Of a stretch of DNA of 21,078 nucleotides, positions 1 to 21,078 are shown one piece after another. The first letter of the stretch is position 1. Each line of letters starts with the position of its first letter. The DNA is taken from IMG/VR virus record IMGVR_UViG_3300021197_001731. One strand, 5' to 3'. Source of the DNA: an uncultured virus (IMG/VR IMGVR_UViG_3300021197_001731). Lineage: Duplodnaviria; Heunggongvirae; Uroviricota; Caudoviricetes. The position numbers and the translations under genes are program-made. The notes beneath the pieces are model-generated. The model did no database searches, had not been told where the DNA came from, and worked only from the letters and a program-made list of their open reading frames with translations.

Positions 1-486
1 AATCAACCCTTGTCTATATCAGAGATCTATACCTGTAGTTGTCCAGCCTATCTTCATGCTGTATTGCGGAACCCTGAATCAACTGATGATGATGGCAAAA
101 AGATTAACAGACAGCAACGTCTTCCAACACCTACTGCAAAAGGTGCTTCAACTTATGAAGCCAATGGATTGCTAAAAACAGTAGGCATTGCGGAGTCATG
201 GGCCACAGATGAATACAAAAAAAGCTTTAAGGTTTGCAAGCACACCATCGCTGCAATGTTTATCGACAAGGTACGAGTAATGGAACCTAATACATTTCCA
301 AGTGCTGATGCTCGTGAGAAGTTTGAAGCAAAATTAGCCAAAGACATTGAGGAAGTTGCTGAAGAATTTACGGCACAGTTAAGACGATCGGAGATGACTC
401 AAATAGAAGTTATATATGCGCTAGCAGAGGCGTTAAACCTTGATGACGTAGAAATTGGTTATGTGTTATTAACAAGTAAATTCTAA
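1..486 (+). CDS. SWIM-type zinc-finger protein, 5'-partial
   Basis: The frame is open from base 1. CSCP...CKH matches the SWIM CxC-x(n)-CxH pattern. Confidence 0.6.
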   Translation, partial: NQPLSISEIYTCSCPAYLHAVLRNPESTDDDGKKINRQQRLPTPTAKGASTYEANGLLKTVGIAESWATDEYKKSFKVCKHTIAAMFIDKVRVMEPNTFPSADAREKFEAKLAKDIEEVAEEFTAQLRRSEMTQIEVIYALAEALNLDDVEIGYVLLTSKF

Positions 487-511
487 TCAAATACAATAGA
501 TAAAGAAACAT

Positions 512-2299
512 GTGAGTGTAGTTGTGACCTCAAGTAATGAAAACTACCAAGGCGTATTGGATGCTATTAATGAACTACGTGCACGTAATGGCGAGTCTGC
601 TCAAAACAATCCACCAAACTGGAAAGGTATTATTAATGCCTTACAGTCACTAAACAAATGGGGACAGGTAGAAAACGGAGATACTCCACCAGGATATGTA
701 CCTGATTACGATTCAGGAGGCAGCATAACCGGCAGTCACTACAATCCACAGCCTGATAATGGTCGTCTGTGGTTTGATATACGATCGGGCCGTCTGCTTA
801 TTTGGCAAGATGATGGTTGGTATCAAACTAACGGTGCTGACGGTCTACCATTCTTTGCTACCTCTGCTCCTGCTTCAGAAGTCCCAGGTGCACTTTGGTT
901 TAATACAGCAAACTTAAATCTATATATCTATGATGGCAGCAACTGGATCTTAATTTCAAGTCCTACAGGCGCAACAACCACAACAGCACTCCCATTAACC
1001 TCAGCAGAAAGTAACTTATTCCCTGTTCCCGCTAATATACAAACGCAGAATCAAGCCAATACTTACTTTATTGGAGCTGTATCTACACTACAAACCAACG
1101 TTACAGCGTTGCAAACAGAACAAGCTGCACCTATCTCAGCTTCTGCACCTAGCGCAACAACAGCTGGTGAGTTTTGGTTTAATAGTACAACGTTAGAACT
1201 AAGGGTGTCTTACGGAGGAGCATGGGTGCCTGCTTCTCTGCCGTTAACGGATGATACAGATTTTGTAGCACTGAGTACTACTGTTACCAACAACTACACA
1301 ACCACAACCAATCTGATTACAGCATCTAATGTTCGCATCACAGCACTAGAGAATGCACCACTACGTACGTTAACGCTTGCAGTCGATACTAATGAAAAAG
1401 CAATTGTACTAAATGATAGTGCTGCAACAAATACTCAAGTTAAGTTTTTGGGTACAAATGGAATTGGTATAACAGTAACAGCTTCAGATATAACAGTCGA
1501 TGCTGCTGGTGTTCTTACAGCTGCCAGTGGATTAATTACAGCAACTGGATGGGGGACAGCAATTACTAACCTGACAACCAGGACCACCGCTTTAGAGACA
1601 GATGTAACTACTTTGCAGAATACACCAGTTGTATCAGTTAGTGCATTCAATACGCTAAATACCACCGTTAGTGGCTTACCTACAACCTCTGACTTGAACC
1701 TGAAAGTTGACAAAAGTAGTCCATCATTTACTACCGACGTAGACTTCAATAACAATCGCTTACTTCAAGTAGGCACAGCTACTGCATCAACAGATGGCGT
1801 AAACAAGGCGTATGCGGACGCAATCAAAACGTATGCAGATAATACTTTTATTACTCAAACGACCAGTACATTAGGCAACCTAATTATTAGTCGTACAAAT
1901 CTAAGTGCGCCTGCTCTTGATTTCTCAGGATCTCATACTAATAGTTTTGAAGCATTTAAATTCAAGACATATGGTGGATCAGGAACGGTCACATTTGGTG
2001 TTACTGCTTACACAAATGAATATGCTTATACATTTACTGGTGACGAAGAGTTCTCTTGGATTGGTGCTAGTGGTAAAACAGCATTTATAGATGACACTGG
2101 TATTACTACTGAAGCTTTAACAATCGCAGATATTAGTAGAAACTCTGGTGGCACACAAGTATTGTCCAACACAATTGATGTAAAGGAACGGATTTCTACA
2201 TATCAGACTGCATTGATTGGAGTGAGGACTGCATTAAATACCTCTTCTGATTACGCTAGCTTTAAGACAGCTGCGTTAACCGCCCTAGCCAACATTTAA
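512..2299 (+). CDS. virion structural / tail-fibre-like protein
   Basis: 595 aa, T/S/A/N-rich. Three G-x-(L/F)-W-F-(D/N)...W repeats, coiled-coil segments (RITALE, RTTALE) and a DGVNKAYAD fibre motif. Confidence 0.7.
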   Translation: MSVVVTSSNENYQGVLDAINELRARNGESAQNNPPNWKGIINALQSLNKWGQVENGDTPPGYVPDYDSGGSITGSHYNPQPDNGRLWFDIRSGRLLIWQDDGWYQTNGADGLPFFATSAPASEVPGALWFNTANLNLYIYDGSNWILISSPTGATTTTALPLTSAESNLFPVPANIQTQNQANTYFIGAVSTLQTNVTALQTEQAAPISASAPSATTAGEFWFNSTTLELRVSYGGAWVPASLPLTDDTDFVALSTTVTNNYTTTTNLITASNVRITALENAPLRTLTLAVDTNEKAIVLNDSAATNTQVKFLGTNGIGITVTASDITVDAAGVLTAASGLITATGWGTAITNLTTRTTALETDVTTLQNTPVVSVSAFNTLNTTVSGLPTTSDLNLKVDKSSPSFTTDVDFNNNRLLQVGTATASTDGVNKAYADAIKTYADNTFITQTTSTLGNLIISRTNLSAPALDFSGSHTNSFEAFKFKTYGGSGTVTFGVTAYTNEYAYTFTGDEEFSWIGASGKTAFIDDTGITTEALTIADISRNSGGTQVLSNTIDVKERISTYQTALIGVRTALNTSSDYASFKTAALTALANI

Positions 2300-2301
2300 T
2301 C

Positions 2302-2496
2302 ATGCCTTCATTTAACTTTCCATCTAATCCAACAAATGGGATGACTGTCAAAAACGATACTACAGGAGTTTCCTATTCATGGGATAAAGAATCTAATTCC
2401 TGGAACATTGTACGTACAAGCGTGAATGATGCTCTCGATAATGTCACAACAGCGTTAGTATCGTTAACAGGTCCGATGGGAAATAAAGATGTTTAA
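2302..2496 (+). CDS. small virion-associated protein
   Basis: N-terminus FNFPSNPTNG...YSWD...W resembles the start of fibre 2 (LDFPD...YTY...W). Tightly packed with neighbours. Confidence 0.55.
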   Translation: MPSFNFPSNPTNGMTVKNDTTGVSYSWDKESNSWNIVRTSVNDALDNVTTALVSLTGPMGNKDV

Positions 2497-2692
2497 GCCC
2501 GAAGATTTTCACTTATCAATGGAAAAAGAACTCAAGAAACGAGTCATCTTTGACGACATTAATGCGTGCGATAATGTTGAGACTCTACAAAACAGTCTTC
2601 GTCAAGTTACTGATCAATTGATGAAGTACCAACAGCTACTAGATGCCACGCTACGACAGCTGTTGGACATTGAACTAACAAAGTTAGAATAG
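2489..2692 (+). CDS. NblA-like phycobilisome degradation protein (candidate)
   Basis: 67 aa, predicted two-helix. LSMEKEL...I...D-x-E-x-L...L...Q-x-LL resembles the marine cyanophage NblA pattern. Recognised by eye only. Confidence 0.5.
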   Translation: MFKPEDFHLSMEKELKKRVIFDDINACDNVETLQNSLRQVTDQLMKYQQLLDATLRQLLDIELTKLE

Positions 2693-2716
2693 ATAGAGAA
2701 AGCTACTGGATGACAG

Positions 2717-3259
2717 ATGCCTAATGTTGGAGACACTAAAACAAGATTTGGTCGTCAGTATATCTATTTAAATCCTGCCCCTAACGGAACAGGAACTATA
2801 GGTGAATGGCGTTTGCGTATTGATGATAATGGTCAACCACCCATTACACCAGGTGGCACTACTAATTTAGGTTACCAAGCAACTGTTGCAGCTGGTCAGC
2901 CAACTATTGTTGCAGGCAATCTCATTTACTTGGATTCCGCAGGAGAAGCAAAACTTGCAGACGCTTCAACTATCGCTGAATCTGTTGTTGTAGGCATGAC
3001 AACAACACAGGCAAGTGCTGGTGCTTTGGTCGAATTTACAAGGAATGAAATCAAGACAATCTTTAATGTCTCAACAGTTGTTGAAGGTGGACCTTCTGCA
3101 TTAGTTCCAGGCACAGTGTATTACTTGAGTACGGTTGCTGGTAAATGGACTACAACTCCAAATGCCACTACTGCTGGTTCAGTGATTAGATCCTGTGGCA
3201 CAGCAGTAGATACAGACAAAATGTCCATTGAAATTCAAATTGTTACTTCTGCAATCTAA
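2717..3259 (+). CDS. virion structural protein (capsid-fibre/cement-like)
   Basis: 180 aa. GNLIYLDSAG..KLADA...VVG...LVPGTVYYLS..AG pattern is typical of phage fibre/decoration proteins. Confidence 0.5.
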   Translation: MPNVGDTKTRFGRQYIYLNPAPNGTGTIGEWRLRIDDNGQPPITPGGTTNLGYQATVAAGQPTIVAGNLIYLDSAGEAKLADASTIAESVVVGMTTTQASAGALVEFTRNEIKTIFNVSTVVEGGPSALVPGTVYYLSTVAGKWTTTPNATTAGSVIRSCGTAVDTDKMSIEIQIVTSAI

Positions 3260-3708
3260 TGGCAAATCGTAAAATCACCGTACTTAATCCAACAGGGTAC
3301 CAAGAGCTATTTCAATCAGGTGACGTCCTGGTATTAGATGGAAGTGTAGATCTTCAATCAAATGGCATTACAGGCATTCCTGATCCAACACAAAATTTAG
3401 ATTGTTCAAATAAAAAATATGTAGATGATACTAAAGCTTTGCTTGACAGTGACATCGCAACAATCAATACTAACATCACAAACCTGACGAACAGTATTGG
3501 TAACGGTACTATTAGCTTCAGTGCTTCACAGAACATGACTGTAGCTGGCAGTCTTACAACCAATCAGGCTGGTAACTCAACAATTACATTAACTGGTCCA
3601 GATCTGACCAACTTACTACCAAAACCATCTGCTGATGGTGTTTACGTAGTCAATAAAACAGGAGTCAATGTGACATATGTCGAAGTGATTGACGGCGGTT
3701 CATATTGA
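3259..3708 (+). CDS. virion structural protein
   Basis: 149 aa. ITGIPDPT..D.SNKKYVD fibre motif; C-terminal IDGGSY. Start overlaps the upstream stop (TAATG). Confidence 0.6.
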   Translation: MANRKITVLNPTGYQELFQSGDVLVLDGSVDLQSNGITGIPDPTQNLDCSNKKYVDDTKALLDSDIATINTNITNLTNSIGNGTISFSASQNMTVAGSLTTNQAGNSTITLTGPDLTNLLPKPSADGVYVVNKTGVNVTYVEVIDGGSY

Positions 3709-3758
3709 TAGAATGAATACAACAGTTCTTACTGTTGTTAAATTGCTTATTAGTCAAG

Positions 3759-6700
3759 ATGAAGTTACAATTAAAACGCAGTAATGTTCTAGTTAGTGGT
3801 GGTGCAAAAGAACCAACTGCAGCACAACTAGATTACGGCGAATTAGCAATTAACTACAGTGCAGGAGATGCTGCTATCTTCCTGAAGGATAGTACTAATA
3901 ATGTTATTCGAATTGCTGGTGTAGGCAATATTGCAGACGATGGTTTAACTAACGTACCGACTACCACAAGTCCTCCAACAACTCCAACACCAGAAGCTGG
4001 TAACCTATGGTATAACTCAGAAGATGGCCGTTTATATATTTACTACGTAGATGATAATAGTTCTCAGTGGGTTGATGCAAGTCCCGATACTTGGCAAACC
4101 ACAGTAATCCCAGATACTACTAACCCTGCTCATCAGGCAGGGACATTGGATGATCGATATATTAATACCAATGGCGACACGCTCACTGGTGCCTTGTTGC
4201 TTGATAATGCAGCAACTGTGGCAACACCAGACCTTGCATTTGATGGCGACCTAAATACAGGCATCTATTCACCTGGTGCTGATTCATTAGCTATTACAAC
4301 TGCTGGAACGCAGCGCGTCACTGTTGACAGCTCGGGGAGGCTGTTGGTTGGTACGTCTGCTGCCCCAAGCGTTGGTATCCCTGCCAGTGCAACTTTTGTT
4401 GTGCAGGGTTACGTAGGCTCTACAACCGGCGATTCTTTAATTAGTCTGCAAAGAGGTCAAGCTCCTGCAAGTATTTCCAGCGGAGCTCAACTTGGTGCAA
4501 TTACTTTTGGCGCCAATGATGGTAGTCCTTACGCACAGATCCATGCAGCAACTGATGGCTCAGGTGGAACAAGTGACTATCCAGGAAGATTAGTTTTTTC
4601 AACCACTGCCGACACAGGATCAGCACCCGCCGAGCGCATACGTATCGACAGCTCGGGCAATGTTGGGATTAATAACTCAAGCCCTTCTAGTTATAACAGT
4701 GATGGAAGAAATTTAGTTGTGGGTTCTGGCTCAGGTGGTCAAGGATTAAGTATTGCCAGTGGTACTAGCAGCTATGGAACTATTTATTTTGCCGATGGAA
4801 CGTCTGGTGATGCTCTTTACCGTGGTTCTGTTCTTTACAACCATGCAAGCGATTTCATGCGGTTTGATACCGCTGCAAACGAGCGGATGCGAATCGACAG
4901 CTCGGGAAAGGTTGGGATTGGAACGTCATCAGTTGACGCCAATTTACATATTAAAGGCAGCTACCCTACTGTTCATATTGAGCGCGACCATGCTACTAAT
5001 TACTCTCGGCTACTATTAGACAATACTTCTAATGATGGTGGAGCAATTGATGGCATTGGAGATGGTACCGGTGGACTGCGCATTTCTACATCAGCTGCTG
5101 GAACTATTACCGAGCGTATGCGAATCGACAGCTCGGGAAATGTTGGGATTGGAACAACGTCACCATCAGCTCAAATTGAAATCGAAGGAAACGTATCTTC
5201 AGTTACACAGTTCTCAGGTTTTCAAGGACTTCGCATTCAAAACGCAAATGGTGCCGCTTATGGAGTTACCGCTGATATAAATTTTGTAGCAGGCACATCC
5301 TCTAACAATAGAGGCGCAGTCATAGGTGCTGAATTTGTAAGTGGAACAAATGGCAATGACCTTTACTTTGCTACTAATAGCAGTTCAGTAAGTTCCAATG
5401 ATACACCTACGGAGCGGATGCGAATCGACAGCTCGGGGCTTGTAAATGTCACAGGCGGAATCCAAGTAACCCAAAATGTGACCCCTACGGCTGGTAGTGG
5501 TGTTGAAATTTTTAAGCCATCTAGTACCGCTGGTCAACTGCAAGCATTTAACAGAACCGGAAGTGCTTGGATGGATCTAATCCTTAAAGGTAATACTCAA
5601 CAATTTCATGCAAATGGCTCCGAGCGTATGCGAATCGACAGCTCGGGCAATGTTGGAATTGGAACAACGAGTCCTAGTCAACTGCTTGAGATAGCATCAA
5701 CTGCTCCAAATATTAGATTCACGGATACCATTGATGGTCACTCTGAAATTGATGGAAATGCAGCAAACTTGAAATTTAACGCTGATAAAGGCAATGCAAA
5801 GGCTGACTCCAATATTAGTTTTGCTGTGGATAATTCCGAGCACATGCGAATCAACAGCTCGGGAAATGTTGGGATTGGAACGACGTCGCCTGCCAATGTT
5901 TTACACATTAAAAACGATTCCCCAACGATTCGTCTTGAGTCAAGTGCAAGCAGCTATGTAGGAAGAAATACTATTGGCCAATATCAAAGTGGATTATTTA
6001 TTGATTGTGATAATGACAACGCTATTGCTAACTCATTCACATCATTTGGCGTAGATGGCAGCGAGCGGATGCGAATCGATAGCTCTGGTCGTATGGGGAT
6101 TGGAACGACGACACCATCAAGAACATTAACTGTTCAAGGAGATATGAACCTTGCGAGTGGTTCAAATATTGAAAGTGATTCCTCAGGAGGAACACTGCGG
6201 ATTCAAGGTGGATCTACTTATCCTGGTGGCACTATTTTAATGGGAGGAGGGTCTGGTACTAATGATATTCGCTTTAGCACAACTGGTGTTTCTACTTCTG
6301 TATCAGCAACTGAGCGCATGCGAATCGACAGCTCGGGCAGGGTGTTAGTGGGTGGTTCAAGTCCTTACGTTACAGATGCTAATTTTCAAGTAAGGGATGA
6401 TACTAATGCTAAGTTTGTAATAAGTAATCCTGGTAATGCAACATACTCATTAGCGGTTGGCACAGATAACGCTCTTGCATTTAAAGATGAATCAAATGGT
6501 GCCGAGCGGATGCGAATCGACAGCTCGGGCGATCTTTGCGTAGGCTGCACCAGTTTTAATACTAATACTCCAGGTGCTACTATCAAAAATCATTTAGGAA
6601 ATCGCGGAAGAATTAATGTTGTAAAAACATTCTCTGGAACTGCAGACGCAATTGCTTGTTATCACTCAGGGTCTTATGTTGGAGGCATACTTTACACCAA

Positions 6701-7022
6701 TACAGGAACTTCTATATATAGCTCTTCCGACTATCGACTTAAAACAAATATCGTTAATTTAGCAAATGCAGTTGATCGAGTTAAAAATTTATTGCCAAAG
6801 CGTTTTAACTTTATTTCAGAGCCAGACAATATTGTTGATGGATTTATTGCGCACGAGGTTCAAGATGTTGTGCCTGAGGCTGTATTTGGCGAAAAAGACG
6901 GAGAAAGAATGCAAGGCATTGATCATTCTAAACTTGTTCCACTGCTTACTGCTGCACTACAAGAAGCAATTGCCAAGATCGAAACCCTTGAACAGCGTCT
7001 ATCTGATGCTGGTATCGCCTAG
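3759..7022 (+). CDS. long tail fibre 1 with ERMRIDSSG repeat modules and C-terminal intramolecular chaperone (peptidase S74)
   Basis: ATG at 3759 preferred over TTG 3735. N-terminal LKRS..PT...L.YGELAIN anchor motif, 10 ERMRIDSSG-type junctions, SSDYRLKTNI cleavage motif and a C-terminal coiled coil. Confidence 0.9.
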   Translation: MKLQLKRSNVLVSGGAKEPTAAQLDYGELAINYSAGDAAIFLKDSTNNVIRIAGVGNIADDGLTNVPTTTSPPTTPTPEAGNLWYNSEDGRLYIYYVDDNSSQWVDASPDTWQTTVIPDTTNPAHQAGTLDDRYINTNGDTLTGALLLDNAATVATPDLAFDGDLNTGIYSPGADSLAITTAGTQRVTVDSSGRLLVGTSAAPSVGIPASATFVVQGYVGSTTGDSLISLQRGQAPASISSGAQLGAITFGANDGSPYAQIHAATDGSGGTSDYPGRLVFSTTADTGSAPAERIRIDSSGNVGINNSSPSSYNSDGRNLVVGSGSGGQGLSIASGTSSYGTIYFADGTSGDALYRGSVLYNHASDFMRFDTAANERMRIDSSGKVGIGTSSVDANLHIKGSYPTVHIERDHATNYSRLLLDNTSNDGGAIDGIGDGTGGLRISTSAAGTITERMRIDSSGNVGIGTTSPSAQIEIEGNVSSVTQFSGFQGLRIQNANGAAYGVTADINFVAGTSSNNRGAVIGAEFVSGTNGNDLYFATNSSSVSSNDTPTERMRIDSSGLVNVTGGIQVTQNVTPTAGSGVEIFKPSSTAGQLQAFNRTGSAWMDLILKGNTQQFHANGSERMRIDSSGNVGIGTTSPSQLLEIASTAPNIRFTDTIDGHSEIDGNAANLKFNADKGNAKADSNISFAVDNSEHMRINSSGNVGIGTTSPANVLHIKNDSPTIRLESSASSYVGRNTIGQYQSGLFIDCDNDNAIANSFTSFGVDGSERMRIDSSGRMGIGTTTPSRTLTVQGDMNLASGSNIESDSSGGTLRIQGGSTYPGGTILMGGGSGTNDIRFSTTGVSTSVSATERMRIDSSGRVLVGGSSPYVTDANFQVRDDTNAKFVISNPGNATYSLAVGTDNALAFKDESNGAERMRIDSSGDLCVGCTSFNTNTPGATIKNHLGNRGRINVVKTFSGTADAIACYHSGSYVGGILYTNTGTSIYSSSDYRLKTNIVNLANAVDRVKNLLPKRFNFISEPDNIVDGFIAHEVQDVVPEAVFGEKDGERMQGIDHSKLVPLLTAALQEAIAKIETLEQRLSDAGIA

Positions 7023-7029
7023 CGGTATC

Positions 7030-7049
7030 CCGCCCCATGGCAACGTGGG
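7030..7049 (+). repeat. 20-bp hairpin repeat after fibre 1 (copy 1)
   Basis: CCGCCCCATGGCAACGTGGG is identical to 10362-10381. Confidence 0.9.
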
Positions 7050-7105
7050 ATATCAATATCTAATAACCGACAATTGCTAGAATAAGTAATATCGACGATA
7101 ATCAA

Positions 7106-7462
7106 ATGGCCGACACTTACTCCTGGAAAGTAGCAACATTAGACCGCGAGATTTCTAATGGTACTGTTTATACAGTTCACTATACAGTTTCTGCTTCTCG
7201 TGCAAACCCTGCTGAAGGTGAAAGCGACTATACAGCTGGTTCATACGGCAGTGTGGGTGTTACTGCAGATCCTTCTTCCAAGAGCTTTATCCCCTATGAG
7301 GATCTAACCGAAGATAATTGCATCGATTGGGTCAAGGCAGATCTTGGTAGTGAATCAGTAGATGCTATTGAAGTTAGTATTTCAAGTAATTTAGACGAAC
7401 AAGTTAATCCAACAGATGCAGCTGGCGTGCCTTGGGCTACGGAAACTACTACTGCTGAATAA
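7106..7462 (+). CDS. conserved phage protein, possible tail-fibre assembly/accessory factor
   Basis: 118 aa, acidic. W.V..LDRE...VYTVHY...GSVG...FIPYEDLTE...I.WVK family is commonly found next to such fibres. Confidence 0.6.
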   Translation: MADTYSWKVATLDREISNGTVYTVHYTVSASRANPAEGESDYTAGSYGSVGVTADPSSKSFIPYEDLTEDNCIDWVKADLGSESVDAIEVSISSNLDEQVNPTDAAGVPWATETTTAE

Positions 7463-7515
7463 ACTCACAAAGTAATAGTTAATAGCTAGAATAAAACCTG
7501 AGTCTAATACTTAAT

Positions 7516-7701
7516 ATGGCCTGTAAAAAATCAGAGTTGGTAGGAGCTATCAATTCATTTGCGACTGCACGTGCAAGTGGTGATAATGCGCTACAGCAAA
7601 TGTCTGCACAATTGCTGCAGAATACAATTGAAACACTGGAGTTTGAGCCAGAAGAAGTTGCCGAAGAATCTACAGAGGTAGAAGAAGAAACTTCTAATTA
7701 G
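7516..7701 (+). CDS. hypothetical phage protein with acidic tail
   Basis: 61-aa ORF with its own TAGAAT element 23 nt upstream. Confidence 0.7.
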   Translation: MACKKSELVGAINSFATARASGDNALQQMSAQLLQNTIETLEFEPEEVAEESTEVEEETSN

Positions 7702-7738
7702 TAATCGTTAAAATAGGACTATTACAAGTCTCTGAATA

Positions 7739-10354
7739 ATGGCTAAGTTAGATTTTCCTGATGCTTCTTACTCTCCTTGGGTTGCTCCAAACAATGTAAT
7801 CTATACATACATTGGAACATCACCAAATGGGTACTGGGAAGCTAACACTGCCAATGCCGCAACAAACCTAACTGCTGTCTTTGTAGAACGCACAGGCAGC
7901 ATAATGACTGGTGCATTGAAGTTAGATAATGCTGGCAGTGTATCTCTGCCTGATATAAGTTTTGACGGTGATGTTAATACTGGTCTGTATTCCCCCGGTG
8001 CTGATTCATTAGCAATTACAACTGCTGGGACGCAGCGCGTTGTTGTTGACAGCTCGGGAAATGTTGGTATTGGAACTACAAGCCCTGTATCTACTGGGGC
8101 TAATTATGGATCATTAGATATTAATGGTTCTGATGGAGGCGAGCTTTATTTATCAGACAGTGGAACAGCTAAAGGTAATTTATTTAATTATTCCGCTGAT
8201 TCTAATTTAATAGGACTTGCTGCGGTAAACGCATCTGGACAACTTTTATTTAGCACAGGTGGTTACAACGAGCGCCTACGAATTGACAGCTCGGGCAGAG
8301 TAGGGATTGGCACTACGAGTCCTGACGCTAAACTAAGCATAACTGGAGCATACAATCAAGATGGATTGAAAGTATTGTCAGGCGGTGCTAGCTATCAATC
8401 GCCGTTAATTGTTGGTCCTGCAAGCGGTGGTGAGTACATGCGAGTTGACGGCTCGGGCAATGTTGGGATTGGAACGGCGACACCCCTTTCAAAACTAAAT
8501 GTTAAGGGGACACAAGGAAACTGGCGTGTTGACCCAGACTCTGTTTCAAATGAAATTCAAATCCTTTCAACTAACGCAGCTAATTCAGGTTTCTTAAGCT
8601 TTAGATTGCGTGCTAATGACACCATCTTTGAAAATGGTGGCAGCGAGCGGATGCGAATCGACAGCTCGGGAAATGTATTTATCGGTGGCTCGACGGCTTC
8701 GAGTGCAGATATTGCGCTGAATGCCAATGGCAGTGCGAGTTTTAAAGGAACAATTTCCGCATCAGGGCAGAACACCATAAATGAAGCGAGCGCACTAAAG
8801 TTCAGCCAAGAAACTAACGTCAAATCTCAAATCAGGGCTTACGGTCCAGATGCTTCTACGAATGGAAGTCTTGAATTTAAAATTAGTCCTACCAGCGGAA
8901 CAGCTTTAACACCGCTGACCTTAAACAGTGACGGTAGCGCCACATTTGCGGGTGGCTCTTTCACTATTGCAAGTGACGGTGATATTACTACAAACATTAG
9001 AGGTCATGGTCATATAGAACTTGATTCTACCGGATCTTTTGGTAGTCCTAAGATAAAACTATTTTCTAACACGGGCAATGCCGAGTTTGCTGGCACTGTT
9101 ACCACAGGCGGAACTATAAATGCTGCCAACACCTCAGCAGCGGGTAATGCTATTATTATTGGAAATAGTAATCAAATAGTTTTACAAGCCAACGGCAGCG
9201 CGAGCTTCACCTCTGGGGTGAAAATGTTCCGCACCGCTGGAGATAGTTCCACGCGCATTAATATTGGTGAAAGCGATACTCTGGCTGTCTGGCAAAACGA
9301 TGGCAACTTCAGTATTGGATACGATGGCACCGCGAGGTTTGGTGCTACGAGTGTCGGACATACTGATTTAAACAAAAACAGTGTTTCAATTTACCCTGAG
9401 CAAAATGCTCCTGCAGCTACTCCAATTATTAGCAGTTATGACTCTACTTGGAGTACGCCGACCTTCCAGTTAACAGCTTCAGGCAGTGGGACTTTTAGGG
9501 GTGACCAATCTATTGAAAATAGTAGTTACATAAGAGTTAGAAAAGCTGGCGACAACACGTCAACGGCAATTCAGTTAGCACCTGACGGCAGCGCGAGCTT
9601 TGCTGGTGATGTTCAGGTGGCAGATACTAAAATTCGTTTAGTGACTAGCTCTAATAATGGTCTGATTAGAGTTCTTAATTCGTCTCTGGTTGATACGATA
9701 TTTCTCGCTGGTTCAGATGGCAGCGCGACTTTTGGAACCGGATATAAAGTTAAAATTAGACCTTATGACGGAGATAGCGCAAATCAATTCTGGACACAGA
9801 AAACTAATGGAACCATATCTTCCTATATAACAGGTGCAGGCAGCGCGAGTTTTGCTGGCACCGTCTCAGCTCAAGGTTCAGTCCTTACTTCGGATCAACG
9901 CTTTAAAGAAAACATCACTGATGCAAACCCACAGCTTGCTGATGTAACTGCTTTAGGAAATAAACTACGTAACTGGGATTGGACTGCTGATGCACCTGTT
10001 GCAGATAAAGATACACGCTTCCTTGGCCTTGTTGCACAAGAAGCTGAAACTGTTTGCCCTGGTATTGTCACAACGATTGCTCGTACAAAAGATGGCGCTG
10101 AACTAACGCCCGAAGTTGTCGTGCCTGCTGTATATGAAACAAGAACAGTCCCTGCCGTACTTGATGAAGAAGGCGAAGTAGTTGAAGCTGAAACTACTGA
10201 ACAAGTTCTCGTTACTGAAGAACAAGTTACACCAGCTACTTACGAACAACTGGACGATTCCTACAAAGGAATTAAAAACGATATTCTTATTATGAAACTG
10301 CTTGGTGCAGTAGCTGAACTTTCAGCCAAAGTTGCGGCTCTTGAAGCTGGTTGA
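7739..10354 (+). CDS. long tail fibre 2 with two repeat families and C-terminal intramolecular chaperone (peptidase S74)
   Basis: Four ERMRIDSSG-type junctions, then nine (D/N)GSA(S/T)F repeats. TSDQRFKENI and GLVAQE chaperone motifs, C-terminal coiled coil. Confidence 0.9.
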   Translation: MAKLDFPDASYSPWVAPNNVIYTYIGTSPNGYWEANTANAATNLTAVFVERTGSIMTGALKLDNAGSVSLPDISFDGDVNTGLYSPGADSLAITTAGTQRVVVDSSGNVGIGTTSPVSTGANYGSLDINGSDGGELYLSDSGTAKGNLFNYSADSNLIGLAAVNASGQLLFSTGGYNERLRIDSSGRVGIGTTSPDAKLSITGAYNQDGLKVLSGGASYQSPLIVGPASGGEYMRVDGSGNVGIGTATPLSKLNVKGTQGNWRVDPDSVSNEIQILSTNAANSGFLSFRLRANDTIFENGGSERMRIDSSGNVFIGGSTASSADIALNANGSASFKGTISASGQNTINEASALKFSQETNVKSQIRAYGPDASTNGSLEFKISPTSGTALTPLTLNSDGSATFAGGSFTIASDGDITTNIRGHGHIELDSTGSFGSPKIKLFSNTGNAEFAGTVTTGGTINAANTSAAGNAIIIGNSNQIVLQANGSASFTSGVKMFRTAGDSSTRINIGESDTLAVWQNDGNFSIGYDGTARFGATSVGHTDLNKNSVSIYPEQNAPAATPIISSYDSTWSTPTFQLTASGSGTFRGDQSIENSSYIRVRKAGDNTSTAIQLAPDGSASFAGDVQVADTKIRLVTSSNNGLIRVLNSSLVDTIFLAGSDGSATFGTGYKVKIRPYDGDSANQFWTQKTNGTISSYITGAGSASFAGTVSAQGSVLTSDQRFKENITDANPQLADVTALGNKLRNWDWTADAPVADKDTRFLGLVAQEAETVCPGIVTTIARTKDGAELTPEVVVPAVYETRTVPAVLDEEGEVVEAETTEQVLVTEEQVTPATYEQLDDSYKGIKNDILIMKLLGAVAELSAKVAALEAG
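8729..9853 (+). repeat. second junction repeat family GGCAGCGCGAGYTTT (GSASF), 9 copies
   Basis: Copies at 8729, 8933, 9074, 9194, 9326, 9482, 9587, 9719 and 9839, some degenerate. Confidence 0.85.
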
Positions 10355-10361
10355 CAGTAAA

Positions 10362-10386
10362 CCGCCCCATGGCAACGTGGGGCTTT
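10362..10386 (+). terminator. hairpin/terminator between convergent fibre 2 and endolysin genes (copy 2 of the 20-bp repeat)
   Basis: GCCCCAT-GGCAAC-GTGGGGC followed by TTT. Confidence 0.6.
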
Positions 10387-10390
10387 GCAG

Positions 10391-11098
10391 TTAAACCATA
10401 TATTGCTTACAGATTTTGTACTTCGCAAATCTGTCGTTGTATCCGTTCCATCCACCATTAATTCGATAACAGCAGGCATCAAAGCCTTCTGTAAGACATA
10501 TATTCAATAGATCATTCTCTTCAATCCAGATGCGTGCTGATGTGAATGGATAGGTAGTAGACACATAGTCAACACCTTCCATAACCTTGGGATCGTTAAT
10601 ACCTTCAGCTAGACGAGAGTAGTTATATTTTCCAGTCAGCTGAAGTACACCGGCACCTTTCCAAATTTCTCCCTCGTCTGGGCCATGTCCTAAGTCAGTC
10701 CTACCACGCAAGTACATACCGTCTGAAATCTCTTTCATATAAACAAAGTTGCACGTTTCATGCATCATGTTCGCCATGAGCATTTGTGCTGCATCAATAT
10801 GTTCTGCAAACCCTGTATCAGCATACAAGCGATTGCAATCATCGATAAAGACTTTATCAAAAGCAGATGATGGATAGCCAGTCAACTGCTCCATCATCAG
10901 TGGTGTCACCAGTTTTTTAAACTTCTTGATGTCAGCTGTTTTTCTATACGTCTTTACCCAGTCCGCATCTTCGTTTAACTGATCGGAGTTACATCTCTGC
11001 AAGCCCTGATATAGCTCTTCTACAGCTGCTTCTTGATGAGACTCCCCTGCGTAATACTTAAAAAAATTCTTGAAGGATTCTATTGATAAGGCACTCAT
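10391..11098 (-). CDS. glycoside hydrolase family 19 (chitinase-like) endolysin
   Basis: HET..F.YMKEI, KGAGVLQLTGKYNY and RINGGWNGYNDR are GH19 motifs. An N-terminal FFKYY...HQ.AAV.EL...WV.TYR domain precedes them. Confidence 0.88.
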   Translation of the reverse strand: MSALSIESFKNFFKYYAGESHQEAAVEELYQGLQRCNSDQLNEDADWVKTYRKTADIKKFKKLVTPLMMEQLTGYPSSAFDKVFIDDCNRLYADTGFAEHIDAAQMLMANMMHETCNFVYMKEISDGMYLRGRTDLGHGPDEGEIWKGAGVLQLTGKYNYSRLAEGINDPKVMEGVDYVSTTYPFTSARIWIEENDLLNICLTEGFDACCYRINGGWNGYNDRFAKYKICKQYMV

Positions 11099-11163
11099 AA
11101 GAACTTATATTCATCACTGTTAATTCTAACTAGTAAAATATAATTAGTCTCATTATTATATGT

Positions 11164-11442
11164 ATGACAATTAAAGAACGTGCAGCATTTTGGGAGGCCA
11201 TCGAAAGTGGCAATAGTCCCCTCTTATCAGTCATGCACACACTTGTAGAGAAGTGGGGATTACCTGCGATTATTATGTGTCTTGGTGATATCGGAAATGT
11301 ATTATCAGAAGATGCAGAAACTGCAGCTGACCTTTCACCAAATCAACGTGGTTTAATTCTTGGTGCATGTGCACAAGTATGCAATTTGAGTGATCAAATG
11401 CATGCGGAAATGGATCACTTATCGGCTACTGAAAATGGATAA
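11164..11442 (+). CDS. hypothetical protein
   Basis: 92-aa ORF with TAAAAT 24 nt upstream. Confidence 0.65.
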   Translation: MTIKERAAFWEAIESGNSPLLSVMHTLVEKWGLPAIIMCLGDIGNVLSEDAETAADLSPNQRGLILGACAQVCNLSDQMHAEMDHLSATENG

Positions 11443-11563
11443 ACAAGAAAAAGAGAACTGGCAAAAAATCAAACAAGCTTTAGAAGAAGCCGATAAAAAA
11501 GATTCCTACTTCTACAAAAGAGCAGTCGCCATCTGTGATGGTAAATCAGATCCGTTAAAATAG
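11435..11563 (+). CDS. small hypothetical cyanophage-type protein (not in ORF track)
   Basis: MDKQEKENWQKIKQALEEADKKDSYFYKRAVAICDGKSDPLK, 42 aa. Overlaps the upstream stop and fills the gap. Confidence 0.7.
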   Translation: MDKQEKENWQKIKQALEEADKKDSYFYKRAVAICDGKSDPLK

Positions 11564-11585
11564 TTAATGTATCCGCTTATATTAC

Positions 11586-11882
11586 ATGGCTAATAGAGCT
11601 GGAGCAAAGTGCAAAGCATGTGCTCATAAAAAAAGCAAAAAGAAAGGTTCTATGAAAGGTATGACCGTCAAAGGCGGACATAAACTTTCAGTCAAGCGTG
11701 GTGCTGGTTTAACTGCTAAAGGCCGAGCCTCTATTAACAGAAGAACTGGTAGCAATTTAAAAGCTCCCGCTCCTAATCCAAAGACCAAGAAAGATGCAGC
11801 ACGGCGTAAGTCGTTCTGTGCTCGTTCCCGTGGCTGGAAAGGTGAACGTGGTCTAGCAGCACGTCGTCGTTGGAAGTGCTGA
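11586..11882 (+). CDS. basic phage protein (DUF6321-like)
   Basis: K/R-rich, with GLTAKGR...TGSNLKAP...RRKSFCAR...RRRWKC motif. Confidence 0.7.
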   Translation: MANRAGAKCKACAHKKSKKKGSMKGMTVKGGHKLSVKRGAGLTAKGRASINRRTGSNLKAPAPNPKTKKDAARRKSFCARSRGWKGERGLAARRRWKC

Positions 11883-12037
11883 TGGATAACGATTTTCCAA
11901 CACGTATGGCAGGTCAAGCGCTACAGCCTTATGTCAATACAGGTGAAGGTTGCGCAAAAATGCCAGCAAAATATCCTGCCAAACCACGGGGTGGCATGAG
12001 TCACGGACCGGCATTACTAGGACAGAAAAATGGCTAA
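11882..12037 (+). CDS. small hypothetical protein (not in ORF track)
   Basis: MDNDFPTRMAGQALQPYVNTG...GQKNG, 51 aa. TGATG coupling upstream and overlap with the next ATG. Confidence 0.6.
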   Translation: MDNDFPTRMAGQALQPYVNTGEGCAKMPAKYPAKPRGGMSHGPALLGQKNG

Positions 12038-12401
12038 AGGTATTGCAACGAAAAAAGATCCTAAGAAATGGGCTGCAGCTAAAGCAAAAGCTAAGGCACG
12101 TATGGGTGGCAAGCACAGTGCACGTGCTATGCAACTAGCAACTAAGTACTACAAAGCTGCAGGCGGTAAGTACGAGGGGAAGAAACCATCAGCAAAAAAT
12201 AATAAGATGAAAAAATGGACTAAAGAAGATTGGGGTACACGTTCAGGTAAAAATAGTACTGAGGGAAGTAAAGCTACAGGTGAACGTTATTTGCCTAAGA
12301 AGAAGCGCGATGCTATGTCAGCTCAGGATTACAAGAAAACCAGTGATAAAAAACGTCGTGATACTGCACAAGGAAAACAATATAGTCAGCAGCCTAAGTA
12401 G
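12030..12401 (+). CDS. basic phage protein (DUF5872-like)
   Basis: SARAMQLA...YK..GG.Y, KWTKEDWGT.SGK and GERYLPKK motifs. Confidence 0.7.
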   Translation: MAKGIATKKDPKKWAAAKAKAKARMGGKHSARAMQLATKYYKAAGGKYEGKKPSAKNNKMKKWTKEDWGTRSGKNSTEGSKATGERYLPKKKRDAMSAQDYKKTSDKKRRDTAQGKQYSQQPK

Positions 12402-12430
12402 TTAAACTATTAGTACTTACAGTAATAACT

Positions 12431-12610
12431 ATGGATAGACGTAAAAAAGGTAAGCGGATTAGCCTCAATAATAATATTCCCGGACTGCCTGGTAATGAAC
12501 CATTTAATCCCACAAATGGTGCAGGCCCTGGACGTCTTGACCCACGATCAGCTGGACATGATGGTCAAGCTTATATAGATCGCAATCGCTTTTATCAAAA
12601 CGGTCATTAG
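12431..12610 (+). CDS. small hypothetical protein (not in ORF track)
   Basis: MDRRKKGKRISLNNNIPGLPGNEP...YQNGH, 59 aa, with TAAACT 22 nt upstream. Confidence 0.6.
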   Translation: MDRRKKGKRISLNNNIPGLPGNEPFNPTNGAGPGRLDPRSAGHDGQAYIDRNRFYQNGH

Positions 12611-12906
12611 TGAAAACCTTATATCTATATAGAAGTGGTAATAACACCTGTGTATCCCACGACAGCTATATCCAAATGGGTGCGATGTCCCATTCAATTG
12701 AACATCACATCAAACTGAACCCGACGATCAACTGGGTAGAAACCTACTGGCTGCCTGATGTTTTTATGCATCGTTATAAACGTGCAACTTTTCAAGCCCA
12801 TGAACGGGTGTCGGGTGGGAAAAGCAGCATCGAATCTCGGCCCCGTGATTTTCCAGATGAAGGGGCATCAAGAGGTTTACTGAGTGGTAAGCCTGTGGGA
12901 GATTAA
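12610..12906 (+). CDS. hypothetical protein
   Basis: 98 aa. GTG start overlaps the upstream TAG. Confidence 0.55.
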   Translation: MKTLYLYRSGNNTCVSHDSYIQMGAMSHSIEHHIKLNPTINWVETYWLPDVFMHRYKRATFQAHERVSGGKSSIESRPRDFPDEGASRGLLSGKPVGD

Positions 12907-12960
12907 CATAGATCGTACTTTTTGTTCGTTAAAATAGTTATATTGTCGAGGATAAAGTTA

Positions 12961-14013
12961 ATGCTTAACAATGAAAATAAAAGACTAGGCTATACAGAAG
13001 TTTATTACAACTATAAAGCTGACAAATTTTTTACAGAAGACTTTGGCAATCAGTTTAAAGAATTAAATATTACGTTATCCGGTGGTGGTGGTGGTGGTGG
13101 CATTCAGGCTGGAGATAATATTAGTCAACTTACAAACGACGCAAACTATGTTGTTTCAGGGGCAAATATTAGTACTTTAGTAAATAATGTAGGATATTTA
13201 ACGTCTTACAGTATCCCATCAGCAGCCAGCCTACCAACTACAAATTTAAGCTTTGGCAATCTTGCTGCTTTATCTACAGATAACAATCCATATTTTTATG
13301 ATGGTACAGCTTGGAGAAGGATCTTTTTAGCAGATATTCCACCTCAAGCAGGAGATCCTGATACTGATTGGGATAAAGTTATTCTGCGAGTACCTTTTAA
13401 TACAAATACTACTGATGTTAAAAGTAATATTGGAACTAGTGTAAGTGGTACCAGCGCAGTTATTACTGGCAGTCCGAGGAAGTTTGGAGCTGGTGCACTA
13501 AAAGTACAAGGTTCTAGTTACATTTATTACAGCGGCACAAGTTCAGGTGTTGGTGCATTTTTAGATAACGATTTTACAATAGAATTCTGGCTCTATATAG
13601 ATTCATTCAATCCTCAAAACCAAGACACGGGTATATTACGTAAAGGCAATACTTATTTCTATTTTGATTACGCTGGATTTAATCAGATGATCTTTAAAAT
13701 AAAATTAGCTAATACATTTGACCCCGATCTTAGCTTTAACACCGTACAAAACATGACAACTGGCGGTTGGCATCATATTGCTTATTGTAGAAATGCTACG
13801 TCTGGTTTGTGTCAATTATTTGTTGATGGTACTTCAGAAGGAACCGTTAATCTTAACAACATGGTCGATGCAGTTGGTGATAATTTATACATTGGTGATC
13901 TACAAGGTTCTTCAGCAGATATGTATATGGATGATTTAAGAATATCTAATTTTGAACGTTATACATCTGGTTTCACAGCGCCAACAGCAGAGTTGCCAAC
14001 AAGTGGCAGTTAA
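12961..14013 (+). CDS. virion protein with C-terminal LamG/concanavalin-A-like domain
   Basis: DFTIEFW, WHHIAY.R, LFVDG and YMDDLRIS...RYT..FTAPT motifs; Gly7 linker. ATG 12961 is 25 nt after TAAAAT. Confidence 0.8.
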   Translation: MLNNENKRLGYTEVYYNYKADKFFTEDFGNQFKELNITLSGGGGGGGIQAGDNISQLTNDANYVVSGANISTLVNNVGYLTSYSIPSAASLPTTNLSFGNLAALSTDNNPYFYDGTAWRRIFLADIPPQAGDPDTDWDKVILRVPFNTNTTDVKSNIGTSVSGTSAVITGSPRKFGAGALKVQGSSYIYYSGTSSGVGAFLDNDFTIEFWLYIDSFNPQNQDTGILRKGNTYFYFDYAGFNQMIFKIKLANTFDPDLSFNTVQNMTTGGWHHIAYCRNATSGLCQLFVDGTSEGTVNLNNMVDAVGDNLYIGDLQGSSADMYMDDLRISNFERYTSGFTAPTAELPTSGS

Positions 14014-14067
14014 AACAGAAGGTGCTTTTAGGGGACTTTTGACCAGAAGCTGATATACTGAGAACCC

Positions 14068-14190
14068 GCGTCAATACTGAGTAGTTACCACTAAACTACG
14101 CCCGCAAAGGCGACTCCCTAACCTACGGGAGTTCAGGAATTGTGGCAACCCCACAAATACTGATGGTTATAGGTAGACAGGTATTGGCGT
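14068..14190 (+). ncRNA. candidate multibranch structured RNA/ssDNA element upstream of the recombinase
   Basis: A closing helix (14068-79 with 14178-90) encloses four hairpins. TATACT at 14054-59 lies just upstream. Structure assigned by eye. Confidence 0.5.
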
Positions 14191-14205
14191 TCCTTATATA
14201 ACCTC

Positions 14206-14976
14206 ATGTACACAGTCGGAAAGCTTCGGGACTATTCAGCTCCTTACGCAGGCATCACAGACAGCACCTACCGAATGTGGGAAATCACATCACGGCGAAT
14301 GGCTGACCAACCAGTTGTTGCGATTACTTCGCAAGTAGCTGACCTTTACTACAAGTCAGCACTCAAGGACTGGGCAAAGTCAACACTGAAAACTCGGTTG
14401 GGTTACCTGAGTTCTATGTGGAACATCGGTATCAGCAAGGGCATCATCCCAAGTTTTAACCCTTGGGCAAAGATGGGTAGCAAATTGGAATACTCCAAGA
14501 AGCATTACGCCCCTAAAAATTTTGAAGCATTTTCTGCCTTTCACGAGGACCCTATCTTTAATGGTCTCTGGTGGCACGGCTTCAGAGTTAATGAACTAGC
14601 AGGAGTACAGCCAGGAGACTTTGTGCTTGACACAGATGTTCCTTACATTCACGTTTACGAAAATAATGTAAGAGGACTTAAGAACAGATACAGTGCAAGG
14701 ATGGTGCCTATTCATCCTGAGTTTGCTCCCTATGTAAACCATTGGGAATACACAAGCAACCCTAAAGCAGGCGATAACTGGAGCCGTAGATTCAAGGCTC
14801 ACACCGGCACATCCGCTCACGGCTTACGGCATATGTTTATCAACCGAATGCGGAAAGCAGGCATTGAATACAGCATTGCTATGAAAATAGTAGGACACAA
14901 ATGTCAAGGGCAAACAGGTGATTATGGTGACATTGAACTAATAGATATGCTGAACGAGCTACAGAAACTACGCTAA
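14206..14976 (+). CDS. tyrosine recombinase (core-binding + catalytic domains, no arm-binding domain)
   Basis: Catalytic set intact: GFRVNEL (R), LKN (K), HGLRH (HxxR), VGH (H), TGDYG (Y). 256 aa. Confidence 0.9.
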   Translation: MYTVGKLRDYSAPYAGITDSTYRMWEITSRRMADQPVVAITSQVADLYYKSALKDWAKSTLKTRLGYLSSMWNIGISKGIIPSFNPWAKMGSKLEYSKKHYAPKNFEAFSAFHEDPIFNGLWWHGFRVNELAGVQPGDFVLDTDVPYIHVYENNVRGLKNRYSARMVPIHPEFAPYVNHWEYTSNPKAGDNWSRRFKAHTGTSAHGLRHMFINRMRKAGIEYSIAMKIVGHKCQGQTGDYGDIELIDMLNELQKLR

Positions 14977-15080
14977 CTACCGTAGTTTTCTATATACCTG
15001 CTTTTAATCCCCTGTGGCCTCTGCGCTATAGGGGTATTTTTTTATCAGTATATAGATAGCAGCGTAGTTAGCGTAGCTTC
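14964..15080. repeat. nested inverted repeats / putative recombination sites
   Basis: CTACGCTAACTAC (14968-80) pairs with GTAGTTAGCGTAG (15064-76). TCTATATAC (14989-97) pairs with GTATATAGA (15048-56). Local IR: AAACTACG-N8-CGTAGTTT. Confidence 0.85.
15009..15043 (+). terminator. intrinsic terminator after the recombinase
   Basis: CCCCTGTGGC/GCTATAGGGG stem (with G-U pairs) followed by TATTTTTTT. Confidence 0.75.
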
Positions 15081-15127
15081 GATAATAAATAGTTAGAATA
15101 TATTTAGTTAAGTAAAATCGGACAATT

Positions 15128-15268
15128 ATGGCTATCCTAGAATCGGCTATTTTCTGGATCGTACTTGCTGCTGCAAGTGAAATCATTGCATTGACCCCAC
15201 TTAAGTCAAACAGCATGATTCAGCTTGTCTTGTCGGCGCTGAATTCGTTAAAGCCAAAAAAAAGTTGA
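15128..15268 (+). CDS. small membrane protein, holin-like (not in ORF track)
   Basis: MAILESAIFWIVLAAASEIIALTPLKSNSMIQLVLSALNSLKPKKS: hydrophobic N-terminal helix, amphipathic helix, basic tail. Confidence 0.65.
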   Translation: MAILESAIFWIVLAAASEIIALTPLKSNSMIQLVLSALNSLKPKKS

Positions 15269-15519
15269 GCAATATTCCCGATGATGGGAAATGGCTCTGG
15301 CAATTTGACACTCGTTCCGACTTCGAACGAGCTCAACGCTACATTCAAAAAAAGAAGTTCTACGCCACCCTTACTCATAAGCTTGACCAGGCTGAGGAAG
15401 AGTGGAATCAAACGCAGCCAACTGAGAAACCTACGTGGGAAATCTCAGAAAAAGGGACGTTTGGCACAGACGGATGGTCCATTTCAACCCGTTATAAACA
15501 TCTATCAGAAGATGATTGA
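15265..15519 (+). CDS. hypothetical ORF, probably the -1 frameshift extension of 15128-15268
   Basis: Only a weak TTG start. Lies in the -1 frame directly after an A8G run and is followed by a hairpin. Confidence 0.6.
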   Translation: MSNIPDDGKWLWQFDTRSDFERAQRYIQKKKFYATLTHKLDQAEEEWNQTQPTEKPTWEISEKGTFGTDGWSISTRYKHLSEDD

Positions 15520-15751
15520 AACCGCCATCCCTGTTGTTATTGCAATTGTTACTGGTACAGCCGTGCTTTTTAATAAAGTGGGCAATCGAGTGACAACCTT
15601 AGATACAAGAGTAGATCGATTAGAGTTAAAGTTGGCTGAATCTTATACGTCGAAGCAGGAATTTACAGCCGCTATGGGGCGAATGGAAGATCATTTAATT
15701 CGCATTGAAGACAAGATGGATATGTTAGTTACTATAAATCGCACTACATAA
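15512..15751 (+). CDS. membrane-anchored coiled-coil protein (possible lysis accessory)
   Basis: MIETAIPVVIAIVTGTAVLF transmembrane segment plus heptad repeats. ATG 15512 preferred over 15281. Confidence 0.65.
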   Translation: MIETAIPVVIAIVTGTAVLFNKVGNRVTTLDTRVDRLELKLAESYTSKQEFTAAMGRMEDHLIRIEDKMDMLVTINRTT

Positions 15752-15805
15752 TTAACGAAGAGACAAGTCTTAAGTAAAGTAAAGGCAGTTGCGAATAACA
15801 ACTAC

Positions 15806-16258
15806 ATGGGAATTGCTGAAGACTGGAAGGACCTAATGTTCGACCTCACTTGCTTATCTAAGCAAAGTGCCAAGCGCAGATTTAAAAAGTCAATTAAGTA
15901 TGGATGGGGTGGACTCTGCGGATACTGCAGATGCAATCGAGCAACCACACTGGACCACATAAAACCAAAGTCAAAAGGTGGAGATGGCCGAAGAGGCAAC
16001 CTTCTGCCCTGCTGCCTTGAGTGTAATCACTCCAAAGGGAGTGAACCTTGGTTAGTATGGTTTCAAAGGCAGTCATTTTACAATGAAACTGCAAAAGAAC
16101 TTATTGAAGAATGGATCTCAAACAAACGTTTTATAGAGGAAGAGTTAGGTGATGGAAGCACTAACAATCGAACAACGGTTTGCCTTAACCAGAGCTCGAT
16201 ACGAAGTATCCCGAATGAGCCGCCCAGCCTTGGAAAAAACTGCGTTGCGTCTGCTTAA
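15806..16258 (+). CDS. HNH endonuclease
   Basis: CGYC...TLDHIKPKSKGG...NLLPCCLECNHSKG. Confidence 0.9.
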   Translation: MGIAEDWKDLMFDLTCLSKQSAKRRFKKSIKYGWGGLCGYCRCNRATTLDHIKPKSKGGDGRRGNLLPCCLECNHSKGSEPWLVWFQRQSFYNETAKELIEEWISNKRFIEEELGDGSTNNRTTVCLNQSSIRSIPNEPPSLGKNCVASA

Positions 16259-16475
16259 GTCCCGCATGGAGCTTAAGAACGGTACACAAAACACACTACT
16301 AAAAGCCGGGATCATGTTCAAAATTGATGAGCATCAGGCGGGGTTGCCTGAGATCATTAGTGAAGAAACATTTATGGAGCTGCTACTGAGAGCAGACGAT
16401 GATTTACCAACAAGTATCGACGATCAAGAATATGAGAATGATGATCTAGATGATGATGGTCTTATGATTGGCTAA
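16152..16475 (+). CDS. NblA-like N-terminus with acidic C-terminal extension (candidate)
   Basis: LTIEQRF.L.....V.RMSR..L...L resembles the NblA L(S/T)LEQ.F...V..MSREQ pattern. D-rich tail. Confidence 0.5.
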   Translation: MEALTIEQRFALTRARYEVSRMSRPALEKTALRLLKSRMELKNGTQNTLLKAGIMFKIDEHQAGLPEIISEETFMELLLRADDDLPTSIDDQEYENDDLDDDGLMIG

Positions 16476-16509
16476 AGTTAGCTAGACTTCGACTAGTTAA
16501 TATTTACAT

Positions 16510-16734
16510 ATGGAATATATCTTAGGCCCAGTATTAGCTGTAGCTTTAAGTATTAAATTTACTGCTGAGAAAAGCAAGCTCATGGAAAAGCGTATTGATG
16601 TATTGGAATCCAAAGTGGAGCTTATGGAAAGGTCTTCTACAACGATGGAATCTGAAATGCCAAAACGGATGCTTGCAACAATCGTCCCGCTTGCACAAGC
16701 AGTGAAGAAATTAAATGAGCAAGTTGGTATATGA
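16510..16734 (+). CDS. hypothetical membrane-anchored coiled-coil protein
   Basis: Hydrophobic N-terminus and heptads; TAGACT 21 nt upstream. Confidence 0.6.
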   Translation: MEYILGPVLAVALSIKFTAEKSKLMEKRIDVLESKVELMERSSTTMESEMPKRMLATIVPLAQAVKKLNEQVGI

Positions 16735-16928
16735 ACGTAGGGCAAGCTAAGAAGGTTGCATTTGGAAGTCAACCATCGTATAACTTGCAAGAGTATTTCG
16801 ATGCTTGGCAGTGGCTATATGACAATCAGATAGACCTTAAAGAGCCAGACCTTAGGTACTTAGATAAATTGATCTGTGATGGCTCAGTGATCCCTAGAGA
16901 AGGATACTTCGATATACTAGACAGGTAG
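16731..16928 (+). CDS. hypothetical protein
   Basis: 65 aa with ATGA coupling. Confidence 0.6.
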   Translation: MNVGQAKKVAFGSQPSYNLQEYFDAWQWLYDNQIDLKEPDLRYLDKLICDGSVIPREGYFDILDR

Positions 16929-16941
16929 TCGTAAAGATACT

Positions 16942-17274
16942 GTGAAAAGTGCTGGCCTAAGAAATAAACCGCTTGATCGGCGCTACTTACGTGATGACGA
17001 ACGTGAAACGTATGACGCAAGTGGTGATTACAACGCCCGTGCAAGTGCGTTAAAACGAACGAAAGCTTATAAAGGACAGATGGCATATGAGCAAAACCGT
17101 CCGATCAGAACTGTTACGCGACGTCCTGGTACTGGTGGTATGAACTCAGGCATTGGTATTCAACGCCAACGCAAAGTCAATCAAGCAATGGCTAACGAAC
17201 GTTCAGCCAACTTGCGGCCTGATATGGATGGCACACCGAATATTTACGAACAACTTGATACACGTTACGGATAA
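16942..17274 (+). CDS. hypothetical R-rich protein
   Basis: 110 aa. GTG start 23 nt after TATACT. Confidence 0.6.
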   Translation: MKSAGLRNKPLDRRYLRDDERETYDASGDYNARASALKRTKAYKGQMAYEQNRPIRTVTRRPGTGGMNSGIGIQRQRKVNQAMANERSANLRPDMDGTPNIYEQLDTRYG

Positions 17275-17278
17275 ACAA

Positions 17279-17304
17279 TAAAAAACCTCCGCGTTAGCGA
17301 AGGC
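17279..17304 (-). terminator. intrinsic terminator of the OMP-like gene
   Basis: Minus strand reads GCCTTCGC-TAAC-GCGGAGGT followed by a T run. Confidence 0.75.
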
Positions 17305-17334
17305 TTAGGACTCTTCCTTTGATCAGCTTAGCGC

Positions 17335-17706
17335 TTAGAAGCGATAGGTAGCACCAATCTTGGTACCCAGTGAGAGGGTATCCACGTCAAACTCTTGGTC
17401 TTCTGTGAGGAATGCAACTTCTCCATAGATTTCAAAATTGTTCGAAACATCTGCAACAATTCCAATTTTACCTGATACTTCAGTTTGAGTATCTACGTCT
17501 TCCACATGAATAAAAGCAGGACCTGCTTGCACATAAACGACTACATCTTCACCAGCTTCAATTTCATAACCAGCGTGAACTTCAGTCACACCAACCTCAA
17601 AATCTGATCCGATCCAAGCTGCATTATTTTCGACGTTGGCGTAAGGGCCAGCAAATGCTGGGGCAGAGAGTACAGACAAAGCTGCAATAGCAATAATAGA
17701 TTTCAT
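17335..17706 (-). CDS. small outer-membrane beta-barrel protein (picocyanobacterial/cyanophage type)
   Basis: Signal peptide ending AFA, GPYANVENN, YVQAGPA, SGKIG, YGEV.F and C-terminal GATYRF (BAM signal). Confidence 0.8.
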   Translation of the reverse strand: MKSIIAIAALSVLSAPAFAGPYANVENNAAWIGSDFEVGVTEVHAGYEIEAGEDVVVYVQAGPAFIHVEDVDTQTEVSGKIGIVADVSNNFEIYGEVAFLTEDQEFDVDTLSLGTKIGATYRF

Positions 17707-17774
17707 AATTAAACTAACTAGTATGGATAGCGATTAATACTTATCGCTCTCAATATTATATGTACTAAATAAAC

Positions 17775-17803
17775 AAAAAAAGACCCCCGCTGTTAAGCGA
17801 GGG
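17775..17803 (-). terminator. intrinsic terminator after the YRG peptide gene
   Basis: Minus strand reads CCCTCGCT-TAAC-AGCGGGGG-TCTTTTTTT. Confidence 0.8.
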
Positions 17804-17824
17804 ACAGATAATTAATTGTATAAA

Positions 17825-18007
17825 TTAGTGGGAGTAATTTACGCCACGGTATGTAAAACAACCATGCCGCTCTGCAGGGGCAGTAGAAGAAACTGTGGGG
17901 ATCCCACGGTAACGTGTTTCAGACAGGCGATGAATACGTAGTTCGTTTTGTGCGCGACGATACTCTTTGCGAGCATTTTCGACAGCACGAGCTTGTAATT
18001 GGGTCAT
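17825..18007 (-). CDS. DUF4278-like 'YRG' small protein
   Basis: 60 aa from ATG 18007, with GGAG upstream. Two YRG motifs (RYRGI, TYRGVNY); lies downstream of a glutamine riboswitch. Confidence 0.75.
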   Translation of the reverse strand: MTQLQARAVENARKEYRRAQNELRIHRLSETRYRGIPTVSSTAPAERHGCFTYRGVNYSH

Positions 18008-18036
18008 TGGAAACTCCATAGTGAGGTGTAGTTTCC

Positions 18037-18092
18037 CGTTCCTTCCCTCCATTCGTGAGGTACTTGCGTCTCCCAGTGTGAGGAGATGAACG
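18037..18092 (-). promoter_or_regulatory. glutamine riboswitch (glnA / Downstream-peptide family)
   Basis: CGUUC-A-UCUCC(loop)GGAGA-CGCAAGUA-CCUC(loop)GAGG-GAAG-GAACG: three-stem junction with AGUA/GAA E-loop. TAAACT lies 7 nt upstream. Confidence 0.85.
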
Positions 18093-18109
18093 TATCTATA
18101 GTTTAACAG

Positions 18110-18212
18110 GGACTCCCCCACAAATCGCAGGGAAGAGTAATTACTCAGAGAGAAGCAGCAGAAATCTCTGAAACCTAAAGTGCACCCTGACGCTGCTCTT
18201 CTTCAGGTGCAT
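18110..18212 (-). ncRNA. candidate kissing-loop ncRNA
   Basis: Hairpins at 18181-18211 and 18145-18171 have complementary loops (AGCAGC/GCTGCT). TAGACT at 18217-22 is immediately upstream. Confidence 0.45.
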
Positions 18213-18263
18213 AATTAGTCTAATGAATTTAATAGAATAGTAAGAGATTAATTGTATTTAAAG

Positions 18264-19604
18264 ATGGCAAGGAAAAAATCTGGTAGGAATAATAAACCAA
18301 GTCCAAAACCTTCACGTAAGCCATCACCTAGGCCTTCGCCACGTCCATCACCTAGGTCTTCACCTAAGCCTTCACCTAGGCCTTCACCTAGGCCTTCACC
18401 TAGGCCTTCGGCAAGACCTTCACCAAGGCCAGCTCCAGCTAGGCAGCAAGCTAAAGCAGTCGCTCAAATGAGCGTTAAGGATCGAAGAGCTGGTGCAAAA
18501 TCTGCTGGTGTAAGTCTTAAAAATTATAAAGCAGGTAACACTGGAGCAAAGGCTCAAGCATCAAAGGCTGCTGCTGCAGCTAGAAATAATCCCAAACCTG
18601 CCCAAGCCCCTAGACCTACAGTTAATGGTACATATGGAACTAAGCAGTTAGCAACACAAAGATCGCAGATGTCTGTTAAAGATAGGCGTGCTGGTCAAGC
18701 TGCTTCTGGGTTAAGCATGAAACAATATAAAGCAGGTGGTACTGCACCTCGCGCTACAACTCAGGCAGTTGGTGAAAACGTTGGTGGTGGTACATCTTCA
18801 AACACATTCAAGACCGCTGCCGGTTATCAAATGGAGAAGGGTGCGTATAACAAAAAAGTTACAGATATGTACGAGTATGCCAAAGAGCATCACCCGACTT
18901 CCGGCACGTCAAATATGGCTCCTGACCTTGCAAGTTTTGATGAGGAGGGATACTTAAGTTACGATTCGACCAAGCCGATGTGGCAAGCAAATAATATGTT
19001 GAAAGAAGCAGGGTACAAAGTAGGAGATATGCTTTGGAAACCTGGCAGTAAAGATAATTTAAATGGTCGTGAACTTACTGGACGTATTGCAAAAATTACA
19101 GAGAATGGAAATTACGTTGCTGAGTATGTACACGATGCTGTTAACTCTAGCCATCAAGGGACAGGAAACCGTGGCTATGGTGGCAAAGTAGGACTAGGAG
19201 CTGACCAGTATGCTTATAACAGGCAGTATGAACAAGATAACGATGTTGAGTATGGTCAAGTCAATCAGCAATTAGAAGCAAATGGTGTCAGCGATCAAGG
19301 GATTGATGATTACTGGCAAAATACTGATGCACAAAGGCAATCTATTGCTGATATGCGAAGTGGTGCATCAAACTTTGACGGACAGCAAAGTTTTGATAAT
19401 TACGGAAGTAATGAGTCAGACTTTGAGGCACCTGCACAAGCTGCCAATAATTTTGATTTTCAAATGCCTAATGTTCAACAAAGTATGGGACCTCAATACC
19501 AAGGCTGGCAACAGCAAATGGGTAACACAAGCCAAAGTCCATATGCTACTAGAAGCAAAATGAATTTTAACTTTGATCCTTATAAGTTCCAGCAAGGACA
19601 GTAG
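18264..19604 (+). CDS. low-complexity protein with basic (PSPR)n N-terminus and Q/N-rich C-terminus; possible internal virion protein
   Basis: ATG 18264 is 25 nt after TAGAAT. About 11 PSPR-type units and a duplicated QMSVKDRRAG...YKAG segment. Confidence 0.65.
   Translation: MARKKSGRNNKPSPKPSRKPSPRPSPRPSPRSSPKPSPRPSPRPSPRPSARPSPRPAPARQQAKAVAQMSVKDRRAGAKSAGVSLKNYKAGNTGAKAQASKAAAAARNNPKPAQAPRPTVNGTYGTKQLATQRSQMSVKDRRAGQAASGLSMKQYKAGGTAPRATTQAVGENVGGGTSSNTFKTAAGYQMEKGAYNKKVTDMYEYAKEHHPTSGTSNMAPDLASFDEEGYLSYDSTKPMWQANNMLKEAGYKVGDMLWKPGSKDNLNGRELTGRIAKITENGNYVAEYVHDAVNSSHQGTGNRGYGGKVGLGADQYAYNRQYEQDNDVEYGQVNQQLEANGVSDQGIDDYWQNTDAQRQSIADMRSGASNFDGQQSFDNYGSNESDFEAPAQAANNFDFQMPNVQQSMGPQYQGWQQQMGNTSQSPYATRSKMNFNFDPYKFQQGQ
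18297..18428 (+). repeat. 12-bp coding tandem repeat (CCTTCACCTAGG)
   Basis: About 11 degenerate units, three of them exact and consecutive. Confidence 0.9.
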
Positions 19605-19607
19605 TTA

Positions 19608-20486
19608 TTAAAAAATTAATTGTTGACCAACATTAATCAAATCAACGTTATTAATTTTATTTTTACGTGCAATATCTTCAATAGTTGTGTTGTTTGCTGC
19701 AGCAATTGCTGTAAGCGTATCACCTGCTCTTACTGAATACCCAGTCAACGGGCCTAAAATAGTTAATTCAGGTCTTTCAGCTAAAGCTACACCAGCAGGA
19801 CGTGGTGCAGCTTTTGTGATGACAGGGGGGGCAGTTGGTTTAGTACGAGGAATAACTGGAGGAGGAGTAGTTGGTGAAAGGCTTGTAATTGCAGGAGCAG
19901 GAGTGGCCTCACTCTGGGGAATGATAGGAACGACAGGTTGTGATTTAACTGACGTTGCAGTGGGTTTACTTTGAGTTGCAAAGTTTAGATCATGTGATGT
20001 CATGCCACCACCTTGAGTAGCAGCGAGCGCTAATTCTGCAGGCTTATAAAAAGGTCCACCCGCACGAATCTCTTCTTGTAATTCTTTAACTGACTTATTA
20101 GTATCATATTTGTGCGGCTTGAGACCTATAACTTTTCCCGTATCATCACGTTTAAACGAGCTCATAGCGACATCACCAAATGTATGTTTCGCACCAAAAC
20201 CACCTGGAGTGTTTGGATAGTCTTTGTATTCTGTAACATCAGATCCTCTAGCTCTTGCTGTAGCCTCAGCCTCAATTAATGCGTCCGACATACGACTATC
20301 AACATGACGATCAGTACGTGCTCCTAAGTGAAGAGCACCTTGAGTAATTGCTGGGATAGCTTCTTGCGCTGCAAGAATAGTTCCACCGATTTTAGGATGG
20401 ACTTGTGCACCACCAGGGAGAATACCTTTAAAAATATTTTTATCTACCTGGCCGTAACCTCGGCTCAGGCCATCAAAAAATCCCAT
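19608..20486 (-). CDS. LysM-domain protein with Pro/Thr-rich linker
   Basis: C-terminal YSVRAGDTLTAIA...TTIEDIARKNKINNVDLINVGQQL. Confidence 0.85.
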   Translation of the reverse strand: MGFFDGLSRGYGQVDKNIFKGILPGGAQVHPKIGGTILAAQEAIPAITQGALHLGARTDRHVDSRMSDALIEAEATARARGSDVTEYKDYPNTPGGFGAKHTFGDVAMSSFKRDDTGKVIGLKPHKYDTNKSVKELQEEIRAGGPFYKPAELALAATQGGGMTSHDLNFATQSKPTATSVKSQPVVPIIPQSEATPAPAITSLSPTTPPPVIPRTKPTAPPVITKAAPRPAGVALAERPELTILGPLTGYSVRAGDTLTAIAAANNTTIEDIARKNKINNVDLINVGQQLIF

Positions 20487-20531
20487 GATTAACTATCTTA
20501 GTAATACTATTTTACTTCAAATGTATTTATA

Positions 20532-20717
20532 TTATTTAGATGAACGTCCAAAGTCAAATTCAAATATAGCTCCTTGTAAAAATGGCTTAAGACAGAATAG
20601 TTCTTCCTGATCCATTTCTCCCTGACCAGTCCATTTTTCTAATGTATATGACACAGCCGAATGGAGCGCACGAATAGCACGCTCATCAAATACACATGAG
20701 ACTGATGGTTCTTCCAT
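20532..20717 (-). CDS. hypothetical protein
   Basis: 61 aa. TATAAT lies 7 nt before the ATG, so possibly leaderless. Confidence 0.6.
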   Translation of the reverse strand: MEEPSVSCVFDERAIRALHSAVSYTLEKWTGQGEMDQEELFCLKPFLQGAIFEFDFGRSSK

Positions 20718-20731
20718 AGATATTATTATAT

Positions 20732-21078
20732 CTAGTGAGTAGCTGCCCAGTTTTCACCATGATCAGCAGATGCAGCCATAGGTACACGCAGGTTGTAGTA
20801 CTTACCAGCCTCAGGGGCTGCTGCTTCTAACAAGCGTTTCATACGATCAACCTCTGCAGGTACTACAGACATCTGAACTTCATCATGTACGTATGCACAG
20901 CGGGTGTAGTCACGGTCATAGGTAAGTCCTGCATCATCTAACATTTGCTGTCCAATTACCACCCACCGCTTGGAGATGATTGCTCCGGCAGACTGAAGTA
21001 AGAAGTTGGGACTACTGTGCTCAGCACGACAGAATATAGGACGCCCATCAAGGCCCCTAAGGCGACCAGTTGAGCGAA
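20732..21078 (-). CDS. family A DNA polymerase (T7-like), C-terminal part, 5'-partial
   Basis: Frame open to the window end: LRGLDGRPI...NFLLQSAGAIISKRW, motif C YVHDEVQ, and G.NWAATH end. Confidence 0.92.
   Translation of the reverse strand, partial: RSTGRLRGLDGRPIFCRAEHSSPNFLLQSAGAIISKRWVVIGQQMLDDAGLTYDRDYTRCAYVHDEVQMSVVPAEVDRMKRLLEAAAPEAGKYYNLRVPMAASADHGENWAATH

Follow-up and report, generated by a model that had tools for sequence, protein, structure and literature searches.

In two tail-fibre genes of a marine cyanophage, one short conserved motif links unrelated segments, and comparison with relatives supports in-frame exchange at the motif

The cells open to infection by a phage are determined by its tail fibres, and the window analysed here (the whole 21,078-nucleotide stretch of an IMG/VR virus record) contains two fibre genes in which one short DNA word recurs in frame. 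Why is this word kept nearly letter for letter between stretches that are otherwise unrelated, and is it a place at which those stretches are exchanged? The source phage is a marine cyanophage, and both fibres are chains of unrelated segments joined by this one short motif. A sequence-only reading had proposed that the joints are folded palindromic recombination sites. The genes and the profile-matched domain are as follows.

3735..7022, + strand: tail-fibre gene 1 (1095 aa, from the ORF list), with an N-terminal anchor, ten junction copies and a C-terminal S74 chaperone
6726..6884, + strand: S74 intramolecular-chaperone domain of fibre 1, a profile match
7739..10354, + strand: tail-fibre gene 2 (871 aa), which shares the anchor motif of gene 1 and has four junction copies, repeats of a second type and an S74 chaperone

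Tail-fibre gene 1 matches two PHROG tail-fibre families (E 1.8e-105 and 2.9e-101), and Peptidase_S74 (PF13884, cut-off 22 bits) is recognized at residues 998–1050 of fibre 1 (39.2 bits) and 718–777 of fibre 2 (29.9 bits). Fibre 1 also matches the Bd2133 fibre of PDB entry 8OND (E 1.1e-10), motif aligned on motif, the 8OND stretch S-E-R-M-R-I-D-T-S-G-N-L-G-L-G-T lying on the junction motif. The passages of Caulton et al. (2024, PMC10769870) that describe the capping loop place its consensus, V-G-G/N-pi-x-x-P-x-x-x-L, on the edges of trimeric beta-helix segments, and most junction copies agree with it, reading N-V-G-I-G-T-T-S-P-x-x-x-L. These matches suggest that the fibres belong to the trimeric beta-helix class ending in an S74 chaperone. 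Blastn against cultured phages gave short matches only, mostly within the S74 domain; no tRNA genes were found in the window, and no Rfam families in the two fibre genes.

The pattern [CG]AG[CT]-N15-GCTC has 14 matches on the + strand, all of which encode a peptide of the E-R-M-R-I-D-S-S-G type in frame, the first 10 in the frame of the ORF at 3735–7022 and the last four in that of the ORF at 7739–10354. The junction set and consensus of the sequence-only reading are thereby recovered, including two anchor copies that begin with CAG. The 20-mer core, ATGCGAATCGACAGCTCGGG, was found 12 times at up to three mismatches, whereas 100 shuffled sequences averaged 0.00 matches and none contained any. 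The spacing between junction copies gives segment lengths of 162–321 nt.

4311..4337, + strand: junction 1 of fibre 1, anchor copy reading Q-R-V-T-V-D-S-S-G; the point at which three relatives lose homology
4632..4658, + strand: junction 2 of fibre 1, E-R-I-R-I-D-S-S-G
4881..4907, + strand: junction 3 of fibre 1, E-R-M-R-I-D-S-S-G, exact 20-mer core
5112..5138, + strand: junction 4 of fibre 1, exact core
5412..5438, + strand: junction 5 of fibre 1, exact core; left edge of shared segment A5
5622..5648, + strand: junction 6 of fibre 1, exact core; right edge of shared segment A5
5838..5864, + strand: junction 7 of fibre 1, E-H-M-R-I-N-S-S-G, one mismatch to the 20-mer
6063..6089, + strand: junction 8 of fibre 1, GAT AGC TCT variant, two mismatches
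6312..6338, + strand: junction 9 of fibre 1, exact core; left edge of shared segment A9
6504..6530, + strand: junction 10 of fibre 1, exact core; right edge of shared segment A9
8033..8059, + strand: junction 1 of fibre 2, Q-R-V-V-V-D-S-S-G anchor copy
8270..8296, + strand: junction 2 of fibre 2, E-R-L-R-I-D-S-S-G, three mismatches
8432..8458, + strand: junction 3 of fibre 2, E-Y-M-R-V-D-G-S-G, three mismatches
8645..8671, + strand: junction 4 of fibre 2, exact core
8729..9853, + strand: second junction word, distal half of fibre 2, seven copies of (D/N)-G-S-A-(S/T)-F spelt GGCAGCGCGASYTTY

The conserved block covers about 18 codons, continuing through G-N-V-G-I-G-T-T-S-P, and identity drops to baseline just outside it; beside the motif, on both sides and right up to it, pairwise identity is at this baseline (0.2–0.4). 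Comparison of the 14 segment interiors with each other gave a best blastn E of 0.076 (matches of 16 nt or less) and a best blastp E of 3.5e-4. The exact matches between junctions are short, reaching at least 20 nt in 26 of the 91 pairs, with a maximum of 30. Unrelated variable segments are separated by short conserved motifs, as in exchange of the T-even type. The second junction word has seven matches at up to two mismatches (0.16 expected), its Ala codon GCG has a background frequency of 0.06, and loose contig ends from public runs at 9584, 9717 and 9839/9845 coincide with its copies (among the matches listed).

Inside the window the junction word departs strongly from local codon usage. The backgrounds were taken from the window's other genes and from the fibres outside the motif, the GC content of the window being 42%. 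GAG is used in 12 of 12 junction positions (background 0.17–0.30), CGA in 11 of 12 (0.08–0.11), ATC in 10 of 11 (0.15–0.27), GAC in 12 of 13 (0.26–0.29), AGC in 13 of 13 (0.14–0.17) and TCG in 13 of 14 (0.02–0.06), with binomial tails from 1.7e-5 to 1.7e-15. The third base is free at the first Arg codon (pairwise identity 0.35) and at the Gly after Ser-Ser (0.29). The counts given in the sequence-only reading (Glu as GAG in 12/12, Ser-Ser as AGC-TCG in 12/14, GCTC in 14/14) were reproduced, as was CCGAGC...GCTCGG in the five copies that it had named. An inner GAT-GCGA-ATC mini-hairpin and the retention of arm bases at 5838 and 8432, to which it had also pointed, are indeed present, but neither is independent evidence, because the codons ATG-CGA-ATC dictate the former and the codons CAC and GGC the latter. 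The data support the view that the uniformity at the DNA level exceeds what protein conservation plus codon bias can explain.

The 20-mer core of the ATGCGAATCGACAGCTCGGG type occurs in more than 137 IMG/VR stretches. Its carriers include complete phages of 41 and 84 kb, and a homologue of the structural protein neighbouring the fibres in the window is absent from four of five carriers. Across 99 locus strands (among the matches listed) the other codons of the carrier fibres rarely match the word (CGA 0.14, TCG 0.08, ATC 0.24). When copies were instead collected from IMG/VR by peptide, whatever their codons, I-D-S-S appeared in 59 spellings among 158 copies. The spelling is uniform within a gene and differs between lineages: of 913 comparisons between copies in the same gene, 611 (0.67) show the same codon, where the ORF's own usage predicts 0.39, the expected within-gene sharing is exceeded at 51 of 66 loci, and sharing between loci is 0.38. 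The cultured relatives S-EIVl, S-CRES1 and S-TIM5 have two to four motif copies each, in other spellings, and S-N03 has none by the search pattern used. In five cases of orthologous copies, identical third bases are only modestly more frequent in junctions (74/88) than in interiors (238/310).

Homology breakpoints were located against the nearest genome, G001, and IMG/VR records. The G001 contig is 98% identical to the window up to 4357, and L168 and L137 are 88% identical up to 4336; all three lose homology right after junction 1. Further downstream, segment A5 recurs in L125 (92%), L184 and L168 (85%), in matches that start at 5412 and end at 5649, 5665 and 5671, and segment A9 recurs in L146 (86%) and L192 (89%), starting at 6309 and 6319 and ending at 6544 and 6530. 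In all five cases the shared segment is bounded by junctions on both edges, and flank identity is 0.17–0.42. In L184 an A2-like and an A5-like segment stand side by side; in the window, two others lie between. Over the whole pool of 76 loci, 154 of 278 collapsed homology ends (55%; 190 of 344 raw) fall in junction zones, which cover 16% of those regions; the random breakpoints that the sequence-only reading had named as evidence against itself are not what is found. The remaining 124 of the 278 ends lie outside the zones, among them a break with L168 at 6801, within the S74 domain of fibre 1 and away from any junction copy; the joints are therefore preferred, not exclusive. Taken together, these comparisons support in-frame cassette exchange at the joints among related phages. 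The earlier claim that the junctions are recombination sites holds to the extent that segments appear to have been replaced, inserted or lost in frame at the joints among relatives; it fails as regards a folded, attC-like palindrome, in view of the weak folds and missing covariation described below.

Among contigs from public sequencing runs, one of 624 nt from run X4 matches 4307–4658 with four differences, and its other 272 letters do not align next to that match. Among the best 15 of 52 contig joints, 14 connect one junction's end with another's start, the shorter side being 21–37 letters; we did not count them as deletion variants, because such short, repeat-confounded joints can arise from repeats or from other organisms. 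Among the best 24 of 315 loose contig ends, 13 lie in junction-repeat regions, all at −6 to +60 of a junction start. Many of the loose ends probably belong to other phages with nothing but the word in common, so they are a sign that the word is shared, not that segments are exchanged.

Integron attC sites are folded single-stranded DNA hairpins recombined by tyrosine recombinases, and shufflons diversify adhesins at short sites. The idea that the junctions are sites of this kind, comparable to attC or the shufflon sfx and worked by a tyrosine recombinase, perhaps that of the ORF at 14206–14976, draws on the arms present in all 14 copies, the five longer palindromes, and a tyrosine-recombinase-like product encoded 5.5 kb downstream (PF00589 at 27.3 bits, where the cut-off is 27.1; PHROG integrase, E 4e-18); among the 167 20-mer cores listed from elsewhere, the left arm is GAGY in 116 and CCGAGC in 56. 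Nevertheless, arms of 4–6 bp enclose a 15-nt loop, the minimum free energies of the single strand are only −3.2 to −6.9 kcal/mol, and the hairpin z scores range from +0.39 to −2.82, above −1.9 in 10 of 14 copies. Arm covariation, which the sequence-only reading had suggested as a check, is not seen: of 216 codon-blind copies, 10 (at five of 121 loci) have complementary 4-nt arms, and independent spelling would give 12.0. All 14 sites are direct repeats inside one reading frame per gene, minus-strand pattern matches within these genes are the palindromic sites over again (one more lies outside, at 18492, among the matches listed), and breaks such as that at 6801 occur away from the word. Nor does the recombinase keep its proposed role, since its counterparts in three relatives, encoded at the corresponding place, are only 37%, 36% and 30% identical, yet the junction word is the same, and five of five other carriers of the word give no PF00589 match, two of these records being at least 97% complete. 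The integron-integrase and shufflon (Rci) models gave no match above threshold for the ORF, and its generic tyrosine-recombinase matches are weak (15.8–19.3 bits against cut-offs of 220–340). The DNA-level constraint on the palindrome is contradicted elsewhere in IMG/VR, where the peptide is freely spelt. By this standard, which the sequence-only reading had set for itself, the hairpin and recombinase idea is largely refuted, and we regard it as very improbable. Even less credible is the suggestion that the copies are leftovers of a recent tandem duplication of one segment. The repeats are indeed tandem, in frame and of similar unit length (162–321 nt), with faint protein similarity between some interiors, but the interiors have no DNA similarity, their flanks are at baseline, and single segments are closer to those of other phages (85–92%) than to others of their own gene. 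Recent duplication, the remaining ground on which the earlier proposal might have fallen, is thus ruled out by interiors unrelated at the DNA level; an ancient duplication of a common beta-helix unit is likely as the origin of the architecture.

Two further explanations concern the spelling. If selection at the level of translation acted alone, the codons would be fixed because they serve accuracy or a pause where the motif is structurally critical, and the joints would recombine only incidentally. In 125 copies compared across lineages, GAC encodes Asp in 99 and ATC encodes Ile in 65, and in 209 codon-blind copies the third bases of junction codons 4–9 are rich in C (0.50–0.73, against about 0.17), which would suit a preference for C-ending codons at invariant residues; the rare codons CGA, TCG and GGG also cluster in the window's copies. 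However, the rare codons are lineage-specific, TCG being used in only six and eight of 125 copies at the two Ser positions, Ser-Ser is spelt in many ways (as are the I-D-S-S copies as a whole), and AT-rich loci such as L023 spell the motif with their own common codons. Moreover, the invariant Gly after Ser-Ser and the first Arg are free at the third base, and such selection predicts nothing about homology boundaries, which cluster at the joints. A rare-codon pause as sole cause was rejected because the rare codons are lineage-specific and the boundaries concentrate at joints, and selection on translation alone seems to us quite unlikely. The C-rich stretch has a second half: in the same 209 copies several of codons 10–16 are G-rich at the third base, so that the word turns from C-rich to G/T-rich, and the spelling in the window is ordered likewise (ATC GAC AGC, then TCG .. 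AAT GTT GGG ATT .. ACG). This would suit a GRINS-like element, that is, short repeats that are skewed directionally at synonymous sites, undergo active recoding and favour gene conversion; repeats of that class, according to the relevant passages of PMC8256042, recode protein regions of biased composition and promote gene conversion. Against this, the junction block is only about 54 nt long, the comparison rests on third-base composition, and the pattern is partly forced, because Ile, Asp, Asn and AGY-Ser codons end only in C or T among the G+C choices. To our knowledge no mechanism has been established for GRINS, and we consider an element of this kind unlikely here.

The reading that we prefer, and hold to be probably correct, is homologous exchange at the conserved motif with concerted evolution of its spelling. 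The repeated word would encode the most conserved structural element of the widespread trimeric beta-helix fibres with S74 chaperones, a predicted strand (E-R-M-R-I-D-S-S-G) and, after it, the capping loop (N-V-G-I-G-T-T-S-P-x-x-x-L), which may open each beta-helix segment. Since every segment boundary carries the motif, 20–30 nt of exact DNA identity stand in the same frame throughout the gene. Homology-dependent recombination within this short tract, whether by crossover, gene conversion or template switching, could act between copies in one gene and between the fibres of co-infecting phages, and whole segments would be replaced, inserted or deleted in frame. The same exchanges would spread one spelling through the copies of a gene and through the pool of exchanging fibres, and such concerted evolution would be the reason that the codons of the word are foreign to the genome; the palindrome GAGC...GCTC would be an accident of the lineage's spelling, with Glu-Arg as GAG-C and Ser-Ser as AGC-TC. 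That homologous recombination is the mechanism, and that exchange maintains the spelling, we infer from sequence comparison, in which homologous and other forms of exchange look alike; exchange is seen here as natural mosaics, no recombinant having been caught forming. An identity of 20–30 nt lies close to the minimum at which RecA-type recombination is efficient, and no recombination gene was identified in the window, which counts against this explanation. So do the homology ends outside the junction zones and the small size of the excess of identical third bases in orthologous junctions.

The C-rich to G-rich pattern is common to all spellings and is not explained by hitch-hiking of a spelling, and therefore some added constraint is indicated; this is the part most worth pursuing. 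One bolder, and rather unlikely, interpretation is that the word is a selected, dedicated exchange signal, whose spelling sets 'compatibility pools' of segments across unrelated marine phage families, and that the third-base pattern is the footprint of oriented, GRINS-like gene conversion, possibly started by a nuclease of phage or host. Whatever its origin, the word is a simple sequence marker of segment boundaries in viromes, and assemblies break inside such fibre genes because of the shared joints, the contig of the 98% relative ending inside one.

A full-text literature search did not find the motif peptide strings, and among the papers listed by a search for tail-fibre modules, conserved motifs, recombination and cyanophage, no title or abstract treats the motif. 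The joints resemble integron attC sites and shufflons as repeated short sites, in the window with a small palindrome, at the borders of exchangeable parts of a gene for a surface protein or adhesin. Unlike attC sites, they lack a long imperfect hairpin with paired R and L boxes and extrahelical bases, structure-keeping covariation and an integron-type integrase; unlike the sfx sites of Rci, they are direct only, with no inverted orientation, and all lie inside one open reading frame. GRINS, as treated in the passages of Nivina et al. (2021, PMC8256042) on polyketide synthase genes, are likewise repeats in modular genes, with a recoding that runs against local composition and a link with gene conversion, but the stretches in the window are much shorter. 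The S74 chaperone and the capping-loop match are shared with the mosaic adhesive trimer (MAT) fibres of Bdellovibrio and with S74 phage fibres such as T5 pb1 and the K1F endosialidase (PDB 8OND, 8OML and 8OJN), and in the paper on MAT fibres (Caulton et al. 2024, PMC10769870) recombination is mentioned twice, both times in cloning methods.

The closest parallel is with the adhesins of T-even phages, in which crossovers occur within small conserved motifs (passages of Trojet et al. 2011, PMC3157838, citing Tetart 1996 and 1998). The conserved motifs of gp37 and the glycine-rich motifs of gp38 are, in those passages, likewise short, highly conserved and set between hypervariable segments, and the outcome is likewise an in-frame chimeric host-recognition protein. 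Natural mosaics with boundaries at the motifs are found here too, in the relatives, in the shared segments and in the pool. In contrast to the T-even case, the fibres of the window are S74-chaperone beta-helix proteins of marine phages with a different motif, and the exchange is known from natural mosaics alone. One set of codons that runs against local bias, common to phages otherwise unrelated to the window, also sets it apart from the T-even cases in those passages, and such a common DNA word points to a shared pool of fibre parts in the sea. Since the principle is known from T-even phages, the window, with marine cyanophage fibres built as strings of interchangeable beta-helix segments and one conserved joint, is a clear further case of it and not a new kind of system.

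The window, at 42% G+C a marine cyanophage-like genome stretch, encodes a cyanophage outer-membrane beta-barrel protein, an endolysin, a fragment of a family A DNA polymerase and a tyrosine-recombinase-like ORF, together with the following features.

3735-7022, + strand: tail fibre 1 (1095 aa); PHROG tail-fibre families (E down to 1.8e-105 over both fibres), C-terminal Peptidase_S74 (S74) domain
7739-10354, + strand: tail fibre 2 (871 aa); PHROG tail-fibre families, C-terminal Peptidase_S74 domain
8729-9853, + strand, in fibre 2: second junction word (D/N)-G-S-A-(S/T)-F, spelt GGCAGCGCGASYTTY; 7 copies at <=2 mismatches vs 0.16 expected
15806-16258, + strand: free-standing HNH endonuclease ORF (PF01844)
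16149-16475, + strand: weak NblA-like match (E 0.0018, 19.1 bits, under the cut-off of 25), adjoining cyanophage genes
18033-18094, - strand: glutamine riboswitch aptamer (Rfam RF01739, 44.3 bits vs a gathering score of 35)

In NCBIfam, the HNH ORF scores best against the IscB HNH region, but far under that model's cut-off. The aptamer overlaps the 5' part of ORF 17825-18121 and probably controls a shorter ORF that lies downstream. An N-terminal anchor segment common to both fibres (4200-4336 and 7920-8058), reading L-D-N..F-D-G-D-x-N-T-G-x-Y-S-P-G-A-D-S-L-A-I-T-T-A-G-T-Q-R-V, runs into the first junction of each.

The sequence-only reading had described 14 junctions of fixed pattern and fixed codon choice, separating largely unrelated modules, and in all three respects it was borne out, for the modules at the level of sequence. 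Its pattern has 14 matches, every one on the + strand and in frame of the two fibre ORFs; the encoded peptide is E-R-M-R-I-D-S-S-G, then N-V-G-I-G-T-T-S-P. The 20-mer ATGCGAATCGACAGCTCGGG has 12 matches at <=3 mismatches, and none of 100 shuffles has any. Compared with backgrounds taken from the window's other genes and from the fibres outside the motif, Glu is GAG in 12/12 copies (background 0.17-0.30), Arg CGA in 11/12 (0.08-0.11), Ile ATC in 10/11 (0.15-0.27), Asp GAC in 12/13 (0.26-0.29), and the two serines AGC in 13/13 (0.14-0.17) and TCG in 13/14 (0.02-0.06), with binomial tails of 1.7e-5 to 1.7e-15. Within the block, two codons, for the first Arg and for the Gly that follows Ser-Ser, vary freely at the third base (pairwise identity 0.35 and 0.29). 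The DNA identity of the junctions exceeds what protein conservation gives. Between the 14 segment interiors, DNA similarity is absent (best E 0.076) and protein similarity is marginal at most (best E 3.5e-4), and identity between copies is at baseline just beyond approximately 18 codons; thus, recent duplication did not leave these copies behind, an alternative that the sequence-only reading had itself raised.

In relatives, homology is preferentially lost at these joints. A contig (L260) of the nearest genome compared is 98% identical over window 1-4357 and unalignable directly past GTTGACAGCTCGGG of junction 1; it ends within a later junction copy (...E-R-M-R-I-D-S-S-G-N-V-G), seen in its last 620 nt, which is a typical assembly break at a repeated word, and these fibre genes are probably broken up or wrongly joined in short-read assemblies. 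Two IMG/VR phages (L168 and L137), 88% identical across 3.3-3.8 kb, lose homology at 4336 and resume it at 6801 (within the S74 domain) or 7030 (past the stop codon). In fibre 2, the homology with these phages stops at 7919, ahead of the anchor segment. Single segments of fibre 1 also recur elsewhere: A5 (5412-5621) in L125 (92%), L184 (85%) and L168 (85%), and A9 (6312-6503) in L146 (86%) and L192 (89%). All five matches start -3 to +7 nt from the junction start and stop 0-23 nt beyond the point where the next junction ends; identity in their flanks is at the random level (0.17-0.42). The A5-like segment of L184 directly follows an A2-like one, where the window has two segments between. An all-against-all comparison of 217 non-redundant loci and the window (matches >=120 nt at >=80%) placed 190 of 344 raw and 154 of 278 collapsed homology ends (76 loci) in junction zones, which make up 16% of the regions. 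The breakpoints anticipated by the sequence-only reading were found; since 124 of the 278 fall outside the zones, joints are preferred, not exclusive.

Contigs of four public metagenome runs aligned to window 3000-10500 likewise break and diverge at joints. The listed joints have short sides, and most of these signals could stem from other phages with only the word in common; we count them only as sharing of the word. One 624-nt contig of run X4 has 4 differences across 4307-4658, and its remaining 272 letters do not align beside that match. Among the ends listed, loose contig ends at 9584, 9717 and 9839/9845 fall on copies of the second word, whose Ala is GCG (background 0.06), and blastn matches beginning at 9839 coincide with a copy of it.

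The GAGC...GCTC palindrome had been taken as a conserved structure, comparable to attC or shufflon sites. A codon-blind search of IMG/VR with the fully degenerate back-translation of E-R-M-R-I-D-S-S-G-N-V gave at least 123 stretches. Among the matches listed, 125 exact peptide copies have Glu as GAA (97) or GAG (28), the first Ser as TCC (40), AGC (30), TCA (20), TCT (17), AGT (12) or TCG (6), and the second as AGC (37), TCT (26), TCA (25), AGT (16), TCC (13) or TCG (8); I-D-S-S has 59 spellings among 158 copies, 7 of them with the window's. By a relaxed peptide pattern, again among the matches listed, GAG[CT]-N15-GCTC occurs in 8/216 copies and complementary 4-nt arms of any spelling in 10/216, vs 12.0 expected if the halves were spelt independently; 5/121 loci hold such a copy, and covariation of the arms is not seen. 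Folded as ssDNA, the 14 window sites give -3.2 to -6.9 kcal/mol (z +0.39 to -2.82). Because codons are free in homologous fibres, the very case named against the palindrome at the outset, and arms are no commoner than expected, the palindrome is a chance product of one spelling and is not conserved as a structure.

Junction spelling is uniform within a lineage and particular to it. In the codon-blind sample (matches listed), the same codon recurs within one gene in 611 of 913 comparisons (0.67, vs 0.39 predicted by that ORF's usage), 51 of 66 loci exceed expectation, and sharing between loci is 0.38. The spelling seen in the window is that of a large pool of fibres, its 20-mer occurring in >137 IMG/VR stretches, from which the DNA of 80 loci was taken. 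In 99 non-redundant locus strands (G+C 0.40-0.53), the remainder of the fibre ORFs, beyond the motif, makes such low use of its codons (CGA 0.14, TCG 0.08, ATC 0.24, GAC 0.37, AGC 0.19, GAG 0.29) that the word is foreign to all those loci. Their 99 further non-exact copies retain ATC in 89, GAC in 91, AGC in 90, TCG in 70 and GAG in 79, and CGA in only 33. A homologue of the window's neighbouring structural protein (512-2299) is present in one of five tested 20-mer carriers, and some carrier phages are not related to the window.

Nor does the recombinase proposed to act on the junctions fit. ORF 14206-14976 matches tyrosine recombinases weakly (PF00589, 27.3 bits vs a cut-off of 27.1), with no NCBIfam model near its cut-off, and PF00589 is absent from all five other phage records with the same 20-mer, among them one complete genome of 41 kb and another at 97% completeness. 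Integrases at the same position in relatives are 37%, 36% and 30% identical; nothing ties the joints to this ORF. The slot itself (14016-14959; L268, L269 and L270 in relatives) is a swapped cassette, with flanks 82-98% identical.

The junction motif is structural. By sequence, the fibre has a match in Bd2133, a Bdellovibrio fibre of solved structure (8OND, E 1.1e-10), whose S-E-R-M-R-I-D-T-S-G-N-L-G-L-G-T aligns on the window's motif, and the second half of the motif fits the consensus V-G-G/N-pi-x-x-P-x-x-x-L, given in the paper on that structure (PMC10769870) for 'capping loops' at trimeric beta-helix edges. If required at the start of each beta-helix segment, it would repeat in-frame DNA identity along the gene; exact identity of >=20 nt exists in 26 of 91 junction pairs (longest 30). 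Homology-dependent exchange within this tract is the most economical reading, and the same exchange would homogenise junction spelling by concerted evolution. We infer that recombination at the junctions is homologous.

A directional synonymous pattern in the third bases runs across lineages. Among the matches listed (codon-blind L001-L123), junction codons 4-9 have C-rich third bases whatever the spelling (0.50-0.73 vs ~0.17), and codons 10, 11, 13, 14 and 16 have G-rich ones (0.26-0.33 vs ~0.10). Hitch-hiking of one spelling does not account for this pattern. Its candidate causes are a preference for certain codons where the residue never varies, repair bias in a hot spot of recombination, and some more specific process. 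Between orthologous copies, conservation of the third base is only a little higher in junctions (74/88) than in interiors (238/310).

The joints are unlike those of integrons and shufflons: folds are weak, arms do not covary, no recombinase is linked and site orientation does not agree, which rules out a relative of either system. The window fibres belong to the S74-chaperone beta-helix class, and they have the tested features of the motif-mediated exchange of T-even fibres, a functional likeness.

Follow-up and report, generated by a model that had tools for sequence, protein, structure and literature searches.

A probable 5'-type attachment site with a tRNA-Gly(UCC) copy nested in the integrase leader of an uncultured marine cyanophage

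The non-coding region upstream of a tyrosine recombinase gene (int) in a 21,078-nt stretch of viral DNA, here called the window, probably constitutes a phage attachment site (attP) of the 5' type, nested in the int leader, which would rebuild the host's gene for tRNA-Gly(UCC) with a promoter supplied by the phage. The region is a gap of 192 nt between a stop codon (14011-14013) and the ATG at 14206. The window itself appears to originate from an uncultured marine cyanophage, with the element serving as the attachment and control region of its integrase cassette, an assignment that we also regard as probable. A widespread marine phage group with no cultured member would thereby gain a host and, as a probable target on the chromosome, tRNA-Gly(UCC); this tRNA gene is outside the seven tRNA hotspots that the available source text lists for Prochlorococcus. 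A promoter-supplying attachment site of the 5' type furthermore bears on the debate over marine cyanophage integration. The features discussed below are collected in Table 1.

Table 1. Coordinates of features in and around the int leader.
Feature	Positions	Strand	Remarks
Extended -10-like box TGaTATACT, presumed promoter P(+)1 of the plus-strand leader	14051..14059	+	TAnAnT box conserved 9-11 nt before the 5' arm of P1
tRNA-Gly(UCC)-derived segment	14062..14105	-	21-mer matches, ARAGORN at host loci, alignment by eye to the full tRNA
Closing helix P1, 5' arm GCGTCAATAC	14068..14077	+	Pairs with 14181-14190
-10-like hexamer TAGGTT, in the P4 loop	14120..14125	-	14 nt upstream of tRNA nt 1; spacing conserved
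-35-like hexamer TTGCCA, in the P5 loop and stem	14143..14148	-	17 nt before the -10; conserved hexamers
Conserved GGTAG, inner extension of P1	14172..14176	+	Pairs with TTACC at 14085-14089
Closing helix P1, 3' arm GTATTGGCGT	14181..14190	+	Pairs with 14068-14077
TTATAT hexamer, candidate -10 P(+)2 of a leaderless or near-leaderless int mRNA	14194..14199	+	6 nt before the ATG
Gene for the 256-aa tyrosine recombinase	14206..14976	+	PF00589, phrog_1
Downstream module	14957..15080	.	Segment with a terminator (15009-15043) between inverted CTACGCTAACTAC sites (14964-14980 and 15064-15080)

tRNA fragments and promoter-like hexamers in the leaders of related recombinase genes

The gene content of the window is that of a tailed phage and includes two long tail-fibre genes as well as genes for an endolysin, an HNH endonuclease and a LysM protein; a glutamine riboswitch was also identified in an Rfam scan. 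An outer-membrane-like protein encoded in the window was found to have relatives in 449 cyanophage records only, among 50,697 phage records, which supports a cyanophage origin. When compared to GenBank phage records, positions 13500-15300 gave no DNA match and the ORF at 512-2296 gave no protein match. ARAGORN called neither a tRNA nor a tmRNA in the window, and a complete tRNA gene is absent from it.

Read on the minus strand of the gap, an invariant 21-mer (14085-14105) copies nt 1-21 of the picocyanobacterial tRNA-Gly(UCC) gene without a mismatch, running from 14105 down to 14085 (21/21 nt). The stretch that agrees perfectly with the tRNA gene of the likely host extends to one end of the tRNA, starting at nt 1 with phage-specific flanking sequence beyond, and the site adjoins a tyrosine integrase gene that is catalytically intact. 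It is the signature of attP, a principle stated in the literature, that a tRNA fragment matching the host adjoins the integrase gene and is of a type that follows the integrase lineage. After nt 21, the minus strand of the window continues with three differing bases and CTCAG, which corresponds to nt 27-31 (14081-14077); the anticodon loop is absent, TGAcGCGGGTTC (14073-14062) corresponds to nt 44-56, and beyond it the sequence is unrelated, the 3' part of the tRNA being missing. Some phage copies in related loci match the host gene through nt 31-32, and the anticodon loop is consistently absent from the phage copies.

More than 120 genome contigs contain the 21-mer of the window, and the titles of many name Prochlorococcus, Synechococcus, Cyanobium or Nostoc; ARAGORN called tRNA-Gly(tcc) at all eight host loci tested. 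The 21-mer is present in 78 of 101 Cyanobiaceae-type genomes; as counted from the listing of matches, 72 have the version of the window and six a second version. In another bacterial family, the second version belongs to tRNA-Gly(UCC) and was present in 92 of the 201 genomes searched (8/8 tested loci called tRNA-Gly), and five Cyanobiaceae loci with this version share C/T and A/G polymorphisms with the phage copies. Elements on the 5' side of tRNA-Gly(UCC) in this other family carry unrelated recombinases and show only that 5'-side insertion occurs there.

The recombinase contains the catalytic residues R127, H205, R208 and Y240, which are invariant among the 31 homologous sequences compared. 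It aligns end to end with two-domain enzymes of the Xer type, and also with Tn1549 Int structures, and thus has no separate arm-binding domain. The protein matches none of the 50,697 phage records, and a single-sequence search retrieved no relatives from viral contigs, a profile search being needed to obtain any. With the recombinase profile, 25 viral-contig loci were recovered from 60 stretches matching a search pattern, together with a metagenomic set consisting of the best 80 of 172 relatives. Upstream regions were taken from 90 loci and yielded 66 distinct leaders, each of at least 150 nt: 46 with the architecture of the window (type A), eight longer leaders (type B), 11 of another kind (type C) and one degenerate type A leader. 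Roughly 60 marine loci, viral and metagenomic, keep the element upstream of recombinase homologues, and it is better conserved than the gene, with up to 79 of its 11-mers shared with loci whose recombinase is 46% identical. Among 401 Cyanobiaceae-type genomes, no close homologue of the recombinase was found (best match at E 1e-31, with proteins some 400 aa long). Among 401 genomes of the other bacterial family a homologue was present in one, on a phage-like contig (genome G001), and this family is therefore probably not the host.

The tRNA-Gly copy has the version of the window in nine type A leaders and the second version in the remaining 37 (below, window-type and second-type leaders). Type B leaders, which belong to a sister clade of recombinases, carry in the same place, and in sense orientation, the last 18 nt of a tRNA-Ser followed by a terminator hairpin; of 121 genomes, 120 match this 3' end with 1-2 mismatches at most, and all six loci tested were tRNA-Ser. 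The core of the type C leaders had no host match in 101 Cyanobiaceae-type genomes. When 65 recombinases were placed in a maximum-likelihood tree, every tRNA-Gly leader fell on one side of a 99/94 branch and the tRNA-Ser leaders formed a 100/100 clade. The tRNA-type labels change five times on this tree, compared to 25.8 times when shuffled (0/200 shuffles as low), showing that the kind of tRNA fragment tracks recombinase phylogeny.

The promoter-like hexamers keep their positions across the leaders. For 41 of the 46 type A leaders, the minus strand has TAnnnT at exactly 14 nt upstream of tRNA nt 1 (13 nt in two leaders and 15 nt in another two), and in the type A listing TTGACA, TTGACT, TTGCCA or TTGTCA is found 17-18 nt upstream of this -10. 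On the plus strand, most type A and type B leaders share the TAnAnT box before the 5' arm of P1, which has a TG extension in the window; at this distance (9-11 nt), a plus-strand transcript would begin at the helix. Closer to the gene, TTATAW occurs 5-7 nt before an in-frame ATG in 41/46 type A leaders with no Shine-Dalgarno sequence between them, a spacing which suggests that TTATAT is a putative -10 of a leaderless int mRNA. A simple sigma-70 scan called none of the three proposed promoters: P(+)1 has no -35, and the minus-strand -10, which fits TAnnnT only and is weak by consensus, scored too low.

Folding of the leader and covariation of the closing helix

A sequence-only reading of the window had described the gap as a compact multibranch structure in front of the recombinase gene, one that it did not recognize as a known family. 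The helices that it proposed are all in place, as is TATACT (14054-14059) 8 nt before the closing helix P1; the inner helices are CGCC/GGCG (P3, 14099-14112), ACTCCC/GGGAGT (P4, 14113-14132) and TCAG/CTGA plus TTGTGG/CCACAA (P5, 14133-14163). The conservation described above confirms that the element is real and associated with recombinases, and neither at the gathering score nor at E values up to 10 did it match any Rfam covariance model, including manA and wcaG. The plus strand also folds better than shuffles: RNA of 14054-14205 folds at -46.8 kcal/mol, compared to -34.6 +/- 4.0 for shuffled sequences (z -3.03, 0/200 as good). For 14066-14192, z was -3.66 with RNA parameters (0/200 shuffles) and -3.30 with DNA parameters (1/200), and the fold of the minus strand was unremarkable (z -1.03, 30/200). 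A terminator scan of 14054-14205 found none, and the only RNA run matching the window covers 15119-15370, outside the element.

The multibranch fold itself holds in part. All helices are pairable and P1 shows compensatory change, but the minimum-energy fold skips the P2 hairpin and instead pairs TTACC (14085-14089 region) with GGTAG (14172-14176), with the start region of int unpaired. The P2 hairpin turned out to be the complement of the tRNA D-arm. The P4 and P5 loops hold the conserved -10 and -35 hexamers of the proposed minus-strand promoter, which explains both the conservation of these loops and the exchange of GG for CC, or the reverse, in the middle of the -10. With a core made of a tRNA D-arm, in addition to promoter spacers and inverted arms, the multibranch fold would mostly be a by-product.

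Covariation among the leaders was seen in the long-range closing helix. With the 3' arm anchored on TTGRYG and nine pairs counted, the 32 distinct arm pairs of 49 leaders comprised 214 Watson-Crick, 49 G.U, 10 A.C and 15 other pairs, counts that come from related sequences. The six inner pairs include 36 G.U against a single A.C, with G.U on the plus strand only, and the switches observed were G-C to and from A-U and C-G to and from U-A via U.G. When RNAalifold was applied to 21 second-type tRNA-Gly leaders, the sole structure kept was P1 with its inner extension, GTGGTCTTACC with GGTAGATTCGC. The helix cells were paired in 93.9% of cases compared to 89.1% in shuffles (0/500 as high), and in 27-42% with the partners slid. 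As read from the listing, type C leaders also keep a helix at the place of P1, with a very different sequence (CCTGTTGG/CCAGCAGG). An unrefined MAFFT alignment of 47 sequences gave no consensus structure with RNAalifold, since the 5' arms do not line up in it, and an unanchored helix search was modestly above shuffles (median score 14 vs 10; 9% of the 66 leaders above the 99th percentile of the controls). Because the G.U bias is directional, it speaks for a plus strand that pairs as a single strand, most simply as RNA. P1 would thus be the one surviving RNA-like feature of the element and may add RNA-level control of int. The case also calls for caution: an attachment site that combines tRNA gene sequence with promoter spacers and inverted arms can look like a structured RNA by z-score, by conservation and even by covariation.

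The proposed attachment site, alternative explanations and known systems

In the proposed attachment site, the 21-nt identity block would be the attP core. Upon integration, the junction beside int would join the phage promoter and tRNA nt 1-21 to nt 22-71 of the host, resulting in an intact tRNA-Gly gene. The plus strand would be read through the same DNA toward int from the extended -10 box, and in this transcript P1 together with TTACC:GGTAG would close the entire region. The presumed crossover lies between the arms of P1, so that folding of the leader would require unintegrated phage DNA. At the same time, int would be severed by integration from its upstream promoter, leaving the TTATAT box alone before the ATG. 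Tentatively, P1 could therefore be a sensor of the integration state, where fold and upstream promoter reach int only on unintegrated DNA and int afterwards depends on a leaderless-type promoter, although we consider this doubtful. If true, a stretch of 140 nt, conserved across a large group of uncultured cyanophages, would combine a mimic of the host tRNA gene with a promoter that replaces that of the tRNA and with an RNA switch. P1, if it is an RNA feature, would be a compact tie of integrase synthesis to the integration state.

A comparable arrangement is found in phage lambda, where sib is located beyond attP entirely and acts via RNase III on the 3' end of the int message. In both cases an RNA structure would be linked to int only when attP is intact, and Int synthesis would differ between free and integrated phage. 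Here, in contrast, the crossover would lie between the two arms of a helix in the 5' leader, and a nuclease or an effect on the message is hypothetical.

Against the attachment-site reading, neither an attL/attR junction nor an intact tRNA-Gly gene beside int was found in 107 loci, the junction pattern was not found in viral contigs, and the phage-type continuation of the tRNA was absent from 401 genomes. The remnants beyond tRNA nt 21 are conserved, yet they are not required by the attachment-site reading. The missing arm-binding domain of the recombinase, the type C leaders without a host match and the inverted sites downstream as another plausible substrate also have to be weighed against it. 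Marine picocyanobacteria are reported to be without stable prophages (PMC8776855), so that missing prophages would be expected either way.

A purely cis-regulatory role was considered, in which the element is a structured 5' leader of the int mRNA that binds a ligand or protein or senses tRNA, for instance by pairing with tRNA-Gly or its precursor. Such a leader would be new, given the lack of an Rfam match, and would agree with the fold of the plus strand (z -3.0 to -3.7), with a promoter-like box at a fixed distance before the helix and with the covariation and plus-strand G.U bias of P1. The hairpin at 14113-14132, as read from the alignment, also changes compensatorily within the clade of the window (ACTCCC/GGGAGT, ATCCCT/AGGGAT and TCTCT/AGAGA). 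However, the invariant residues are those set by the host tRNA gene and the minus-strand promoter hexamers, not those of a helix junction or pocket, and the sister clade swaps the whole interior for a tRNA-Ser 3' end and a terminator while the closing arms stay. No expression platform was recognized, as the element has no terminator and the start region is unpaired, and pairing with the 5' half of a folded mature tRNA would be unlikely. Taken as the sole function, this role seems unlikely. Less likely still is that the minus-strand tRNA-like fragment has a function of its own, as a decoy or as an antisense transcript to the int leader, or that it is a relic of an old imprecise excision. Both would be consistent with a minus-strand promoter conserved at fixed spacing and an anticodon loop that is consistently missing, and the coordinates place the transcript antisense to the first ~40 nt of the plus-strand leader. 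A relic, however, would not be expected to retain host identity over 21-31 nt in recombinase lineages that are 40-46% identical, nor to alternate between two host tRNA-Gly variants. Without a 3' acceptor strand the fragment cannot fold as a tRNA, in line with the lack of an ARAGORN call, and an antisense role would be compatible with the attachment-site reading, not an alternative to it.

Two further explanations involve recombination and are both very improbable in our view. Integron attC sites and the attP(+) of the CTX phage are imperfect inverted repeats with strand-specific pairing, used by small tyrosine recombinases, and the plus strand of the element could by analogy be shown to the recombinase as a folded single-stranded DNA hairpin. 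The recombinase is indeed small, Xer-like and two-domain, the asymmetry is strand-specific (G.T on the plus strand only; 49 G.T vs 10 A.C), the fold with DNA parameters exceeds nearly all shuffles, and the stem would imitate the duplex of the host tRNA gene segment. Tail fibres and an endolysin, on the other hand, indicate a tailed dsDNA phage, for which a single-stranded stage is neither known nor expected, and unlike in attC or attP(+) the loop holds a promoter and a tRNA fragment. Moreover, the double-stranded form already matches the host gene perfectly over 21 bp, and the conserved promoter directly upstream makes RNA the simpler single strand. The fim switch, an invertible promoter between inverted-repeat recombination sites, provides the other model, in which the P1 arms would be the recombination sites and the minus-strand promoter would drive int after inversion only. 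Inverted arms of 9-10 bp do flank a promoter-like -35/-10 pair by the gene of a small tyrosine recombinase, and the module downstream of the same gene occurs in both orientations. Against a switch of this type, the 46 type A leaders share a single orientation, the arms are usually non-identical with directional differences (G.T only), unlike recombination sites, and the host-matched tRNA fragment would be left unexplained. 

The attachment-site reading can be compared to phages in which tRNA genes are the integration target. HTVC019P-type pelagiphages have an attP with a partial 5' end of a tRNA-Cys, -Leu or -Arg gene (Zhao et al., bioRxiv 10.1101/410191). As in the present case, these are marine phages with a tyrosine integrase and an attP in non-coding DNA by int, and their core overlaps a host tRNA gene's 5' end such that the phage-borne part rebuilds the gene, a rebuilding that we infer here. 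The target in our case would be a picocyanobacterial tRNA-Gly(UCC), whereas theirs are SAR11 tRNAs. Further differences are the positioned -35/-10 pair, the extra tRNA remnants and the covarying closing helix around the core.

The T7-like cyanophages P-SSP7 and S-TIP37 have an attP downstream of int that matches tRNA-Leu, and phages of this kind integrate at tRNA-Leu with no known stable lysogens (Shitrit et al. 2021, PMC8776855). They likewise possess a cyanophage integrase gene adjoining a site that is identical to part of a cyanobacterial tRNA gene, and their integration without known stable lysogens fits the missing prophages of the present group. The match here differs in being upstream of and antisense to int, and in involving the 5' end of the tRNA and tRNA-Gly(UCC); the genome type is also different, with contigs of 65-84 kb in the present group. 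In actinobacteriophages with tRNA-dependent lysogeny, the tRNA is destroyed and a complete replacement gene is supplied by the phage (Guerrero-Bustamante and Hatfull 2024, PMC10865867). Common to both is an attB that overlaps (here presumably) a tRNA gene and consequences for the tRNA that shape phage gene content. In contrast to these phages, the window has no complete tRNA gene, and its fragment seems made to rebuild the gene of the host.

Inverted sites downstream of the recombinase gene

The sequence-only reading had also connected P2 to an arm of a site downstream of the gene, and had raised RNA guiding as a speculative possibility. The identity is real, with the 9-mer AAACTACGC occurring at 14093-14101 in P2 and at 14965-14973 in the downstream site, but it is a coincidence. 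None of the 37 second-type leaders carries AAACTACGC, compared to nine of nine window-type leaders, and yet an AARCTACG site after the gene is kept by 21/37 second-type and 7/9 window-type loci. The presence of AAACTACGC in P2 is explained by cyanobacterial tRNA-Gly containing GCGTAGTTT, and a 9-nt repeat is not unusual, as three other exact direct repeats of 9 nt were found in the same 1401 nt. Guiding by RNA received no support. An IS110-type bridge or guide RNA was rejected, the enzyme being a tyrosine recombinase, not a DEDD/serine IS110 enzyme, and P2 not covarying with the downstream site.

The downstream module is probably outside the attachment element. No inversion joints were reported from the sequencing runs, where contigs were examined and rare variants are dropped from contigs. 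The inverted sites are plausible as an alternative substrate of the recombinase, and the segment between the inverted CTACGCTAACTAC sites was found in opposite orientations in related genomes.

Putative exchange of the leader and recombinase gene

Judged from sequence comparison, the leader and the tyrosine recombinase gene (window 14016-14959) behave as an exchangeable cassette. In locus L002 (G001:C56), taken from the nearest genome compared, the flanks are as in the window, but 1119-1120 nt replaces the 942 nt found there, and this replacement consists of a type B leader, the kind carrying a tRNA-Ser 3' end and a terminator hairpin, and a recombinase 35% identical to that of the window. A swap of the L002 kind is also present as a joint in one sequencing run. 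One metagenome additionally has, alongside the longer form, a leader whose interior is shortened, 27 nt taking the place of 14113-14174. The G001 assembly comprises 270 contigs with 6% contamination; 28% of the window's words are shared with it, and among the 401 genomes of its family G001 alone encodes the recombinase. The 21-mer forming nt 1-21 of tRNA-Gly(UCC) was not found in G001, and the phage-like contig of this genome is probably foreign to the bin.

Inverted sites downstream of the recombinase gene

The recombinase gene is followed in the window by a module with inverted CTACGCTAACTAC sites, the left of which contains the stop codon of the gene. Among related genomes, the segment between the sites is found in opposite orientations: the module of L063 is approximately 90% identical to the reverse complement of that of L008, while the flanks of both loci align in the same direction. 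A complete palindromic site was found at the gene end, as in the window, in 11 of the 73 distinct downstream regions and at the far end in 15, with the remaining 47 not classifiable. The segment looks like an invertible switch, and the inverted sites could be another substrate of the recombinase, or its true one.

In one marine metagenome run, contig depth reached 1464 at 14942-15002, compared to 53 and 40 in the adjacent bins (a spike of approximately 30-fold), and 14957-14968 and 14998-15005 were the starts of many differing loose ends. The site is common to many different genomes or contexts, and assemblies break there. At three loci with a type B recombinase, a complete tRNA-Ser(UGA) gene lies just 3' of the recombinase gene on the opposite strand, and in one of these (L019) it replaces the module.

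Coordinates of features in the window and in compared loci
Feature	Sequence	Position	Strand	Remarks
Downstream module	window	14957-15080		inverted CTACGCTAACTAC sites around a segment of ~85 nt; immediately 3' of the recombinase gene
Terminator	window	15009-15043		between the inverted sites
TATATACTG box	window			between the inverted sites; points towards the recombinase gene
Glutamine riboswitch (RF01739)	window	18033-18094	-	44.3 bits (gathering score 35)
GGTTCGTTTGT, then CAA	L006	2440-2470	+	example of a second-type tRNA-Gly leader
tRNA-Ser(UGA)	L019	3279-3367	opposite to recombinase gene	complete
tRNA-Ser(UGA)	L022 and L023	3805-3896	opposite to recombinase gene	complete

Sequences and elements at tRNA-Gly(UCC)

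Many tRNA-Gly leaders of the second type carry the 11-mer GGTTCGTTTGT on the + strand, with CAA after it. At the host loci L174 and L278, the same 11-mer immediately precedes the tRNA-Gly gene on the sense strand, and is thus inverted relative to the phage tRNA copy. Its occurrence in both leaders and host loci may be due to chance, or the 11-mer may be a second piece of attB-derived sequence. Three loci (L040, L096 and L099) have a tandem pair of tRNA-Gly 5' blocks upstream of the recombinase gene, each copy followed by a small hairpin.

In another bacterial family, elements of 14.5, 22 and 41 kb lie on the 5' side of tRNA-Gly(UCC) (L240-L244; genomes G096, G191 and G112), with the intact tRNA gene at one end and a repeat of that gene's 5' 21-mer at the other. 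The G096 element (L240), the one read in detail, has tRNA nt 1-38 as its repeat and encodes an unrelated tyrosine recombinase as well as an IS110-type transposase.

Glutamine riboswitch in the window

The predicted glutamine riboswitch overlaps the 5' part of a mechanically listed ORF (17825-18121), and the true gene probably begins downstream of the riboswitch. The phrog_545 match in this ORF covers residues 66-97 only.
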